Positions 1 to 64,000 of a DNA stretch of 64,000 nucleotides are shown piece by piece. How positions within the stretch are numbered: the stretch's first letter is position 1; every line of letters begins with the position of its first letter. The translations under genes and the position numbers were made by a program. The notes under the pieces were generated by a model. That model did no database searches and was not told the origin of the DNA. It was given only the letters and a program-made list of their open reading frames with translations. Where the stretch lies: assembly GCA_000165345.1 (NCBI GenBank), contig CM000434.1, positions 1,152,001-1,216,000 of the forward strand, in the 5' to 3' direction.

Positions 1-2654
1 TAAATTCTAGGCTTAAATGAATTCTCTAATCCTTTAAATAATATAAAACCAGAAATTGTTGTTTCTGGAATTCTGATTACTCTATTAATTGAAGGAGGAC
101 GAATTTCTATTCCATATCCTTTACAATAAAGTTTGATTGCAAGTCTTTCAGTTCCAACTGGGAATGAACTTGATGAAGATGATGACAAGATATAGTTACT
201 GTTTGGGGATATAATATTATTTGATAGAGTATTTATTATTGATGATGTCTCTGTAAATAAGTTACTTCTTACATATGGTATCTTTGTAGACTTGGCTGAT
301 ATCTTATTTGATGAAAATGAAGAAGATGAAGATGACATTCCTCCTTTGTTATATCTCAACATTAAATGACCACTTATAAATCCTTCTAAAGAGTGTGGAA
401 TACAACTCACTTGAAGATCCTTGTTTGTCTGATCCTCACCTACTGTTAAAATGGTACCCAATGGTGGATATACTTTAAACTTTCCTTTTCTTTTAGATCC
501 TAATTCTCCTTCCATATTGACAAATTCAACCATATATTCTAAGGTACCAATACCTGAATTAGAAATTGGAATCAATGTTTTTGTTCCTTCTAATCCCATA
601 AAAGATAATCCAAGATTTGTACTATTTCCATTTGGTAAAATCGCTTTTGGTTTTGGAATACTAACAACATTAATTATTGTTTTAAGCCTACCTTGAGCCA
701 AAGTAACTTCACGATCATTAGAATCCACTAGCTTGACAACCAAAGTGGATGTAAAAGATCCAGGCTTCTCCCCAAAAGCTTTAAGTTTAAGTATTGAACT
801 TGATTGAGGTCCTATAGTATCAGGAGCTTTAAAAGTGATCCAAGAGGTACCAATTCTAGGAAATTCTTTACCATTTTCTTGGTTATAAGCTTCCTGACTC
901 ATCATTTGAACAGCTCTATGAATATTTAATGTCCCAGAGGTACGAACAGAATTTCTTAATGTTGTAAGTACTGTTACTGATCTTAATATAAGCGTTTTTG
1001 CTTGATCAAAAGTCATACTTGGATCAAAAGCATATAATAAAGCTGCAGCTCCTGAAACAAATGGACATGCCATAGAAGTCCCTGATAACCTCTTATAACC
1101 TTTATTGGCACTAGTAGATAATATATCTACTCCTGGAGCTGCCATATCTACACTTCTATGACCATAATTTGAAAAGACACCAAGTCTTCCATGTATATCA
1201 ATTGCAGCTACAGATAATACATTTGGAAGCTGGTAAGCTGATGGATAAGTTGGTCTAATATCATTATTATTTCTATCATTACCTGCTGCAACAACAAAGA
1301 GCATGTTCTTATCAATACTCCTCTTAATAGCATCATATGTAGCCTGGGAAAATGATCCTCCTCCCCAACTGTTAGATAAAATATTAGCTCCCATCTTAAT
1401 AGCATAGTTAATAGCTTTAACACTATCACTTAGAAAACCAACTCCATTTCCTCTTAGAAACTTAAGAGCCATAATTTTAACTCCCTTCCAGTTAATCCCA
1501 GAAATACCTTCATGATTATTCCCTTTTGCTGCAATAGTACCTGCACAATGTGTACCATGTCCTTCATCATCAACTGGTGCTCCTCTATTATTTGCAAAAT
1601 CATAGCCATATATATCATCAACATAACCATTCATATCATCATCAACTCCTGGTCTTCCATATAACTCTTTTTCATTAACCCACATATTCTCAACCAAATC
1701 TGGATGAGTATAATCTACACCAGTATCTATAACAGCAACAATTACTTCCCTTTTTGGATGGTTTTCAGGAGTATAATATACTCCAGATCCTTTAGATACG
1801 GATGTATTAATACCTAAATGTTTCCATGCCATCAAAACTTTTGAGTCAGTGTTTGCAACTCTATTATACATTCCCCATTGTTCAGAGAATTTGGGATCAT
1901 TTGGATATATTGCTCCAGAATCTGAACTAATTCCAAAATCTGCAAGCCTAACTTCCTGATCTGGTTCAACATATTCAACTTCATCACTATGTAAAAAACT
2001 TGCAGAAAGTTTTGAAATATATTCAGATGCTTTAGAATTGTTAAATACTTCAACAATCATCATATCTAATGCTTCGAGAACTGTAGCAGATTTGATTCCA
2101 ACAAGCTCATCAGCAGATTCTGATAAAGCTGAAACAACTCTTGTTAAGAATGCTACACCATCTAATTTAGGATATTGACCATTTTTTGACATAATTCCTG
2201 CAACTTTCAACTCTTTGACAGCTTTACTTAAGACTTTTTCCTTATACTTAATAATAAGCCTTCCTGGAATAACTTTAGATCTCCTTCCTTGACCTCTAGA
2301 GACTTTTTCTGAATTAAATTCTTGATTTGAATCCTTTTCTTGGTAATAATAATCATCTTCATCATCCATATTACCCATTTCTGAGAATTCTCCAAGGATA
2401 TGTTCTTGTTCATAATCTTCTTCTGGAGGTTTTTGTTGTTTCATAATATATGGACTAAATACTTTCTCAACAACTTGTACTTCAGGAGTTGCTGATTGGT
2501 CTGCAGGGTTTTTTATAACTAACTCTAAATCAGAGCTCCGACCTTCAACTACATTAATTGAAATTGAGCTGGTATTGAATATATTACAAATAACCCTTTT
2601 TTGAAAAAATACCAATAAATATGGCAACAACTTGAAAATATTTACCTTTTTCAT
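1..2654 (-). CDS. Subtilisin-like serine protease (peptidase S8 with I9 propeptide). Partial: the C-terminus lies beyond position 1.
   Basis: Hand translation of the minus strand from the ATG at 2654..2652 is open all the way to position 1, which is why it is absent from the ORF track. There is an N-terminal signal-peptide-like segment (MKKVNIFKLLPYLLVFF). The S8 catalytic triad motifs appear in order: VIVAVIDTGVD (Asp), DEGHGTHCAGTIAAKG (His), LSGTSMACPFVSGAAALL (Ser). Frame was cross-checked at three places (2654, 1559, 1079). Confidence 0.85.
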   Translation of the reverse strand, partial: MKKVNIFKLLPYLLVFFQKRVICNIFNTSSISINVVEGRSSDLELVIKNPADQSATPEVQVVEKVFSPYIMKQQKPPEEDYEQEHILGEFSEMGNMDDEDDYYYQEKDSNQEFNSEKVSRGQGRRSKVIPGRLIIKYKEKVLSKAVKELKVAGIMSKNGQYPKLDGVAFLTRVVSALSESADELVGIKSATVLEALDMMIVEVFNNSKASEYISKLSASFLHSDEVEYVEPDQEVRLADFGISSDSGAIYPNDPKFSEQWGMYNRVANTDSKVLMAWKHLGINTSVSKGSGVYYTPENHPKREVIVAVIDTGVDYTHPDLVENMWVNEKELYGRPGVDDDMNGYVDDIYGYDFANNRGAPVDDEGHGTHCAGTIAAKGNNHEGISGINWKGVKIMALKFLRGNGVGFLSDSVKAINYAIKMGANILSNSWGGGSFSQATYDAIKRSIDKNMLFVVAAGNDRNNNDIRPTYPSAYQLPNVLSVAAIDIHGRLGVFSNYGHRSVDMAAPGVDILSTSANKGYKRLSGTSMACPFVSGAAALLYAFDPSMTFDQAKTLILRSVTVLTTLRNSVRTSGTLNIHRAVQMMSQEAYNQENGKEFPRIGTSWITFKAPDTIGPQSSSILKLKAFGEKPGSFTSTLVVKLVDSNDREVTLAQGRLKTIINVVSIPKPKAILPNGNSTNLGLSFMGLEGTKTLIPISNSGIGTLEYMVEFVNMEGELGSKRKGKFKVYPPLGTILTVGEDQTNKDLQVSCIPHSLEGFISGHLMLRYNKGGMSSSSSSFSSNKISAKSTKIPYVRSNLFTETSSIINTLSNNIISPNSNYILSSSSSSSFPVGTERLAIKLYCKGYGIEIRPPSINRVIRIPETTISGFILFKGLENSFKPRI

Positions 2655-3100
2655 TTTGTTAGGCTGAATTGAATCCTCTTTCTTTTGATGTTATTTGAGA
2701 TAAATGTATTTGACTTTTCTCCTCCTTTACTATTTTTCTTTAGATTTCAATTCACTTTCCTTTAGAACTTTAGCTTATCATTATTCAATTTCTGACTTAT
2801 TTCTACTTATTTTTGTAGAATTTTCAATTTAAAAATTCTACAACTGATCGTACTATTTCTCTACTAACTTTTTCTACTGAAATTCTAAACTTATTTTCAA
2901 TTCTTCCTTTTAATTCCTGGAAAAAATTTTCCCTTTGACTATTTTTGTCAAAATTCTACATTTTTTACGCACCTGTGTCTTTTTGCATGTTTACCATTTT
3001 TTTCATCCACATGCTCGAATACGATTTTGCATGTATACCGGTATGCAAATTTTTTTTAAGAATTAAAATAATTTTTTGTAATACCGGTACCGCCCCACAT

Positions 3101-3118
3101 TTGGGCGGGAATTTCCCG
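3101..3118. promoter_or_regulatory. Tandem/overlapping E2F-like boxes (TTGGGCGGGAATTTCCCG) in the divergent subtilisin/PRP19 promoter
   Basis: GGCGGGAA followed by its reverse complement TTCCCG. It sits between genes on opposite strands. TACCGGTA palindromes lie nearby at 3083..3092 and 3034..3045. Confidence 0.5.
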
Positions 3119-3472
3119 AGTCAAAAATAATATAGAAAAGATTGGAGATCAAAAAGTGGAACAAAAGGAAAATTTTGAAAAAAAACAAAACGTTGAATAG
3201 CAAGTATAAAGATTTGGGAAGGAAAAGAAAGGTTGATTAAAAGGAAAGGGAGAAAAGTTTAGAGAATTTGAGCAGGAGTTTTTTTTGTTGTTATTGGGAA
3301 AACAGTTTGTTTTAGCAGAAGTTAAGATTTTGTTACCATAAAGTACTATTTTAAGGATTTAAGAACTTAACAAATATTGCGTTTATTATTGAAAGCTTGA
3401 AATCTTAGCCAAGCTATACAAAATAAGTTGCTTTTTTTTCTTTTTTTCCAGGTTTCTATAAACTTGATAATT

Positions 3473-5131
3473 ATGTCATTAATTTGCTCAATTTCAGGAA
3501 CTACTCCTGAAGATCCTGTGATCTCAAAGACAGGATATATCTTTGAAAAAAGACTCATAGAGGAGTACATAAGATGCAATAATAGCTGTCCAATCACAAA
3601 GAGTGAGCTTTCTTTGGATGATTTGATTCAAGTTAAGTCCAAAAGTAATTTAAAGCCAAGATTGATTAAAAATACAAGTATTCCAGGTATTCTTGACTCC
3701 CTTAGAACAGAATGGGATGCAATGGCAATGGAGATGTTCCAGCTTAGATCTGAGCTTGAACAGACCAAATCACAACTGACTCATAGTCTTTATCAACATG
3801 ATGCTGCTTGTAGAGTGATTGCCAGAATTACTAGAGAAAAAGACCAAGCCATTAGTAGGTTAGCTGAAATCCAGAATAGTATTCTTGAGAAGGATGAAGA
3901 TAATATTACTAGTCTTCAAAGTGTAGGAGGTAAAAGGATTAGAGCAGAAGATAATTTCGTTAATATCCCAGAAGACGTTATAGACCTTTTTACTGAATAT
4001 TCGGATAAAATGCGACCAATTCGAAAAAAACAGTCATTCCCAGACCTTATACCTGCTGAACAAGTCAAAGAATTTTCATTAAAGAGTGAAATAAAACTCA
4101 AAGAGAACTGTAACATAGAGGTTGGAGTAGCTTTCAATGACGAAATTTACGTCTCTGGAATGGAAAATGGCGAGATTCTTGTATCAAGCATAGAATTTGA
4201 TAGAAATGAGATATCTTCTATCCCTATAAGTTATCCACAAAATTGTGAACAAGCCGTTTCTATTTTCGCCATCGAAAAATATTCAGGAAGTCAATACTCA
4301 TCTAAAAATACTAGCCAGCTCCTCTCCTCCTTAAATGTTCTTGCTTGCTTTCAAAACTCAAATAAGATTCATATATTCTCTAGAAACCAAGAAGATGATG
4401 AATCTTTTAACTTATCGCTCATGGATTTTAACTCTTCTTTTGAATCAAACATCATTATCAACTCACTCGAAAAACACCCTTTAGGAATGCATATAATTGC
4501 AAATTCTTCAAATAAAGGCCTATTTTCCATGTTTGATCTGGAATCCAGAAAACAACTTTTCCTACATCAACTTGAACAAAATAATTCATATTCACAACTC
4601 AAACCACATCCTGATGGCCTTATTCTTGGAGGAATTGTACCCAATGGGAATATTGTTGATATATGGGATATTAGAAATCTAGAGAAAATTTCATCCCTTG
4701 AACACCCCACGAAAAATAATAATATTGACCATAACGACCCAAATATTAGCAGAAACTCCAGCCTTTGCTTCTCAAATAATGGATACTATTTGCTTTCTAC
4801 CTCCCTTGACAATAAAATCCACCTTTGGGATCTTAGAAAATCTGCTATTCTTGATTCTCTTGAACTATCCACACTCCCTAACAATTCTAACCTGATTTTA
4901 CAAATTGATGAAAGTGGAAAATATGCCTCCTGCTTTAGCAAAAACCATTTCTCCATTTTCTCACTCTTCAATAAACACAAACTACAACTTATCTCATCCT
5001 TGTCCAATTTCTCTAATAGAAATAATAATAATAATCTCCCAGACAATATCCACCATATTCACTTCAACCAAAATCTTAATTCATTCTCCTCATTATGCCA
5101 CAGTGGAATTATTCGTATGTGGACAAATTAA
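3473..5131 (+). CDS. PRP19: Pre-mRNA splicing factor PRP19 (U-box E3 ligase + coiled coil + WD40)
   Basis: The N-terminal U-box MSLICSISGTTPEDPVISKTGYIFEKRLIEEYI...CPITKSELSLDDLIQV matches the PRP19 N-terminus, followed by a coiled coil and a C-terminal WD-repeat region. The track ORF starts at TTG 3428; the first ATG is 3473. Confidence 0.85.
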   Translation: MSLICSISGTTPEDPVISKTGYIFEKRLIEEYIRCNNSCPITKSELSLDDLIQVKSKSNLKPRLIKNTSIPGILDSLRTEWDAMAMEMFQLRSELEQTKSQLTHSLYQHDAACRVIARITREKDQAISRLAEIQNSILEKDEDNITSLQSVGGKRIRAEDNFVNIPEDVIDLFTEYSDKMRPIRKKQSFPDLIPAEQVKEFSLKSEIKLKENCNIEVGVAFNDEIYVSGMENGEILVSSIEFDRNEISSIPISYPQNCEQAVSIFAIEKYSGSQYSSKNTSQLLSSLNVLACFQNSNKIHIFSRNQEDDESFNLSLMDFNSSFESNIIINSLEKHPLGMHIIANSSNKGLFSMFDLESRKQLFLHQLEQNNSYSQLKPHPDGLILGGIVPNGNIVDIWDIRNLEKISSLEHPTKNNNIDHNDPNISRNSSLCFSNNGYYLLSTSLDNKIHLWDLRKSAILDSLELSTLPNNSNLILQIDESGKYASCFSKNHFSIFSLFNKHKLQLISSLSNFSNRNNNNNLPDNIHHIHFNQNLNSFSSLCHSGIIRMWTN

Positions 5132-5329
5132 TCACACGTAATGAAACACCGGTATATGCTTGCATGCAGAAAAATTTGCAATGCATGCATTTTATAATAT
5201 ATAAAGAAACAAAATTAACAAATCAAATAAGCAAGAAAAGTAAGAAAAAAAAATTACCAAAGAAAAAACTAGATAGAAACTCTAAATATCTTTTTTTGTA
5301 ATTATTAATTTCTAAAATACTTCATTCAT

Positions 5330-7468
5330 TTAAAAACGCCTTCCTCCCCTTGAGAACCCACCTCTGGAACCCATTGAGCCAGAGCCTCCTCCTCTGGAAC
5401 CCATTGAGCCAGAACCTCCGCCTCTCGAACCTCCTGATTGTCTATATCCAACCTTGTTTGAAATATGTTGGCTGTTCATTCTGCCATTATGGCCAAAATC
5501 AGCATTATTATCAGTAACTGGTATTGATAACTCTGGTAAATTACTTGTAGCTGGAATAATCTGGAAGAAGCCTGAACCGTTATTATTCTTTGGAGTAAAG
5601 TTAGAAATTGCACTCTCCCACTGCCTAATTGAGCCCAGTGGAACATCAAAAACTGCACCATCTCCTTTCTTTAACAACGTCATACATTGTATTCTTTCTA
5701 TTAAACCCTCACAACCTCTTAAATTGCTCTTAAGACATCTCCATACGTAACTATTACTTGCAATTGGCTCTTTAAGCCTATTAAAAGTAATCATATAGCT
5801 CTTAAAATCTTCTCTACCATTCAATACTGAGCGATGAGGAATCTTCTTTAGATCATTATTTATACCTGTTAACTCTAATAAACAATGACTTAAAGCTCTT
5901 ACAGCACAATCCGGAATCTCTGGCATATCATCATCCATATCATTATCATTGATATTTGACTCAGCTTCAGTCTCCTCATCATCAGAATTACCTAATCTAT
6001 TCCTTTTTCTAGATGCCTTACCTGTTAGCTTTCTCCATAAACCTTGAATGATATGCTTAGCAGGATCTCTAACGCAATCCAACATTGCTGAGGGTATATC
6101 TTTTTCTAATAGATCCTTACCTATAGAATCAGCAGTCTTTTGTAAAATCTCTTCATATTGAGGTACACCAATTCTTTGAAAACTTATCTTACTTGCCTTC
6201 TCAATGCTTGATAAGAATGGATAATCTGACATATTACAAAACATTATAGCAGTTCCGAACTTTCCTGCTCTTCCTGTTCTTCCTGATCTATGTATATAAG
6301 TATCAATATCACGTGGAGGAGCTAATTGTATTACTACTGCAACATCATCAATATGTAATCCTCTTGCTGCAACATCTGTTGCTACTAAACAACGATACCT
6401 TCCTTCTTTAAAAGCTTGTAAAGCTATTTCTCTTTGATTTTGTTGTATATCACCATGTAATACCTGACACATCTTACTAATCTCACTTCTCATAGCTATT
6501 TCATTAGCTGTTTGCTTTGTTTCTGTAAATATAATACATTTTCCATTAATTCCCGCATACATTGTTATAATATCTCCTAATAAACCAGTTCTTTGAGGAT
6601 ATGCACACTGTATTGCCAAATGCCTAATCCTACTTCTGGCTGCTGCCTCATCCTCCTCCTCTCCATGAATTGAAATATGAGTCACGTCTACTGTAACAGT
6701 ATCACTTGACATAATCTCAGTTAAAATATTCTTTACCCATGGAGGCACAGTAGCACTGAATAGTAATACTTGAAATTTATTTTGTCTACTATGTGTTTCT
6801 CCATCTCCCGTTTCTTTTCTGACGCAGTCAATAATCTTATCAACAGTCTCTTTAAATCCCATCTCCAACATCTTATCAGCCTCATCCAATGTTAGCACTG
6901 ATATTTTACTAACATTTAAAATACCACGCTCAATAAAATCTAAAACTCTTCCTGGACATCCTACAACAATATCAACTCCCTTCTTTATTTCCTGAATTTG
7001 AGGATATTCAGGAGAACCACCATATACGCTACAAACTTTATACCTATCCTTTCCCTTCATTAACTCAAATTCATTTGATACCTGTTGTGCTAATTCTCTT
7101 GTTGGAAGTAAAACTAAAACTAACGGACGCCTACCATGCTTATTTGGATCAAATTTACCCTTCTTTAACAGTCTCTCAATGACTGGAAGAACAAATGCCA
7201 ATGTCTTACCTGTCCCAGTTTTCGCTTTCCCTAATACATCCTTCTTACCATATATAGACTCGAATGACTGAGCCTGAATAGGAAATAATCTCTCAATACC
7301 TCTACTCCTCAAAATCTCCCTACTCTCATCGCTTAATGGGAACCTATCTATTGAGCCATCTACCTCACTCTCCAACTTTCTTTTCTTATGATCCATATTG
7401 CTTTCCTTTTTCTTTGTTCTTCCTGTCAATAATGACATAACCACTACTATCCCGTCCTTAAGAGTCAT
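5330..7468 (-). CDS. DEAD-box ATP-dependent RNA helicase, DDX21/DDX50 (Gu)-like, with a C-terminal GUCT-like region and an RGG box
   Basis: Helicase motifs GKTLAFVLP, PTRELA, LDEADKMLEMGF, SAT, HRSGRTGRAG. The C-terminus carries SRGGGSGSMGSRGGG repeats encoded by a 2x30-nt tandem duplication at 5361..5420. The track ORF begins at GTG 7477. In-frame ATGs are at 7468, 7437 and 7394, so the start is uncertain. Confidence 0.8.
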   Translation of the reverse strand: MTLKDGIVVVMSLLTGRTKKKESNMDHKKRKLESEVDGSIDRFPLSDESREILRSRGIERLFPIQAQSFESIYGKKDVLGKAKTGTGKTLAFVLPVIERLLKKGKFDPNKHGRRPLVLVLLPTRELAQQVSNEFELMKGKDRYKVCSVYGGSPEYPQIQEIKKGVDIVVGCPGRVLDFIERGILNVSKISVLTLDEADKMLEMGFKETVDKIIDCVRKETGDGETHSRQNKFQVLLFSATVPPWVKNILTEIMSSDTVTVDVTHISIHGEEEDEAAARSRIRHLAIQCAYPQRTGLLGDIITMYAGINGKCIIFTETKQTANEIAMRSEISKMCQVLHGDIQQNQREIALQAFKEGRYRCLVATDVAARGLHIDDVAVVIQLAPPRDIDTYIHRSGRTGRAGKFGTAIMFCNMSDYPFLSSIEKASKISFQRIGVPQYEEILQKTADSIGKDLLEKDIPSAMLDCVRDPAKHIIQGLWRKLTGKASRKRNRLGNSDDEETEAESNINDNDMDDDMPEIPDCAVRALSHCLLELTGINNDLKKIPHRSVLNGREDFKSYMITFNRLKEPIASNSYVWRCLKSNLRGCEGLIERIQCMTLLKKGDGAVFDVPLGSIRQWESAISNFTPKNNNGSGFFQIIPATSNLPELSIPVTDNNADFGHNGRMNSQHISNKVGYRQSGGSRGGGSGSMGSRGGGSGSMGSRGGFSRGGRRF

Positions 7469-7478
7469 AAGCGCCACA

Positions 7479-7524
7479 TTTTCCCGCCCAATTTTCTGAT
7501 GTGCCGGCTTATGGCCACCGGCAC
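7479..7524. promoter_or_regulatory. E2F-like box (TTTTCCCGCCC) plus a GC-rich 7-bp inverted repeat (GTGCCGG n10 CCGGCAC) upstream of the DEAD-box helicase
   Basis: Seen directly in the sequence. The box lies 11 to 85 nt upstream of the candidate ATGs. Confidence 0.45.
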
Positions 7525-7696
7525 TAATTTTTAAGGATGAAAATTTTCAAAATAATAAATATATAGTAAAATTATGTATTATCTAGTAAAATAGAGGTAT
7601 ATATTATATTGACTCACTAAATGTATGTGTATATATATATACATATGTATATATACATTTATTTCTAATCCTCAATGAGTTTCTTGACATTGTTCA

Positions 7697-9391
7697 TTAA
7701 AGCTCACTTAGAAATGAAATGATACTTGATTCTGAACAATTATCATCCTCAATTGGCTGCTTTCTATTAATGTAGATCTCCTCCTTCCCAATTGAATAGT
7801 AAGCGCCATTTTCAAAAGTATTTTCATTCTGTAGGACTTTACTGTTATTTTGGTAATATTGAGCTTGATTGATTACCTGGTCGTCATCAATATTATCTGA
7901 GAGGTACTGAATCTTCTCTAGAATAGATTGGTGATCTTTGGAAGCTTGAGTTAAAACTTTCATAGTTTCTTTTACTAATTCTGAATAATTTGGGGGAATA
8001 TTTTCGGCCAATTCTTGATAGGAAATATTTTCATTGTTAGTAAAATCATTCTGGACTGTATTTGAACCTTGTAAAGAATTTAAATCCACAGATTTTGAAT
8101 GTGATTGTGATTGTGACAAGATGAAAGGAGAATTTGAATTGTTGTTGCTTACACATTGACTGTTATTAGCCGTAATAATTCCAGAAGATGCTGTTGTTGC
8201 TATTGTTAATGGATTATTATTTATCAAAGAATCATTATTCTCAAATAATCTTAAATTAGATGAATGATTTTCTTGATTCCTTCTTCCTGGATTAATTTCT
8301 TCCATTTCAGAAGTATCCAATTTTTGGTTTTCGCCTAAAATTACTGGAACAAATGATTGAATTTCCGTTGTAATTCTTCCAGTATGAACAGGATGGTTTT
8401 GTTGTCCCTTGATTGAATGATGATTTTTCTTTATCATCTTGTTCTTCTCAAATTTATTCACCAAGTTTGTTAATGCCGTTAACTGTATTCTCACAGAAGA
8501 TTCAAAATCTGAAATCTTACTAGTAATAAAATCTTCCACTTTTTTACCTGCAATATAGTATTCATAATACTTCTTATTATTTGAATTTTGATCCTGTAAT
8601 TCCTTAATGCTATTATTATTACTCTTAATAATGCGATTTAATTCCCATATCTCATCATTTAATAAGATATTCTTTTTTTGTAACTCATCAATTTCTGCAT
8701 TATATTTCTTACATAAACTATCAATTTCGTGAGATAACTTTTCTTCACGCATACTGAAACGTTTTCTCTCATTTTCTTCTTTTCTTTGTTTTTCTCTCAA
8801 TTCACGTAATTCATATTCGTTTGCCTTATTCTTGGCTTTCAAACTAGCAACTTCACCAGAAAGTTCGTCTCTTTCCAAATTAACATTTTGATAATTCATT
8901 TCCAACTGTTCAATTCTTAATAATCGTTCATCCAACTGATTCTTTAAATTCATTATTGTACTTTCATAACTTTCTATGTATGTTCCATTATTGATCGAAT
9001 CTTCACCTGAATCCATGATTGTTGACTCTAAGAACTTCCTTAAGGAAGCTTTTGATTCACTTGTTCGGCCTTTCCAAACCTCTACCTGCTTTTGTGTATG
9101 TTGTAATTCCATTTTAAGTGTTTCAATTTCATTACTTAGAGCACTTGAAATTTTCTGACTATCCATCGCTAATTTCTTTTTCTCTTTTTTTAAAGCCCTA
9201 TCACTTTCCTGTAAAAGCTCAATCTCATCTCTGGATGCACTTAATGCCATTTCTAAAGATTCAATCTCACTTTTTTGGTTTGTAATGATATGAGCTGCAT
9301 TCTCCAACTCTGAAACTATCTCTTTGAAGTGGCTTTCTGTCAAGTTTATGCATTTTTGACCTGTTTTAGTTACTTTACATGAATTTTTCAT
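7697..9391 (-). CDS. Hypothetical coiled-coil protein with an N/S-rich low-complexity tail
   Basis: 564-aa ORF with an ATG at 9391. There are long heptad-like E/K/L-rich segments. No recognisable catalytic motif. Confidence 0.6.
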   Translation of the reverse strand: MKNSCKVTKTGQKCINLTESHFKEIVSELENAAHIITNQKSEIESLEMALSASRDEIELLQESDRALKKEKKKLAMDSQKISSALSNEIETLKMELQHTQKQVEVWKGRTSESKASLRKFLESTIMDSGEDSINNGTYIESYESTIMNLKNQLDERLLRIEQLEMNYQNVNLERDELSGEVASLKAKNKANEYELRELREKQRKEENERKRFSMREEKLSHEIDSLCKKYNAEIDELQKKNILLNDEIWELNRIIKSNNNSIKELQDQNSNNKKYYEYYIAGKKVEDFITSKISDFESSVRIQLTALTNLVNKFEKNKMIKKNHHSIKGQQNHPVHTGRITTEIQSFVPVILGENQKLDTSEMEEINPGRRNQENHSSNLRLFENNDSLINNNPLTIATTASSGIITANNSQCVSNNNSNSPFILSQSQSHSKSVDLNSLQGSNTVQNDFTNNENISYQELAENIPPNYSELVKETMKVLTQASKDHQSILEKIQYLSDNIDDDQVINQAQYYQNNSKVLQNENTFENGAYYSIGKEEIYINRKQPIEDDNCSESSIISFLSEL

Positions 9392-9968
9392 GGTTTCTCA
9401 CTTTATTTCATACAATTCTTCACTTTCAATTTAAAGCCTTAGTTTGAGCATTTCGTTCCTTTCCTAACTTAATCACTCAATGATTTTAATTGTCCATTCT
9501 ACATATATTTTTTTATACCTGATTGTTACCTTTTTAATTCTTAATAATTATTTTTTCCCTTTTTTATATTTTTTATTCCAATTTATTTTCATGTGGTCAA
9601 TAAAAACCTACACGTATAATATACTTTACGTACTCGCTTACATGCAGCAGGCTTATGCAGAGGGGCAAAATTGAATTTTTGAATATTCAATAATTGAAAT
9701 TAATAAGAATTTGCCAATTATTTAGGGATTTAAAGTTTAATTAGTCGGTTTTGTTGGCTTTTTTAATTTAAAGGATTATTATTGAAGTAAGAACAATAGA
9801 ACGTCCATAAATTATCTTGATTGCTTTCTTTAGCCAAACATTTTATTAAAATCAATAAATAATTAAGTATGGAATGCTTATATATATGAATAGATTGTTC
9901 ATTTGAACTAAAATTATCTCTGAGAATGCTGAAATATATTAGAATTACTTAGTCAAACACTGAAATGC

Positions 9969-11174
9969 TTATATTGATTGATTAATCACTGGATACACTG
10001 GCTCAACCAATATACCACATGTTCCCTTCTTTCCAGAATGAAGAGCTAGTTTGATGTATCCTTTCTCTCCCCACGCTTCACCCCAGCTATTTCTTACTAG
10101 CCAATATTCTTTATTAGTATCTTCATCCATATCATATCCAACTAGAACAACTCCATGATTAACCTTGGTTCCACAAGGAGCATCGAATACTCCACTTTTA
10201 TAAAACTGGAAAGGGGTTTGATCGGCCTGAATTGCAACTGAAATTGGTCCATACTTAGCCAAAGCAGTCTTTAATGCATTAATATTTCTCGGAAATACAT
10301 ATTTGTAGGCTTTTACAGGAATCTCTATATAATTCTCGCAAAATGAATCCATACATGTTTTTTCCTCAGCAAAGTAAGGGTAATCATCATTAGTACATAA
10401 ATATTTGTTCTTAATTGCATACTGAAAAGCCAATCCCATTGTTCCTCCATCACATCCAAAGTTGCCATTTTGTTTACTGCAATCAACAAATTGCTGTTCA
10501 CTCAAGCTTGGTAATCCTCGGTTTGTTTGAGCACACGTTGCTCCCTCCAAAGCTGCAACAGCAGAGAAAGCCCAACATGACCCACAATTCTTTTGATTTC
10601 TTATTGGGTTCACGCATCCAGCTTCCACCCAATTAATAGAATTTGGGGGAACAAATTCCTCTTCTGATTCGCTTGCTGAGACTCTACTTGACTTAAATAC
10701 CCTTTCATCATCTTTGGAATCTTTTATATATCCTGTGAATCTTGCCATAAACTCTTCTTTCGACAAATCACCAAATTCATTCATTTCTAACACATAACTG
10801 AATCCTTGGCTATTTGTTGTTTTAATAAAGTTCATATTTTGCTTATAAATTTCAAATCTTTGATTTTCCTCCTCCATAGAGCTATATACTTTGTGGTATT
10901 TCTTTTTGAACTCCTCAAAACTCTTTCTATACTCCCTAGTTGCTGGATCAACATAATCACCAGGTACGAAATCGTCAATTTTGTCACTGGTGTTATTAGT
11001 AATATACAAAGATACAGTAACAACCAAAACTATAAAGATTGCAATCAACGTTGCAATTATTATGTTTTTCAACTTTTTATTCGGTTCCCTTTGTTGATTA
11101 GTGCCATTAATTAATGCAATGTATGGTCCAGAAATATATTCCTGATGTTCTTCCACGTTGTTTCCTATGTCCAT
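9969..11174 (-). CDS. Cathepsin L-like cysteine protease (papain family C1A), type II membrane-anchored, cryptopain-1-like
   Basis: QKNCGSCWAFS (catalytic Cys), NHGVVLVGYD (His), NSWGEAWGEKGYIKL (Asn). An ERFNIN-like prodomain is present (EENQRFEIYKQNMNFIKTTN). An N-terminal TM segment IIIATLIAIFIVLVVTVSLYI suggests a type II membrane anchor. ATG at 11174; 401 aa. Confidence 0.9.
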   Translation of the reverse strand: MDIGNNVEEHQEYISGPYIALINGTNQQREPNKKLKNIIIATLIAIFIVLVVTVSLYITNNTSDKIDDFVPGDYVDPATREYRKSFEEFKKKYHKVYSSMEEENQRFEIYKQNMNFIKTTNSQGFSYVLEMNEFGDLSKEEFMARFTGYIKDSKDDERVFKSSRVSASESEEEFVPPNSINWVEAGCVNPIRNQKNCGSCWAFSAVAALEGATCAQTNRGLPSLSEQQFVDCSKQNGNFGCDGGTMGLAFQYAIKNKYLCTNDDYPYFAEEKTCMDSFCENYIEIPVKAYKYVFPRNINALKTALAKYGPISVAIQADQTPFQFYKSGVFDAPCGTKVNHGVVLVGYDMDEDTNKEYWLVRNSWGEAWGEKGYIKLALHSGKKGTCGILVEPVYPVINQSI

Positions 11175-11507
11175 TTTACTTAATTACTTTTTAGTTCAAT
11201 TAACTTCAACATATAATCATCAAATTTTTTTGAATATCTTGTCATGTCATCTTATTATTATTCTTGAAAAACTATGACATGCCCACATAATTGCATGCAA
11301 ATAATTATTTACATTTTAGTCATACAAAATTGCATGCAAATGCCGGTATAGAGAAAATAATTCATTTATCCACATGAAAATAAAACAAACTTTCTATTAA
11401 TTAGTAATACATTGAGAAATTAGGAAGTTTTAAAAGTCATTAAAAAAAATAAAAAAATTTTCATCTTTTTTAAAATGAATTAAATTCTGAAAATAATTGC
11501 TAATTAG

Positions 11508-12848
11508 TTATGAACTATGGAAATGAGATGAATCATATTCTATATTAAAGGAACAAGTAGTTGACGAAGTATTACTTTTAATTTTATCAATTGTTTCTTT
11601 GGAATATGTCATTGAACTTAATTCGTAGTAATCTCTTTCTGGTTCCTCTTCCGTCTGTATTTCCTCTTCCTCCTGATTAATCTTCACTGATCCAAGTCTA
11701 TAGAGAATTAATCCTAGAATTAAAATAAGTATTCCAATTAAGTCTTCCACTTTCGGCTCAGTTGCTTCTTTCCCTACTAATCTTGGAGAAAAAAATACCA
11801 AAGTAGTAACTGGTAATCTTAGAGTTGAGACAATAAATCCTGTTGAAGCAGTCCCATGCTTCAATACTAATACACTGAAAACATTGCAAATTACATTTGC
11901 AATAAAATATATTAAGACAGGAAATTGTGCTGAATTACAGTTATCACATGGTCTTTGTAATTCTCCTCCACAGCTTTCAGTGATTGAGTTTCTCTTCAAA
12001 AAAAGGCAATTTGCTCCATCAAATAATAAAGAAGGAATTTGATTCATCTCTATTTTCTGAGGACCAAGAATAGACAAACTATTGATTGGTACCAATATAA
12101 ATCCTATGATCACTTGAGTGGCTGCAACGCAAAATTGTAGATAATTCTCATTTAATGACGAGTATTCTCTAAATGAGAGGTCTTTGTAAACTGAACTGGC
12201 TGAAGCTGGAATACATGCAATTACAAATAGAATATTGAATATCAACTGATTTGAATTTTCTGCTCCGCTACTTTTTCTTATCCCTAATATTAATGTCGAC
12301 TTTACTATAAATATGCCCATCACCATAACCGTTGCTCCAATATATTGTAACTTATGAAATCGATCCTTACATATCGATGAAAGCATAACCAGAGTTATTG
12401 GAGTGCACATTTGTCCAAGAACTACTTGCATCACTCCTGATGTGTGAGTGCTTGCAAGTAGAGTTAAGATACTGCTAAATGCGTCAAAAAATCCCATCAT
12501 CCAAAATTTTGACATTGGAAACTCTAAATTATCTCTTGAAAGCTCACCTCTAAAGTATGAAATCAGTAATACCAATCCAAATAATGGGATATATAAAGCA
12601 GAAGTTAATTGTGTTAAAAACCAAACATGGTTTGGCATTGCTGAAGTCATTTTCTTGAAAAATACTGAGTTAAATACAGAAGAAATTAAGAGGCTCATCA
12701 TGCAAACTATCAGAAAAAAGTTCTCTTTGCATGGTTTAATAACTCCTTCGTTAAGTGCACTCATTCCATTTTTTATTAATGTTATTATTTGAATTTGCTC
12801 ATTTTCGCTTTCACTCCCTAACAATAACTCTCTTCCTGAGCCATTCAT
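11508..12848 (-). CDS. CRT: Chloroquine-resistance-transporter-like (CRT/CLT) drug/metabolite transporter
   Basis: Multi-TM protein. FFDAFSSILTLLASTHTSGVMQVVLGQMCTPITLVMLS and FLKRNSITESCGGELQRPCDNCNS align, from memory, with PfCRT [31 protein letters not shown] and [24 protein letters not shown]. ATG at 12848. Confidence 0.8.
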   Translation of the reverse strand: MNGSGRELLLGSESENEQIQIITLIKNGMSALNEGVIKPCKENFFLIVCMMSLLISSVFNSVFFKKMTSAMPNHVWFLTQLTSALYIPLFGLVLLISYFRGELSRDNLEFPMSKFWMMGFFDAFSSILTLLASTHTSGVMQVVLGQMCTPITLVMLSSICKDRFHKLQYIGATVMVMGIFIVKSTLILGIRKSSGAENSNQLIFNILFVIACIPASASSVYKDLSFREYSSLNENYLQFCVAATQVIIGFILVPINSLSILGPQKIEMNQIPSLLFDGANCLFLKRNSITESCGGELQRPCDNCNSAQFPVLIYFIANVICNVFSVLVLKHGTASTGFIVSTLRLPVTTLVFFSPRLVGKEATEPKVEDLIGILILILGLILYRLGSVKINQEEEEIQTEEEPERDYYELSSMTYSKETIDKIKSNTSSTTCSFNIEYDSSHFHSS

Positions 12849-13020
12849 ATTAGTATGAACTGATTAACCTTCCAACAAAAGTAATCTCTTTAATTTTCTG
12901 AATATATCTCAACTTATTAAAACCAGTAATCTATACATGAAAAAAAGAAATGTATTGACAAAAGTTATTTAGCTTTTAATTTATATGTTTCTAGGCATCC
13001 CAACTAAAAATTCTAATTTG

Positions 13021-13062
13021 AATTCCTGCATGCAACGGTGATTAGGTTTGCATGCAGGAATT
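13021..13062. promoter_or_regulatory. Perfect 15-bp inverted repeat AATTCCTGCATGCAA n12 TTGCATGCAGGAATT, an extended TGCATGCA palindrome, upstream of the CRT-like gene
   Basis: Each arm embeds TGCATGCA. It lies about 175 to 215 bp upstream of the CRT ATG (12848). Confidence 0.5.
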
Positions 13063-13601
13063 ATATTTTTTATCTTTTTGAAAGCAAATTCTAAAAAAAA
13101 ATATACTAAGTTCTGATTTCCTTATCAAATCCTAAATTTCCATTATTTCCGCTTTTCTTAATTTTTCCTCCAATCAAATACACACTGAATACTATCTTTT
13201 ATTAATTGTATGTATACCAAATCCAATAAACATCCATTCTAATTCCCAACTTCCCCACCTTTAGTAGTTCTGTCTTTATTATTACGAAATACATTGCATG
13301 CAATTTATAAATAATTAGGCGGGAAATTTGAGCCATATTCATCAGTTACGAATATTGAAAATAAAAACTCAAAAATTAAAGGTATATAATCTCATAGAAG
13401 CTTCTACTTTAAATATGTATAGTTTGTGAAATTGGCTAAGAAAAAGTATCTGTCTAAAGCCATTTGTATCAAGCCAAATTGTCTAGTTCAGAACAATAAG
13501 GAGCTCAATATTTATATTATTTGAGCCAACAAAGGACAATCAATAGCCGTCTTTTCCCATAAACCCAATGGTGGAAGCGAATTAAAAGACATGCTCAAAA
13601 T

Positions 13602-13937
13602 TTAAGCATCACATCTTATTCTAAATGAGTTAAATGCGTGTTCTTCCACAGTACGACGATTGGAGACTACGCACTTTTCAATTGTGGAACCGGGACTACC
13701 TTCCCTTTCCAAAAAATCAATCCTAAAGACAAGCATTAAATAATACTAGTGTTTGTGTAATTAAACATACATTTTGATAACAGAATCTTCGTCTCCCTCC
13801 AACTCGCCAATAACCGTACCAGAAGGGGTATTTTTGCACCATCCAAAGACGTTAAGTTCATTAGCCTTAAGAAAAGTGTATTTCCTAAAAGAAACACCCT
13901 GGACTTTACCAAAGACTTCGAACTCACACTTTAACAT
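13602..13937 (-). CDS. Acylphosphatase, two exons: 13771..13937 and 13602..13722, with an intron at 13723..13770
   Basis: Exon 1 carries both acylphosphatase signatures: FEVFGKVQGVSFRKYT and GWCKNTPSGTVIGELEG. The track ORF 13761..13973 starts at TTG and stops three codons after a GTATGT donor. Splicing GTATGT...TTTAG (48 nt, phase 2) restores the conserved C-terminus MIDFLEREGSPGSTIEKCVV... (compare human ACYP1 MQEWLETRGSPKSHIDKANF), giving about 95 aa. Confidence 0.7.
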
Positions 13938-13989
13938 TCTTAAAACGTCTAAGCTATGTACAATTGAACACAATCTATTCTTATTATTA

Positions 13990-14009
13990 TTTTTTTTTTT
14001 TTTTTTTTT
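13990..14009. repeat. T20 homopolymer in the acylphosphatase/CCCH divergent spacer
   Basis: Seen directly. Confidence 0.8.
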
Positions 14010-14659
14010 ACTATTAAAGATTATTTATTCACATTGTGCCTTTAATAAATCTGTTTGGCGCCAACAGCCAGCATATTTTCGAATAATCAAAGAGCGATAT
14101 CTTTTGAAAAAAAATTTATTTTCACACCAAAATGGTAAATTGCCTCGTTTAAAAATATACACAAATTAATACGTATTATTCGATATCCAACAATAGACAA
14201 ACACTGATATGTTCCTCAAAATCACAAGAAATAATACGTCATATAAGTTTCCCGCGTCTCTCCAATCTTGGATATGTATAATTAGACTATAATGGACGAT
14301 ACAGGATAACTATGGACCCAGTATAACTGCCTAGGTCGCACTATACGTGTTATTATCTGACATTTTAATGAGACATAACATTAAATCGTCGGTCGAAAAA
14401 TAATCCTGTTGGGTAACCATCAGGTTACAAAAGGTCGATTTAAATTTTTCCGAGGAATTTGAGACGAGGAGTAAGAGTTCACTACTTAACGCTTAAATAT
14501 AACAGCTACAAGTGTAATATTATGTTCTTTGACCAAAGACTTTCTTCAGAGAAACGGAATATATATATTTTCAACAATTGAGCTTCAACAACTGAATATC
14601 TAAGTTTATTGTTTTAATATATTAAATAGTATTGTTAATATTTATAAAGAGTTGAAAAA

Positions 14660-16423
14660 ATGCCTTTGAGCCAGAATATGAGTATGACTGAACTTTCACG
14701 TTTCAGGACAAGAATATGTGAGAGAAAGGCTTTACATGGAGTATGCGAGCTTGACGAGAGGTGTCCTTTTTCACATTGTCTTTCCTGGCATCGTAGAAAT
14801 CCTTACGAATATGCGTATAGACCGAACTTATGTCCTAATGTAGTTTTCCAGAATGAGAATAAGAAGATGCGTGTTAAGAACTATTGCCAAAGAGGCAGAA
14901 TGTGTATGTTTTCTCATACAAAAGAGGAGCAAATGTATCATGTTTTAGTATATAAGACTCAATTATGTCGCGAATATCCGTTATGTACAAAACATTATTG
15001 TCCATTTGCTCATGGCTTAGATGAATTAAGAAATCCAGAAACTATAGAATTTGACCCAGTACAAGGACCAGAAGTAATTGAACGTCAAAGACTTGTTCAT
15101 GATTGTAATAAATTCAATGAAATTGATTTATCCGAAGATTTGAATGACTCCATAATTATAAGGAATAAGGAGGCTATAATAAGTAACGTTACAACTTCCC
15201 CAATATCTCCATCAAATTCTCCTTTACATTCAAATATGACCGCTTCAAGCCTAGCACCTGTAATGGATCAAACAAAGAGTCAAAATAGTAAATATTCTTT
15301 AAGGAATAAATCTCAAACATCTGCATCAAGTACAAATAACTCACCTAAAAAGGGTGGTAGGGGAAGTAGTTTTAATCACAATAAGGCAAATTCTAATAAT
15401 CAAAATAGACAATTTACAAATCATGAATTATTAAAGGGAGAGTTAACTCCTATAAACAATACAAATGAGTCTCCTGTTACACCATCAACAGGGTGTGAGA
15501 CCCCTCTACATTCTCAAAATCACATTGCTTCAACAGGATTTAAGAATGATGCTCGTAAAACTGTAAATAGAGATTTTCAGAGAAAGGAAGTCGATAGAGC
15601 TAGAGGTGCTTCTCCGAATACAAGAAGTGCGTTTCCTAAAGTTATAGATGGAGACGAAGTTGCTCATGCTAGAGATAATGTGAATATTCCTCCACCTCCT
15701 TATAATGCAATAGGCTTAAATTTTCCATGTAATGAAGGATTAAATGACAATACAGATCCTTCGTCACTATTACCAAACTATGATTTTGGAAGATTTGCAT
15801 GGAATGGCTACTTTGATAGAAATAAGAATTTATTAAATAATAGACTAATCGACTATGAAAAGAATAAAATGGTTCAAGAGCCATTATGTAGTATTGATGA
15901 TTATGGAAATGGGGCAAGTGTCGAACAAATGTCTTATTTAATGCACTTACAATTGCTTTCATTATCAGACTCTCCAGAAAAGTTATTAGAGACAATGAAT
16001 AACAATGATTCAGATTGGAGTTTATCGAATCCTGCTTTTGGAATTACAGGGATTTACAATACTCAACAAAATAGAGATTCAAGTGCATGCAATAGTCCAT
16101 GTAACTTTTCTACAGAATTAAATTCAAATCCTATTCCTTCTACATCTCACCAAGATGCAATAAGATGTCAGAATGAAGTCAAAGTTACTCCTAATTCTCA
16201 ACTTTTCTTATCAAACAACTATTTTGATGATTATAGGTTTGATTTTATTAATGACAATGTTCCTAATCATGACAAGATGGGACTAAGGGACATTAATAAT
16301 TTGTACAATAGATCAGATATTAACTTAAAGATCGATTGTACAGATAATTCATGGAATCTGTTTCATCCAAGCTTACTTGGTTCAAGTACCAGAGATGGAG
16401 ATTTTTGGACGGAAGGGAAATGA
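14660..16423 (+). CDS. CCCH-type zinc finger protein with three C3H fingers and a long S/N-rich tail
   Basis: C-x8-C-x5-C-x3-H (CERKALHGVCELDERCPFSH); C-x17-C-x5-C-x3-H; C-x5-C-x4-C-x3-H (CREYPLCTKHYCPFAH). The last spacing resembles the plant TZF-type finger. ATG at 14660. Confidence 0.75.
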   Translation: MPLSQNMSMTELSRFRTRICERKALHGVCELDERCPFSHCLSWHRRNPYEYAYRPNLCPNVVFQNENKKMRVKNYCQRGRMCMFSHTKEEQMYHVLVYKTQLCREYPLCTKHYCPFAHGLDELRNPETIEFDPVQGPEVIERQRLVHDCNKFNEIDLSEDLNDSIIIRNKEAIISNVTTSPISPSNSPLHSNMTASSLAPVMDQTKSQNSKYSLRNKSQTSASSTNNSPKKGGRGSSFNHNKANSNNQNRQFTNHELLKGELTPINNTNESPVTPSTGCETPLHSQNHIASTGFKNDARKTVNRDFQRKEVDRARGASPNTRSAFPKVIDGDEVAHARDNVNIPPPPYNAIGLNFPCNEGLNDNTDPSSLLPNYDFGRFAWNGYFDRNKNLLNNRLIDYEKNKMVQEPLCSIDDYGNGASVEQMSYLMHLQLLSLSDSPEKLLETMNNNDSDWSLSNPAFGITGIYNTQQNRDSSACNSPCNFSTELNSNPIPSTSHQDAIRCQNEVKVTPNSQLFLSNNYFDDYRFDFINDNVPNHDKMGLRDINNLYNRSDINLKIDCTDNSWNLFHPSLLGSSTRDGDFWTEGK

Positions 16424-17245
16424 AAGGATATTACAGCTAATTATTAATTTATTAAAAATTTAAATTTCATGCTTACAGCTTTATTCTTATTGGTTTTCTC
16501 CTTAGTACTTTCTCGGCTAATTAATCAATTATGGTCGAGATAATTCATGCTTAACGTTCTTTTGTTTGTGATTTTTAAATAAAGGAATCAGCTAAACAAT
16601 TTTATTCTTTAATTGGGCCTAGATTACTTATTGTTTTTTTTCTTAGTGATGAAGTTTTGTATTAATTAATTTTTATCTTTACGATTTGCATGCATTTCTT
16701 TTTTTATTATTGACTACATGCGCAATACTCACATGCAAATTTAGTACCGGTGTTTTGATTACGTGTAATAATTTTATGTGGACAACATTTTATTCTGTAT
16801 GTTTGTATTTTTAATTCTTGTGTCTGTAGTTTGATTAAAATTAATCTCGGAAATGTAAGAAAGAAGAAGAGATTATGGCAATTTAAAAGTTATTTTTGCG
16901 ATAGATGTGGAAACTAAGACGATGTTAGTTTTTGAGAAGTAGGAGAGTCAGTTTTTATTTCATTTATTGATTTTATTTCAAGGTTTACAAGTCAAAGAGG
17001 TTAAGGTAAAATTCAAATGACGGGATTACAGCAAAATATTGCAAAGTAGCAATATTAGACCTAAATGTTTTTTGTATTGTAAATCAACCAGAATTTTTAG
17101 CATAAATAATACAAAGGTCAATTTATTAAACACCCAAAATTGGTGTTTTGTTAAGTGTGCAAAGGGTGACCGCAAAATGTCAAAAAATCAAAAATATTGC
17201 AACTAAAGGAAAAATCACTAAATACAACATAAATGTTGAGATAAT

Positions 17246-18967
17246 ATGAAAAGTAATGAAATTTTTGAAAGAATCAAAAAGAGCTTTAAGACAAGGGTGG
17301 AGGACTTTAAGCAAGGCAGACAGAGTTGGAGATTGAAGGAATGGCATCATCTACAATCAATACTGTATTTAATCTATGGAGCAGGAGCGCTCGTTTTTGT
17401 GAGATTGATAGCTAATTCAAACCCAGATAACAACAACTATGATCATTTTGTGAATGATCCAAATGATCCAGGGAGTTCATTCACCCATTGTGGGATTACT
17501 CCAATGTTTAATATGATACCAATTCCGGGATCTTACATATTATTAATATACTCAGTTTATTCTTTATCAATAATAAGCTTGACAATTTCATTCTTATCAT
17601 TTATATTGGGATTCAGTTTCAAATTTTTCAGCAGAATTCCTAGAAGCTACTTTTTCTCTCCATCAAAAAGAACAAGAGTATTGGGTTTTTGCTGCAAGAT
17701 ATTACCAATAATTATCAGAATTTTGAATTTGTTTTTTATTCTACTTTTGGTCATCCCATTTATATATATCACAACCAGTGGAGCTTGTTACAGGAGATTA
17801 GTTAGATTTGAAAGAAATAAAGTACAAAATTGCAGGATATGGGTTAATAAATGTGCAAAAGACCACCGAATTTTTGGAAGGCATTTAGAATGCAGTTTAA
17901 GAAAAAACTTTAAACACTTTCCAACGGAAATTGTTGAAGATCCCACAATTGGCGAAAATCTCGACATTATTATTGGAGGTCCAATGCCTCTGTTATGTCC
18001 TATGTGCAATGAAGTGAGAATGGACCCAAAATCACCTTTATATAAAGGAGAAGCTTATGTTGAGCAACTTAAGTCATCTATCTCTAAAATGGAAGCAATT
18101 AATATTAAAGACAGGTCATTATATCAGGTAGAAGCATTATCGCTTATTCAATTAAGTAATCATATTTCCACAAGATCCGAGAATATTCCTAATATTTATA
18201 CAATCCAAGATTACGAAGAGATGATAAAGCCTATTATGTTTAATAATATTTCACCATTAATGCAAAAGATCATTAGTAATCGCCAGAATTTATATGGCTA
18301 TTTTAAACTTTTGCCATTTTCACTTATCCAACTCGAATCTAATGTGAAAGGCAAGACCAATGAAAAAGAAAAAAATGATGATTTGGTTTCTCTAGAAGAG
18401 CCTATTAGTATTGATTTTAATTCTGAATATATTAAAAATTATGATAATTATAGACCCTCCATACAACTACCTTCAAAAGTTAGTATTCCATCCAAATTTA
18501 AGTCAATTGTTGAAAAATATGCTGCAGCTCTTTCATCACAGGTAAATGGTGATACTTTATTTAGTGAAGAAGTTACTCAAAAAAAAGATACTTTTCCAAA
18601 CAAAAATCCTAAAAAGAATCAACATAAAGAGGTTGACAAAGCAACTCTAAATAATTCATATAAAAGCACATTTTATTTTAGTGGCGACTCTAACCCCACT
18701 CCACTAACTATAGATCAAAGTATCGATTTAAACAGAGAATTTGAAGCTGCAAGATATCAAATACAAGTTTCCATGCACGAAGGAAGCAACTTTTCAAGAT
18801 CAATCTTTGTATTTATGCTCATCTCTCTCATTTTTTGGGCATTGACACGCTTCTTTTCTTTTGCTATCTTTGATACTACCAGAAATGAGGCCTGCTTTTA
18901 TGTTCCTAATTCAAAAAGAACGCTCATTTGGTCCAAGCTAAGAACTTTCTTGGACATACTAAGCTAA
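17246..18967 (+). CDS. Hypothetical multi-pass membrane protein
   Basis: 573-aa ORF with an ATG at 17246. Several hydrophobic helices sit in the N-terminal half and at the C-terminus. No recognisable domain. Confidence 0.55.
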   Translation: MKSNEIFERIKKSFKTRVEDFKQGRQSWRLKEWHHLQSILYLIYGAGALVFVRLIANSNPDNNNYDHFVNDPNDPGSSFTHCGITPMFNMIPIPGSYILLIYSVYSLSIISLTISFLSFILGFSFKFFSRIPRSYFFSPSKRTRVLGFCCKILPIIIRILNLFFILLLVIPFIYITTSGACYRRLVRFERNKVQNCRIWVNKCAKDHRIFGRHLECSLRKNFKHFPTEIVEDPTIGENLDIIIGGPMPLLCPMCNEVRMDPKSPLYKGEAYVEQLKSSISKMEAINIKDRSLYQVEALSLIQLSNHISTRSENIPNIYTIQDYEEMIKPIMFNNISPLMQKIISNRQNLYGYFKLLPFSLIQLESNVKGKTNEKEKNDDLVSLEEPISIDFNSEYIKNYDNYRPSIQLPSKVSIPSKFKSIVEKYAAALSSQVNGDTLFSEEVTQKKDTFPNKNPKKNQHKEVDKATLNNSYKSTFYFSGDSNPTPLTIDQSIDLNREFEAARYQIQVSMHEGSNFSRSIFVFMLISLIFWALTRFFSFAIFDTTRNEACFYVPNSKRTLIWSKLRTFLDILS

Positions 18968-19010
18968 ACTATTAAATTATAATCTTCTTTGTCCCGGGTT
19001 CCTGTGACGA

Positions 19011-19092
19011 GTCGATCTGCCCGAGTGGTTAAGGGGCTTGACTAGAAATCAAGTGCGGTCTCCGCGCACAGGTTCGAATCCTGTGGTCGACG
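19011..19092 (+). tRNA. tRNA-Ser (anticodon AGA), class II with a long variable arm
   Basis: Acceptor stem GTCGATC/GGTCGAC, D-arm CCCGAGTGGTTAAGGG, anticodon stem CTTGA/TCAAG with loop CTAGAAA (anticodon AGA). The variable arm is GTGCGGTCTCCGCGCAC and the T-arm is GGTTCGAATCC. A Pol III T-run (GTTTTTTAGGTTTTT) follows at 19093. Confidence 0.85.
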
Positions 19093-19419
19093 GTTTTTTA
19101 GGTTTTTAAAGTAATATATTTTAATTAACAATCTCATTTTTTACCATTATATTTGGTCCATCCTTTTAAAAAAAGAATGGAAAGAAGTAGCTAACTAATT
19201 AATCAAATTTTATTTTTATATTTTATCTCTTTCATAGTTACCTAAGTCTAACCCTGAAAAATAACTATCATGTAATATTTTATTTTTTAGAAAATAAAAA
19301 ATCGGCGCCAACTAGTTTTTTTTTTACACACAAATTGTAATAAATACCTATTGATACCTTTAGAGTTTAAATAAAACTTGTGAATTGACTAAAGTGATTG
19401 CTTAAAGAATAAAAGAAAT

Positions 19420-19713
19420 ATGAAGACAAATTTGAGTTATAGATATTATTTAAGGAATAATATCTCCCGAATTTACTACTTTTACATACTATTATCAATG
19501 TTACACAAAGTAATGGCTCAGAGTGAAAAAAGAAAGTTGGCATTAGATCCTGATACATATACATCAAAAACTGTGTCTGAATATTTTTTGTCAAATCCTG
19601 TTACATTCTTTATAATGATTTGGATGTGTGTTCACGTTTTCCTGGGGATTCTATTCTTTTGCTTCCTATCTAGTGAACGATCTCTAATGAAGCCTACTTC
19701 CGTAACTTTATAA
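19420..19713 (+). CDS. Possible small membrane protein (start could instead be 19498 or 19513)
   Basis: 97-aa ORF with ATG at 19420 lying downstream of a GGCGCCAA box (19303..19310). The C-terminal half has hydrophobic helices (VTFFIMIWMCVHVFLGILFFCFL). No homology recognised, so it may be spurious. Confidence 0.25.
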   Translation: MKTNLSYRYYLRNNISRIYYFYILLSMLHKVMAQSEKRKLALDPDTYTSKTVSEYFLSNPVTFFIMIWMCVHVFLGILFFCFLSSERSLMKPTSVTL

Positions 19714-20149
19714 AAATTTACCAGATAATTTACTAGATATTATGTAAATTAATTATTTGAGTCTAAAAGATAAATAAAGAATTCATATTATCTATTTCTG
19801 AGGGGTTTCCTCATTAAAGTCAACTAAATAAAAATCTAAAAGCTAATATCTTGCAAAATGCATCTCCAATCATTCTCGTTTGGTCATTAAATTTTAAAAA
19901 TCGAAAAATTTACATCAATTTAAGCTTTTTAATATATCACTTAGAATTTAATATAATTTTATTATTATTTTATTACCCTTTTTTTCAACTATATACCGGC
20001 GCAGTACACGTAATTTTTTTTGAATTTCTTAAAATCCTATACCGGCATTTTTAAGTACCGGTATGCGAAAGCAAAAGTTTTAAAAAAAAAAAAATTTGTG
20101 TAAATTTGTGGGAACTCAAAAAATACCCAAATTATTTCACAACGAATAG

Positions 20150-22804
20150 ATGCGAAAGGGAGTTGTTTCTATTAATTATGGAGATACAGCAGTTGCAGCT
20201 GAGGAAAATATTGAAAACCAAAATGGGAACGAATTATTTGTGGACCATAGAAGAGGAGAAGTTAATGATTTATATGAGAAACTTCAAGATATTACTCTGA
20301 TTAAGGATAGAGAAAAGAGGATTGAGCTTTTCCAAAAAGCTATTGCATTAATGACTCTAGGTGTAGATGTCTCTTCTCTTTATAGTCTAATGATTCTTGC
20401 TAGTGCTACACATGACCAAGTTGAGAAGAAAATCATATATCTATATCTTACTCATTATGCTGAGAGAAATTCAGAACTTGCTCTTTTGATGGTAAATACT
20501 TTAAGAAAAGATAGTGAAGATGAAGATCCTGTTATTAGGAGTCTTGCATTAAGAAGCTTCTCATCGCTTAAGATTCCTATTGCTATTGAATATATTGAGC
20601 CTATTCTGAAGAATGGATTGAGTGATTCTGTTGGATATGTCAGAAAAACTGCTGTAATGGGATGTCTCAAGTTTTTTCAATATTCTAAAGAAGATTTCTT
20701 CAATACTAATATATTGGACATTTTAATTTGTATGTTAAATACCGAATTAGATCCAAATACAATTACTAACTTAATTTATGTATTAAATGAAATTAATCAA
20801 GAAATAGGAGGAGCAACTTTTACGAAGCAATTTATTATCAAAATTCTTAACAATATTAAATCTTTTAATGAATGGAGTCAATATCATATCTTACAACTCA
20901 TCTTTCAAAATCTTTCAAATATTCTTCAACAAGATCAATCATATTCTTCAGAAACCAATTTTAAGGAACAGGTACCCTCTTCTGATGTTTTTCATATATT
21001 AAATGCTTTAGAAGAAGTAATTCGGCATTCAAGTGTTAATGTATTATTAATAAGTATTCAAATATTCATCTCTTTGACGAAACCTTATCCAAAGTTATTT
21101 TCTCAAGTAATACAGAGAATTAAGGGTCCACTTTTTACTCATGCATCCACTTCTATACCGGAGATCTCAGTAATAGTTTACTCACATATGCGACTTTTGT
21201 TTTCATATTTTTCAAATTATTCCAAAGATGGAGTATTTGTAAAAGAAGAAAACAAATGCTTTTATTCTTCATCTTCAATATTATCCTTTTATTATGATGA
21301 ATATAAATTACTTATGTTAAGAAATGGAGATCCTTTTTATATTCAAGATATTAAACTGGACCTAATTCCTTTTTTAACTTCTGAAGATAATATTGAACAT
21401 ATATTAGAAGAACTTTACCATTATTCCTATGAACTTGGGAATTCTTGTTTAATACATAAATCTGCCTATTTAATGTCGATCTTAATAATAAAATATATTC
21501 AGATCAAAGTTGATAATGATTCAGATAACTTTAATCCCCATGAGACACTTGAAAATGATCATATAATTAAATCCTATATAAATTTTTCAAAGGATTTAAT
21601 GGAATCAGAAAAAGAACAAGTTCTTAGCCCTGTTTTAATGGGGCTTGAATTAGTTTCAGAGTCTTTTCCTTGGGTAATAGAAGAAGTTGTTGGAAGATAT
21701 TTCTATATGATACTTGTGGAGAAGCTTAGCTTTAACACTGGTGGTATTTGTTCATTTTTGTGGATTATGGCAAAATTCCCAGATTATGTATATTGTGACA
21801 AAGGAGAAGTTTTAGATTATGTTGTAACAAATTTACTTGATATTTTTGAGAAGGATTCAAGTAATATAGAAAACTTGGTAAATAGACCATCAAATATATT
21901 TAGTATTCTTATTACAAGTTGTTGTAGGCTTTTGTTTGACTCTCCTGAAGATGTGAGACCAGTATTAGGAAGACTTTTAGCCTTTTCAATAGAAAGAATG
22001 GACTATCCAGATGTTAAGGATTTGGCTTTATTTTACTATAGATTATTACAGTTTGACTACAAGATTGCAAGAAACATAATTTTGAATGATTCAATATATT
22101 ATGAAACTAATGAAAACTTTCCACCTTCAGTTTCTATTCTCAAAGATTACTTTTATAGATGGAAGAATGAGAATCTATTTCAAAAGTTTAATACATGTTC
22201 TATAATATCTGAAGAATATAAAGAAATGGGAATAAAATTTGATTTTTTTGGATATTGCCAGAATGATGAGACAGAAACAGAATTAGAAGATTCTAACAAT
22301 ATTGAAAATAGGAAAGTAATAATAAGTGATAATATTTTAAAAGCATCACAAAATTCAACAGATTTGAAGCTAAAAGAATCAGTTTTTGTAGAGCCTGACG
22401 AATTTGAGAGACTTTGGAACAAAATTAATGATAGTTTAGAGATTCAAGAAGAAATTGAACATTTTAATTTTGAAGACTTTGAATTTATGGCTCTCTTTGA
22501 GGACAACTTAGCTACAGAAGGAATAATTTGTATTGCTTCAGGAGAAGTAGACGAGAGATCCTTTGAACTTTTTACATTTTGTATAGTAGAGGACTCTCAG
22601 AATTCGATAGATCTTCCTCTTTTGTGTAAAATTATCATAAATTACTCAAACTCAGAAAAAGTACATTACATATTAACTCAAATGAAGGTAGATACTCAAG
22701 ATACAGAAGACTTAAATATCTCACTGCACTGTAACTTTACTTGGTCTTGTATTAGAAACATTTTTGAGTCAAATATAAGACGACTACAAACCCCTGATTA
22801 CTAG
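20150..22804 (+). CDS. Adaptor-protein (AP) complex beta subunit (beta-adaptin)
   Basis: The N-terminus EKRIELFQKAIALMTLGVDVSSLYSLMILASATHDQVEKKIIYLYLTHYA...DPVIRSLALRSF...YVRKTAVMGCLKF matches the adaptin_N trunk of beta-adaptins (KKVIAAMTVGKDVSSLF...YVRKTAAVCVAKL). 884 aa, ATG at 20150. Which AP complex (1 to 4) it belongs to is not resolved. Confidence 0.85.
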   Translation: MRKGVVSINYGDTAVAAEENIENQNGNELFVDHRRGEVNDLYEKLQDITLIKDREKRIELFQKAIALMTLGVDVSSLYSLMILASATHDQVEKKIIYLYLTHYAERNSELALLMVNTLRKDSEDEDPVIRSLALRSFSSLKIPIAIEYIEPILKNGLSDSVGYVRKTAVMGCLKFFQYSKEDFFNTNILDILICMLNTELDPNTITNLIYVLNEINQEIGGATFTKQFIIKILNNIKSFNEWSQYHILQLIFQNLSNILQQDQSYSSETNFKEQVPSSDVFHILNALEEVIRHSSVNVLLISIQIFISLTKPYPKLFSQVIQRIKGPLFTHASTSIPEISVIVYSHMRLLFSYFSNYSKDGVFVKEENKCFYSSSSILSFYYDEYKLLMLRNGDPFYIQDIKLDLIPFLTSEDNIEHILEELYHYSYELGNSCLIHKSAYLMSILIIKYIQIKVDNDSDNFNPHETLENDHIIKSYINFSKDLMESEKEQVLSPVLMGLELVSESFPWVIEEVVGRYFYMILVEKLSFNTGGICSFLWIMAKFPDYVYCDKGEVLDYVVTNLLDIFEKDSSNIENLVNRPSNIFSILITSCCRLLFDSPEDVRPVLGRLLAFSIERMDYPDVKDLALFYYRLLQFDYKIARNIILNDSIYYETNENFPPSVSILKDYFYRWKNENLFQKFNTCSIISEEYKEMGIKFDFFGYCQNDETETELEDSNNIENRKVIISDNILKASQNSTDLKLKESVFVEPDEFERLWNKINDSLEIQEEIEHFNFEDFEFMALFEDNLATEGIICIASGEVDERSFELFTFCIVEDSQNSIDLPLLCKIIINYSNSEKVHYILTQMKVDTQDTEDLNISLHCNFTWSCIRNIFESNIRRLQTPDY

Positions 22805-23435
22805 TATAATCCTTTATTATTTTATTCAATTTTAATATTTCTTTACTTTCCTAAATAGTAATTTCACACGTAATTTGTGCATGCATGCAAAAAAGTTTAC
22901 AAGAAAATAGATGACGTGTTTGCATGTGGACAATACGATTTTGCGAGGATAAGAAATTTCTGTAGTAGTGGCAGACGGTTTATAATGTGTGTGCATTAGA
23001 GGAAAAGAGATAAATAAAAAATTAGAATAATTAACTCGCTCGAAAAGAAGGGGTTTATTGAAGAATACAAATAGAAATTCTACATAGTTAAGCTCTAATT
23101 TGCAGACTTTGATGGTTAGAATGAGTTTATCTAAGTCAAAATTATGATGAATAAGATTTGTTAATATAACTGGATAATAGGTTGAAATAATACTGGCAAT
23201 GTGTTGGGTATTTCCCGCCAAAACCTATAAATAGATAACACAAGGAGAAGAAGGAACAATAGCGGAAATTGATAGAAAAATATTGAAAAATGGAAGTTCC
23301 AATATTTTCAGAAACACCTCTTTCAATGCAGAGGAATAGAGAGGCCTTTGTTCAACAGATTAAGAGGTAAGTGTGTGTGGGGGTCTAAAGAGATCAAAAA
23401 GGCTCTGGATAAGGTTTTAACTAAAGTAATAATAA

Positions 23436-24794
23436 ATGAATAGGGATTTAGGGGAATATTTTGCTATAATGGGTATAAAAGATTGCGAGTATTATAGTTT
23501 AGAAGAAGTTTTGGAGAGAGTAAAGACTTCAAATATAAGATTTAATAGAGATGTGATGAGAAACGTATTTTTATCAATAAAGCCAACACATATAGATAAA
23601 TGTAGTGGAAAGCAAATTAAGGATAACTATTTGAAAAGAAGATGGGAACTTCAGACAATGTTAGACACTTGTTTTAGGGAGTTTGAAGCTTTGGAACAAC
23701 TTAGACAGCAAGCTGAGAATAATTTGAGGAGGTATGAGAATGTTGCAAGTAAATACGACCAAGAGGAAAGCAAGTTAATGATTCAAGTGGTCAGTTTAGA
23801 TTTACAAAAAGAGATGAATTTGGAGGTAGGATATAAGGTTCACTTGGAATGTCAGGATCAAGTAATTGAGACTCAATGGAAAAGGTATCAACATGATAAG
23901 AAGTGCGTATTTTGGAATGAGTTGTTCAGTTTTGAGATTGAGAGAAAATTTGCAACTGAGGCAAATATTTTAGATATAATATTATTGGATAGTAGAAGTA
24001 ATTTGCAGCTAGGAGGATGCAATGTAATCTTAGATGAGCTTGCAGACCAAAGAAAACATGAATTGAGAAAGGAGATTTACAGTAATACTGATGAAGTTGT
24101 AATAGGATCTTTATTGATTTCTTGTCAATGGTTATATTCGAGACATATTTTATATAAAAGTTATGTAAGAGAATTTAAGCAAAAAAGAGATCAGAAAATG
24201 GAGGATTTGAATACTTATCAAAATGAACTGGCTTGTTTAGATGAACCTTTCTTACCAAAATCAAACAATCTTTCTTTATATTCTTATTTATCATCAGTTC
24301 CAGATTATTTAGCAAATAAACTGGATAACTCACTAACTCAATTTAAAATAAATGGCCCAGAAGTACTTTACAAATATGTAATCTTTATTTCATTTCTTCT
24401 TCAATGGATTGCTAGTGCTACAAGATCATGCTACTTGGATTCTTTGACAACTTGTTATATATTTTGGTGTAATCTTGGTAATGAGGGATTTGCTTCTTCT
24501 AGATGGACTAATAATGGATTCAAGTTTATCCTTTATTCCATATTTATTTCACTTATTATTGATATATTCTGGATGAACATATTCTTTCCAGCATGGAGTG
24601 TTAGCTCTGAAGAAGGTGACCTTCGCAATTTCTCTAAAGTCTTTACATTCTTTAACTTTGTTTGGAAGATCATACTTTTTTTTATAATCTGGAAATCTAG
24701 AAATGATTTTATTAAATTCCAGCAATACGATGAAGCCCTATTGAGAAAAAACAAACATGGAAATCTAAGTCTACAAAATCATCTCAATTATTAA
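23436..24794 (+). CDS. Hypothetical protein with a C2-like beta-sandwich region and C-terminal TM helices. A possible extra 5' exon lies at 23290..23366 (see findings).
   Basis: 452-aa ORF from ATG 23436. The segment VHLECQDQVIETQWKRYQHDKKCVFWNELFSFEIERKF...ILLDSR has a C2-domain-like pattern. The C-terminal third is hydrophobic. An alternative start is ATG 23290 spliced via GTAAGT at 23367 to AG at 23443, in frame. Confidence 0.6.
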   Translation: MNRDLGEYFAIMGIKDCEYYSLEEVLERVKTSNIRFNRDVMRNVFLSIKPTHIDKCSGKQIKDNYLKRRWELQTMLDTCFREFEALEQLRQQAENNLRRYENVASKYDQEESKLMIQVVSLDLQKEMNLEVGYKVHLECQDQVIETQWKRYQHDKKCVFWNELFSFEIERKFATEANILDIILLDSRSNLQLGGCNVILDELADQRKHELRKEIYSNTDEVVIGSLLISCQWLYSRHILYKSYVREFKQKRDQKMEDLNTYQNELACLDEPFLPKSNNLSLYSYLSSVPDYLANKLDNSLTQFKINGPEVLYKYVIFISFLLQWIASATRSCYLDSLTTCYIFWCNLGNEGFASSRWTNNGFKFILYSIFISLIIDIFWMNIFFPAWSVSSEEGDLRNFSKVFTFFNFVWKIILFFIIWKSRNDFIKFQQYDEALLRKNKHGNLSLQNHLNY

Positions 24795-24955
24795 ACATTT
24801 CCCGCCTATTCAATTCATGCACCATTCTCATAGTCTAGTTTGACAACAGATTTCAAATTTAGAAATTAATCAATTAATTACCCTAAATAATTGTCTAATT
24901 AATTTACAACTAATAACTATTCTATCCTATTTCTTTTTTTTTTATAAATATATTT

Positions 24956-24967
24956 GGTACCGGTACC
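24956..24967. repeat. 12-bp palindrome GGTACCGGTACC in a 3'-3' intergenic region
   Basis: Seen directly. An E2F-like TTCCCGCC box (24797) and TGCATGCATGCA (25008) lie in the same spacer. Confidence 0.4.
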
Positions 24968-25489
24968 TATCATAAATTTTTATATTGTCTCGAGATCCAA
25001 TTTTTAGATATGCATGCATGCAAAAGTAAAATAAAGAAAATCAATAGAAATAGAAATAAAATATAAGGTAAGGAAATGAAAGAGTTCCAATGTATAAATA
25101 TAATAAGTTTTCTCTTTTGATTTCCATCTTTCTTTAATTAACTTCTAATGTATAGACTTGTAATAGCAGTAAATGTACAAATAAAACTTATAAGAAGGAC
25201 TAGAAATTTACTCCTCTCTTTTTTTCTCCATTTTATCCCTTTCTTTCTCTTTGTTTCTCTCTATAATAAATAAGAATGAGTTCCCCCAAGCTCTTCTTGT
25301 TCATAAATATAGAGAAACATTTAATATATAGTTTATAGTAATTTGAGAAATTGGATTCAACCAAGTAAAACTAGACTTTTAAATTTTGTCCTTCTTATAT
25401 TATTTCTTCTTATTCTCTTTCTCTGTTATTCCTTTCCTCTCTTCATTCCTCATAATAAACTATTTCCTAAGTAATTTATTATTACCAAA

Positions 25490-26278
25490 TCACTTCCTCC
25501 AAGACCAACCAATATTCTTAATAGAGCTTCCCAAAGCTGCAATCTTTGACTTATGAACTTCTGGATGTCTGTAATGATAAATTTTCTCATAAATTCTATG
25601 GAAGAATCCATAAATGAAATAATAGACTTTCTTTGGATATCCCAAAGGATTATTCTTGATATTTAGTATTATCTTATTCACTTTTTTGTAGAAGATTCCC
25701 CAGTTCTTCTTTAAAAAGAAAATAATTTGATCACAAAATCTTATAGAATTCCTTAAAAAGCTAAATGCTTTACATATTAATTCTTTAATATTAACAAACA
25801 CTTTTATTGATCCTGATTTTAGAAAATGATATATGTTATATCCACAGGATCCAATCTTTGAAATGAACTCACTCTTCTGAATCTTTTCCTTTGAATCTGT
25901 TATAGCTTGAGATAATGATTCCAAACGAGGAGTTGGATAAGAAAATACTTGACTCTTACTCTTAATCTTCTCCTCATATCTAATCTTAAACTCCTCTGGT
26001 TCAGAACTCTCCACTTCCCTTGCTGTTGTTGAAGCTAAATCTATTGCTTCTTCTGTTGATATATAACCTCTATGGTAATCTTTCCATACAAATGAATCTG
26101 AAAGTGAATTCTTTCCAGATTCAACAAATTCCGAAACTTGACCAATTATTGGCTTTGCAAATGTTGCTGATGCTCTTGCTACATTTACCAAGTTATATTC
26201 CTTTTCATCTGATCCCATTATAAAGTTACCAATTCCATTTGCTATGTTTCCTAAAAATGATCTTCTTGTTTCTGACAT
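25490..26278 (-). CDS. Hypothetical protein
   Basis: 262-aa ORF with an ATG at 26278. No recognisable motifs. Upstream (26600..26650) lies an E2F-like GGCGGGAAAA box plus ATGCATGCAC. Confidence 0.5.
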   Translation of the reverse strand: MSETRRSFLGNIANGIGNFIMGSDEKEYNLVNVARASATFAKPIIGQVSEFVESGKNSLSDSFVWKDYHRGYISTEEAIDLASTTAREVESSEPEEFKIRYEEKIKSKSQVFSYPTPRLESLSQAITDSKEKIQKSEFISKIGSCGYNIYHFLKSGSIKVFVNIKELICKAFSFLRNSIRFCDQIIFFLKKNWGIFYKKVNKIILNIKNNPLGYPKKVYYFIYGFFHRIYEKIYHYRHPEVHKSKIAALGSSIKNIGWSWRK

Positions 26279-26767
26279 TTTGAAAAAATATTATAGAATT
26301 TACTCCTATTTATTTCTTTCAGATTCTATTTAACAATACTCACTCTTTTTACAACTCTGTAAAAAATGAATCTATCTTATATTATTTAGGTACCTTATTG
26401 GTACCCAGATAATCTAGACATCACGTATTATTATGATCTTTTTCTCATATCTACATGAAATACTTTGGATTCATTCTCTTTACACTTTCTTTACACTTTC
26501 TTTTTCCAACATAGACCGGACATTCCGTCTTTTGGTAGTATTTTCATGTGCTTTTCTTTTGTTATTTGCCTATTTATTAATTTTTATAATTATGTGCATC
26601 ATTTAGGCGGGAAAACATGCACAAATTATGCATGCACAATTTTTAGATAATATTAAATATTTATTAAAGTATAATAAAATTATTGAAAGAAAAGATGAAG
26701 ATTGAAAATTGAAGGGATATAAAAGAAAACAACTAGATATAGAGAGACAAGGCGAGTGAGTAAAAAT

Positions 26768-28224
26768 ATGATTTTTAAGATTAAAAGTTTATTAAATTTA
26801 GATAGAAATGGTTTTCTTTGGGTATTAGTTAAGACAAATATAGAAAATGACGATTTGAGTGTTAACTACTGCTTAAATAATTATGCCTACAATTCATCAA
26901 AGGAAGGATTCTTAGGTGAAGGTAGTTACTTTAGGGCATATAGGGGTAGGAAACTTTTTTCTTTTAATAAGGATAGTGTTGGAAGTATCTTAACCACACT
27001 TAAAATAGGGTTATTATCATGTCTTAAATCTCATAAAGTTGCTTTGGTTATGGAAAATAACCAAAAGATAATTTTATCTGTGTATGAGAGGGTGATTTTG
27101 GAATATTTAATAATGAGAAAATTGAATCATTCCAGTATACCAAGAGTTCTTGACTTGATTGAGGTACCAGAATCGAATCAAATAGTGCTAGTTCATGAGT
27201 ATCTACCTTTTCAGTTGATGTATTGGAATAGGTATGGTAAATTTTATAGTGTAATTAATAATTCTAGAAGGATTATGGTTTATAGTGAGAAGATTTCAAT
27301 AATAATATTGTACCAATTACTTGTTTGTGTTGATTATTTACATGAACATAGAATTGTACATAGGGATATTAAGCCAGAAAATATCTTTTTAACAGAAAAA
27401 GTTGATGAATCAGATTTGATTTGCACTTTTGAAGATCTGAATAGTTTGGATGAGGATGAGGAAGATGAGGATGAATTGTTTGAGGAAAAGTGTCTTTGGG
27501 AGGATGCTCCCATATTTGAGTCAACTTCAGGAGCAAAAGCTGAACAAATAAGATTATTAAGAGAAAGAGATGTGGAAGAAGAAGAAGAAAAAACGGATTT
27601 CTTGGGGAGGAGCTCCTTAATGCAGTTATTGGTGCTCAAAGAATATATGGAATACTTCAAAAAAGACTTTCCTTCAACAAATAAGGAGTCTGATACCGCA
27701 CTTAAGTTTATTTCCAAGTTCCAAGTAAAACTTTCCGATTTCAACTCATCTATTATAGTTAATGACTCTGGGTTGATATATGATTCTGGTAAGTTTAATT
27801 ATATTTTAAGGTGATTTATAGGAGGGAGAGGGAGTAAACTTCTAGGAAATATCATCATCATCATAATTACCATTAATTAATTAACTCTTGATTACCATTT
27901 ATAATAGAAGGATCTATGTTATTTACTCCTCCAGAGTGTTTTAAGTTGGAATGTACCAAAGATGGAATAGATGGATTTAAAAGAGATATTTGGTCAATAG
28001 GATGCGTTATGTATTGTATCTTGAATGGAAGCCCTCCATTTTTTGGACAAGATACAAGAGAACTTTTAAGATCCATAAAAGAGAACTCTGAAAACTTAGT
28101 TTTCAACCGAGAAGGAATATCATTGGAAACAAGAATGCTGATTCAAGATATGTTGTGTATAGATCCAATTAATAGAATTTCTGTCAAGAATGCGATTGAA
28201 AGAGTAAGAAAAATGTTGAATTAA
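26768..28224 (+). CDS. Serine/threonine protein kinase, two exons: 26768..27788 and 27908..28224, with an intron at 27789..27907
   Basis: Exon 1 has LGEGSYFRAYRG (Gly loop), HRDIKPENIF (catalytic loop) and KLSDFNSS (DFG-like), plus an acidic insert. Track ORF 2 (27916..28224) has the kinase subdomains VIII to XI: FTPPECF, DIWSIGCVMYCIL, DPINRIS. The GTAAGT donor at 27789 and the AATAG acceptor ending at 27907 join them in frame (phase 1). Total CDS is 1338 nt, giving 445 aa. The track ORF 1 starts at GTG 26756; the first ATG is 26768. Confidence 0.75.
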
Positions 28225-28367
28225 ATATTAATTTAGAGGTTATTGTATTTTCTTGGTTGGTTTAACTTTAACTTGATTTATTTGAAATGAATGAAAATAT
28301 ATAAAATTTTGTCTTCTATTGCTTTGATTGCTTTCTTAGTTAATTTGTATGAGAGTATATACAAACT

Positions 28368-30233
<1,866 letters not shown>

Positions 30234-30791
30234 CTATTTCTCTATGATATCTCAATTCCTTCTAATAATCAGAAAAAAACACCAAAGTTCCTCCTTTTCT
30301 TTAATTACAGGCTTCGTGATGAAAAAAAAATGTTTTTTCTGTCAAGAACTTTTCCCGCCAAAATAAATGTCATTTTACCAAAATTCGAGCATCATGCAAA
30401 CATTTGTAACATTGCCAGTAAAAATGACTGCATGTGGAAATATGTCATTGCATGCAGACACGTGTAAATAATATGCAATTTCTGCTGCAATACAATAATT
30501 GTGCGAATATTTAGTGGAGCTAAGAGAAAGAGAATAGTACTTAAGATTTGAAGAATTCATATAAGAGTTTTCTAAGTAGCACACATCAAATTTAAAAATA
30601 AATAAAAGAGTAAATACATCCATATTTACAACAATTGGCTGTATAGATAAGAATAAGAGCATATTTTTGAAGATTTGAAAATAAACTAGGGGTACAAACA
30701 AATTATATATAATAAAATGAGATAGAATTAAATGATTAATTAATATAAAATTGGTCATAAAGTCAAAAATGATAATAATTGTCTCTAAATA

Positions 30792-31943
30792 TTAAATTAC
30801 AGAGTTAATAAAAGCACCAATTTTTTGGTAGTACTCTTTCTTGGGGTTTGGTCCTGGAAGATTATGGTTAGCTCCCTCAATCCACCAAGTAGTTACTGGA
30901 GGATGGAATTTATTTTCTTTCGCATTCTCAAACAACTTCTTAGAGTTTGAAATATGAATAACTTGGTCATTAGTTCCATGCAAAATAAGAATTGGAAATG
31001 GCACTTTTCGAATATTCCTATAGTTTGGAAATACATCACATGGTATATCTTTCTTATAATCTGGAGCTAAAAGAGCATTTAAACCCGAAGCTATTCCAGA
31101 TTGAATAATAATTCCTCCTAAAGGGAGCCCAGACCTATTACAATCAATATTGGATTTATCAGAAGTTGTTCCTGCACCTGTATTCTTTTTCAACTTCTTC
31201 CTAAGTTTTCTAGCAAGGTGTACTGTTGGAGCTGAACCTATACTTTGTCCTAACAGAAAAATTCGATCAGTTGGAAAATTTAATTCATCTCTTGCATATT
31301 CATAAACTGCTTTGATATCTGCATAAATCCCTCTCTCTGTCGGTTTTCCTTTGGAAAGTCCATATGATCTATAATCATAAGCTAAAACATGCGCATTTAA
31401 CTTTAAGCTCAAATTTACAAACCAAGGTAGCATGCTTCCAATATCTGTCGCATTTCCATGACTAAATATGAATACTGGAATCTTTTCTCTAGTACCATCT
31501 CCATTATGAACTGGGGATATACTAATACAAGAAATAGGTATCTTTGATCTGCCACTTTCCAACCAAGTACAAAAAATATCAGCCTTTCTCTCTCCAACTA
31601 ACAAATCTTCCAATCTCTTTTCTATATTAGTCACAGATCTTAAGGTAATCTTTTCTAACCCAAATCTCATGCGTATATACTCCTTCTTAAACTCTATTTC
31701 GCTTCCATCTCGATCTCTCAATACTAGACCGCTCAATTTCGGAGGAAAGAATGAGAATGATGATACCACTTTTCCTCTCAAACCCAAAGCTGACAAGCAA
31801 CATAATGTTGCTATTATGGGACCACTTGGAATCTTATTTTCGTTCTGAGTTTGTCCTTGCCCTTGTCCTTGTCCCTGACCTTGTGCTTGCTGTTCTGAAC
31901 TGTCCAACCTATACTCCAAATTCTTTTCACTAAAATCTGTCAT
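30792..31943 (-). CDS. Alpha/beta-hydrolase of the ABHD17 (FAM108)-like family
   Basis: VFIFSHGNATDIGSM...AYDYRSYGLSKGKPTE...LLGQSIGSAPTVHLA (GxSxG nucleophile) parallels ABHD17's FFHGNAGNIG...DYRGYGKSEG...GRSLGGAVAIHLA. There is an N-terminal (GQ)5 repeat. ATG at 31943. Confidence 0.75.
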   Translation of the reverse strand: MTDFSEKNLEYRLDSSEQQAQGQGQGQGQGQTQNENKIPSGPIIATLCCLSALGLRGKVVSSFSFFPPKLSGLVLRDRDGSEIEFKKEYIRMRFGLEKITLRSVTNIEKRLEDLLVGERKADIFCTWLESGRSKIPISCISISPVHNGDGTREKIPVFIFSHGNATDIGSMLPWFVNLSLKLNAHVLAYDYRSYGLSKGKPTERGIYADIKAVYEYARDELNFPTDRIFLLGQSIGSAPTVHLARKLRKKLKKNTGAGTTSDKSNIDCNRSGLPLGGIIIQSGIASGLNALLAPDYKKDIPCDVFPNYRNIRKVPFPILILHGTNDQVIHISNSKKLFENAKENKFHPPVTTWWIEGANHNLPGPNPKKEYYQKIGAFINSVI

Positions 31944-32365
31944 TTTCCTCCCTTATTCTCTCCACAAAAAAAGCTCCAAAGCAAACCAATATTGCTTTAT
32001 ATCCTCCAATTCTTATATACACACGCACACACACAAATTAACAGACTAAAGTCTCACTTTCTCCTTATTCTCGCCCCTTTTTAATATTTGTAATGAAAAT
32101 TCTTTCAGCTTTAGTTCCTCTTCTTCTCTTTCTACAGCTCCCTCTTACTCTTCTCTTCCCTTTCTGTCTATTTCACTCTACCACTACCACTCCTTGCACC
32201 TTGTTTAATTTTAATCCACCTATTTTTTTCTCTCCTTTACATTGTCCTCCCAATTATATTATCCTTCCTTTAAAATAAAACCCGCCAAAACATGCAAAGC
32301 CCGCCCTCGGGCGCGCTCTGTGAGTTTATTCAATATTTAATTATTGCCAAAGAATAATTAATATT

Positions 32366-32578
32366 ATGGATAATAGTGGTAAAGAAGAACATTCTGCTTT
32401 CAGCTCAGAGTTTGATGGGTTCCTCAAGGAATTAGATTTAGCCTTGAAGCAGACAGTAAAAGAACATGAAAAAGAAATTACTAAGACAAGGGTGGATCAA
32501 AAGGTTAATGATTATAATGCTTCTATAGAGCTTATATTGAACAAGGCGAAAAAAATCTTAGATTCCATAGAATCCTAG
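32366..32578 (+). CDS. Possible small (70 aa) coiled-coil protein
   Basis: ATG at 32366, immediately downstream of a GC-rich cluster of E2F-like boxes (32281..32325). Helical and charged; no homology recognised. Low confidence. Confidence 0.3.
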   Translation: MDNSGKEEHSAFSSEFDGFLKELDLALKQTVKEHEKEITKTRVDQKVNDYNASIELILNKAKKILDSIES

Positions 32579-32867
32579 AAAGGATGAAGTATATATTTTA
32601 TTCAGTTGTAAATCATCCTCTCGTTAATTTTGATAAAATTTTACAAAAAGGAACTATAGAAAACAAAAGATTAATTAGTCTAATTGTTATATATACGTAT
32701 AAATATATATATTTTATTACTACAAAAATATTCATTATTAAAATAATTGTCCAGTTCTCTAATTAAAAAGCTTATTAAGTTAAATAAAGAATTAGGTATT
32801 CCATTGATTCATTGATTCATTTCATTTCTCTTATACCTTTGTAAATTCATATGAGTTGCAGATGATA

Positions 32868-35800
32868 TTAAAATAGATCATCAGTTGCAGCTCTAGCAAT
32901 ATCGACCATAAAGAAGTTCCTAGTAGCTTCGTGTAGTTTATGATCAAATACTATAGAAGTTTGTTTCTTATCTTGTTTTAGCTTCTGGGAATGGCTTCTT
33001 TGCGTCTTTTTTCTTGGGATTCTCCGAATTTTAACAATTGACTCTGTTTCAGTTATATTCTGGAAGGAGGTATCTGTTCCTGAAGGACAGATAAATTTGG
33101 AATAACTTCTAGGTATTCCTGGTCTATATAGTATTTCTAAGGAATTGACAGAATAAGAAGATTTTGAAGATGAGGAGTCAAATTCCAAAATGCCAGATGA
33201 ATCTCCCTTGGATATGGTCTTTGTTTCTGAATCAAGAGTTGAATTGGGTGATAATGAACCATTCTCGGAAAATTCGGATGATCTTCTACAAACTCCAAGT
33301 CTATATGAGAATAATGCATTGCTATTGGAAAATAAATCAATGTTTGATGGTCCAAATTCTAAACTGCTTGTATCGGAAGCGATTACTGGTGCTAAAGATG
33401 ATATATTCGTGGGAGATGAGTTGGGTCTTACTTCAAGAAGCATCATTTCATACTCCATTGTGAGGTCAGAACAACGCTCAGAAGAGTAAAATGGCTTTCT
33501 AATAATAGAATTGGTATTGGAGAATGCATGTAGACTTGAACCTGGCACATTATCAAGACACCATAGAGATCCTAATACTTCTTCCATATAAAGATTGAAA
33601 TGTTTGATTAAAGGTTGCTGATTCCAAGTAAGGATATCATCATAATTGGCAGTACGGCCAATAATCTCTGTAATATCTTTAACTGATAGAAACTCTACCC
33701 GTTTTAGGGTATTCTTTGGTAAGAATTTGATATTCGTTAAGTATTTGTTGCATTCTTTGTCAAATTCTGATTGGCTCATAAGCTTACAAGCTGCAACAAT
33801 ATTAGCACATTGCGCCAATCTACCAGAATCTTTAATATGAGGTCCAATAACTCTTAACCATGTGGATCGAACATTTCTGATAGGATCAGAAGCAAGTAAT
33901 ATGAGAGGATTAAGGAAATAGGCATAAAAGAATCCTCTAGGAATATCTCTAATAAAGCGATCACACATTTGTATAAACTCTTGTCTATGATGGTATTTGG
34001 TTGAGATTGCAAATGTTTTAAGGATACACCAAATTAGAGCTAATTCATTGAATAACTTACAGTTACCATTTTCTCCGTCTAGAGAAAACAATACTCGAAG
34101 TTTCTCTGAAAATTTGGGGTAAGTATCATTAAAATTTGCATTTGTGATTTGGACCTGATTATAATTATTATTGCTAATAAATCCATTAAATCCATTGATA
34201 ATTTCAGAATTAGTAGCAGAACCAGTAATTTCTCCATTTCCCTTTCTTAAAGCCTTAGATGAACTTGGGGAGAAGTTATAAATAGATGAATATATTATGG
34301 ACGAGTTTTGTTTATGAATATATAGCGGTTGGAAACTCTTATATAGGATATCATTAACATCTTTATTTTGCTTTTCAGAGCCACTGATTGAAGAAGAAAG
34401 ATCTTTGTTCTCCTCTTTTGATTCAAAGGATTTAGAGTTTCCAGTCACATTCACAGTGGTCACGGAGCAAGAGGTATCAATAGGATTGGAAGAGGAAGGA
34501 GTTGGTGAGGAAGCTGAAGTAGATGAAGATGACGTGGAAACTGATGAAATAACCTGAATATCTTTTTTAGGGCCAGAAGTGGATTCTGGAGAATGAATTG
34601 GATTCGGAAGATCGTGGACATTACCCCCATTTTGGAAGAAGTGCCAAAGGAACGGTGAAGATATTCTTAAAAGAGAGGAAATACTGTTTATAGCAGTTTT
34701 TCTAACTTCAGAAACTGGATCAAGAAGTAGCGAAAAAGCTACCGGGGATAAGTATTCTTGAGCAAATCTTCCAGTAAAAAGCTCCTGGGAAGTCTCTGAA
34801 TGTCTCCTAATTTCCATATTCCTTAAGTGGAGATCTATACAAATCTTTCTGATCTGGTTAGCTAAGATATTTCTGCATCTCCAGTCAATTCGGCAAGAAT
34901 TAAGTAGGTCAGGGAACTTTTTAATGAGTGGTTCCACGTGTTCCTTATGAGGAAGGCATTTAATTATGTCTGAAAGACAGCCAAATATGGCTCTTTTTAC
35001 ATAGATGTCGCTATCATCCAATAGTTTCCCAATGATATCATGCAAGAATGGTAGAATATCTGTACGAAGATGACAGCCTTTGGAACATGGAAGCTTGAAG
35101 GGGGAGCCTATTAGAAGACATTTGGCAGGTTCTTGATTAATATTGTTAAAGAACATGTCAGCTCCCTTTTCAATAGTGTTACAAAACTCTTTTTCTTTCT
35201 TAATCTCTGCACTACTTTTCTCGCTTCTCTCCTTGTCCATTGTACCGCTTTTACTCATGTTGGATGAATCTGATAAAGGAATATTCTGCAACAAGGAAGT
35301 GGAGCGAATAAGATGAGAATGAGATCTATCTCCACAAGAAAGTGCAGTTGCTAGAATTAAAGACATAGAAGCGGCAATTGGAAGCCTTACTGAATAATGA
35401 GGGCTCTCAACAAGATGAGCCAAAAGCTTAGAAAACTCAGGCCAGCTGTTGGGGCCCATACGTGAGAACACGGAGGCGAAGCTATAAGAGCAAAAGTAAG
35501 ATGGTCCATTGAACTCAAGCTCTCTAAATGTTAGCCCCAAATTACTCCCAAATGGAAGCAAAGAAATCTCCTCATGCTTTGTTTGAATATCCATTGTCGC
35601 AGATGACTTTCTGCTGCCAAATTTCTCTATATGGTCTCTAGAAGCCTGATCATCCTCTTCTGTGCCCTGTCTATTGCAAACCTGACTATCCTCATCCGTT
35701 TTAGAGACCTTGGAATCAATATCTGAGATCACTATATTCTCATCTGCTTCAGAAGACACTCCCATAGCCAAATATATATCAAGAATCTCCCTTGGGACAC

Positions 35801-36731
35801 ATTCTGGGTCCCTAAATAAAGTAATTAAAGGGCCAACCTGTTTGTTTATATCGTTGATAAGGTCTTTATCAGATATATTCCTCAAAATCTCAATTAGGAA
35901 AGTAGAAAAATCGCTGCTATCAATAGTTTTTATGCTGCTGAAGATGCCAATAATCACTTTTACTGCACATTTCCTAACTGCTTTCGAGTCATATAGTAAT
36001 AAACGCTTGAAAACTGTAAATAGCTCTGAAAAGCTCTGAGTAATTCGAATTACCTCACAAAGATTCATAACTGTAAACATTCGGACTCTCTCACTGTGAT
36101 CATCTGCTAAACATTTAATTTGAGGAACTATAAATTGCATGCAAATATCTTTGCCCATATACTCAGCTAAACCATTCAACATCCAAGATGCTAAACATCT
36201 CGAGTCCTCATTATCTAAGTCATTCGCAAGAGCCAAACTAATAGATAAAATGGAATGAACTCTATCTGAATGCCTTAAATGGGAACATAATGTTATACCA
36301 ACATGGCAAGCAGCCTCTTTAATAGAAATGCTTGTATTTTGAATATCACCCTTCAAAACATCCTTTATTATTGGAATAATAGTCGATAAAACCACATTGT
36401 AACCTTTTTCCAAATCAGATTGTACCAAAAACCCAACTAAATCACCCAAAATACTCAATACTCCTCGCCTTACATCCTCGTCGTTGTCTTTAATTAACCT
36501 CCCTAATATTGGTAACAAAGTACTCGTCGCCTTGGAATACCCAACATCGTGGCAAATATCTATAAACTCTCTAATCAAAACCAACCGTTGTAGAACAACC
36601 TTCGAATTTGAATACTTTATAGCTCTATCTAATGGAGAATAACTTTCTGTTGCACTCCTTAGTAAAGATCTATCGTAGCTCAGTCGCTCCATTGAAGAAG
36701 CCGACGAACTGGCTACTGAGAATTTTGCCAT
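32868..36731 (-). CDS. Large HEAT/ARM-repeat protein (PP2A-A / PP4R1-like scaffold N-terminus) with S/N-rich low-complexity inserts
   Basis: 1287-aa ORF with an ATG at 36731. The N-terminal repeats LLPILGRLIKDNDEDVRRGVLSILGDLVGFL and IIPIIKDVLKGD look like HEAT units of phosphatase regulatory A subunits. The specific assignment is tentative. Confidence 0.6.
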   Translation of the reverse strand: MAKFSVASSSASSMERLSYDRSLLRSATESYSPLDRAIKYSNSKVVLQRLVLIREFIDICHDVGYSKATSTLLPILGRLIKDNDEDVRRGVLSILGDLVGFLVQSDLEKGYNVVLSTIIPIIKDVLKGDIQNTSISIKEAACHVGITLCSHLRHSDRVHSILSISLALANDLDNEDSRCLASWMLNGLAEYMGKDICMQFIVPQIKCLADDHSERVRMFTVMNLCEVIRITQSFSELFTVFKRLLLYDSKAVRKCAVKVIIGIFSSIKTIDSSDFSTFLIEILRNISDKDLINDINKQVGPLITLFRDPECVPREILDIYLAMGVSSEADENIVISDIDSKVSKTDEDSQVCNRQGTEEDDQASRDHIEKFGSRKSSATMDIQTKHEEISLLPFGSNLGLTFRELEFNGPSYFCSYSFASVFSRMGPNSWPEFSKLLAHLVESPHYSVRLPIAASMSLILATALSCGDRSHSHLIRSTSLLQNIPLSDSSNMSKSGTMDKERSEKSSAEIKKEKEFCNTIEKGADMFFNNINQEPAKCLLIGSPFKLPCSKGCHLRTDILPFLHDIIGKLLDDSDIYVKRAIFGCLSDIIKCLPHKEHVEPLIKKFPDLLNSCRIDWRCRNILANQIRKICIDLHLRNMEIRRHSETSQELFTGRFAQEYLSPVAFSLLLDPVSEVRKTAINSISSLLRISSPFLWHFFQNGGNVHDLPNPIHSPESTSGPKKDIQVISSVSTSSSSTSASSPTPSSSNPIDTSCSVTTVNVTGNSKSFESKEENKDLSSSISGSEKQNKDVNDILYKSFQPLYIHKQNSSIIYSSIYNFSPSSSKALRKGNGEITGSATNSEIINGFNGFISNNNYNQVQITNANFNDTYPKFSEKLRVLFSLDGENGNCKLFNELALIWCILKTFAISTKYHHRQEFIQMCDRFIRDIPRGFFYAYFLNPLILLASDPIRNVRSTWLRVIGPHIKDSGRLAQCANIVAACKLMSQSEFDKECNKYLTNIKFLPKNTLKRVEFLSVKDITEIIGRTANYDDILTWNQQPLIKHFNLYMEEVLGSLWCLDNVPGSSLHAFSNTNSIIRKPFYSSERCSDLTMEYEMMLLEVRPNSSPTNISSLAPVIASDTSSLEFGPSNIDLFSNSNALFSYRLGVCRRSSEFSENGSLSPNSTLDSETKTISKGDSSGILEFDSSSSKSSYSVNSLEILYRPGIPRSYSKFICPSGTDTSFQNITETESIVKIRRIPRKKTQRSHSQKLKQDKKQTSIVFDHKLHEATRNFFMVDIARAATDDLF

Positions 36732-37344
36732 ATGCCTAACAGTTTGAGTTCTTCATCTTTTTTCTCGTTAATTTTAGAGCTATTTGATCATTCACGCTCA
36801 ATTTGTAGCTTTCTGCAAAAATTTACCCTTATTTCCTTCTCTTCTACTCTCCACTGTCTTGGATAAAAGACCCGCCCAAGAATTAAGCCTTAAAAACTTG
36901 CCAAGTGTTCCCAATATGTACACATAAAAAATATATATATATTTATTATATTGATTCCAAATAATTCCCAGTTTTTCAATCTTTAGAAGCCAGAGCTGGG
37001 ATACTCTACCAATTTTTTCACAGCTTTCTTTCCCAAAATTGGTCAAATTCAAATTTGGTATTTTAGTTTTTTTTTTACTGTCGGCCGCTTATTTTTCTAT
37101 ACTATTGGTTAAAGGCCTTCCTTGGCTTCTAAGCTTAATTTTTCTAAATACTTCAATATTGAAATTTTCTTTTATCAAGAACCTCCGTAATTCTTACTTT
37201 TGAGGGTAAAGGCTACTTTGAATAACTGCCAATTCCAATTTTTTCAAATTACTCCGTAAAGCCTCTTAATTTGCTTGTATATTATAATTTGTCAATGCAT
37301 GCTATTTCTGGCCCAAATGCATGCACACTAAAATCCGAGCTTAA

Positions 37345-37360
37345 TTCCCGCTTGCATGCA
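37345..37360 (+). promoter_or_regulatory. TTCCCGC + TGCATGCA pair immediately 5' of the DPH7 start codon
   Basis: ttcccgcttgcatgcaATG. Further TGCATGCA copies are at 37296 and 37319. Confidence 0.45.
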
Positions 37361-38565
37361 ATGCAGATTCTAAAATTCGAGCATCCAGCTGACTGTATTT
37401 ATATGAATGGCGTGGATAATCGACACTTTGGAGTTGGTCTTTACTGCCTTGAGGATGCAGAGTCTCAACACAGAATTGGGGGAATCAATATATATGACAT
37501 CCAGTCAGTTCTGGAGATTCATGATGGCCACCCAAATTATTCCTCTAAAACTGCAGAAAATGTAGAGCACAAACCCAAAATGTATATCAATGCAGAATCA
37601 GGAGTCGTTAATTTTGAATGGGACCCTAAAGATGTAAACCTTAACAATCCGGACTTTACCCACATTACTTGTCTCTGTTCAGATAAGAGCCTTAAACTAT
37701 TTAGAATAGACTCAGATTTTTGCAGCTATAAGCTTCTTAATTCTGTTAGGTCTGAAAATATAGACAATAACAACCATATAATTGGACTAGACCTGTCTTG
37801 TATTTATTCTAATGGTACCAGGTAAGCTAATATAGGTTGGAGAAAAAGGGGAAAGAGAAAAAACCTTTTTTTTCATCCTAAATTTCCATCCTAATTTCTA
37901 TATCTCTTGAATAACCTAACTCCTTTGAATCTTTGAATTCTAATTTTAGAAAAACCTGCTATAGCATTTCAGACGGAAGAGTTTTCATTATTAGAAACTC
38001 TGAAATCATTGAAAACGAATTCTATGCTCATCCAAATACTGAAGTATGGACAGTGTCATTTCTTGATCCAGAGGGAAATCTCCTGGCAACAGGAGCTGAC
38101 GATTGCTCTTTATCTTTATGGGATCTCAGAACAAGTTGTATTGATGAGCCAATAATGAAGAACAAGAAATCCCATTCTATGGGTGTAACTTGTATCCAAA
38201 AGTCGAATAGAAATCATCAATTTTGGTCAGGAAGTTACGACGAAACCCTTAGATTCTGGGATTTTAGGATGATAAACTCTCCTATTTATGAGCACAAAAC
38301 TAATGGAGGAATTTGGAGAATTAACCAATTTGAAGATTACCTTGGAATGGCACAATGTTATTATGGTCTTGAATACTTGAAATTAGATCCAAATTTGAAT
38401 GTTGAAAAACAATATATTTCTGTCCCAAACGATTCAGAAAGTCAATTTTCTCACAATTCCATAGTATATGGAATTGACACATTTAGAATGAATAACACAC
38501 TTTTTGGTTTTAGTTGTAGTTTCTACGATAAAACTGCACTTATCTTCCAAATTCTGGAAGAATAA
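37361..38565 (+). CDS. DPH7: Diphthamide biosynthesis protein 7 (DPH7/WDR85, diphthine methylesterase), two exons: 37361..37821 and 37950..38565, with an intron at 37822..37949
   Basis: Exon 2 matches human DPH7: ISDGRVFIIRNSE / SDSTGQLHLLMVNE, WTVSF, GADDCSLSLWDLR, HSMGVTCIQ, SGSYDETLRFWDFRM / GSYDEHILLWDTRNM, GGIWRI / GGVWRI, FGFSCSFYD / LLATCSFYD. The track ORFs 37271..37825 and 37933..38565 both begin at TTG. A GTAAGC donor at 37822 and a TTTTAG acceptor ending at 37949 join them in frame (phase 2). I prefer the start ATG at 37361, which sits right after TTCCCGCTTGCATGCA. The N-terminus MQILKFEHPADCIYM resembles human MMGCFALQTVDTELTADSVEW. Confidence 0.75.
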
Positions 38566-38824
38566 TGCATATTCACACAATGAATATCTTCATCATTTCA
38601 TTTCCTTCAACTCATTTCATATAAACATCGCTTCCTGAATTTTTCTTATTCACTTATCTTGGGCTGAATTATTTGATTAAATCTTATATATAATTGATTT
38701 ATATTTAACTCTGACTTTGGCGCCAAAATGGTCCGGTATTAATAGAAATTACAAAGAATATTAAAATTACCAAGGTAGACAAAATTTGCTAGTACAAAAA
38801 GTTTGACTAAAAAGAGAGAGGAAA

Positions 38825-39352
38825 ATGGGTTCAAGCGATAAGGAACTTTCTGCTCTCAGAAGTAACATTAAGGAAAAGGGAGAATTTAGTTATTATTATG
38901 CTCACAAGAACAATTCTCAAGACCTCAAGGATGCAAAGATCTTTGAAGGACCAGGAATAGTAACGGGAGGACAGCCAATTTTGCTGCATAAAGATGATGA
39001 AAAAGAGCCTGTCTCTGACAAGCCTCGAAGTGTTCAGATTAAAAAGTATTCATGGTCAGACTGTGGAGAAAGTATTGAGATTTATATAAGCTTACAGGAT
39101 CTAGCCGAATTGATATCCAGTAAATCACCTCTTGAAATAGCAGGGAAACCAAATTTGGAAGTAACAAATAATACAATTTCATTGGAAGTTTTATCTGAAA
39201 ATACTAACTTCCTTTTTAAAATTGCAAACCTTTCTAACCCTATAGACTCACAACTTTCTAGAGTCAAAGTTTCAGCTAAAAGAATAACAATTATCTGTTT
39301 CAAAGAAGACTCTGAGTTGAAGTGGAACTCCCTTTGTAGGCCAATGTTATAA
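38825..39352 (+). CDS. Calcyclin-binding protein / Siah-interacting protein (CacyBP/SIP)-like CS-domain protein
   Basis: YSWSDCGESIEIYISL...LEVTNNTISLEV...FLFKIANLSNPIDSQLSRVKVSAKRITIICFKEDSELKWNSL follows the CacyBP CS-domain pattern (YGWDQSDKFVKIYITL...VHFTERSFDLLV...[43 protein letters not shown]). ATG at 38825. Confidence 0.7.
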   Translation: MGSSDKELSALRSNIKEKGEFSYYYAHKNNSQDLKDAKIFEGPGIVTGGQPILLHKDDEKEPVSDKPRSVQIKKYSWSDCGESIEIYISLQDLAELISSKSPLEIAGKPNLEVTNNTISLEVLSENTNFLFKIANLSNPIDSQLSRVKVSAKRITIICFKEDSELKWNSLCRPML

Positions 39353-39651
39353 TTTTAAGTTTTGGATTAAATAAGTTACATTAATTTTCTAAATTGATTA
39401 TTTCTTTTTCTTTTATTAGTTCCTTGCCTTTTCCTCCCTCCTGACTTATTCTTGATTATATTGTGTCAACAAAGATCTTTATGGAATTATTGATCATACT
39501 AATAAGTACTTCAAAACTAATATATATTTTTTCCATCCTCAATGTTTAAGCTACTTAGAGTCTTTTGTTGTATAGGTATTCTTTTCAATCTCGCTCTAAT
39601 TAATTGAGTAAAAATTTGAATAAATAAATTAATAAACATCTTTAAAAAAAC

Positions 39652-40570
39652 TTACCCGCATGTTGAACAGATTGGAGCTTTAAATCTTGAACAAAATATT
39701 GATAAGCAAGATGAGCATACATATCCTATTTCAATTTTCTGATGATGACAGAAACATACAGCCAAACCTGTCTGCTTTGTTTTATTAATAGAAATAAAAA
39801 TCTCCTCACGTGCCTGAATAGAAGGTAATAAATGAAAAATCAAAAAAGGAGTCAATCCCTGATCCAACCAATGATGATCCTCCTTATTTATTTCAATGTT
39901 ACTCTCTGCCAAAGAGTCTACAATTTGAGAATACTTTAAATTTAAACCATTACATATATCAACTAAATTATTCAATAAAGGAGATGGATTCCTTGTAACA
40001 CTCACAACATCAATCACCACATCCTGATTCAAAATATTACAATTAATTCAATGTTTAATAATATATGAATAAATAACTTACCAATTTTTGTGATGCAAAC
40101 CCACAATTCAGCAAAGATACATACTGAGAAATATATTCATCTTTATTTGAAGCATCTAACAGTATAATACGATCTTTTTCTGACCTATTATATCCAAACT
40201 TCTTTCTTGTACTATTAATCTTACACAAACACTTTGAAATGGTTGGGCTCATCTTCATCTCGCCCAATGAAATTCTTTCTGAAATCTCCTCTAACATCTT
40301 TGGCATTATCTCAAATTGTAACTCCTTTGTCAAGCCAGATATAAAACCATCAAACAACAAATTCTCGCCTTTTGAGTCGCATAGATATATATTCAGCTTC
40401 TTTTTCTGACCAGTACTAAGATTATATAGCCTTGTGAATTGAAATATTGAATTCAGTACGCATTCTCCCGAAACCAATAAGTTACTTTGAGCATTTGATT
40501 GACTTTCTCCAGTATCCTCATATCTAAATAAACTTCTTGAATCCAGAATTATATATAAAGTCCCCTCCAT
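39652..40570 (-). CDS. TFB4: TFIIH subunit p34 (TFB4/GTF2H3), two exons: 40082..40570 and 39652..40023, with an intron at 40024..40081
   Basis: C-terminal exon: [36 protein letters not shown] matches the human p34 zinc finger [34 protein letters not shown]. Track ORF 40055..40570 ends three codons into a GTAAGT donor (40081), and ORF 39652..40032 begins at TTG. A 58-nt GTAAGT...ATCAG intron (phase 0) gives ...FASQKL|DVVIDVV..., parallel to human ...FAAQKQNILIDACVLD. Total 286 aa. Confidence 0.8.
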
Positions 40571-40679
40571 AGCCTACTTTTTCATTTATCGTTACTTTGA
40601 AATTACCACTTTAATTCCAAATTGGCGCCAACATTGGAATGATTTTTGTGATCTCAAGACTATTCTAACTTGAATATTT

Positions 40680-41962
40680 TCATGATTTATCACTATAATA
40701 TTCGCTACTATCATCTTCCTTAATATGTTCTAGCTGACTAAACAGTTCACTTGCATTGCTTGGCTTTGGATTATATATTGATCTAGAAGTAAGTTTTTCC
40801 CTTGATTCAATCAAAGGTGACTGTTCATTCTCATCAAGTTCATTATCTTGACTGTATCCTGCATCTCTCAACTCACTGCTAAGACTTTTGTACTTAGAAT
40901 AACTGTTTCTGGGACTTCTACTGATGAGTGAAATTGGCTTCCTTAGTGAGGGCAAATTGATTCCATAATTATAATCTGTAAATGTATGCATTGTTTGTAA
41001 TCTATTACTAACTAATTTATTAATTCCTTGTTCCATTGCATCACTCTTGTTACTAAATCTCTGCATCTCTGTTACATTAATACTTTGAGAATCACTAGTA
41101 ATACCATTATCTTCTGAAGCCATTTGCAGAATTTCGACCATGTACATTCTTAATTGCTCGGATGAAAGACTTGCATAAGTTGGAAGTAGAGTTCCAACTC
41201 CTTGTACAAAATGAGTTCTTACTTGTGTTTCATCAAAACCACTAACTAGTTCCATTATATCTCTTGTTGGCACAATTTTATCATTAAGACTTTGTACAAT
41301 CATCAGACTTTGAAATCTTTCAGGCTCTAATTCCATTCTACTAAACGTAAATCTTCTAAAGTTTATGATAGATGGAGAAAACATTATCACAGGAACTTTG
41401 CTTATCCTTGAGTTTACCTTGCTCACGCTAACTGCTGAAAAATCTGACGTCATAATTATCTCAGGCTTGAAGGCCAATATATTCTTTTCTATTATATCTT
41501 TTGCAACATTTGCACAACGCTTCAATACTATTATCCCAGTTATTCTATACCCTACAATGATTAGAAAAGCCTTTGATTTTTTTTTGTTTTTTTAATCTTA
41601 ATCAAATTGAAAATATTTTAAACTTACCATTAAGATTGGTAACACAATCTTCAATCCAAGATTAAAAGATACCAAGAATTCAACTATTCTGTATTATAAG
41701 AAATATAATTAAATTGTTTTTTTCCTAAATTTATTTAATTTAAAACTTACATTAATACTATAAAAATCAGCAATGATATAGCAACATATGAAGTCTTGGA
41801 CCTTATTATTAAAGTTTGATACCTCAAATCTGGAGACCGAATGTATGAAACTCCAACAATCTCCTCTACTTGCTTCTTTCTATATGACTTATAATTATCA
41901 TAGAATCTGCAAAAAAAAAAAATCATTATTATTATTAGAAAATAAGAAAATATTTCTATCAT
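40680..41962 (-). CDS. Hypothetical two-TM membrane protein, two exons: 41751..41962 and 40680..41544, with a 206-nt intron at 41545..41750
   Basis: Track ORF 41747..41962 (ATG at 41962) ends at a TAA that overlaps a GTAAGT donor (phase 2). The downstream ORF 40680..41525 starts at TTG and has no in-frame ATG before M25; an in-frame TAA sits just upstream of the TTG. An AG at 41546..41545 joins the two in frame and creates a continuous hydrophobic helix across the junction (YVAISLLIFIVL|I|ITGIIVLKR). A first AG at 41553..41552 is out of frame. Predicted 358 aa. Confidence 0.5.
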
Positions 41963-42457
41963 ATATTATTGAATTTAATCAACTTCAAACTCACCCATGA
42001 AGATATAATACTCGAATCCCATTCAAATTATCCATTATTCTCGCTATCTCAGTATATTATTCACACTAATTATCCTAAAAACTTTACTATTTCTTGGCAT
42101 TCCAATTCTTAAACTCGATAAAATCCGAAACTTCAACATAATCCTCTTCTTTTTTATGACTCTATTTTTCCATCAACTACTTTTCACAAGTGCCACAAAT
42201 TTGCAATGCATGCAGCCCCCTTTGCATGTTTCCCTTTTGACTGCTATGCCGTCATTCATGCAATGACATAAGTTTTGCCGCCATACGTGGCAGTGTATGT
42301 AAACCTCCCACATGCACAAAGAATAAACTACATTTGAGAAAATAATAAGAAGAAAATTATTCAATATACTATACTGGGAATCTATGTACTAAATGAGAGT
42401 TGCTAATCAATATAAGATGGATGACTCATCTTTTGTGCAATTCTTATAACTAGAAAC

Positions 42458-44467
42458 TCAATAGTGAAAATTATTGATAAAATGGGGTTGCTTCACAACA
42501 GAACTTTCAACCCCAACAAACTTATGGCCATTGTTTGTATAACTTAGAGTGGCTGCAGAGGAGGTATTCACCTGTTGTTGGTTTCTTAATGATGCAGCAA
42601 ACTCGTTATTATAAACTGAATTGTTATCAGAAGACCCTGACAAAAACTGACTGTTTAGCATTAGTTTATGTTGTTGTCCGTCGTTTTTAAAGAACTTGTG
42701 ACCTATTGGAGGATTTGCAGGCCTTAGAGACGTCCCAACTGACTTATAATAGCTTCTCTGGGATTCTGCTAAGTCTTCAGAAACTGGACTCTGACCGCCA
42801 CTATAATTATTAAAATGTGTAGCATGTGAAACATTGTGAATATTTATCTGATTACTACTATTTATGTTTGCCATTGAACTCTTTCCCATACCAATACTTT
42901 GTTTTCCAACTTCACAATATTGTTTCTCATCTTCTATGAAAGTTTGGTGAGAGCTCACATTGTTAGGTATAATATTTGATTTGATTATAGCAATTACCTG
43001 AGGATGCCATAGAATTGGAAAGTTATTATGGAAACAAAATAAAAGCTGTTGAATACAATCTGGGTGAAACAAAGCCTTCTTAATACTCCACCTTGTATTT
43101 GGGTTGGGGTCAGTAAACCCAATAAAGATCTCCCACATGAAGTACTGGCTCTGCTTTAATTGAGTATTCCCTTTTTGTTTTCCTTTACTCAGAATCTTAT
43201 TATTAAAATCACTTCTGATTAGTTCCACTACTTTTAGAATATAAGGAGCTGCTTCTGTAACATCCAATCCTTTCTGTCTGCAAATAAACCTACCAGTGAG
43301 AAACAACAATAAGTTCATTCCAACTGCATAGTTGTCTATCTTTTCGGTTAAAGGACCTTTAAATGTCAATACTTCCGGGGGATTAATTTCAAGTGTTCCT
43401 GGCCATTCTGAGGGGCTCAAATGTAACTTCTTCGTTTGTTCACTCCACCCAAAATCACCTATTACTATTGTTTTATTTGAATATCTTAAAATATTCGTTG
43501 GTTTCAAGTCTCTATGTACTACCCCCTTGTCTTGGAAGTATAATACGCTCTGAATTAGTTGAATAAAGTGCTGGAAGGCTTCCAATTCGCTTACACAACA
43601 GTTCTCACGCCAAATAGTACCATCATCTACATAATCTTGAACTAATAGGCTTCCTTCTGGGCCTACTACGATCTTGTGCAGCCTAACTACACCTGGACAT
43701 TGGCTTACTATGAGATTCTTTATTTCTGACTGAAACATTCTCTCAATCCTTTCTACTGTATCTGAAGGATAAGTATGAGGTTCTAATAGTTTTCCTGCAT
43801 ATTTCTTCCCCGTTATTTTATCTTTCAAAAGCCAAACTTTAGCATAAGTCCCAGTTCCTATCATTTCAAGTCTTTCATATGAACTATAAACGCTTGTATA
43901 TCTTTCATCAATTATTCTTTCCCAATTTGGAATCTTTTTATACCAATCTGCTTCAGTAAATCCTCCCAAGTTCACCTTCTTGTAGTTTGTTTGGTTCAAT
44001 GAGCTTTGAGATCCACTTTTGCTACTCAATTTAGTGTTCTTATCTACAATTCTGGTATCATATTCATGATCTCTTTTCTCAGTAAATTCTTCACTTATTT
44101 GACGTTTATTAGTTTCTAACTGTTGAATTACTCTTGGGGTTTCTGAAATCTCCATGTTTCTGTCAACATAGCTCCCTTCCATTACTCCAACGCTTTTTTT
44201 ATATTCTGATATATTTTGTCTGATTAAGTTTCCATTTCTTCCTAATATATCATTTCTATTGTTCCCTGTAAATTCCATCTCTTCTCCATGTTGTAGAAAC
44301 TTTTTATCAGAATAACCAGAATTAAAGTTATGCTTGAATCTAGGTGTTGAACTTTCATTCCTCATACCATCAGTACCTCCATTATTGATATCCCAAGTGT
44401 GTCTGTTCGGAGTGTCATAAATCCTTGTGTTCCCTGATATATTACACCCTTCGTGAATAGTATACAT
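42458..44467 (-). CDS. Serine/threonine protein kinase (C-terminal kinase domain, N-terminal low-complexity region)
   Basis: GTGTYAKVW (Gly loop), AGK (VAIK-type Lys), HRDLKPTNIL, IGDFGWS, PPEVL. The track ORF starts at TTG 44485; the first ATG is 44467. Confidence 0.75.
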   Translation of the reverse strand: MYTIHEGCNISGNTRIYDTPNRHTWDINNGGTDGMRNESSTPRFKHNFNSGYSDKKFLQHGEEMEFTGNNRNDILGRNGNLIRQNISEYKKSVGVMEGSYVDRNMEISETPRVIQQLETNKRQISEEFTEKRDHEYDTRIVDKNTKLSSKSGSQSSLNQTNYKKVNLGGFTEADWYKKIPNWERIIDERYTSVYSSYERLEMIGTGTYAKVWLLKDKITGKKYAGKLLEPHTYPSDTVERIERMFQSEIKNLIVSQCPGVVRLHKIVVGPEGSLLVQDYVDDGTIWRENCCVSELEAFQHFIQLIQSVLYFQDKGVVHRDLKPTNILRYSNKTIVIGDFGWSEQTKKLHLSPSEWPGTLEINPPEVLTFKGPLTEKIDNYAVGMNLLLFLTGRFICRQKGLDVTEAAPYILKVVELIRSDFNNKILSKGKQKGNTQLKQSQYFMWEIFIGFTDPNPNTRWSIKKALFHPDCIQQLLFCFHNNFPILWHPQVIAIIKSNIIPNNVSSHQTFIEDEKQYCEVGKQSIGMGKSSMANINSSNQINIHNVSHATHFNNYSGGQSPVSEDLAESQRSYYKSVGTSLRPANPPIGHKFFKNDGQQHKLMLNSQFLSGSSDNNSVYNNEFAASLRNQQQVNTSSAATLSYTNNGHKFVGVESSVVKQPHFINNFHY

Positions 44468-44784
44468 GATAACATAATCCAGCAATCCCTAAATCTCCAA
44501 ATATTCACCAAATAATTGCTTCTCCTATGTCTGATAACACACTCCTATTATTATCGTAATTAATCTCTGATAGACTCTGGTATATACCACATTCAAGCTT
44601 ATTGACAATTTGATGTACTTCAAGCCTTAAATCTGTATATATTTCTTCTAATTTTAACCAAATTCCATCAAATAAATTACAAAAAAAGAGTTCTCAATCT
44701 CCAAAAGAGCTGGTAAACTCCTTATTTCCTGAATACCTCCTTCACTTGTGTGTCCCCAATTTTCCTATTTTTATTGCACCCTCC

Positions 44785-44808
44785 ATACCCGTCATGTGTG
44801 ACGGGTAT
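44785..44808. repeat. Perfect 10-bp inverted repeat ATACCCGTCA tgtg TGACGGGTAT, with a third TACCCGT copy and a CCGTACGG palindrome just downstream
   Basis: Seen directly, in the intergenic region upstream of the kinase at 42458..44467. Confidence 0.5.
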
Positions 44809-45009
44809 GTATTTGCACGCCTGTCACTCTAAAATACCCGTACGGATGAGATACATTTCAAATCATTCCAATAACTCACATTTGTCTACTTAATTATGAA
44901 AGAATTCTCACCTTTTTCGAAAACATCACCTAATATCCAAATAACCCATTTTACTTAAGATTCCGAAATTTGAAGTTTTTTTTATTTGCATGTTTTGCCC
45001 GCCAAAACT

Positions 45010-46473
45010 TTATTCCTTTTTAATTTTGACAGAGTGATTATTAAGTCTTTTAATTAAAATAACAATAAGGAAAGGAATAAAAACGAGGAAAGAAATTAGG
45101 AAAGTTCCTGAAAATGTGATGATATGTGACTTGATTCTGTAATATGCTTGAAATTTGTAGTTGAGTAGAAGATGTTCAGGAATATAGTAGGAACTCATAT
45201 TATACACTAATACTGGTCTAGGCTTCAAAATATCGAGCCAACCAAAATAATGATCCAACTCATCATTTTGTATAAGAGATGGGATATTGTTATTCTTTGG
45301 GAAATCTATAGAAATGTCAGAGGAGCCAGTTGGGAATCTGATTTGTGTGTTGACATTCTCTGAGTATATTCCTTTAGCTGAAGGAATCATAGTAAGATTA
45401 AGCATGTATAGCTTTAGACTTTGATCGTAGAAAACAACAGTTTCTAGAGGGAGATTGTATTCCACAATGTAGTCAAACTGCCATCCACCCATTAAAGGTG
45501 ATCTGGGTTGGATTTGGAGCATTGTGTGAGAGGCCCCAACTCTCCAAGCATTTGAGTATGAAATATTTCCAATCTGGTCATAGTATTCCAGTCCAACAGC
45601 TCTATATGGAAGAACATGATCTACAAATAGACAAACATGTGTGTTATGAGGTAGTACTGTTCCTGGATTTCTCATCCTAGCAAAACCTTGCCCTGAAAGG
45701 ATCATAATTTCCTTTCTGTGGAATTCTCCTTTGTTATGAGCTGCCATATTTATTCCTGAGTATTCTTCTTTAACCTTAACATTTCCCCAGTGGGAAATTT
45801 CAATGATTCTGGAGACTGAGTCAAAGTAAACAAGATGATTGTTTAATGAAAAATGAACCAAAAACTTATCACCTTGTTTGTCCTGGCTCACCAAATGGAC
45901 TACCTTGTTTTCTTGTCGCTTCATATTTGTTGGTATTACTCTCTCTATAATTGTTCCTGCCAAAAACTGAATTACTATCTTTTCTTTAGTAACTTTGTAC
46001 TTGTTTCTAAGCCTGAGTTCATCCTCAAACACCAAAAGCTGGTTTTCTCCAAGTCTTATAGCTTTTGGTAAAGCAGAGTAAGGATTTCCCATATGATATT
46101 CTATAAATATGGTCCTCTCATTATCTGAAAGATGACCAACTTCTATCTTAAATGACTTTTCTGCTTCAATTTTTTCAACTTTAAAGTTATTAGAACTAAT
46201 AGAGGAAGTTCCTGCTGAGATGAATCCAATTCTTGAAAATTGGTCTTCTGGAAGAGCAAAAACGTATTCAAAACTAGAAATCTCGTCTTTAATACTTTTA
46301 AGTTTCACTTCCATAACTACCTTGGCAACCCTCTTTGTCAAGTAAAAAGTTCTGGTAACTTGTGTTGAAACTAGTTCATCTAAGTTTCCTTCTCCTCCAA
46401 TAACTATTGAGATCCAGCTGAATAATACCAAAATACTTAAAAAATACATCTTAATTCCGCTCATTTTGAGCAT
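45010..46473 (-). CDS. OST1: Ribophorin I / OST1 subunit of oligosaccharyltransferase
   Basis: Signal peptide, lumenal domain and C-terminal TM. IIEISHWGNVKVKEEY...HTMLQIQPRSPLMGGWQFDYIVEYNLPLE matches ribophorin I TIEVSHWGNIAVEE...[24 protein letters not shown]. In-frame ATGs are at 46473, 46464 and 46449. Confidence 0.85.
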   Translation of the reverse strand: MLKMSGIKMYFLSILVLFSWISIVIGGEGNLDELVSTQVTRTFYLTKRVAKVVMEVKLKSIKDEISSFEYVFALPEDQFSRIGFISAGTSSISSNNFKVEKIEAEKSFKIEVGHLSDNERTIFIEYHMGNPYSALPKAIRLGENQLLVFEDELRLRNKYKVTKEKIVIQFLAGTIIERVIPTNMKRQENKVVHLVSQDKQGDKFLVHFSLNNHLVYFDSVSRIIEISHWGNVKVKEEYSGINMAAHNKGEFHRKEIMILSGQGFARMRNPGTVLPHNTHVCLFVDHVLPYRAVGLEYYDQIGNISYSNAWRVGASHTMLQIQPRSPLMGGWQFDYIVEYNLPLETVVFYDQSLKLYMLNLTMIPSAKGIYSENVNTQIRFPTGSSDISIDFPKNNNIPSLIQNDELDHYFGWLDILKPRPVLVYNMSSYYIPEHLLLNYKFQAYYRIKSHIITFSGTFLISFLVFIPFLIVILIKRLNNHSVKIKKE

Positions 46474-46820
46474 TATTGAGATTCTTTGACTTTTAAAAAA
46501 CTCTATTTAGACTTTTTTTTACCCCTCTTTTCCCCCTAAAATTTTTTTTATTAAATATTTAAAAAAAAATTCCCCTATACCGGCCTTTATTTATTGCCCT
46601 ATACCGGTGTTGCTGCATTAAGTAACTTGGCACACAAAAAATTCAAATTAGCTAAAAATTGCAAAAAATTTGGCAGTAAGCCAATAGAAACGAAACTTAA
46701 AACAGAAACTAACAACTTTCTAATTATCAAAACTTAGTGTTTAGCTAGTTATGCCTCTATTTAAGCCTAACAACAATCTACTAGTACCAATATTAACATA
46801 TAATTTGTGAGTTTCACTCC

Positions 46821-48416
46821 TTAAACTCCTTGCCTTTGTCTAGGAGCGCAACGTATAATATCGTCAACTCTCAAAATCATCTCAGCTGCCTCAGTAGCTG
46901 AACAGATCTGAGAGAGTTTTGATTCAAATGACTCAAGGATGCCAAGTTCCTTCATATCTCCAGGTTGAGCAACTTTAAAATCAATTCCATAGGTACTACT
47001 ACCCTTATAGTGAAGAGCTCTAAGTTTAGTAACAATCTCAGCACTATCATAGCCTCCATTATCCAAGAGAATAGTGGGAATTTGTCTCAATGCATTAGCA
47101 AATGCCTCAATTGCAAGACTCTTTTTTCCTTCAACTCTCTTAGAAAGTTCATCAACCGAGACACTCATTAACATTTCACTACATCCACCACCATAAACCA
47201 CTCTTCCATCACTAACAGTTTGGAAAAGAACTGCCAGAGCATCATGAAGACTTCTTTCAGCCTCATCAAGTATATGAGAAGATGCTCCTCTTAATACAAT
47301 GGTGCATGCTTGGTTTTTAGCACATCCAGAAAAGCGGATAAACTCGTCTTCTCCAATCATAATGGTATCCATAAGTTCACAAGTTCCAAGAACTGTTTTT
47401 TCTGGATTATCAAAAGTACTAACAATATCTGCTCCTAATACAGCTCCAAGTCTCTCAACTCCTTCAAAGTCTGCATGTTCTATGGCAACAATTCCAGCCT
47501 CTTTGAATAATTGATCAGGATAGTTATAAATAAGTTGTCTATTAATGAATACATTACATCCATGCTTGAGGATTTTCTGGACTTTATTATACATTTTCTT
47601 CTTTTCTGCTTGTTCAATTTCCTGAACAGTATCCATACTATCAACAGTGACTTTAGCACCGTAGATCTTAATTTTGTCAGTATCCATTGGGGTATTTGCT
47701 ACCAAGATTTTACAGTTTCTCATAACCTTTGGTTGGCCAACTCCAATCTTCTTTTCAAGAATGAATCCTTCTTCTAAGAAGGAGTCCTGTAGTGATCCTC
47801 CAACTTTTTTGATGATTTGGATGTAGTCCAAATTCATGTTATCTCCAAGTCTAAGAATAGCTTTTAAAGCTAAGTTAGCAAAATGATCCTTCTCAATAGT
47901 GAGAAGTTTTGAACTTAGAGTAGTTCTTGCTATATTTAGTAAATCAGTTTCAAAAGCTGAACGATTTTCACGGTTATTAAAGGAATTTGAGCTTAAAGCT
48001 TTTCTAGCCTCCTCTAAAGCCATTCTATATCCAGCAATAATAACTTGAGGATGAATCTTCTGATCCAATAATCTCTCAGCTTGTTTAAGTAATTCTGAAG
48101 CTAAAATAACAACTCCCGTTGTACCATCTCCACATCTATTGTCTTGTTGTTTACTGATATCAACCAATATCTTGGCAGCTGGATTGTCAATTGAAATAGA
48201 CTTCAAAATAGTAGCACCATCATTAGTTACTATAGGAGTAGAGTCAATTGGGCCTTCCTTTATTGGCTGTAATATTTTATCCATTCCCTTTGGACCAAAA
48301 GTAGTTTTCAAAAGATCTCCTATTGCTATTGCTCCTACAATTGACTGGAGTCTAGCTAATTCACCCTTGCTCTCCTGAGCTCCATCATCCATGATCTTCG
48401 GTACGACTGATGTCAT
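46821..48416 (-). CDS. CCT2: T-complex protein 1 (CCT/TRiC) beta subunit
   Basis: [71 protein letters not shown] is the CCT-beta signature. ATG at 48416; 531 aa. Confidence 0.9.
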
Positions 48417-48859
48417 CTTAGTCTTTTCAGTTCACCTCTTTTAAGAAAATTTCCTTTAAAATTGGAAGAAGAACTTTCTGCCCCAAAATACTAGTCTTTA
48501 TTATTTAATTCCTCAATGACATTAAGGATAGTTATTACCCCTCCTTTTTTCTACTTCCCACTTATATTTACCATACAAGTAAAAAAATTTCAAAGCTTAA
48601 GTCTTAATTTCCCGCCTATTTTTTTTTATTTTTGATCTTTACTTATTACTTCTGTCTTTTAATCAATACCGGTACTTTTTGAGGCGGGCAAACTGTGGCG
48701 CCGCGTGTGTGTAATGAAAATAATATTGAAAGAGGAATGAAAACGAACTCAAAATAAAAAAAAATTAGTGCAACTAAATAAAGAGAGCAAAGTAGATAGG
48801 AATTTACTTTAGTTATTATCATATGAATAGTTGTTTTTGTGTAGGATGATGTTCCTGCG

Positions 48860-50581
48860 TTACTTTTTCATTTTGTGGAAAACAGTAGCAGGTCCAACAA
48901 TTCCAAATGTTTCTTCTAGCTTTAAAGTATCAGAATAGGTATTTTCAGCAAATTTTTTTGCTTCATCATTATCATTTATAGTGGGAACTGACGTTTTGAG
49001 AGTACTTTTAAGTTCTTCGTCCATTTTTTTCATGATTTCATTCAGTTCATCAAAATCAAGTTCACTCAAGTCGCTTTCGAGAGTTATATCACTCATATCT
49101 TCATCATGATATTCTGGAAGTGAATTTGGATCCGAAAAATCTAGGTCTATGCCATCAAAATAAGATTTCTCTTCCAAAATATCTGAGAAATTAAAACATT
49201 GATCATTTTTGAAAGATTTGGAGTCTTCTGAGTAGACTTTTTGAATATCTTCAATTAGCTTTTTAGAGTATTCTTCATTATTCATCCAACTGCTTGAATC
49301 GGATTGATTTTTATCCTCATCATTTTTAGATGATAAAATCATTTTTGATTCTTTTAAATTGTTTGCTAAATGTACCCATAATGTACGAAAATCATCATTC
49401 TTTTGGGATTTTAAGTCTTTCATAAGTTCTAGAGAATCTTTTACAAGAGTTTGAATATCAGACTCTTTATTCTTAATCTCCTCATTTGATTTCAAGTATT
49501 CTGTATTGATAAATTTCCAGATAAATAAATTCAAAGATTTACTTGGATTGATTAAATATACTAGATAAATCCCATAAGTTAATAGACATCCATACAAAAG
49601 CTCAGAATGGAATTTCTTATTTTGAAGATTCTCTGGAAGATGATTTATCCAACTATTTCTTGAAAATTTTGGAGGAAGCATTGTCAAGAGAGCTTCATTA
49701 ATAAATCTCGAATATTGAGTCCTTGTCATGCAAATCTTTACTCGAATCAAGTCTTTTGGTAAAAACATATTAACATTATTATCAGAATCCTCTTTTTTTC
49801 TCAATTTTTTTAGCTCTGAAGAATCATACCTGTTGCAAAGAAGATATTTAAGTGAGATTTCTAACAGATAATGAAACTCAAATATCATCTCTGCTATTTT
49901 TTTTGGAAGTATTACATAGAAATTATGAAATTTCTCTACATGATTAATTTTTGAAATTGAGTCAAACTTATCCATAAAGATCTTTGTAAAGGATTCTTCT
50001 GTATAACAATCATTAATTTGGCATTTTATTATCTCAAGAGCAGATTTTAGAGACAAATTCTCTGTCATATTGTCCATTATTTCTGGAGGAATCAAATAAA
50101 CTCTTCCCTTTAATATAAAACATCTATTTGCTGAATTATTTGGTTTCATCCAATTTGGTAAGATATCAGCCAAATCTATCAAAATCGGATCTCCATCACT
50201 ACTTATTGCTTGAACTACCAGATTCTCCATACTTTCCGTTACTTTATAACAAAGGTATATAGCATACCATTCATCTAAGTGATAAGTACTCAAATTCAGT
50301 GAACATCTTACATAATCCACCTCCTCAACTCTGTCCATCTCAAGAGAAAATGGAATTGTATCCCAATTATAACCAAAAATCCCTAATTCTATGAATTTTT
50401 TATAAAGATCATTTATATACATATCCCCTTTTTCTGGAGAAATACTATTTTTTAAGTCATCCAAATAGAAAAATTTTAGCTCAATTCCTCCATCAATATC
50501 TTCATAATCGTAACCATTCTTAGTCAACTCCAAAATTCTTTCCAATAACTCATTACTGCCTACATTACTAAAACCTTCCAT
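48860..50581 (-). CDS. ECD: Ecdysoneless (ECD/hSGT1) family protein
   Basis: DEWYAIYLCYKVTESMENLVVQAISSDGDPILIDLADILPNWMKPNNSANRCFILKGRVYLIPPE parallels human ECD [65 protein letters not shown]. ATG at 50581. Acidic C-terminal tail. Confidence 0.75.
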   Translation of the reverse strand: MEGFSNVGSNELLERILELTKNGYDYEDIDGGIELKFFYLDDLKNSISPEKGDMYINDLYKKFIELGIFGYNWDTIPFSLEMDRVEEVDYVRCSLNLSTYHLDEWYAIYLCYKVTESMENLVVQAISSDGDPILIDLADILPNWMKPNNSANRCFILKGRVYLIPPEIMDNMTENLSLKSALEIIKCQINDCYTEESFTKIFMDKFDSISKINHVEKFHNFYVILPKKIAEMIFEFHYLLEISLKYLLCNRYDSSELKKLRKKEDSDNNVNMFLPKDLIRVKICMTRTQYSRFINEALLTMLPPKFSRNSWINHLPENLQNKKFHSELLYGCLLTYGIYLVYLINPSKSLNLFIWKFINTEYLKSNEEIKNKESDIQTLVKDSLELMKDLKSQKNDDFRTLWVHLANNLKESKMILSSKNDEDKNQSDSSSWMNNEEYSKKLIEDIQKVYSEDSKSFKNDQCFNFSDILEEKSYFDGIDLDFSDPNSLPEYHDEDMSDITLESDLSELDFDELNEIMKKMDEELKSTLKTSVPTINDNDEAKKFAENTYSDTLKLEETFGIVGPATVFHKMKK

Positions 50582-50637
50582 ATTTCACTCTTTTTTCCCC
50601 ATTAATTATTTCATTTCATTATTGACATTTTTTGTGT

Positions 50638-50680
50638 TGGCGCCTGTTTATTTTTATATACCGGTGTTCCACGTAATTAA
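50638..50680. promoter_or_regulatory. Composite element TGGCGCC ... TATACCGGTGTT CC ACGTAATT in the divergent ECD/PIG-V promoter
   Basis: An E2F-like GGCGCC box followed by the recurring TATACCGGTGTT 12-mer and a CACGTAAT box. The same composite recurs at about 19996..20020, 16746..16770 and (reversed) 5136..5156. Confidence 0.45.
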
Positions 50681-51096
50681 ATTGTCTCAAAAAATACATG
50701 CGAAAAATTTGTTTGAGAAATATTGAAGAAAAATAAGTGATATTACTAAAAATTTTCTATGTTTTCAAATTATTTTATCTTTTATCCTGATTTTATTTTT
50801 GTTTTTTTTGTGTGTTGTTTCCTTCTATCTTTTTAGAATTCATTCATAGCCTAAATTAGTAATTAATTAACATGTTTTTGTTAATGCGCTTAAATCATGT
50901 TTTCAATGGGGTTAATTTTCTTCAAAATCATGAACTTTAGTAATAAAAAAATTTTTAAAGTGGTTTATTTGGAAAAACTAAACATAATATTTAGGAATTA
51001 ATCCAAAAGAGAATTGTCACATTTGAATATATTTAAATATAAAGCTTAAAGAACACATCCAAAAATATTAAGTATAAAATATTTGTATTTATATTA

Positions 51097-51119
51097 AATA
51101 TATATATATATATATATAA
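51097..51119. repeat. (AT)n microsatellite upstream of the PIG-V-like gene
   Basis: Seen directly. Confidence 0.7.
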
Positions 51120-51160
51120 TTTAAGAAAAGAAATCTCCATAACTTATATTCTTATCACAA

Positions 51161-52483
51161 ATGAAAACAACCATAGGAAGAGTTATATTTCTGGCAATCT
51201 GTTCTCGTCTATTGTGTATTTTCATTTCATTCTTGACAAATGATTTGTTTTCTACCATAAGAAATACAGGAATCCTTCATTTATACTTAGACAATAACCA
51301 AAATTCACAAAATACTGTCACTTGGAAGCTATTTAAATCCTTTATTAATTGGGATGGAGAATATTATTTAAGAATATCATACTATAATGATTATGAATAT
51401 GAACATCAACATGCTTTTTTACCTCTATATCCTATATTAGTTAATCAAATTTCAAAGATTGTTTCTGGTATTAATAAAACAAGTATTTTAGTTAATATGA
51501 TTGTTGGAACAATTATTAGTAATTTGGCATTTGTATTAGCTTCTGTTGGTCTATATCTATTTCAATGTGAATTATTTTATAAGATGAAAATAAAAAATGT
51601 TGTTTTTCCAGGTATATCTACTCTTTTCTTTCTTTTCCCAAGCTCAAACATTTTCAATTCTTCTATGTATACTGAAAGTTTATATTCTTGTTTTAATTTT
51701 TGGGGAGCATTTCTAATTCTTAAAGCCGAGTCCAATTCTCATAAGTTTGGTTTCTTTTCAATTAAGAATTTTATATATTTAATTTTATCAGTACTTTGTA
51801 TGTCAGTAACATGTGGAATAAGATCTAATGGAATCTTAAATTCTATTCCACTCTTTTTCTATTTTGTATCAACTAGTCCAAGCATTAAAAATATCTTAAA
51901 ATTCATATTACATTGGTCTATTGCCTTTATTATGTTCATTTCTACTATTTTTCCTTTTTTGGCTTATCTAATATATTCTTATTTTAGATATTGTGTATAT
52001 ATTTCAGAATCTCGTCCTTGGTGTAAATCTTTAATCCCAAATATTTATTCTTTTGTTCAAGATGAATACTGGAGTAATGGTATATTTAACTATTGGAGAA
52101 TTGAAAAATTTGATAAATTTATTCTTATTATTCCTTTTATACTTGTAACAATTTACTCTATAAAAATTTTCTTTATTAAAAGATCAAAAAAAGATAAAAA
52201 TAATGTATTTTCTATTATTTATCAAATACTTGATCATTTTCAACATTGTTATTCAGTTTTTGGATATTTTTTTCAAATTTACTTTCTTCTTATTTCCATT
52301 CTACTTTATGGTTATGTTGAAGTAATTATCAGATTATTTAACTGTATTCCATTATACTTTACTCTTATGGGTTATTTTTTTCAAAATCAAAATCCAAAAC
52401 TTTCCAATCTTCTTTTAATTTACCAAATATTTACCTTTATTTTTGGTAGTATTTGGTTTCCAAACTTTCTTCCCTGGACTTAA
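51161..52483 (+). CDS. PIGV: GPI mannosyltransferase 2 (PIG-V/Gpi18)-like multi-pass membrane protein
   Basis: FINWDGEYYLRISYYNDYEYEHQHAFLPLYPILV matches the PIG-V motif [31 protein letters not shown]. About 8 predicted TM helices. ATG at 51161. Confidence 0.7.
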   Translation: MKTTIGRVIFLAICSRLLCIFISFLTNDLFSTIRNTGILHLYLDNNQNSQNTVTWKLFKSFINWDGEYYLRISYYNDYEYEHQHAFLPLYPILVNQISKIVSGINKTSILVNMIVGTIISNLAFVLASVGLYLFQCELFYKMKIKNVVFPGISTLFFLFPSSNIFNSSMYTESLYSCFNFWGAFLILKAESNSHKFGFFSIKNFIYLILSVLCMSVTCGIRSNGILNSIPLFFYFVSTSPSIKNILKFILHWSIAFIMFISTIFPFLAYLIYSYFRYCVYISESRPWCKSLIPNIYSFVQDEYWSNGIFNYWRIEKFDKFILIIPFILVTIYSIKIFFIKRSKKDKNNVFSIIYQILDHFQHCYSVFGYFFQIYFLLISILLYGYVEVIIRLFNCIPLYFTLMGYFFQNQNPKLSNLLLIYQIFTFIFGSIWFPNFLPWT

Positions 52484-52738
52484 TTTTGTTTAAATTCATA
52501 TTAATCTTTAAAAAAATACATTTATAAGGTATAAAGGACAAATTTTTCTATTGTTTTTTCTTCTCAAAAAAAAAAAAAATTTGTATGGATCTTGAAATAT
52601 TTTCTGCATATACCGGTGTTAAGGTATCTAACATGCAAATGGCGCCAAACTTTTTATAGCCTTTGAAAAATTAATAAAAAAGAAAAAAAAAATTTTAAGA
52701 AAATAAATCTTGATATCTAATATTCAATATTGAACTAG

Positions 52739-53168
52739 ATGTCTAGTAAACAGATTAAACTTTCTTCTAATGTTTCTGCTGTAAGTTTCTATTTTGAGTA
52801 AAAAATATTAGTATTGATTAATTAATTTAATTTAATTGTTTTCTTTAAATTTTCTATAGTTGAGATTTATTCAAGCAGCTCAAACTAAAGTAAAACATGA
52901 GGAACTAAAGAAGAAACAAGAAAAAACACTTGGATGGTACTTACCAGGTTTTGAAGAGACAAAAACTAGAGGATCAGAACTTGCAAATAAAAATCTTCAA
53001 CTTGAAAATATGTATATTTTAACTAGAAAATCCTTTAATTCTTATAATCAATTAGTAGAGAAACAAAATTCGAATATAATTTCAAGAAGAAAACATTATG
53101 AAAGAGTTAAAGATGAAGAAAGAGAAGAAAAGATTATACAAAATATGTTTAAAAAACATCAAAAATAG
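52739..53168 (+). CDS. Small basic protein (about 116 aa), two exons: 52739..52780 and 52860..53168, with an intron at 52781..52859
   Basis: Track ORF 52860..53168 begins at TTG directly after a TTTCTATAG acceptor, and its first in-frame ATG is not until M51. An upstream ATG (52739) opens a 14-codon exon (MSSKQIKLSSNVSA) ending in a GTAAGT donor, in frame (phase 0). A GGCGCCAAA box lies about 95 nt upstream. It is K/E-rich with a TLGWYLPG motif. Function unknown. Confidence 0.55.
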
Positions 53169-53303
53169 GTGTATAAATTGGTTGATAACAATATTACTAC
53201 TATTAATTAATCGATAGGATCATTAATTATCTTATTTAAGTTTATAAGGGTTGAATATGGAGAGTTTATTTATTAATTCCTTTAAAGTTAGGTTAATCTA
53301 ATC

Positions 53304-61439
<8,136 letters not shown>

Positions 61440-61657
61440 TGATTGATTGTAATGTTAAGAAATTCAAGTATAATTGAATGATTGTAAAACAGCCGACTGG
61501 TTACTTAATTATCAGATATTAGAATTAAATAACTAATGAACTGCTTATTAGTTTGTCACTTTGATATGAATCCACTTTAATTAGCAATGTAAAGAAGATT
61601 AATAATATAATCTCAGTGACAAATTACATGAATTAAAACTCAAATATAGTGTTAAAC

Positions 61658-62323
61658 TTACTTTTGACCTTGTTCTAATGATATTTGAGACTGAATCTTA
61701 AAATGTTTATGACAATATATTTCAAATAAATGGTTTTTCTCTATTTTAATATTTCTACGTTTATAATGGGGAGATTTTAATAAACAATGAATATGAAAAT
61801 ATTCCATACATTGAGAAAAACGACATTTTCTAAGAATACCAAAATTACCATTACAAAAACAACATGATTTATTATTAATATAAATAAGAGGTTTAAGTAT
61901 TTCAATATTTGACATAGTCCTCCAATTATGTATAGTAATATAATCTTGAGAATAAATAGCACATTCAATATGAATCCAAATAGCTCTATTTTGAAGATGA
62001 TTAAATTTAGATTCAGAAGTCTGAAATAAATCAAATTTTTGTGGTATTAGTACTCTTTTTAAGATTCCAGTGTTAAAACATATGAGACATTTCAAGTCTT
62101 TATTTGAACTTAATTTATTTAGTTGTTTTCCTTTAATTTGAAGTTCATATTGACATGGGTCACATAAAATTACAATTCCTTGACTGGAAGCATTGTGATT
62201 AGAAATTCCATAACATATTTTGTGAAAGAAGACATCACAATTTTTGCATTTGACCAAAGTCAATTCGTTGTATGCGTATTCTTCAACATCATTGCAAATA
62301 ATGCATTCTCTATCATTTAACAT
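61658..62323 (-). CDS. PHD / extended-PHD zinc-finger protein
   Basis: CIICNDVEEYAYNELTLVKCKNCDVFFHKICYG (PHD C4HC3). CLICFNTG...WIHIECA and CCFCNGNFGILRKCRFSQCMEYFHIHCL (ePHD-like). ATG at 62323; 221 aa. Confidence 0.75.
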   Translation of the reverse strand: MLNDRECIICNDVEEYAYNELTLVKCKNCDVFFHKICYGISNHNASSQGIVILCDPCQYELQIKGKQLNKLSSNKDLKCLICFNTGILKRVLIPQKFDLFQTSESKFNHLQNRAIWIHIECAIYSQDYITIHNWRTMSNIEILKPLIYINNKSCCFCNGNFGILRKCRFSQCMEYFHIHCLLKSPHYKRRNIKIEKNHLFEIYCHKHFKIQSQISLEQGQK

Positions 62324-62651
62324 ATAGCAATAGATGAAATATAATTAAGTATATAGAATCCAGAATTTCAGATCAAAAAAGCAATAATAACTGTAATTTT
62401 TTTGGTAAAGTTGTAATGTCTAATTCATTATTATTATTTTTTGACAAAATAAATTTTGATTTTTCGATACCTTATACCGGTATATAAAAAGGCGCCAACT
62501 GTCAAAAAAGAAAATAAATCTGAAAAATAAAACTGGGTGGGAAAAAGAGTAAATGAAAAAAAAAATAATAATAATAAATAAAAAATAAAAGTAATAATAT
62601 TAGTAATAACAAAATAAATAAAACATTATTATTAATATTAAAAAGTAAAGA

Positions 62652-64000
62652 ATGGAGGAGTTGAGAACAAATATAGAAGATTGTTTTGACACTTCCAAAA
62701 TTTTCAAGAGCTATAAATTGCCGTTTATTAAAGTAAAAATAAATAATTGTAACTATGTACAAAATTTGTTGAAAGAAAATGATATTCTTTTCAAGTTCCC
62801 AAGAGTATCTCCAATTATTAATGATGAAAAGAATAAGGAAAACAAATTAATTTTAATGGGTGAGGATTTATTACGGAATTACTACAAAGTTAGTGATAAA
62901 AGAATGAAATTAGAGGACAGGTCGAATTCAGAATTAGAATCAAATGGAGATTATATTATAGAATTATCAGATGATTTCTTTATAAAAATTCCAAGAAATG
63001 TATTTATTGGCTTAAATTCAATAGATTTTGCAGAATATGGAATAATGGATTTTAAGATAGAATATAAGTATCTTTCATATATTGAATGTGCTAGACAATG
63101 TATTCCAAATAACATTGAGATAGTATCAAGTTTTGAGACAATTGGACATATAGCTCATTTAAATTTGAATGAGGATAACTTCCAATATAGATATATTTTA
63201 GGAAAGATTTTATTAGATAAGAATCCAGGGATAAAAACGGTAGTAACGAAAACAGGAAATATTGAGAGTACATTTAGAACTTATCCTTTGGAGGTAATTG
63301 GTGGAGAAAATAATTTAAAGGCAAGACTTAAGGAACAGGGCATAATTTATAATATTAATATTGACCAGGTTTACTGGAATTCTAGACTTTCTAATGAGAG
63401 ACAAAGAATTGTTGAGCTGATTCCAAGAAAATCAATAGTCTTCGATTTAACTTGTGGAGCAGGAGCATTTACTCTTCCTCTAATAAAGATTAAGGATTGT
63501 ACTTTATTTTCTAATGATTTAAATCCAGATGCAATAAAATTATTAAAGGAAAATATGATCTCAAATAAACTCAAAGATGATAAGGTAATAACTTCACAAA
63601 AAGATTGTATTGAATGTATTCATGAAATTTTGAATAGAAATTTAGACCCAGAAAAGATCTTTAAGATTGAGAAGAATGCTCTAAATTTAATTTCTCATGA
63701 AAACGATGTATTTTACTGGATTTGCAATCTTCCTGAACTTTCCCTTAATATGTTAAAAGGATTTGTACAAGGGAAAAAAACTTATCTAGAAAAAAAAATT
63801 CAAGAAAACTCCTCTTTTAGAAACACAATGAACCATTTTTTCTTTTATTGCTTTTCAAAAGATCCCAATCCAAAAAAAGATATTGAAACTAGGATCTTTA
63901 CTTTCCTAGAATCGGATCCAACTACTATAAATTCAGAATATTTCTCTCCAATCAATCTTTCTATTCATGAAGTTAGAGATGTTTCCCCTAATAAAAAAAT
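62652..64000 (+). CDS. TRM5: tRNA (guanine37-N1)-methyltransferase TRM5. Partial: it continues past the window end.
   Basis: Hand translation from ATG 62652 is open to position 64000, so it is absent from the track. IVSSFETIGHIAHLNLNED, IKTVVTKTGNIESTFRTYPLEVIGGE, DQVYWNSRLSNERQR, FDLTCGAGAFTLPL and the catalytic NDLNP motif are TRM5 hallmarks. Confidence 0.8.
   Translation, partial: MEELRTNIEDCFDTSKIFKSYKLPFIKVKINNCNYVQNLLKENDILFKFPRVSPIINDEKNKENKLILMGEDLLRNYYKVSDKRMKLEDRSNSELESNGDYIIELSDDFFIKIPRNVFIGLNSIDFAEYGIMDFKIEYKYLSYIECARQCIPNNIEIVSSFETIGHIAHLNLNEDNFQYRYILGKILLDKNPGIKTVVTKTGNIESTFRTYPLEVIGGENNLKARLKEQGIIYNINIDQVYWNSRLSNERQRIVELIPRKSIVFDLTCGAGAFTLPLIKIKDCTLFSNDLNPDAIKLLKENMISNKLKDDKVITSQKDCIECIHEILNRNLDPEKIFKIEKNALNLISHENDVFYWICNLPELSLNMLKGFVQGKKTYLEKKIQENSSFRNTMNHFFFYCFSKDPNPKKDIETRIFTFLESDPTTINSEYFSPINLSIHEVRDVSPNKK

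Follow-up and report, generated by a model that had tools for sequence, protein, structure and literature searches.

Introduction

The genus Cryptosporidium has lost most of its introns, and it is an accepted view that some of the introns found in intron-poor alveolates are ancient. In C. parvum, approximately 10.8% of the genes have introns, and the 688 introns counted have a mean length of 99 nt and a G+C content of 22% (PMC4637869). In an older set of 213 C. parvum introns, the median length was 61 nt and the mean 82 nt; GTAAGT starts 84% of Cryptosporidium introns, and no clear branch-point consensus is present in C. parvum (PMC2483917). For the IOWA-ATCC annotation, to which the locus tag CPATCC_003077 belongs, the introns are stated in general terms to be 100% supported by RNA-seq, and only three putative alternatively spliced C. 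parvum genes have been reported (PMC8744675).

The locus described here encodes a small acylphosphatase of the common type. The animal acylphosphatases, including human ACYP1 (2vh7 and 2w4c), 1aps and Drosophila AcPDro2 (1urr), share ~40% identity with the Cryptosporidium protein in ungapped alignments over ~90 residues. Both signature motifs are common to the Cryptosporidium protein and the animal enzymes, whereas the short N-terminal extension of the latter is absent from the former. A literature search combining Cryptosporidium and acylphosphatase returned no paper on this gene, and acylphosphatase is not mentioned in the supplement of PMC4637869.

We analyzed a 64-kb stretch of C. parvum DNA, denoted as the window, to whose positions all coordinates refer unless another locus is named. 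As read from its sequence, the minus-strand gene at 13602..13937 is almost certainly the C. parvum acylphosphatase gene, with one canonical GT-AG intron placed exactly at 13770/13723. The intron, which lies in the gene of a housekeeping-type enzyme, is real, ordinary and known, and it is already part of the current public annotation.

Results

Gene structure of the acylphosphatase locus

The gene spans 336 nt, and its spliced CDS of 288 nt encodes 95 aa. Exon 1 (13937..13771, minus strand, 167 nt) begins with the ATG at 13937..13935, assigned from sequence reading, and covers residues 1-55 together with the first two bases (AT) of the Met56 codon. Its minus-strand translation is MLKCEFEVFGKVQGVSFRKYTFLKANELNVFGWCKNTPSGTVIGELEGDEDSVIK, followed by the partial Met codon. 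The spliceosomal intron (13770..13723, minus strand, 48 nt) is in phase 2, has a G+C content of 25% and runs from GTATGT to TTTAG with the sequence GTATGTTTAATTACACAAACACTAGTATTATTTAATGCTTGTCTTTAG, the splice sites being aat/GTATGT at the 5' end and CTTTAG/gat at the 3' end. Exon 2 (13722..13602, minus strand, 121 nt including the stop) supplies the last base (G) of the Met56 codon and residues 57-95, so that its translation reads M, then IDFLEREGSPGSTIEKCVVSNRRTVEEHAFNSFRIRCDA, and then ends at the TAA stop at 13604..13602 (minus strand).

Without splicing, the frame continues as VIKMYV and meets a TAA at 13763..13761, and a second in-frame stop, TAG, lies at 13748..13746. Since 48 is a multiple of 3, the two exons of C. 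parvum share one frame and are separated only by these two stops. The ORF list for the locus has two entries only, one of 70 aa (13761..13973, starting at TTG) and one of 44 aa (13602..13736).

An earlier note on this DNA had proposed a 48-nt GTATGT...TTTAG intron at 13770/13723, and on re-reading every coordinate and motif of that proposal was correct. It had also placed both acylphosphatase signatures in exon 1, where we located VQGVSFRKYT and GWCKNTPSGTVIGELEG, and had described a TAA three codons after GTATGT, which is seen as M-Y-V-TAA in the unspliced frame. The truncated 70-codon ORF that it had read from the ORF track is the listed TTG-start ORF.

Evidence for the splice junction

The alignment of the spliced 95-aa product to Pfam PF00708, which the earlier note had suggested as a check, gave a score of 72.6 bits against a cut-off of 22.5 bits, covering profile positions 1-85 of 85 and protein residues 4-91. 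Exon 1 alone reached 56.4 bits over profile positions 1-54, and the exon 2 ORF alone had no match in Pfam; the full-length match was obtained only after splicing. In a phmmer search against the PDB sequences, the product aligned without gaps through the junction to 1aps, 6cbu, 2acy and 2w4c, with E values of 3e-20 to 6e-18. Residues 4-92 of the query aligned with residues 9-97 of horse muscle acylphosphatase 1aps (E = 3.3e-20), and residues 2-91 with residues 8-97 of human ACYP1 2w4c. The alignment of the C-terminal half with human ACYP1 (MQEWLETRGSPKSHIDKANF), previously put forward, was reproduced with 6cbu_A and 2w4c_A.

The position of the junction was scored against a profile built from 16 homologues, with Cryptosporidium left out. 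Every segment of 20-150 nt whose first base falls between codons 20 and 87 was excised in turn, irrespective of its terminal dinucleotides, yielding 8,154 distinct products, among which the excision of 13770..13723 ranked first with 130.3 bits, compared with 89.2 bits for the unspliced frame. No other canonical GT-AG junction was found among the top-scoring products, and the next canonical GT-AG candidate was a 21-nt segment scoring 118.6 bits. The junction at 13770/13723 is far beyond chance. Removal of the intron restores both the open frame and the homology across the junction, the GT-AG ends are present, and the donor GTATGT, extended enough to pair with U1, has one mismatch to GTAAGT. Rfam and ARAGORN, run on the 64-kb window, detected no structured RNA in or near the intron.

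In comparison with other Cryptosporidium introns, the acylphosphatase intron is typical in being short and AT-rich, with GT..AG ends and a T-rich 3' end. It differs from them in its minority donor GTATGT and in its length, 48 nt being below both the median of 61 nt and the means of 82-99 nt. A candidate branch point is the motif TTAAT at 13735..13739 (minus strand), whose A at 13736, 13 nt before the intron ends, would be the branch nucleotide; AT-rich DNA often contains such motifs. In six of the eight loci compared below, namely C. parvum, C. meleagridis, C. ubiquitum, C. muris and two unannotated contigs (L007 and L009), a YTRAY motif is found at a distance of 11-13 nt from the 3' end. It was absent from the C. 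felis intron, and in the third contig (L008) it was found 23 nt from the 3' end.

Conservation of the intron in orthologous loci

The acylphosphatase intron was compared among eight Cryptosporidium-like loci. It is 48 nt long with the donor GTATGT in both C. parvum (the window) and C. meleagridis, 49 nt with GTAGGT in C. ubiquitum, 49 nt with GTAAGG in C. felis, and 64 nt with GTAAGT in C. muris. The remaining three loci lie on unannotated contigs that were found through 56-59-aa exon-1 fragments in the protein search: L007 (Logan SRR31861040; 44% G+C) has a 47-nt intron with GTAGGT, L008 (Logan SRR31860995; 24% G+C) a 61-nt intron with GTAAGA, and L009 (ENA ERZ11466776; 33% G+C) a 137-nt intron with GTAAGT. 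These are contigs from sequencing-run and metagenome assemblies, and their likely sources are Cryptosporidium-like species that have not been described or sequenced. L007 also retains the neighbouring CRT-like transporter gene.

In C. parvum as in the four named orthologues, the deposited protein was reproduced only by a GT..AG excision after CDS nucleotide 167. In the case of L007, L008 and L009, the best GT..AG excision fell at the homologous Met codon and yielded products of 93-96 aa scoring 124-135 bits. As such, all eight introns are located at alignment column 76 in phase 2. Intron length is not a multiple of 3 in five of the seven loci other than that of C. parvum, and exon 2 is out of frame there unless the intron is spliced; because the lengths are mostly not multiples of 3, splicing is obligatory in the orthologues. 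For C. parvum and C. meleagridis, in which the length is a multiple of 3, the argument from the frame rests on the two stops alone. The intron diverges faster than the exons: in the alignment with C. ubiquitum, matches were counted in 35 of 51 columns of the intron, compared with 142 of 167 in exon 1 and 88 of 121 in exon 2.

Predicted fold of the spliced product

Arg23 and Asn41 of muscle acylphosphatase are the phosphate-binding and catalytic residues, respectively. In the ungapped alignment with 1aps (offset +5), they correspond to Arg18 and Asn36 of the Cryptosporidium protein. The phosphate-binding loop V8-F-G-K-V-Q-G-V-S-F-R18 fits the pattern V-x-G-x-V-Q-G-V-x-F-R, and the second motif, G32-W-C-K-N36-TPS-G40-T-V42, fits G-[FYW]-x-x-N-x3-G-x-V. 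Among 22 homologues, Q13, V15, G32, W33 and N36 are invariant and R18 is conserved in at least 90%. The enzymatic activity of the 95-aa product, hydrolysis of acyl phosphates (EC 3.6.1.7), is putative.

The AlphaFold model, calculated with a 22-sequence alignment, had a mean pLDDT of 95.3 and consisted of strands at residues 2-11, 31-36, 42-48, 69-80 and 89-91 and helices at residues 17-28 and 50-62. The predicted structure superimposed on human common-type acylphosphatase 2vh7 with a TM score of 0.95 and an rmsd of 0.4 Å over 91 columns, and nearly all of the next ~40 structure matches were acylphosphatases or HypF acylphosphatase-like domains. The 95-aa product is thus predicted to be a complete acylphosphatase domain with the ferredoxin-like β-α-β-β-α-β-β fold. 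The junction at Met56 falls in the middle of helix α2 in the predicted fold, and exon 2 contributes the C-terminal half of α2 together with strands β4 and β5.

From these data, the following course of expression may be proposed. The spliceosome would remove the 48-nt intron, taken to be of U2 type, after the second base of the Met56 codon, and would join the segment ending in VIKM to that beginning with IDFLERE; for splicing in the RNA itself we rely on inference and the literature. The spliced product would keep both the phosphate-binding loop (VQGVSFR, with Arg18) and the catalytic Asn36. If the message stayed unspliced, its translation would reach the TAA stop three codons into the intron, at a point inside helix α2, and the 58-aa product, having neither β4 nor β5, should not fold; judged from the model, it could not form the acylphosphatase fold.

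Alternative interpretations of the locus

The two in-frame stops break an otherwise continuous frame, and prokaryote-style gene callers report the gene only as fragments, as might be seen if it were a decaying pseudogene, or if only the truncated 58-aa exon-1 product were made and the downstream homology were a relic that is never spliced in. Yet the protein encoded by exon 2 is conserved in eight taxa, and for C. parvum, C. hominis, C. meleagridis and C. tyzzeri the gene is currently annotated as spliced, with a product of 95 aa. The intervening segment keeps its GT..AG ends and its exact position as its length shifts by non-multiples of 3, which is expected of an intron and not of a relic, and we give the relic reading next to no credence. 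It is just as improbable that the stops are bypassed in another way, by a different junction or by translational readthrough. Excision of the 21-nt GT..AG segment at 13766..13746 would remove both stops and leave an open 104-aa product, but this product scores 11.7 bits below that of the 48-nt junction and would carry 9 extra residues in helix α2. Moreover, an intron of 21 nt would be far below the reported length distribution in C. parvum (median 61 nt, PMC2483917), and the deposited products of the orthologues need an excision that starts from nucleotide 168. Readthrough is impossible in the five orthologous loci in which exon 2 lies in another frame. Taken together, the conserved position, the drifting length that is mostly not a multiple of 3 and the faster divergence of the intron exclude a pseudogene, readthrough and a sequencing error as explanations; the comparison with the orthologous loci also leads us to reject the 21-nt mini-intron.

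While the 48-nt intron at 13770/13723 would still be real, a meaningful share of the transcripts could retain it, giving a premature stop and a truncated 58-aa product, and this retention would be a means of expression control and not noise. In favour of this are the donor, GTATGT instead of the predominant GTAAGT, the small length of the intron, and UniRef F0X5G7, a 58-aa unspliced model, although this entry is a prediction and not protein evidence. On the other hand, the identifiers of the three alternatively spliced genes reported in PMC8744675 differ from the locus tag of this gene, and the truncated product would end inside helix α2, without β4 and β5. The donors of the orthologues vary freely (GTAGGT, GTAAGG, GTAAGT and GTAAGA), suggesting that there is no conserved design of a weak site. 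We consider regulated retention of this kind very unlikely.

Age of the intron

The acylphosphatase proteins of the sawfly Orussus abietinus (P0023, gene locus L010) and the acorn worm Ptychodera flava (P0015, gene locus L011) were mapped onto their genes. In both animals, a phase-2 intron lies inside the Met codon that aligns with Met56 of Cryptosporidium (column 76). Counted from a gene start at position 501 of each locus, the sawfly intron occupies L010 1069..1296, with the boundaries aat/GTAAGT...CACAG/g, and the acorn-worm intron L011 1250..2287, with the boundaries cat/GTTAGT...ATCAG/g. The animal genes differ from those of Cryptosporidium in having further introns: one at column 34 in phase 1, in the VQG codon, is present in both the sawfly and the acorn worm, and another at column 40 in phase 0, before Tyr40, is found in the acorn-worm gene only. 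The chance of an exact position match is ~1%, as estimated from ~95 x 3 positions and three animal positions and ignoring any preference in the site of intron insertion.

All eight Cryptosporidium-like lineages examined keep the intron in the conserved Met56 codon. Based on the shared position, the Met56 intron is probably an ancestral one that persisted while the Cryptosporidium lineage was losing introns, which agrees with the general literature. That it is ancestral and also owes its survival to a function (for example, intron-dependent expression or regulated retention) rather than to chance appears unlikely. The position common to the Cryptosporidium and animal genes adds a small data point for ancient introns in intron-poor alveolates.

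Public annotation and the start codon

Over its full length, the 95-aa product is 100% identical to a C. parvum protein named putative acylphosphatase, deposited as QOY41378.1 (CPATCC_003077), WKS78607.1, KAL5368371.1 and WRK33098.1. In the chromosome record CP029785.1 of C. parvum, NCBI annotates the gene with a length of 336 nt and a 95-aa product, and these 336 nt of DNA are identical to the window. The neighbours are also as in the window, with a 587-aa gene on one side and, on the other, first a CRT-like transporter and then a papain-family protease. Spliced models of 95 aa have also been deposited for C. hominis, C. meleagridis and C. tyzzeri.

Two older C. parvum models, CAD98307.1 (113 aa) and EAZ51548.1/XP_001388354.1 (123 aa, labelled 'partial'), already contain the VIKM/IDFLE junction and differ from the current 95-aa models at the 5' end only. 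EAZ51548.1 reads through a poly(A) tract, and CAD98307.1 adds an exon encoding MSDNNT, which was taken from an ORF at 14331..14420 (minus strand). The poly(A) run of ~21 nt is located at ~13990..14010 (minus strand), just upstream of the acylphosphatase ATG. Upstream of this ATG, the frame remains open over 29 codons solely owing to the poly(A) tract that it crosses, which explains both the 123-aa 'partial' model and the 70-aa TTG ORF; the run is probably behind the older N-terminally extended models EAZ51548.1 and CAD98307.1. Six of the eight orthologous loci carry a stop codon in frame, 2-15 codons ahead of the conserved ATG. These upstream stops support the 95-aa model starting from 13937, and both N-terminal extensions, the 123-aa partial form and the 113-aa MSDNNT form, were rejected on the same ground.

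Prokaryote-style gene calling yields fragments of 70 aa and 44 aa from the acylphosphatase gene, and unspliced fragments are present in public collections, namely UniRef F0X5G7 (58 aa, ending in MYV) and entries in Logan and ENA. The result matters little beyond annotation quality, in that the current spliced model is supported and the two N-terminally extended models are not. It also demonstrates that a short intron can be located to the base by reading the bare sequence, as in the earlier note, in a genome in which ORF calling of the prokaryotic type breaks this gene up.

Other intron-containing genes and features in the window

The earlier note had regarded introns as rare in this genome, which is roughly true of the genome as a whole, at ~10.8% of the genes (PMC4637869), but the acylphosphatase intron is no exception locally, as at least three other genes in the window have annotated introns. 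The WD40-repeat gene at 37403..38565 (plus strand) appears as two ORFs (37271..37825 and 37933..38565), whereas NCBI annotates a 1,163-nt gene with one 344-aa product; if there is a single GT..AG intron, only the 128-nt segment 37822..37949, running from GTAAGC to TTTAG, gives this product. The gene for the TFIIH subunit Tfb4 at 39551..40570 (minus strand) is annotated with 299 aa over 1,020 nt, and its only two-intron GT..AG solution consists of 40081..40024 (58 nt) and 39655..39594 (62 nt), both with the donor GTAAGT. In the case of the 373-aa annotated gene at 40680..42035 (minus strand), for which no Pfam match was found, the span of 1,356 nt implies 234 nt of introns. One- and two-intron GT..AG models did not reproduce an open frame of that length, so this gene either contains at least three introns or is built in an unusual way.

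An ORF at 3428..5131 (plus strand) encodes a spliceosome factor of the Prp19 type, in which U-box, Prp19 and WD40 domains are present. As listed, this ORF starts at TTG, so its true ATG lies inside the ORF or in an upstream exon. A 352-aa ORF with a GTG start at 26756..27814 (plus strand) matched the protein kinase profile at positions 28-134 of 263 only, and it may be an incomplete gene model with another exon or may contain a divergent kinase domain. The sole RNA gene identified by ARAGORN and Rfam in the 64-kb window is a tRNA-Ser with the anticodon AGA at 19011..19092 (plus strand).

Follow-up and report, generated by a model that had tools for sequence, protein, structure and literature searches.

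A short word of the form TATACCGG(T/C)(A/G), often extended to the full palindrome TACCGGTA, recurs between genes and only there in the cryptopain region of Cryptosporidium parvum chromosome 6, and its sequence properties suggest that it is probably a double-stranded DNA recognition site of a sequence-specific Cryptosporidium protein, acting as a general promoter-proximal element. The evidence comes from a single 64-kb window, that is, the whole stretch of DNA analyzed here, together with its orthologues, which are not independent of the window. Sixteen TACCGG-type sites with the consensus TATACCGGT[A/G]T are spread over 12 of the 27 intergenic spacers (~44%), as follows.

3034..3045, no strand assigned: TATACCGGTATG, palindromic TACCGGTA site in a divergent spacer, flanked by a Prp19-like gene and a minus-strand ORF leaving the window (ATG ~2654)
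3080..3091, no strand assigned: AATACCGGTACC, palindromic site 46 bp from the 3034 site, with an E2F-like GGCGGG (3104) 22 bp away
5145..5156, minus strand: TATACCGGTGTT, in a convergent spacer of 198 bp that separates Prp19 from a DEAD-box helicase, with GCATGC on both sides (two sites)
11339..11350, minus strand: TATACCGGCATT, ~169 bp upstream of the cryptopain ATG
16743..16754, plus strand: AGTACCGGTGTT, the originally reported locus, 500 bp upstream of ORF 17246
19992..20003, plus strand: TATACCGGCGCA, 154 bp upstream of the AP-4 beta-adaptin ATG
20038..20049, plus strand: TATACCGGCATT, first arm of an inverted pair, ATACCGG-N~12-CCGGTAT
20054..20065, no strand assigned: AGTACCGGTATG, the other arm of this inverted pair, with the adaptin ATG 92 bp downstream
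24956..24967, no strand assigned: GGTACCGGTACC, 12-bp palindrome in a convergent spacer with GCATGC and E2F sites
38729..38740, minus strand: AATACCGGACCA, weak site, good in one half; ORF 38825 starts ~90 bp downstream, and a GGCGCC E2F site is 19 bp away
46576..46587, plus strand: TATACCGGCCTT, first copy in a direct pair that precedes the ribophorin I gene
46600..46611, plus strand: TATACCGGTGTT, second of the ribophorin I direct pair, at 24 bp spacing
48665..48676, no strand assigned: AATACCGGTACT, 252 bp upstream of the CCT chaperonin ATG
50657..50668, plus strand: TATACCGGTGTT, in the divergent SGT1/GPI-mannosyltransferase spacer, 20 bp from a GGCGCC site
52609..52620, plus strand: TATACCGGTGTT, ~140 bp upstream of an unlisted MPP6-like small gene (exon 52860-53168)
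62473..62484, no strand assigned: TATACCGGTATA, in the divergent spacer between PHD-protein and TYW2-TRM5 genes

Six of the sites contain perfect TACCGGTA palindromes (at 3036, 3082, 20056, 24958, 48667 and 62475), and the remaining ten have a single perfect half. The base following CCGG is T at 11 sites, C at 4 and A at the weak 38729 site. The initial annotation had described a recurring 12-mer, exact copies of which are indeed present at 5145-5156 (minus strand), 46600-46611, 50657-50668 and 52609-52620, with AGTACCGGTGTT at 16743-16754; the sites are real, but the positions assigned to them fall 2-3 nt inside the exact copies. Its variants were all recovered, at about 19992, 20038, 20054, 3034, 46576, 48665 and 62473, but the list was incomplete, lacking 3080-3091, 11339-11350 (minus strand), 24956-24967 and the weak 38729-38740 (minus strand).

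The view that a palindromic ACCGGT core marks a non-random element restricted to intergenic DNA is borne out by the counts. With no more than one mismatch allowed, TATACCGGYGTT has 7 matches in the window against 0.04 expected, and TACCGGYR has 20 strand matches (14 sites) against 0.43. Long ORFs contain none of the 11 ACCGGT hexamers, which are confined to the ~24% of the window outside these ORFs (P ~2e-7). ACCGGTA occurs 17 times in intergenic DNA (0.33 expected) and never in 44 kb of ORFs, and ATACCGG 16 times (0.39 expected) with one copy in these ORFs; by over-representation they rank third and fourth among intergenic 7-mers, preceded by the E2F (GGCGCCA) and AP2_1 (GCATGCA) words. The observed motif counts were never approached by dinucleotide-preserving shuffles, and a TA flank is found on 16 of the 19 intergenic CCGG tetramers; these two results and Markov expectations rule out chance or composition as the origin of the motif.

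Conservation was assessed at syntenic loci of chipmunk genotype I, C. ubiquitum, C. canis, C. felis and C. xiaoi, where most sites are kept at a similar or nearly fixed distance from the ATG. The alignments show islands of identity, in which 59 of 80 motif columns (74%) are invariant, in comparison with 907 of 4033 (22%) in the rest of the same spacers. Adaptin is just 59-85% identical among the species compared, and yet the orthologous sites are retained: ATACCGGC(G/A)CA(G/A)TACACGTAATTT at 19992 in four species, and the 20038/20054 inverted pair in chipmunk genotype I, C. ubiquitum, C. canis and C. felis, with a variant form in C. xiaoi. Upstream of cryptopain, chipmunk genotype I, C. ubiquitum, C. 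canis and C. felis all have CCGGTA(T/C)A at 150-174 bp. The block TTAGTACCGGTGTTT..TTACGTGT at 16743 is retained in chipmunk genotype I, C. ubiquitum and C. canis, and the 24956 palindrome in chipmunk genotype I and C. ubiquitum. The ribophorin I direct pair is present in C. ubiquitum, locus L008 and C. felis, its spacing being 19-24 bp in the other species. At 48665, GTACCGGTA beside a CCCGCC E2F site is retained in C. ubiquitum and C. felis and decayed in L008. Both C. ubiquitum and L008 keep TATACCGGTGT(TC)CACGTAAT at 50657, the 52609 site and CCGGTATATAAAA..GGCGCCAA at 62473, the last of which takes a variant form in C. felis. In ~9 kb of spacer from C. muris and C. andersoni a single site was seen, out of alignment with the C. 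parvum site, which counts against the motif being general; C. andersoni is too near C. muris to be informative.

These comparisons also define the unit of the motif. A YGTT tail is exchanged for TA or CA at orthologous sites, so that the variants of the 3′ half-site are interconvertible, and therefore the unit is TATACCGGYR and not the 12-mer from which the annotation had started. Each site is kept in place across species and thus is not a recent insertion. In C. parvum, flanks beyond ~12-26 bp differ from locus to locus; unrelated flanks and maintained orthologous positions together rule out a repeat family or the remnant of a mobile element.

The 12-mer had been regarded as one half of a single composite element whose second half was ACGTRTAAT. 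The second box and a third one are located as follows.

5134..5142, plus strand: ACACGTAAT, ACGT box, with ACGT beginning 13 nt to the 3′ side of the 5149 CCGG core (counted from its first C) in the orientation of the motif
16758..16766, minus strand: ACACGTAAT, ACGT box in reverse orientation within ATTACGTGTAAT, in which cross-species conservation is limited to the TTACGTGT part
20006..20014, plus strand: ACACGTAAT, ACGT box in forward orientation; ACGT is 12 nt from the first C of CCGG in C. parvum, chipmunk genotype I, C. ubiquitum and C. canis
50669..50677, plus strand: CCACGTAAT, ACGT box in forward orientation, with ACGT 10 nt from the first C of CCGG
22866..22874, plus strand: ACACGTAAT adjoining TGCATGCATGCA, without a TACCGG partner
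16777..16784, plus strand: TGTGGACA, third co-occurring conserved box

The four pairings originally named (5134-5142, 16758-16766, 20006-20014 and 50669-50677) are real, as is the copy at 22866 beside TGCATGCATGCA. However, ACGTRTAAT has only three exact copies, one of them adjoining a TACCGG site, and the box that actually recurs is ACACGTAA(T), with four exact copies, all intergenic and three adjoining TACCGG, in addition to CCACGTAAT at 50669. Only four of the 16 sites have an ACGT box near their TACCGG core, and the box occurs in both orientations and at spacings of 9-14 nt. Since the 22866 copy stands without a TACCGG partner, the ACGT box is a separable element; with 12 of 16 sites lacking it and with its variable orientation and spacing, an obligatory bipartite element is ruled out. 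Association between the two is nevertheless above expectation, as 4 of the 22 intergenic ACGT tetramers begin 10-14 nt to the 3′ side of a TACCGG core, counted from its first C, against ~0.55 expected. The box, conserved at 16761, 20008 and 50671, has the makeup of a bZIP-type ACGT element, namely a conserved ACGT core with flanking half-sites, in four copies of ACACGTAAT and one of CCACGTAAT. It resembles the G/A hybrid box CACGTA and the PAR-type element TTACGTAA in its ACGT core and its half-sites CAC and GTAA, a likeness of sequence only, and differs from bZIP elements in that the Cryptosporidium box is asymmetric. ACGT cores are bound by P. infestans bZIPs, and C. parvum encodes a few bZIP proteins. 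The third box, TGTGGACA, is found also at 22925 and just within the end of the Prp19 ORF (~5117-5124), and matches MEME motif 5 (TTGTCCACATK), which has been reported upstream of C. parvum lncRNAs.

The motif-bearing spacers comprise 3 divergent, 7 head-to-tail and 2 truly convergent ones, so that the earlier description of the sites as often lying in divergent spacers holds for three and is imprecise for the others. A gene start is present in 10 of the 12, and distances to start codons are mostly 80-500 bp, in agreement with that description. The genes adjacent to the motif are unrelated in function. E2F sites lie 16-30 bp from the motif at 6 loci as separate neighbors, and GCATGC is nearby at 5 loci. 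Both convergent spacers with the motif hold GCATGC/E2F clusters, and the other two convergent spacers have no motif of any kind. The core at 5149 is 17 bp past a stop codon and that at 24959 is 165 bp past one; these two sites in true 3′-3′ spacers fit a boundary or terminator role and a promoter role equally well. A terminator-only function is weakened by the finding that the seemingly convergent site 52612 is upstream of the MPP6-like small gene, and also by the E2F/GCATGC clusters of the convergent spacers bearing the motif. Among the sequences listed in the supplement of PMC7840661, no antisense lncRNA overlapping 5149, 24959 or 52612 was matched.

The initial annotation did not recognize the pair as a commonly cited upstream motif, and TACCGG is indeed absent from the published Cryptosporidium motif lists that were consulted. 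It is not among the 25 motifs obtained through expression-cluster motif searches (Oberstaller 2013) nor in the motif table of a 2025 review, and CCGG is absent from the texts of Mullapudi 2007 and Oberstaller 2014. In full-text searches, TACCGG-type strings combined with Cryptosporidium brought up nothing but primer lists and the oomycete papers, and an analysis of sporozoite ATAC-seq peaks reported E2F and poly-T motifs only. A general element would be missed by cluster-specific searches, as would a weak or inactive one. Like the known motifs E2F (TGGCGCCA/GGCGGGAA) and AP2_1 (TGCATGCA), TACCGG is short, palindromic, restricted to intergenic DNA, very strongly over-represented, conserved and co-clustered, but it is different in sequence and not in the published lists. 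Specifically, TACCGG contains neither GCGC nor GCGGG and thus lacks the E2F/DP core ([C/G]GCGC[G/C] or GGCGGG, flanked by T/A runs).

Outside Cryptosporidium, the TACCGGTA palindrome is known in oomycetes as P. infestans M94 (Roy 2013, PMC3597505), Phytophthora motif-9 GTACCGGTA (Seidl 2012, PMC3520976) and Plasmopara halstedii streme-5 ATACCGGTAT (PMC10031896), and it is abundant upstream of many genes (1,284 in Phytophthora). The oomycete and Cryptosporidium motifs have an identical 8-10 bp palindrome, and both are orphans found through sequence statistics and conservation. The inverted repeat (A/G)TACCGGTA(T/C) that defines the oomycete motif occurs in the six perfect palindromes, and over-representation and conservation upstream of genes are likewise seen in the Cryptosporidium window. 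The hosts, however, belong to different supergroup branches (stramenopile and alveolate), the oomycete palindrome accompanies infection-stage and effector genes whereas the Cryptosporidium motif is beside housekeeping-type genes, and Cryptosporidium sites often have one degenerate half (TATACCGG plus YR), unlike the oomycete palindrome. Another oomycete motif, TACATGTA (M93/AM-20), is bound by the single-repeat MYB-related protein PsMyb37 (PMC11134190), demonstrating that a Myb-type protein with one repeat is able to recognize a TAC..GTA palindrome. Its likeness to TACCGGTA would be one of sequence, the two differing only in two central bases (AT versus CG centre).

The canonical Myb site is YAACKG, and that of yeast Reb1, a general promoter and boundary factor, is TTACCCGG. 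TACCGG resembles both in having a common TA(A/C)C..GG layout and a similar length, a resemblance and nothing further, and departs from them in having C in place of the A of Myb at position 3 and CCGG in place of the CCCGG of Reb1. Indeed, the third base of TACCGG is C in 16 of 16 sites, so that the AAC of a canonical YAAC(G/T)G core is missing. The plant DRE/CRT element TACCGACAT is bound by AP2/ERF DREB proteins through an AP2-fold domain, and the sites at 11339 and 20038 (TACCG.CAT, matching TACCGGCAT) are one base apart from it. The Cryptosporidium core is CCGGY in mostly palindromic sites, in contrast to the CCGAC core of the plant DRE, and neither CCGAC nor the GCCGCC of the GCC-box is found in TACCGG sites.

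Several alternatives to a promoter-proximal protein site can be weighed on these grounds. Because the core is palindromic, occurs in both orientations relative to genes and forms homotypic pairs, and because its 3′ half-site variants interconvert and its flanks are unrelated between loci, a double-stranded DNA site for a protein is favored over an RNA signal or a repeat. It is accordingly very unlikely that the motif is an RNA-level UTR signal, a dispersed repeat or mobile-element remnant, or a compositional accident, even if some sites must be in transcribed UTRs, such as that at 5149, and if the 5149 and 16745 copies are alike over ~26 bp including the ACGT box. Palindromy and dual orientation argue against a strand-specific signal, the unrelated flanks and conserved positions against a repeat, and the shuffles and TA flanks against an accident. 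The promoter of a small-RNA gene or an RNA motif was also set aside: Rfam's own thresholds gave only tRNA-Ser (19011-19092) in the window, a permissive Rfam scan of 16380-17260 gave nothing significant or credible, and RNAalifold detected no compensatory changes in the conserved block 16450-16625.

An ApiAP2 site, made bipartite by the ACGT box as originally proposed, is improbable. Specific regulation in Apicomplexa is mainly the work of AP2 proteins, four of those in C. parvum are entered as non-binders of DNA, and the plant DREB site is, as described above, close to two of the sites; however, the primary motifs tabulated for all 18 C. parvum ApiAP2 proteins (TGCAT-like, CACACA/GTGTGT, G-box, GCGTGCA, AAAA, or no binding) include none resembling TACCGG or ACACGTAA, leaving the suggested ApiAP2 link unsupported. 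Moreover, the boxes vary in orientation and spacing and each also stands alone, and many upstream motifs are stated not to be AP2 sites by the authors of Oberstaller 2014. We also doubt that the motif serves purely as a boundary or roadblock, at which a Reb1/TTF-I-like Myb-type factor bound to TACCGG between packed units would exclude nucleosomes and stop read-through without gene-specific activation. Such a role would suit the presence of the motif in spacers of all kinds, including the two 3′-3′ ones, and in ~44% of spacers beside functionally unrelated genes, as well as the very compact genome of C. parvum, from which read-through and polycistronic transcripts have been reported. The similarity of TACCGG to the yeast Reb1 site points the same way. 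Nevertheless, the motif is missing from 2 of 4 convergent and many head-to-tail spacers, and is always placed among promoter motifs at conserved distances from the ATG.

For a promoter-proximal protein site, the preferred reading, the candidate factor would bind TACCGG near promoters in short clusters with E2F/DP (GGCGCC/GGCGGG) and TGCATGCA sites, to which a separate bZIP-like ACGT-core box (ACACGTAAT) and TGTGGACA would be added at some promoters. By activating transcription, the element may help to set the expression of the adjoining housekeeping-type genes, and in the two 3′-3′ spacers it probably serves antisense or unannotated transcripts. The protein would most plausibly be of Myb type, less so an AP2-domain protein without a motif on arrays, and still less a C2H2 zinc finger. 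It is a rather remote prospect that this is a third general promoter regulator beside E2F/DP and the TGCATGCA-binding AP2, outside the characterized ApiAP2 set, perhaps a one-repeat Myb-type protein homologous to the oomycete TACCGGTA factor and, with its site, an ancient stramenopile-alveolate pair.

Gene control in Cryptosporidium is poorly understood, and only a handful of upstream motifs have been catalogued, most of them without an assigned factor. Within the window, TATACCGG stands out as much as the E2F and AP2_1 motifs do and is conserved across the intestinal species, yet it is absent from the published Cryptosporidium motif tables cited; the same palindrome is known in oomycetes. The match to the oomycete orphan palindrome is a cross-lineage clue to the factor. 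If these features hold genome-wide, the motif would provide a concrete target in the search for a new regulator by DNA pull-down or DAP-seq, and would aid promoter design for transgenic parasites.

The 12-mer TATACCGGYGTT, reported as recurrent in the initial annotation, does recur: seven copies with at most one mismatch were counted in the window against 0.04 expected. The positions assigned to its sites are correct to 2-3 nt and all listed sites were found, but the list overlooks those at 3080, 11339 (-), 24956 and 38729 (-), the last of them weak. When all occurrences in the window were inspected, TACCGG/CCGGTA was found at 16 intergenic sites in 12 of the 27 spacers, with the consensus T-A-T-A-C-C-G-G-T-[A/G]-T-T, and TACCGGYR at 14 sites (20 strand matches) against 0.43 expected. 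None of the 11 ACCGGT hexamers falls within a long ORF (chance ~2e-7); the non-ORF share of the window is 24% when the ORFs cut by its two ends are included. In an unbiased ranking of intergenic k-mers, with a first-order Markov expectation, ACCGGTA (17 vs. 0.33 expected) and ATACCGG (16 vs. 0.39) rank third and fourth, outranked only by GGCGCCA (E2F) and GCATGCA (AP2_1); within 44 kb of ORFs, ACCGGTA has no copy and ATACCGG one.

The window (GC ~30%) has few introns and tightly packed genes, and four of its ORF products are identical to C. parvum proteins, namely cryptopain, GPI mannosyltransferase 2, a CRT-like transporter and one hypothetical protein (CPATCC_003074 to 003101); this places it on C. 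parvum chromosome 6, in the cryptopain region. At ~54000-62000, GC falls to 18-28% with strongly negative GC skew; this stretch lies mostly within the 2,711-aa ORF 53304-61439, whose orthologues are a PHD/zf-HC5HC2H protein, and is probably low-complexity coding sequence.

Syntenic loci of ~22 kb were fetched via the orthologues of AP-4 beta-adaptin and GPI mannosyltransferase 2 and compared among Cryptosporidium sp. chipmunk genotype I, C. ubiquitum, C. canis, C. felis, C. xiaoi, C. muris, C. andersoni and the assembly SRR31860986 (L008), which may itself belong to C. canis or be closely related to it. The C. canis and L008 genomes have a GC content of ~47% against ~30% in C. parvum, and AT-flanked TATACCGG sites are retained nonetheless.

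TACCGG sites kept at syntenic loci (window position; what is kept; where)
11343, upstream of cryptopain; CCGGTA(T/C)A 150-174 bp from the ATG, other half variable; chipmunk genotype I, C. ubiquitum, C. canis, C. felis
16746; TTAGTACCGGTGTTT..TTACGTGT; chipmunk genotype I, C. ubiquitum, C. canis
19996; ATACCGGC(G/A)CA(G/A)TACACGTAATTT; chipmunk genotype I, C. ubiquitum, C. canis
20042 / 20058; inverted pair ATACCGG-N~12-CCGGTAT; chipmunk genotype I, C. ubiquitum, C. canis, C. felis, and C. xiaoi in variant form
46580 / 46603, upstream of ribophorin I; direct pair; C. ubiquitum, L008, C. felis
48668, upstream of CCT; GTACCGGTA adjoining a CCCGCC E2F site; C. ubiquitum, C. felis
50660; TATACCGGTGT(TC)CACGTAAT; C. 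ubiquitum, L008
52612; the site; C. ubiquitum, L008
62476; CCGGTATATAAAA..GGCGCCAA; C. ubiquitum, L008, and C. felis in variant form

In alignments of nine spacers, 59 of the 80 columns within the motif do not vary, against 907 of the remaining 4033 (Fisher P ~1e-21, though columns of one site are not independent). Intergenic ATACCGG is in excess in each intestinal species (7 vs. 0.23, 10 vs. 0.32, 12 vs. 0.64 and 4 vs. 0.38), more weakly in C. xiaoi (3 vs. 0.48). C. muris and C. andersoni, whose genomes are too alike to count as separate evidence, have one palindromic site upstream of CCT, which does not align with that of C. parvum. Their local synteny also differs: genes including one with a DNA polymerase B domain separate SGT1 from GPI mannosyltransferase (C. 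muris locus L011, 4586-9593; C. andersoni locus L012, 4682-9713), an interval without a gene in the intestinal species. At orthologous positions the 3′ half alternates among TA, TG and CA; the YGTT-tailed 12-mer originally proposed is thus one variant only, and the functional unit is TATACCGGYR. Across this 64-kb region and its orthologues, TACCGG is a real, conserved, intergenic cis-element.

The initial annotation had joined the 12-mer to ACGTRTAAT as a single composite. Three exact copies of the latter exist, but only one adjoins a TACCGG site; the recurring second box is ACACGTAA(T), present in four exact copies that are all intergenic; three of these adjoin TACCGG, and CCACGTAAT at 50669 counts as a fifth copy. 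Of 22 intergenic ACGT tetramers, 4 have their start 10-14 nt 3′ of a TACCGG(T/C)G core, measured from its first C, against ~0.55 expected. The boxes co-occur at 1/4 of sites; two of the ACGT boxes (20006 and 50669) read forward and two (5134 and 16758) read in reverse, and that at 22866 has no TACCGG partner and adjoins TGCATGCATGCA. Spacing is steady to 1 nt across species at a given locus and varies from 9 to 14 nt between loci. Given these mixed orientations, the spacing between loci and the lone box, TACCGG and the ACGT box are two separable elements rather than one bipartite signal. Conservation of the palindrome-like ATTACGTGTAAT at 16757 is limited to TTACGTGT. A third box, (A)TGTGGACA(A), comes after the ACGT box at 16777-16784, where it is conserved, and at 22925-22932, and adjoins the 5134 box at ~5117-5124; MEME motif 5 (TTGTCCACATK), which has been reported from upstream regions of C. 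parvum lncRNAs, is a match to it.

Two further blocks lie between ORF 14660-16423 and ORF 17246. Directly past the stop of ORF 14660-16423, the non-coding block 16450-16625 keeps ~90% identity even in C. felis, far better than the spacer around it; it has neither an Rfam match nor compensatory base changes, and could be a small RNA, an element conserved in the 3′ UTR, or an overlooked exon (it starts with TTACAG). The other (~17130-17215; AAACACCCAAAATTGGTGTTT ... AGTGTGCAAAGGGTGACCGCAAAATGTCAAAA), directly upstream of ORF 17246 and strongly conserved, contains, besides a short inverted repeat, what may be an upstream ORF of 9 codons, retained in chipmunk genotype I.

A 150-aa ORF filter overlooks small genes, which changes the classing of spacers as convergent or tandem.

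Small genes and a tRNA gene of the window
52860-53168 (+), exon of an MPP6-like small gene, visible in the window and annotated in other species
19420-19713 (+), ~97-aa ORF upstream of adaptin, visible in the window
12849-14659, acylphosphatase, from annotation at the matching position in other species
19011-19092 (+), tRNA-Ser (anticodon AGA), 44 bp past the stop of ORF 17246-18967

TACCGG is borne by three divergent spacers (3036/3082, 50660 and 62476), by seven head-to-tail spacers, including that of 52612, which at first sight is convergent and sits ~140 bp upstream of the MPP6-like gene, and by two truly convergent ones (5149 and 24959). It occurs in both orientations relative to the downstream gene. 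The neighboring genes (Prp19, cryptopain, AP-4 beta, ribophorin I, CCT, SGT1, PIG-V, MPP6 and TYW2) are of housekeeping types without a common function. An E2F site (GGCGCC/GGCGGG) lies 16-30 bp from TACCGG at six loci (3104, 38719, 48683, 50639, 52641 and 62491), and GCATGC is near it at five; conservation of the E2F pairing at the CCT and TYW2 promoters suggests a preferred arrangement.

The TACCGG motif resembles c-Myb, yeast Reb1, plant DRE and Grainyhead sites, likenesses that we treat as no more than leads; the TACCGG sites of the window lack the cores that define the first three. The initial annotation did not recognize the pair of boxes among the upstream motifs usually cited for the genus, and TACCGG is missing from the 25 motifs of Oberstaller 2013 and the six families tabulated in a 2025 review; no CCGG occurs in the text of Mullapudi 2007 or in that of Oberstaller 2014, and ATAC-seq peak analysis reported only E2F and poly-T motifs. 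Unrecognized traces occur in supplementary data, as the cluster motif CCGGCAAATTTTGGCG and the lncRNA "motif 4" instance CCTATACCGGCTGTC. None of the primary motifs of the 18 C. parvum ApiAP2 proteins in the review table resembles TACCGG, and four of the 18 are tabulated as not binding DNA. The closest described likenesses are the oomycete motifs M94 TACCGGTA (PMC3597505), motif-9 GTACCGGTA, upstream of 1,284 Phytophthora genes (PMC3520976), and streme-5 ATACCGGTAT (PMC10031896). PsMyb37, a MYB-related protein with a single repeat, binds a sibling oomycete palindrome, TACATGTA (PMC11134190); the P. infestans Mybs assayed are two-repeat and bind CCGTTAC. The element appears undescribed for Cryptosporidium, and would be of a familiar kind, a candidate transcription-factor binding motif.

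A Reb1-like boundary or roadblock role is possible, as two TACCGG sites lie in 3′-3′ spacers, but it is rated below a promoter role because half of the convergent spacers lack TACCGG and promoter words always accompany it. Both convergent spacers with TACCGG also carry GCATGC or E2F sites, and the other two of the window have none of the three; C. parvum antisense lncRNAs are documented to start at gene 3′ ends from E2F/AP2_1 promoters. Judging from its palindromic core, orientation independence, homotypic pairs, one strong and one degenerate half, and in-place conservation inside clusters of known-factor sites, TACCGG is most likely a double-stranded DNA site of a sequence-specific protein with a general promoter-proximal role. 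We infer both binding and activation; the putative protein would bind either in dimeric form or as a monomer that reads ~8 bp, and TACCGG would work with E2F/DP, TGCATGCA-binding AP2 proteins and an ACGT-box (bZIP-like) factor.

Follow-up and report, generated by a model that had tools for sequence, protein, structure and literature searches.

The Cryptosporidium parvum gene cgd6_5050 very probably has four exons and three short, ordinary introns

Typical Cryptosporidium introns are short and AT-rich, have GT-AG ends, and carry donors of the GTAAGT type (Isaza 2015, PMC4637869). That study counted 688 introns, with a mean length of 99 bp and 22% GC. For C. parvum, all of the introns in the CPATCC annotation are reported to have RNA-seq support (100%; Baptista 2022, PMC8744675). 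The gene considered here, cgd6_5050 (CPATCC_0016690), is on the minus strand of C. parvum chromosome 6, and its C. parvum models match the sequence of our window (the 64-kb stretch of DNA that we analysed) at 100% identity. Two of these, the reference models P0001 and P0003, have introns 2 and 3 at precisely the positions that we derived and match our product at 100% identity over exon 4. A C. tyzzeri model (CTYZ_00001712, TRY51009.1; P0005) has the full four-exon structure described below and is 99% identical to our 382-aa product. The C. parvum reference models differ at the 5' end: they start at ATGs inside our intron 1, not at ATG 42035.

Based on its sequence and that of its orthologues, cgd6_5050 very probably has four exons, three short GT-AG spliceosomal introns of an ordinary kind, and a 382-aa product. 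Exon 1 (42035..41995, phase 2), exon 2 (41906..41751, phase 2), exon 3 (41688..41628, phase 0), and exon 4 (41570..40680) would be joined. The spliced coding sequence (1149 nt, 382 aa) has no internal stops, and all three donors are GTRAGTTT. The predicted introns are like typical Cryptosporidium introns in their ends and donors, their length (57-88 nt), and their AT-richness (13-17% GC). The gene differs from typical ones in having four exons (the mean for intron-containing genes is 2.6; Isaza 2015) and in that its three introns would all be clustered in its first ~470 nt. In the neighbouring gene, which encodes Tfb4, there is an intron of 58 nt whose donor is of the same type. The predicted features, and the sites used by other models, are:

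41995..42035, minus strand: exon 1, 41 nt, begins at ATG 42035 and ends after the second base of Gly14; encodes MDNLNGIRVLYLHG
41907..41994, minus strand: intron 1, 88 nt, phase 2, GTGAGTTT...TTTTTTTTTTTTGCAG, 17% GC
41751..41906, minus strand: exon 2, 156 nt, encodes (G)FYDNYKSYRKKQVEEIVGVSYIRSPDLRYQTLIIRSKTSYVAISLLIFIVL, ends in phase 2
41880..41881, minus strand: alternative intron-1 acceptor AG, inside Tyr-Arg codons; its use drops FYDNYKSYR, as in the 373-aa models
41689..41750, minus strand: intron 2, 62 nt, GTAAGTTT...ATACAG, 13% GC; its donor is that of the sequence-only reading
41628..41688, minus strand: exon 3, 61 nt, encodes (I)IVEFLVSFNLGLKIVLPILM, which covers the last part of TM1, the turn, and the first part of TM2
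41571..41627, minus strand: intron 3, 57 nt, phase 0, GTAAGTTT...TCAAAG, 14% GC
40680..41570, minus strand: exon 4, 891 nt including the TGA stop; starts AFLIIVGYRITGIIVLKR
41545..41546, minus strand: acceptor AG of the sequence-only reading, within the Tyr94-Arg95 codons (TAT AGA) of exon 4
41523..41788, minus strand: span of the hydrophobic hairpin (residues 54-102), broken by introns 2 and 3

Intron 1 would begin after CATGG (donor GTGAGTTT at 41994) and end with a poly-T tract and GCAG (AG at 41908..41907); it has stops in all frames. The acceptor of intron 2 is ATACAG followed by A (AG at 41690..41689). Intron 3 has its donor, GTAAGTTT, directly after an ATG (first G at 41627) and its acceptor, TCAAAG, before GCTTTT (AG at 41572..41571). 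The junctions of the spliced sequence would be CTTCATGG/ATTCTATG (exons 1 and 2), GTATTAAT/AATAGTTG (exons 2 and 3), and TCTTAATG/GCTTTTCT (exons 3 and 4).

We compared C. parvum with the orthologous DNA of 10 other Cryptosporidium genomes, all of which are syntenic (kinase, cgd6_5050 orthologue, Tfb4). Splice-site positions, phases, and exon lengths are conserved in the 11 species. The first three exons are 41, 156, and 61 nt long in every species, and exon 1 always reads M..L.G.RVLYLHG and is then followed by GTRRGT. All 33 donors (3 introns in 11 species) are GTRRGT (GTGAGTTT, GTAAGTTT, and GTAAGTTT in C. parvum), and each of the 33 acceptors is an AG in the homologous position. The acceptor of intron 3 is exactly 7 codons before (Y/F)RITG in 11/11 species. 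The introns vary in length (64-88, 53-81, and 45-77 nt for introns 1, 2, and 3), and these lengths are not multiples of 3. Stops are present in most or all of their reading frames. The spliced products are open throughout in all 11 species and have 355-394 aa.

The exons also vary as coding sequence does. Every exon segment has codon-position differences of the coding type; in the exons, differences are rarest at codon position 2, more common at position 1, and most common at position 3. The values for positions 1/2/3 are 0.24/0.10/0.44 in exon 1, 0.41/0.16/0.51 in exon 3, and 0.34/0.13/0.57 in the first 26 nt of exon 4. The strongest coding pattern among the segments is in the first 28 nt of exon 2 (the nine codons FYDNYKSYR; 0.08/0.12/0.54). 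A published dN/dS for cgd6_5050 is 0.085 (supplement of Isaza 2015, PMC4637869). Identity to C. parvum drops faster across species in intron 2 than in the exons; between C. canis and C. parvum, exon 3 is 70% identical and the flanking introns are 48% and 44% identical. A caveat is that in the two most distant species pairs, exon 3, at 0.59-0.61 nucleotide identity to C. parvum, does not exceed the introns, so the argument there is from length, phase, and protein conservation, not from raw identity. The predicted introns have the ends of U2-type GT-AG introns, and they evolve as non-coding sequence between coding exons.

We expect the C. parvum transcript to be spliced at the predicted sites. 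In the case of introns 2 and 3, the RNA-seq support reported for all CPATCC introns strengthens this expectation. The use of intron 1 is suggested by the comparison of species.

The sequence-only reading had proposed another structure, with two exons, a start at ATG 41962, a single and unusually long intron (41750..41545), one transmembrane helix restored across the junction, and a coincidental GTAAGT within the intron. Most of its sequence facts are correct. The ORF at 41962..41747 (71 aa, beginning with ATG) closes with a TAA that overlaps the GTAAGT donor (G at 41750). The ORF at 41525..40680 (281 aa) begins with TTG, and its first ATG is codon 25. A splice from 41751 to 41544 would take out 206 nt, keep the frame, and produce ...AISLLIFIVL-I-ITGIIVLKR (junction GTATTAAT/AATAACTGGG) within a 358-aa ORF; the alternative acceptor, AG 41553..41552, would remove 199 nt and is out of frame. 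We also agree that both ORFs are exon sequence from a single spliced gene, which encodes a membrane protein, and that the donor GTAAGT at 41750 is genuine. Furthermore, a deposited model from C. ubiquitum (P0009) has exactly this join.

Nevertheless, the two-exon structure is almost certainly wrong. What was taken for one intron of 206 nt, or about twice the genome mean (Isaza 2015, PMC4637869), consists of two introns (intron 2, of 62 nt, and intron 3, of 57 nt), the 61-nt exon 3 between them, and 26 nt from the beginning of exon 4. The join drops 29 codons that are invariant in length, conserved in phase, and coding-type in 11 species. Exon 3 carries the invariant residues E69, F74, L78, K79, and L82, and Y94 and R95 of exon 4 are also invariant; the dropped codons include E69, K79, Y94, and R95. 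Exon 3 is present in models P0001-P0007, and introns 2 and 3 are present in all three C. parvum models P0001, P0002, and P0003. In C. ubiquitum, the DNA itself has exon 3 and both short introns intact, despite the deposited model. The 358-aa product is absent from a collection of 15 billion proteins.

The acceptor and the supposed decoy donor can both be explained. TAY AGR is found at the acceptor's position in 11/11 species, so the coding sequence of Tyr94 and Arg95 accounts for the conservation of the AG at 41545..41546. (An AG is in frame by chance one time in three.) The ATG followed by GTAAGT had been dismissed as a decoy that could not be joined in frame to any AG. It is the genuine donor of intron 3 and keeps its position and phase across the 11 species: with the exon entered via the AG at 41690..41689, the AG at 41572..41571 gives a 57-nt phase-0 intron. 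Exact GTAAGTTT occurs 8 times on both strands of the window, versus 3.19 expected; none of 100 shuffles had that many. It would be improbable for a second exact copy to fall by chance on the same strand within 123 nt. The third donor, at 41994, had been missed. Because of this donor and the acceptor at 41908..41907, ATG 41962 falls within an intron, and it has no in-frame counterpart in 9 of the 11 species; the start would be ATG 42035, in a separate 41-nt exon.

The transmembrane helix across the junction had been offered as strong evidence for the join. Hydrophobic continuity does not discriminate here, because residues 53-103 form one block, and removing any 29 of these residues in frame leaves a segment that resembles a transmembrane helix. 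(The Kyte-Doolittle profile has one continuous hydrophobic block at residues 46-103.) More generally, hydrophobic continuity across a junction is no evidence for that junction if its surroundings are all hydrophobic. The join removes its 29 conserved codons from a predicted hairpin of about 50 residues, with putative membrane helices at about 54-74 and 80-102 and a turn at N75-K79. Its two hydrophobic segments of about 20 residues, the short turn, and the basic flanks on the same side (R49/K51 and K103/R104, as read from the sequence) are those expected of a two-helix membrane hairpin. The AF2 model, built from a 13-row alignment, is compatible with this: it has a helix at 22-73, a turn at 74-77, and a helix at 78-118, with pLDDT of 56-70 in that region only (mean 38.5, and about 30 over the domain described below).

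Could the AG at 41546..41545 be used some of the time, with the four-exon form as the major one? If donor 41750 were sometimes spliced to it, a minor isoform would have one transmembrane helix instead of a hairpin, and its N-terminal segment would be on the other side of the membrane. This isoform would be in frame in all species, and the context of the cryptic acceptor is reasonable (TTGTAGGGTATAG before A, and TTTTACAG before A in C. bovis). But none of the data support its use, and the AG is constrained by the coding sequence anyway. Also, just three genes of C. parvum were reported as putatively alternatively spliced, and cgd6_5050 is not among them (Baptista 2022, PMC8744675). We consider this alternative splicing to be very unlikely. 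We reject the plain skipping of exon 3 (donor 41750 to acceptor 41571) because the product, which reads AT/G CTT TTC TAA, terminates. This leaves the four-exon form as the preferred structure.

The 5' end is where the four-exon structure departs from the C. parvum reference models. Suppose that those models are right: transcription or translation would start inside our intron 1 (at ATG 41962 or the next one; the intron contains both ATG 41962..41960 and the ATG used by CPATCC_0016690), exon 1 would be unused, and the gene would have three exons and encode 375-387 aa. Three independent C. parvum annotations (P0001, P0002, and P0003) use such a start, and RNA-seq was used in the manual curation of the CPATCC annotation (Baptista 2022, PMC8744675). 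That the curators of these models left intron 1 unannotated counts against our structure. On the other hand, exon 1 is kept in 11/11 species together with its ATG and its donor, and with a coding signature, while 9 of the 11 lack an in-frame ATG within intron 1. The N-terminal extension of the reference models, MIEIFSYFLIIIMIFFFC, runs through the poly-T/GCAG acceptor tract, and already in C. meleagridis it is not conserved. And exon 1 is included in the C. tyzzeri model and in another C. parvum model, P0138. (It is also annotated in models from C. hominis (P0004 and P0006), C. meleagridis (P0007), and C. felis (P0013).) So it is quite unlikely that the reference start is right. Most likely, the start codon in the C. 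parvum reference models of cgd6_5050 is wrong, and the product that the comparison supports has 382 aa and starts with MDNLNGIRVLYLHGFYDNY.

Among the models with exon 1, P0004, P0007, and P0138 (from C. hominis, C. meleagridis, and C. parvum) end intron 1 at an AG 27 nt further downstream (41881..41880; junction CTTCATGG/AAAGAAGC). This is also in frame, and gives a 373-aa product that begins MDNLNGIRVLYLHG-KKQVEE. However, the nine codons that it skips (FYDNYKSYR) are conserved in length and evolve as coding sequence, which disfavours the downstream AG. This AG lies inside Tyr-Arg codons, and the long pyrimidine tract is at the upstream acceptor instead. We view the downstream acceptor as highly improbable and retain the one at 41908..41907. 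The peptides GFYDNYK and VLYLHGFYDNYK would mark the junction of exons 1 and 2 in the four-exon model, while the peptide ...IFIVLIITGIIVLK is not compatible with it.

The 382-aa product has a short soluble N-terminal segment, the hydrophobic hairpin, a conserved domain of about 140 residues, and an acidic, serine-rich, low-complexity tail. It appears to be restricted to Cryptosporidium: an exhaustive HMMER profile search of 1.84 billion representatives found no homologues outside the genus (three clusters, all from Cryptosporidium), and word-indexed searches returned the same 15 proteins each time. Pfam gave nothing significant for the full-length sequence, the hairpin-deleted sequence, or any of the ten orthologues; the only hits were weak (FSH1 at residues 7-25 and DUF2207_C in the hydrophobic part, each with E = 0.19). 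Rfam found nothing on either strand of 40400..42500. We found no mention of cgd6_5050 or CPATCC_0016690 in the literature.

Once the hairpin is removed, the product does resemble the UPF0227/YqiA type of alpha/beta-hydrolase (PF05728) in the order and spacing of its motifs. It has LYLHGF and (S/H)PD, and IMTSDFSA, VIMFSPSI, and IVQSLNDKIV align with IVGSSLGG, AVVVNPAV, and LLQQTGDEVL of YqiA. The same alignment was recovered by hhalign, with a probability of 7.5% and P = 0.0047 (versus 0.11 for a reversed control), for a target family that was chosen after the resemblance was seen. The differences are in the catalytic residues. Instead of the triad of G-x-S-x-G, acid, and His, the nucleophile Ser is replaced by Asp (in the elbow T-S-D-F-S) and Thr stands where the His would be (GVGT); of the triad, the acid residue alone (N-D183) is matched. 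The product also has a 50-residue hydrophobic hairpin inserted relative to YqiA, and it has no Pfam match. We do not assign the protein to this family, as no score was significant (hhalign 7.5%, no Pfam hit), but we keep the resemblance as a lead. Speculatively, the corrected product might be a Cryptosporidium-restricted, catalytically altered YqiA-like domain (Ser to Asp and His to Thr), split by an inserted hairpin with invariant charged residues E69, K79, and R95. The hairpin could hold both halves on one face of the membrane, occasional use of the cryptic acceptor at 41545 could turn the hairpin into a single pass, and no public C. parvum record would have the correct protein. We doubt that this whole scenario is right.

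A second resemblance is to a protein kinase. A stretch of about 75 residues (KDIIEKNIL...DFS...SPSIINFRRFT) aligns to the catalytic loop/DFG/APE segment of PYK2 (PDB 3et7; RDIAVRNIL...DFG...SPESINFRRFT) with kinase-like spacing, and hhalign selects that stretch too when the neighbouring kinase is the target, with a probability of 0.2%. But there is no Pkinase hit in Pfam, the motifs of the N-lobe (Gly-rich loop, VAIK, and alpha-C Glu) are missing, and the region after "SPS" looks rich in strands rather than helical. PYK2 was the only such match among PDB chains, and it was not significant (E ~0.01). Most likely, this similarity is due to chance.

There is no unusually long intron with a decoy donor at this locus. 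With two ordinary introns of about 60 bases around a conserved exon of 61 bases, and with an upstream exon that carries the start, the gene is ordinary, and most of it had been annotated before. The relevance of these results is mainly to annotation hygiene. An exact-sequence look-up in the 15-billion-protein collection did not find the 382-aa C. parvum product. In other species, at least 10 deposited models of the orthologues are mis-spliced or cut short; each can be fitted by the four-exon template.

A protein search matched the 281-codon minus-strand ORF (41525..40680) at 100% identity to C. parvum cgd6_5050, CPATCC_0016690, and cpbgf_6005050. The deposited title of cgd6_5050 is "hypothetical predicted multi-pass transmembrane protein." The gene is flanked by a protein kinase gene on its upstream side and by a split Tfb4 gene on its downstream side, and the window is about 30% GC; the window is thus part of C. 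parvum chromosome 6. A sequence-only reading had described one spliced membrane-protein gene, and that much stands, as do several details. The TAA that closes the upstream ATG ORF (41962..41747) shares bases with the GTAAGT at 41750. The downstream ORF offers only a TTG as its start, and then M25. The frame is kept when 41750..41545 (206 nt) is excised, yielding ...AISLLIFIVL-I-ITGIIVLKR; the AG at 41553..41552 does not keep it. Three other points of that reading did not hold up: the long intron, the decoy donor, and the start codon. Instead, cgd6_5050 is an ordinary gene with three short introns, and for the most part it was annotated already:

42035..41995, minus strand: exon 1 (41 nt)
41994..41907, minus strand: intron 1 (88 nt)
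41906..41751, minus strand: exon 2 (156 nt)
41750..41689, minus strand: intron 2 (62 nt)
41688..41628, minus strand: exon 3 (61 nt)
41627..41571, minus strand: intron 3 (57 nt)
41570..40680, minus strand: exon 4 (891 nt)

Splicing the four exons gives a coding sequence of 1149 nt and a product of 382 amino acids. The three donors share the form GTRAGTTT, and intron GC content is 13-17%.

The internal donor had been set aside as a coincidence that joins no AG in frame. In fact, ATG/GTAAGTTT (G at 41627) joins the AG at 41572..41571 (TCAAAG/GCTTTT) to form a 57-nt phase-0 intron. This join is in frame only if the preceding 61 nt are entered via the acceptor ATACAG/A at 41690..41689. The exact sequence GTAAGTTT occurs 8 times on the two strands of the 64-kb window, versus 3.19 expected, and none of 100 shuffles reached 8. 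Given these counts, a same-strand pair 123 nt apart should not have passed for coincidence. A third donor, CATGG/GTGAGTTT (41994), and its T12-GCAG acceptor (41908..41907) had been overlooked; ATG 41962 lies between the two. The supposed 206-nt intron corresponds to intron 2, exon 3, intron 3, and the first 26 nt of exon 4, and its removal takes out 29 codons in frame. Rather than one intron of about 200 nt, there are three of 57-88 nt.

We compared the orthologous locus in ten other genomes: C. meleagridis, C. ubiquitum, C. felis, C. canis, chipmunk genotype I, C. bovis, C. ryanae, two sequencing-run assemblies, and the very AT-rich and distant GCA_051169045.1. Synteny is kept in all ten. (The locus in GCA_051169045.1 is the most divergent, with 22% GC, and was retrieved only by an exhaustive profile search.) Four coding pieces are recognizable in the raw three-frame translations of all 11 species. 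Exons 1, 2, and 3 are exactly 41, 156, and 61 nt in every species, while introns 1, 2, and 3 drift in length (64-88, 53-81, and 45-77 nt) regardless of reading frame. GTRRGT is found at all 33 donors and AG, at homologous positions, at all 33 acceptors; the exon-4 acceptor always precedes (Y/F)RITG by seven codons. The spliced products are uninterrupted ORFs of 355-394 amino acids in 11/11 species. Every segment that we measured has a coding pattern, including exon 3 and the first 26 nt of exon 4, both of which lie inside the supposed long intron:

Mean pairwise nucleotide difference at codon positions 1 / 2 / 3
Exon 1: 0.24 / 0.10 / 0.44
Exon 2, first 28 nt: 0.08 / 0.12 / 0.54
Exon 3: 0.41 / 0.16 / 0.51
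Exon 4, first 26 nt: 0.34 / 0.13 / 0.57

At intermediate distance, exons are clearly more conserved than introns. For instance, between C. canis and C. parvum, exon 3 is 70% identical, as compared to 48% for intron 2 and 44% for intron 3. Raw identity ceases to tell exons from introns in the most distant species, where the case is made by length, phase, and protein conservation. In chipmunk genotype I and SRR18693150, intron 3 has a length divisible by 3 (51 nt) and no stop in the exon frame, so its retention would stay in frame and add 17 residues (VSLRCFQLDWRLKQNLK-like) to the second helix. The 57-nt intron 3 of C. parvum contains an in-frame stop.

The hydrophobic helix restored across the 206-nt junction had been taken as strong internal evidence for the join. 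However, residues 53-103 of the four-exon product are already one continuous hydrophobic block, so any 29-residue in-frame deletion within it leaves about 21 hydrophobic residues and then KR. The true junctions 2/3 and 3/4 likewise fall within hydrophobic helices. The AG of the long join is kept in all 11 species only because it lies inside the invariant Tyr94-Arg95 codons (TAY AGR), and the deletion would lose the invariant residues E69, F74, L78, K79, L82, Y94, and R95.

As for the start codon, the proposed ATG at 41962 is intronic, 56 nt upstream of exon 2. Between the last intron-1 stop and exon 2, nine of the 11 species lack any in-frame ATG; therefore, their initiator must come from exon 1. 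The peptide that ATG 41962 would add (MIEIFSYFLIIIMIFFFC) is a translated pyrimidine tract, for which even C. meleagridis shows no conservation. Another alternative is found in the 373-amino-acid models, which use exon 1 but splice to an acceptor (41881..41880) 27 nt further downstream and so omit FYDNYKSYR. We prefer the upstream acceptor because the coding signature is stronger in the nine omitted codons than in any other segment.

The reference models for C. parvum (P0001, P0002, and P0003) already include introns 2 and 3 with exactly the boundaries derived here, and a three-exon version of the window's gene translates identically to P0003. According to Baptista et al. 2022 (PMC8744675), RNA-seq supports 100% of the introns annotated in CPATCC, a statement that extends to introns 2 and 3 but not to intron 1 in C. 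parvum. The deposited C. parvum products come in five lengths (257, 373, 375, 376, and 387 amino acids), and the deposited models as a whole (P0001-P0016 and P0137-P0141; loci L001-L010) disagree, ranging from 239 to 387. Several are the last ORF alone, begun at an internal methionine or even in intron 3 (P0010). The 206-nt-type join appears in the model for C. ubiquitum (P0009), although exon 3 and the two short introns are intact in that species' DNA. The only deposited model that fits the 11-genome template is from C. tyzzeri (P0005, TRY51009.1), with all four exons and 99% identity to the window's product. Neither the 382-amino-acid product nor the 358-amino-acid product of the long join was present in a collection of 15 billion protein sequences. 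The gain is small: the C. parvum model gets an improved 5' end, and the orthologue models get a template for their repair. In a previous survey (Isaza et al. 2015, PMC4637869), 10.8% of genes had introns (688 introns, mean length 99 bp, 22% GC; mean of 2.6 exons per intron-containing gene), and its supplement gives a dN/dS of 0.085 for cgd6_5050 versus the C. hominis orthologue.

Two word-indexed searches for homologues outside Cryptosporidium returned only the same 15 proteins, and an exhaustive profile search of 1.84 billion representatives found three clusters, all from Cryptosporidium. By these searches, the protein is restricted to this genus. AlphaFold2, with a shallow alignment, gave a mean pLDDT of 38.5, with only residues ~50-100 at 56-70; these were modeled as a helix, a turn (74-77), and a helix. 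Together with the basic flanking residues, this supports a predicted hairpin of two helices whose ends both lie on one side of the membrane. The hydrophobic hairpin (54-102, exons 2-4) contains polar or charged residues that are invariant in 10/10 aligned species (E69, K79, Y94, R95, T97, and G98). These are unusual for a passive membrane anchor and suggest a specific function or interaction for the hairpin.

We tried two family ideas for the conserved domain (~140 residues). A profile search of the PDB found only PYK2 (E ~0.01), via a catalytic-loop/DFG/APE-like stretch, which we treated as chance. This stretch (41570..41094, residues ~88-162) reads KDIIEKNIL-x13-DFS-x21-SPSIINFRRFT, with kinase-like spacing; the resemblance is not statistically significant. 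Alignment to the neighboring genuine kinase with hhalign chose the same stretch, with a probability of 0.2%, and Pfam gave no match to Pkinase. The other idea, a YqiA/UPF0227-like alpha/beta-hydrolase (PF05728), came from reading motifs (VLYLHGF; TSDFS; SPS; ND; GVG). The motif-based alignment was reproduced by hhalign against real PF05728 members (probability 7.5%; P = 0.0047 versus 0.11 for a reversed control), with a target that was chosen post hoc. In this alignment, cgd6_5050 has Asp at the position of the nucleophile and Thr at the position of the His, and we consider the resemblance to be a lead only.

An Rfam scan of both strands of 40400..42500 found no match, and plus-strand ORFs in the gene's interval had no support. 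The downstream neighbor has an intron with the same type of donor as cgd6_5050:

39200..40570, minus strand: Tfb4 gene, split
40081..40024, minus strand: Tfb4 intron (58 nt), AAATTG/GTAAGTTA ... AATCAG/GAT

The local norm for introns is thus about 60 nt, and none here is unusually long. A second Tfb4 donor (GTAAGTTT at 39655) terminates the next ORF. Elsewhere in the window, 53304..61439 (minus strand) is a single ORF of 2711 codons, probably a large gene for a low-complexity protein. It lies in the 50-64 kb region, where the window, at 18-28% GC, is richest in AT, and at 54-58 kb GC skew is strongly negative (-0.43 to -0.57).

Follow-up and report, generated by a model that had tools for sequence, protein, structure and literature searches.

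The segment at positions 52739..53168 on the + strand of the 64,000-nt window analysed here (GenBank assembly GCA_000165345.1, contig CM000434.1, positions 1,152,001 to 1,216,000) is very probably a two-exon gene on chromosome 6 of Cryptosporidium parvum for the nuclear RNA-exosome cofactor MPP6, as judged from its sequence. The coding span of 430 nt is made up of an exon 1 of 42 nt (52739..52780; ATG at 52739-52741 plus 13 codons; MSSKQIKLSSNVSA), a GT-AG spliceosomal intron (52781..52859) and an exon 2 (52860..53168) that runs from Leu15 to Lys116 and ends with the stop codon TAG at 53166-53168. The intron lies in phase 0, has a length of 79 nt and a GC content of 14%, and reads GTAAGT...TTTCTATAG with the donor hexamer at 52781-52786. 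For C. parvum introns the reported genome-wide means are 99 nt and 22% GC (PMC4637869). The spliced product is a K/E-rich protein of 116 aa with a pI of 9.9, in which QIKLSSNVSALR is the peptide across the junction of the two exons. The codons for LRFIQ (52860-52874), for Trp40 (52935-52937) and for the anchor block RKSFNSYN (53025-53048) all fall within exon 2. The window itself is AT-rich and carries long intron-free ORFs, and the 6.4 kb around the gene differ at 3 positions from the C. parvum chromosome 6 sequences CP029785.1, CP141123.1 and CP044417.1.

When the segment is read without splicing, the exon-1 frame runs through six intron codons (MSSKQIKLSSNVSAVSFYFE) and then meets a stop. 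Intron removal is needed for an open frame, and both the GT donor and the AG acceptor are present with extended consensus. The trinucleotide TAG at 52857-52859 is the acceptor AG and an in-frame stop at once, and for this reason the mechanical ORF list starts at TTG 52860. The earliest in-frame ATG of this exon-2 ORF is its codon 51 (53010-53012), corresponding to Met65 of the spliced protein. The initial annotation, made from the letters of the window and the ORF list, had described precisely this arrangement: an ATG at 52739 opening a 14-codon exon, a phase-0 GTAAGT donor at 52781, an intron of 79 nt, a basic K/E-rich product of roughly 116 aa, and a listed ORF that begins at a TTG directly after an acceptor and has its first ATG at codon 51. 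Every one of these coordinates is correct and equals the public annotation, and the predicted product is identical to the annotated protein.

Both the gene model and the protein are thus already known from public annotation. The spliced protein corresponds residue for residue to a protein (P0006) found in two public annotations, named “M-phase phosphoprotein 6” in C. hominis (CUV06937.1 / PPS97872.1) and “hypothetical protein CPHLJ_6g5105” in C. parvum. Seven public C. parvum / C. hominis assemblies carry the 430-nt gene with the same 116-aa product, and in four of the seven the DNA of the gene is identical to the window. Other annotated orthologues are those of C. tyzzeri (TRY51011.1), C. meleagridis, C. 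ubiquitum (cubi_02640), C. canis, C. bovis and C. xiaoi. The UniRef name of the C. xiaoi orthologue (KAK6590358.1, P0014), “Flagellar FliJ protein”, seems to have been transferred spuriously. Our literature search found no paper linking Cryptosporidium with MPP6 and none mentioning cgd6_5105. The re-annotation of C. parvum and C. hominis UdeA01 drew in general on full-length cDNA and RNA-seq, and with it intron-containing genes rose from 4.3% to 10.8% of all genes (PMC4637869); its supplement lists the neighbours cgd6_5100 and cgd6_5110, and the MPP6 gene is absent from it.

How much weight the splice signals carry by themselves was evaluated on a single sequence. With 16 copies found vs 22 expected, GTAAGT shows no enrichment in the window, so the hexamer on its own is no proof of a donor. 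The upstream region of one species was then shuffled 20,000 times with its composition preserved, and each shuffle was scored for a frame that opens with ATG and stops at a GTAAGT placed 40-250 nt ahead of the acceptor; 193 of the 20,000 shuffles (~1%) contained one. The arrangement in a single sequence is therefore improbable yet possible by chance, and the decisive evidence is comparative.

Loci orthologous to this one were compared from C. hominis, C. ubiquitum, C. canis, C. bovis, the gastric C. serpentis and two GC-richer, Cryptosporidium-like Logan genomes, SRR31860986 (L004 3001-3417) and SRR31861040 (L005 61-486). Coding GC is 46-54% in the two Logan genomes vs 26% here. A phase-0 intron with a GTAAGT donor, placed directly before LRFIQ, is common to all Cryptosporidium lineages examined. 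Its length is 79 nt in both C. parvum and C. hominis, 67 nt in C. ubiquitum, 50 nt in C. canis, 141 nt in C. bovis, 55 nt in C. serpentis, and 66 and 75 nt in the two Logan genomes. The lengths thus leave differing remainders modulo 3, and intron sequence is kept at the splice sites only. In the two Logan genomes the introns are stop-free and both are multiples of three, and this explains why prokaryote-style gene callers read through them. The resulting read-through proteins (P0002 and P0004) show an unconserved insert between ...VSA and LRFIQ....

Strong purifying selection on exon 1 is indicated by the substitution pattern. Against C. ubiquitum, exon 1 has a dN/dS of 0.046 (6 synonymous and 2 non-synonymous differences), while the values are 0.024 for codons 1-64 and 0.042 for the whole coding sequence. 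Between C. parvum and C. hominis the coding sequence shows 5 synonymous and 0 non-synonymous differences, and the intron shows 3 substitutions. Among eight Cryptosporidium sequences, conservation of the protein is highest in residues 1-64.

These observations bear directly on the alternative that no splicing takes place, in which case the product would be the exon-2 ORF starting at TTG 52860 or at Met65 (53010), and the upstream ATG and GTAAGT would be coincidental. Mechanical gene callers do report the exon-2 ORF only, in the Logan proteins P0012 and P0015 as well as here, and the shuffles show that an ATG-to-GTAAGT arrangement can arise by chance. We nevertheless regard this alternative as very improbable. 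The exon-1 peptide is conserved, and so are the intron position and its GTAAGT in lineages that do not share the intron sequence. Species differ in their Leu15 codon (TTG, TTA or CTG), and C. canis has Ile where C. parvum has Met65, so neither position is a conserved start. Starts at TTG or at the internal Met were accordingly rejected on codon and residue conservation. Independent support for the splice comes from the protein family, as exon 1 adds ~10 bits of signal against the MPP6 profile of Pfam (PF10175), and the fragment starting at Met65, which leaves out the best-conserved residues, gave no Pfam match at all.

The acceptor is placed differently in the public models of the gastric species. 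In C. serpentis (L013 3001-3421), C. muris (CMU_021590) and C. andersoni (cand_018930) these models use an acceptor 15 nt downstream. The annotated C. serpentis intron (L013 3070-3139) removes LRFIQ, the second half of the N-terminal MPP6 motif, whereas LRFIQ stays in frame if the upstream TATTTAG acceptor is used (intron 3070-3124, 55 nt). The LRFIQ-keeping version matches PF10175 weakly, with 16 bits, and the annotated protein does not match it. The shifted acceptor could be either an annotation error shared by the three models or an in-frame alternative 3′ splice site.

By its profile match, the 116-aa product is a member of the Pfam family PF10175. The spliced protein scores 32.5 bits (E 1.3e-7) against a gathering cut-off of 29.4, a margin that is small at about 3 bits, and the match spans residues 7-111 of the protein and positions 2-112 of the 133 in the profile. 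Exon 2 alone reaches 22.6 bits and stays below the cut-off. The Cryptosporidium orthologues P0001, P0003 and P0005 score 30.0-30.9 bits. We also searched the sequences of the PDB, both with the single protein and with a profile of eight Cryptosporidium orthologues. The sole significant matches were the human MPP6 chains of nuclear exosome complexes (6h25_K, 6d6q_L and 6d6r), which are weak (E 0.009-0.03) and aligned over residues 3-105; no yeast Mpp6 chain was matched in either search. A wider profile search of 1.84 billion representative proteins yielded very few matches. Nearly the whole profile was covered by four proteins from organisms other than Cryptosporidium, including one of the dinoflagellate Alexandrium, and with 44-68 bits against PF10175 these four are clear members of the family. 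The one further match, which is also the weakest (P0021), is a repetitive 450-aa protein without an MPP6 match.

The initial annotation had compared the stretch TLGWYLPG to the LDWMYQGP motif of Cir_N/CWC25 and had guessed at a nuclear or spliceosomal role. A Cir_N/CWC25-like, spliceosome-associated protein would share some general traits with the product, since that family too consists of small K/E-rich nuclear proteins with a short Trp-containing N-terminal motif; beyond this composition, the reading draws on the likeness of the two motifs. Against it, hmmscan at E<=10 returned no PF10197 (Cir_N) for either the spliced protein or exon 2 alone, and found PF10175 above its cut-off for the spliced protein. 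The Trp motif belongs to the MPP6 alignment, in which WYLPG falls column for column on the middle motif of human MPP6 and of the four other MPP6 proteins; the stretch is the conserved MPP6 middle motif. Furthermore, every significant match among solved structures and every full-length remote match is an MPP6 protein. The Cir_N/CWC25 identity was rejected at the sequence level for want of a Pfam match, and we give it almost no credence. MPP6 is a nuclear RNA-exosome cofactor and not a spliceosome component. For this reason the nuclear half of the earlier guess fits the MPP6 assignment, while the spliceosomal half falls away with the missing Cir_N match.

To describe the motifs of the protein we aligned the Cryptosporidium sequences with the four non-Cryptosporidium MPP6 proteins and human MPP6. 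Invariant in this alignment are S9, F17, Q19, W40, E46, R70, S72, N77 and E81, most of which fall into three blocks. The first, at the N-terminus, has the pattern L-S-x-N-(V/I/L)-x-x-(L/M)-(R/K)-F-(I/M)-Q and holds S9, F17 and Q19. The second is W-(Y/V/I/C)-(L/V/I/M), with W40 invariant, followed by P-G except in human; the counterparts of the middle motif are HWYLDLP in human and KWVVPGLE, QWIVPGFE and QWVIPGFE in other MPP6 proteins. The third, R-(K/R/M)-S-(F/Y)-x-x-(F/Y)-N-x-x-(V/I)-E, holds R70, S72, N77 and E81, and within it R70-K71-S72-F73-N74-S75 and N77 do not vary among eight Cryptosporidium sequences.

The N-terminal MPP6 motif is split by the intron (KLSSNVSA|LRFIQ), and 8 of the 13 residues of KLSSNVSALRFIQ come from exon 1. 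The protein segment K7-LSSNVSALRFIQ-19 aligns with R8-LSKNLLRMKFMQ-20 of human MPP6, so that the N-terminal Mtr4-recruitment motif is present. Exon 1 aligns with human residues 5-15, and in the HMMER alignment residues 3-17 correspond to human 5-18 and R70/F73 to human R74/F77, i.e., the arginine anchor and the Phe that follows it are present as well. In human MPP6 the two RecA domains of MTR4 are contacted by residues 5-35, chiefly by 5-18 (PMC9410898), and yeast Mpp6 no longer recruits Mtr4 once its conserved N-terminal 22 residues are deleted (PMC5553935). Human R74/F77 and yeast R112/F115 bind Rrp40/EXOSC3, and their mutation abolishes binding to the exosome core (PMC5603729); the arginine is called the “arginine anchor” (PMC5553935). 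The conservation hotspots of yeast Mpp6 are residues 11-21 at the N-terminus and 111-115 around the anchor R112/F115, as described with the Exo-9 and Exo-12-Mpp6 structures (PMC5603729; PMC5553935). As our profile searches missed the yeast PDB chains, the correspondence to yeast Mpp6 rests on the published human-yeast equivalences. The C-terminal tail is K/R-rich (RRKHYERVK...FKKHQK) and much shorter than that of yeast or human, where the basic C-terminal region binds RNA.

From the conservation of the blocks and the equivalence of their residues with those of human and yeast, we infer docking on Rrp40 and recruitment of Mtr4. The middle block with R70/F73, together with the Trp40 region, would dock the protein on the exosome cap subunit Rrp40/EXOSC3, and the N-terminal motif KLSSNVSALRFIQ would recruit the Mtr4/MTR4 helicase. 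The helicase and the exosome core would in this way be bridged, and RNA, e.g., rRNA precursors and nuclear surveillance targets, would be threaded into the exosome channel. The K/R-rich C-terminus may add RNA binding. Since exon 1 supplies most of the predicted helicase-recruiting motif, gene models without it, or with the shifted acceptor of the gastric species, would describe a half-functional protein.

A related possibility is that the product belongs to the MPP6 family but has diverged so far as to have lost one canonical partner (e.g., no Mtr4 recruitment) or to have taken on another role. The identity of about 25% to characterised MPP6 proteins, the marginal Pfam score and the short C-terminus would fit such a loss. 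On the other hand, nothing in the protein is conserved more strongly within the genus than its two partner-binding motifs, and both retain the residues found critical in yeast and human, which makes a lost partner quite unlikely.

An AlphaFold2 monomer, predicted from a four-sequence alignment, consists of two long helices with a mean pLDDT of 76.5 and a pTM of 0.35. These helices conflict with the structures of complexes, where the anchor block forms a strand. The model is uninformative on binding; output of this kind is usual for short linear-motif proteins that are intrinsically disordered.

Upstream of the MPP6 gene lies the ORF for a PIG-V GPI mannosyltransferase (51161-52483, + strand, 440 aa), and downstream a convergent ORF of 2,711 aa (53304-61439, - strand). 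The latter contains a G/R/E low-complexity tract (e.g. ERGGGGERGGGERERRAGAG) and a DSDSDS run. Its orthologues are annotated with very different lengths (2,476-2,897 aa) across C. parvum / C. hominis assemblies, and those of C. ubiquitum and C. canis have PHD-like zf-HC5HC2H domains.

Older public models raise the question of whether the PIG-V gene extends into this one, with exon 2 or the entire small gene as its 3′ exon. Public databases hold such chimeras: CAD98327.1 (P0008; 436 aa, C. parvum chromosome 6) joins a truncated PIG-V to MPP6 exon 2, and OLQ16527.1/PPA65519.1 (P0007; 444 aa, C. hominis) has PIG-V residues 1-328 followed by the complete MPP6 protein. Owing to their MPP6 sequence, the chimeras share the 90%-identity cluster of MPP6. 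The two genes also lie on the same (+) strand, 255 nt apart. However, the 440-aa PIG-V ORF has its own stop codon and covers PF04188 from end to end (profile positions 4-443 of 443), while the chimeras lose conserved C-terminal PIG-V sequence. The two genes are separated by a conserved promoter-like element, and the newer C. parvum, C. hominis, C. ubiquitum and C. bovis annotations that we compared have them as two separate genes; in the C. canis record the MPP6 gene is called and no PIG-V gene is. As the PIG-V ORF is complete relative to its profile and the newer annotations keep the genes apart, a fusion was rejected, and we consider it extremely improbable. In CP141123.1 (L009 1423-2582) the PIG-V protein is annotated with 386 aa, not 440 aa.

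The promoter-like element in the 255-nt gap after the PIG-V gene spans 52632..52649 on the + strand. It consists of CATGCA (52632-52637) followed by an E2F-type box, TGGCGCCA / GGCGCCAAA, at 52640-52649, which together give ACATGCAAATGGCGCCAAAC. The initial annotation had placed a box about 95 nt before the ATG, in agreement with GGCGCCAAA at 52641-52649, 98 nt upstream of the ATG as measured from the first base of the box. GGCGCCAAA occurs 4 times in the window vs 0.02 expected. Further exact copies of the E2F-type box are found at 14054-14062 and, as the perfect palindrome TTTGGCGCCAAA, at 38716-38727. Each of the five other species with sufficient flanking sequence (C. hominis, C. ubiquitum, C. 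canis, C. bovis and one more) has a GGCGCC box 89-159 nt upstream of the ATG, and CATGCA is visible beside it in four of these five; the C. bovis stretch examined ended short of its box. Both TGGCGCCA (E2F) and TGCAT (ApiAP2) are the most over-represented motifs known from upstream regions of C. parvum (PMC3734150), and E2F motifs dominate open-chromatin peaks (bioRxiv 10.1101/2025.01.17.633476). We therefore infer that the CATGCA + TGGCGCCA element is a putative promoter that may drive the MPP6 gene. Transcription would then probably start downstream of it, the element being situated about 90-100 nt upstream of the ATG.

The same setting could be read as that of a dicistronic PIG-V-MPP6 transcript with MPP6 as its downstream cistron: the two genes are co-oriented, the 255 nt that separate them hold a conserved E2F-type box, and both were fused in older annotations. 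In C. parvum 201 polycistrons have been described, with an E2F motif in most inter-cistron regions (bioRxiv 10.1101/2025.01.17.633476). We consider a dicistron unlikely.

Taken together, the finding of a two-exon MPP6 gene matters little beyond correct bookkeeping. It does show that a tool-free reading of the raw sequence recovered a short exon 1 that prokaryote-style callers and early annotations had missed. It would also imply that the MPP6 bridge linking the nuclear exosome to the Mtr4 helicase has been retained in Cryptosporidium although its genome is reduced.

Compared with its orthologues in the genus, the protein shows no substantive difference, although several of them are still named “hypothetical” or “uncharacterized”. 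It is identical in C. parvum and C. hominis and shares 66-99% identity with the other species. The two-exon structure is the same at every locus whose DNA was compared, and these loci share the neighbours SGT1, PIG-V, MPP6 and the large convergent gene.

With human MPHOSPH6 (6H25, 6D6Q, 6D6R) the Cryptosporidium protein has in common the N-terminal LSxN..(L/M)(R/K)F(I/M)Q, the W-Y-L middle motif and the anchor block R-x-S-F-x-x-(F/Y)-N-x-x-V-E, and both proteins are small, basic and K/E-rich. They differ in that their identity is about 25%, that the Cryptosporidium protein has a three-residue deletion after the FIQ motif, and that the spacers between the motifs are not the same. Human MPHOSPH6 has about 160 aa (162-166 aa in the solved constructs) as opposed to 116 aa, because the Cryptosporidium C-terminal tail is much shorter. 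With yeast Mpp6 (186 aa) the protein shares the layout of two hotspots, here K7-I18 and R70-F73; the yeast protein differs in having its middle region much farther from the N-terminus and in its long basic C-terminal domain.
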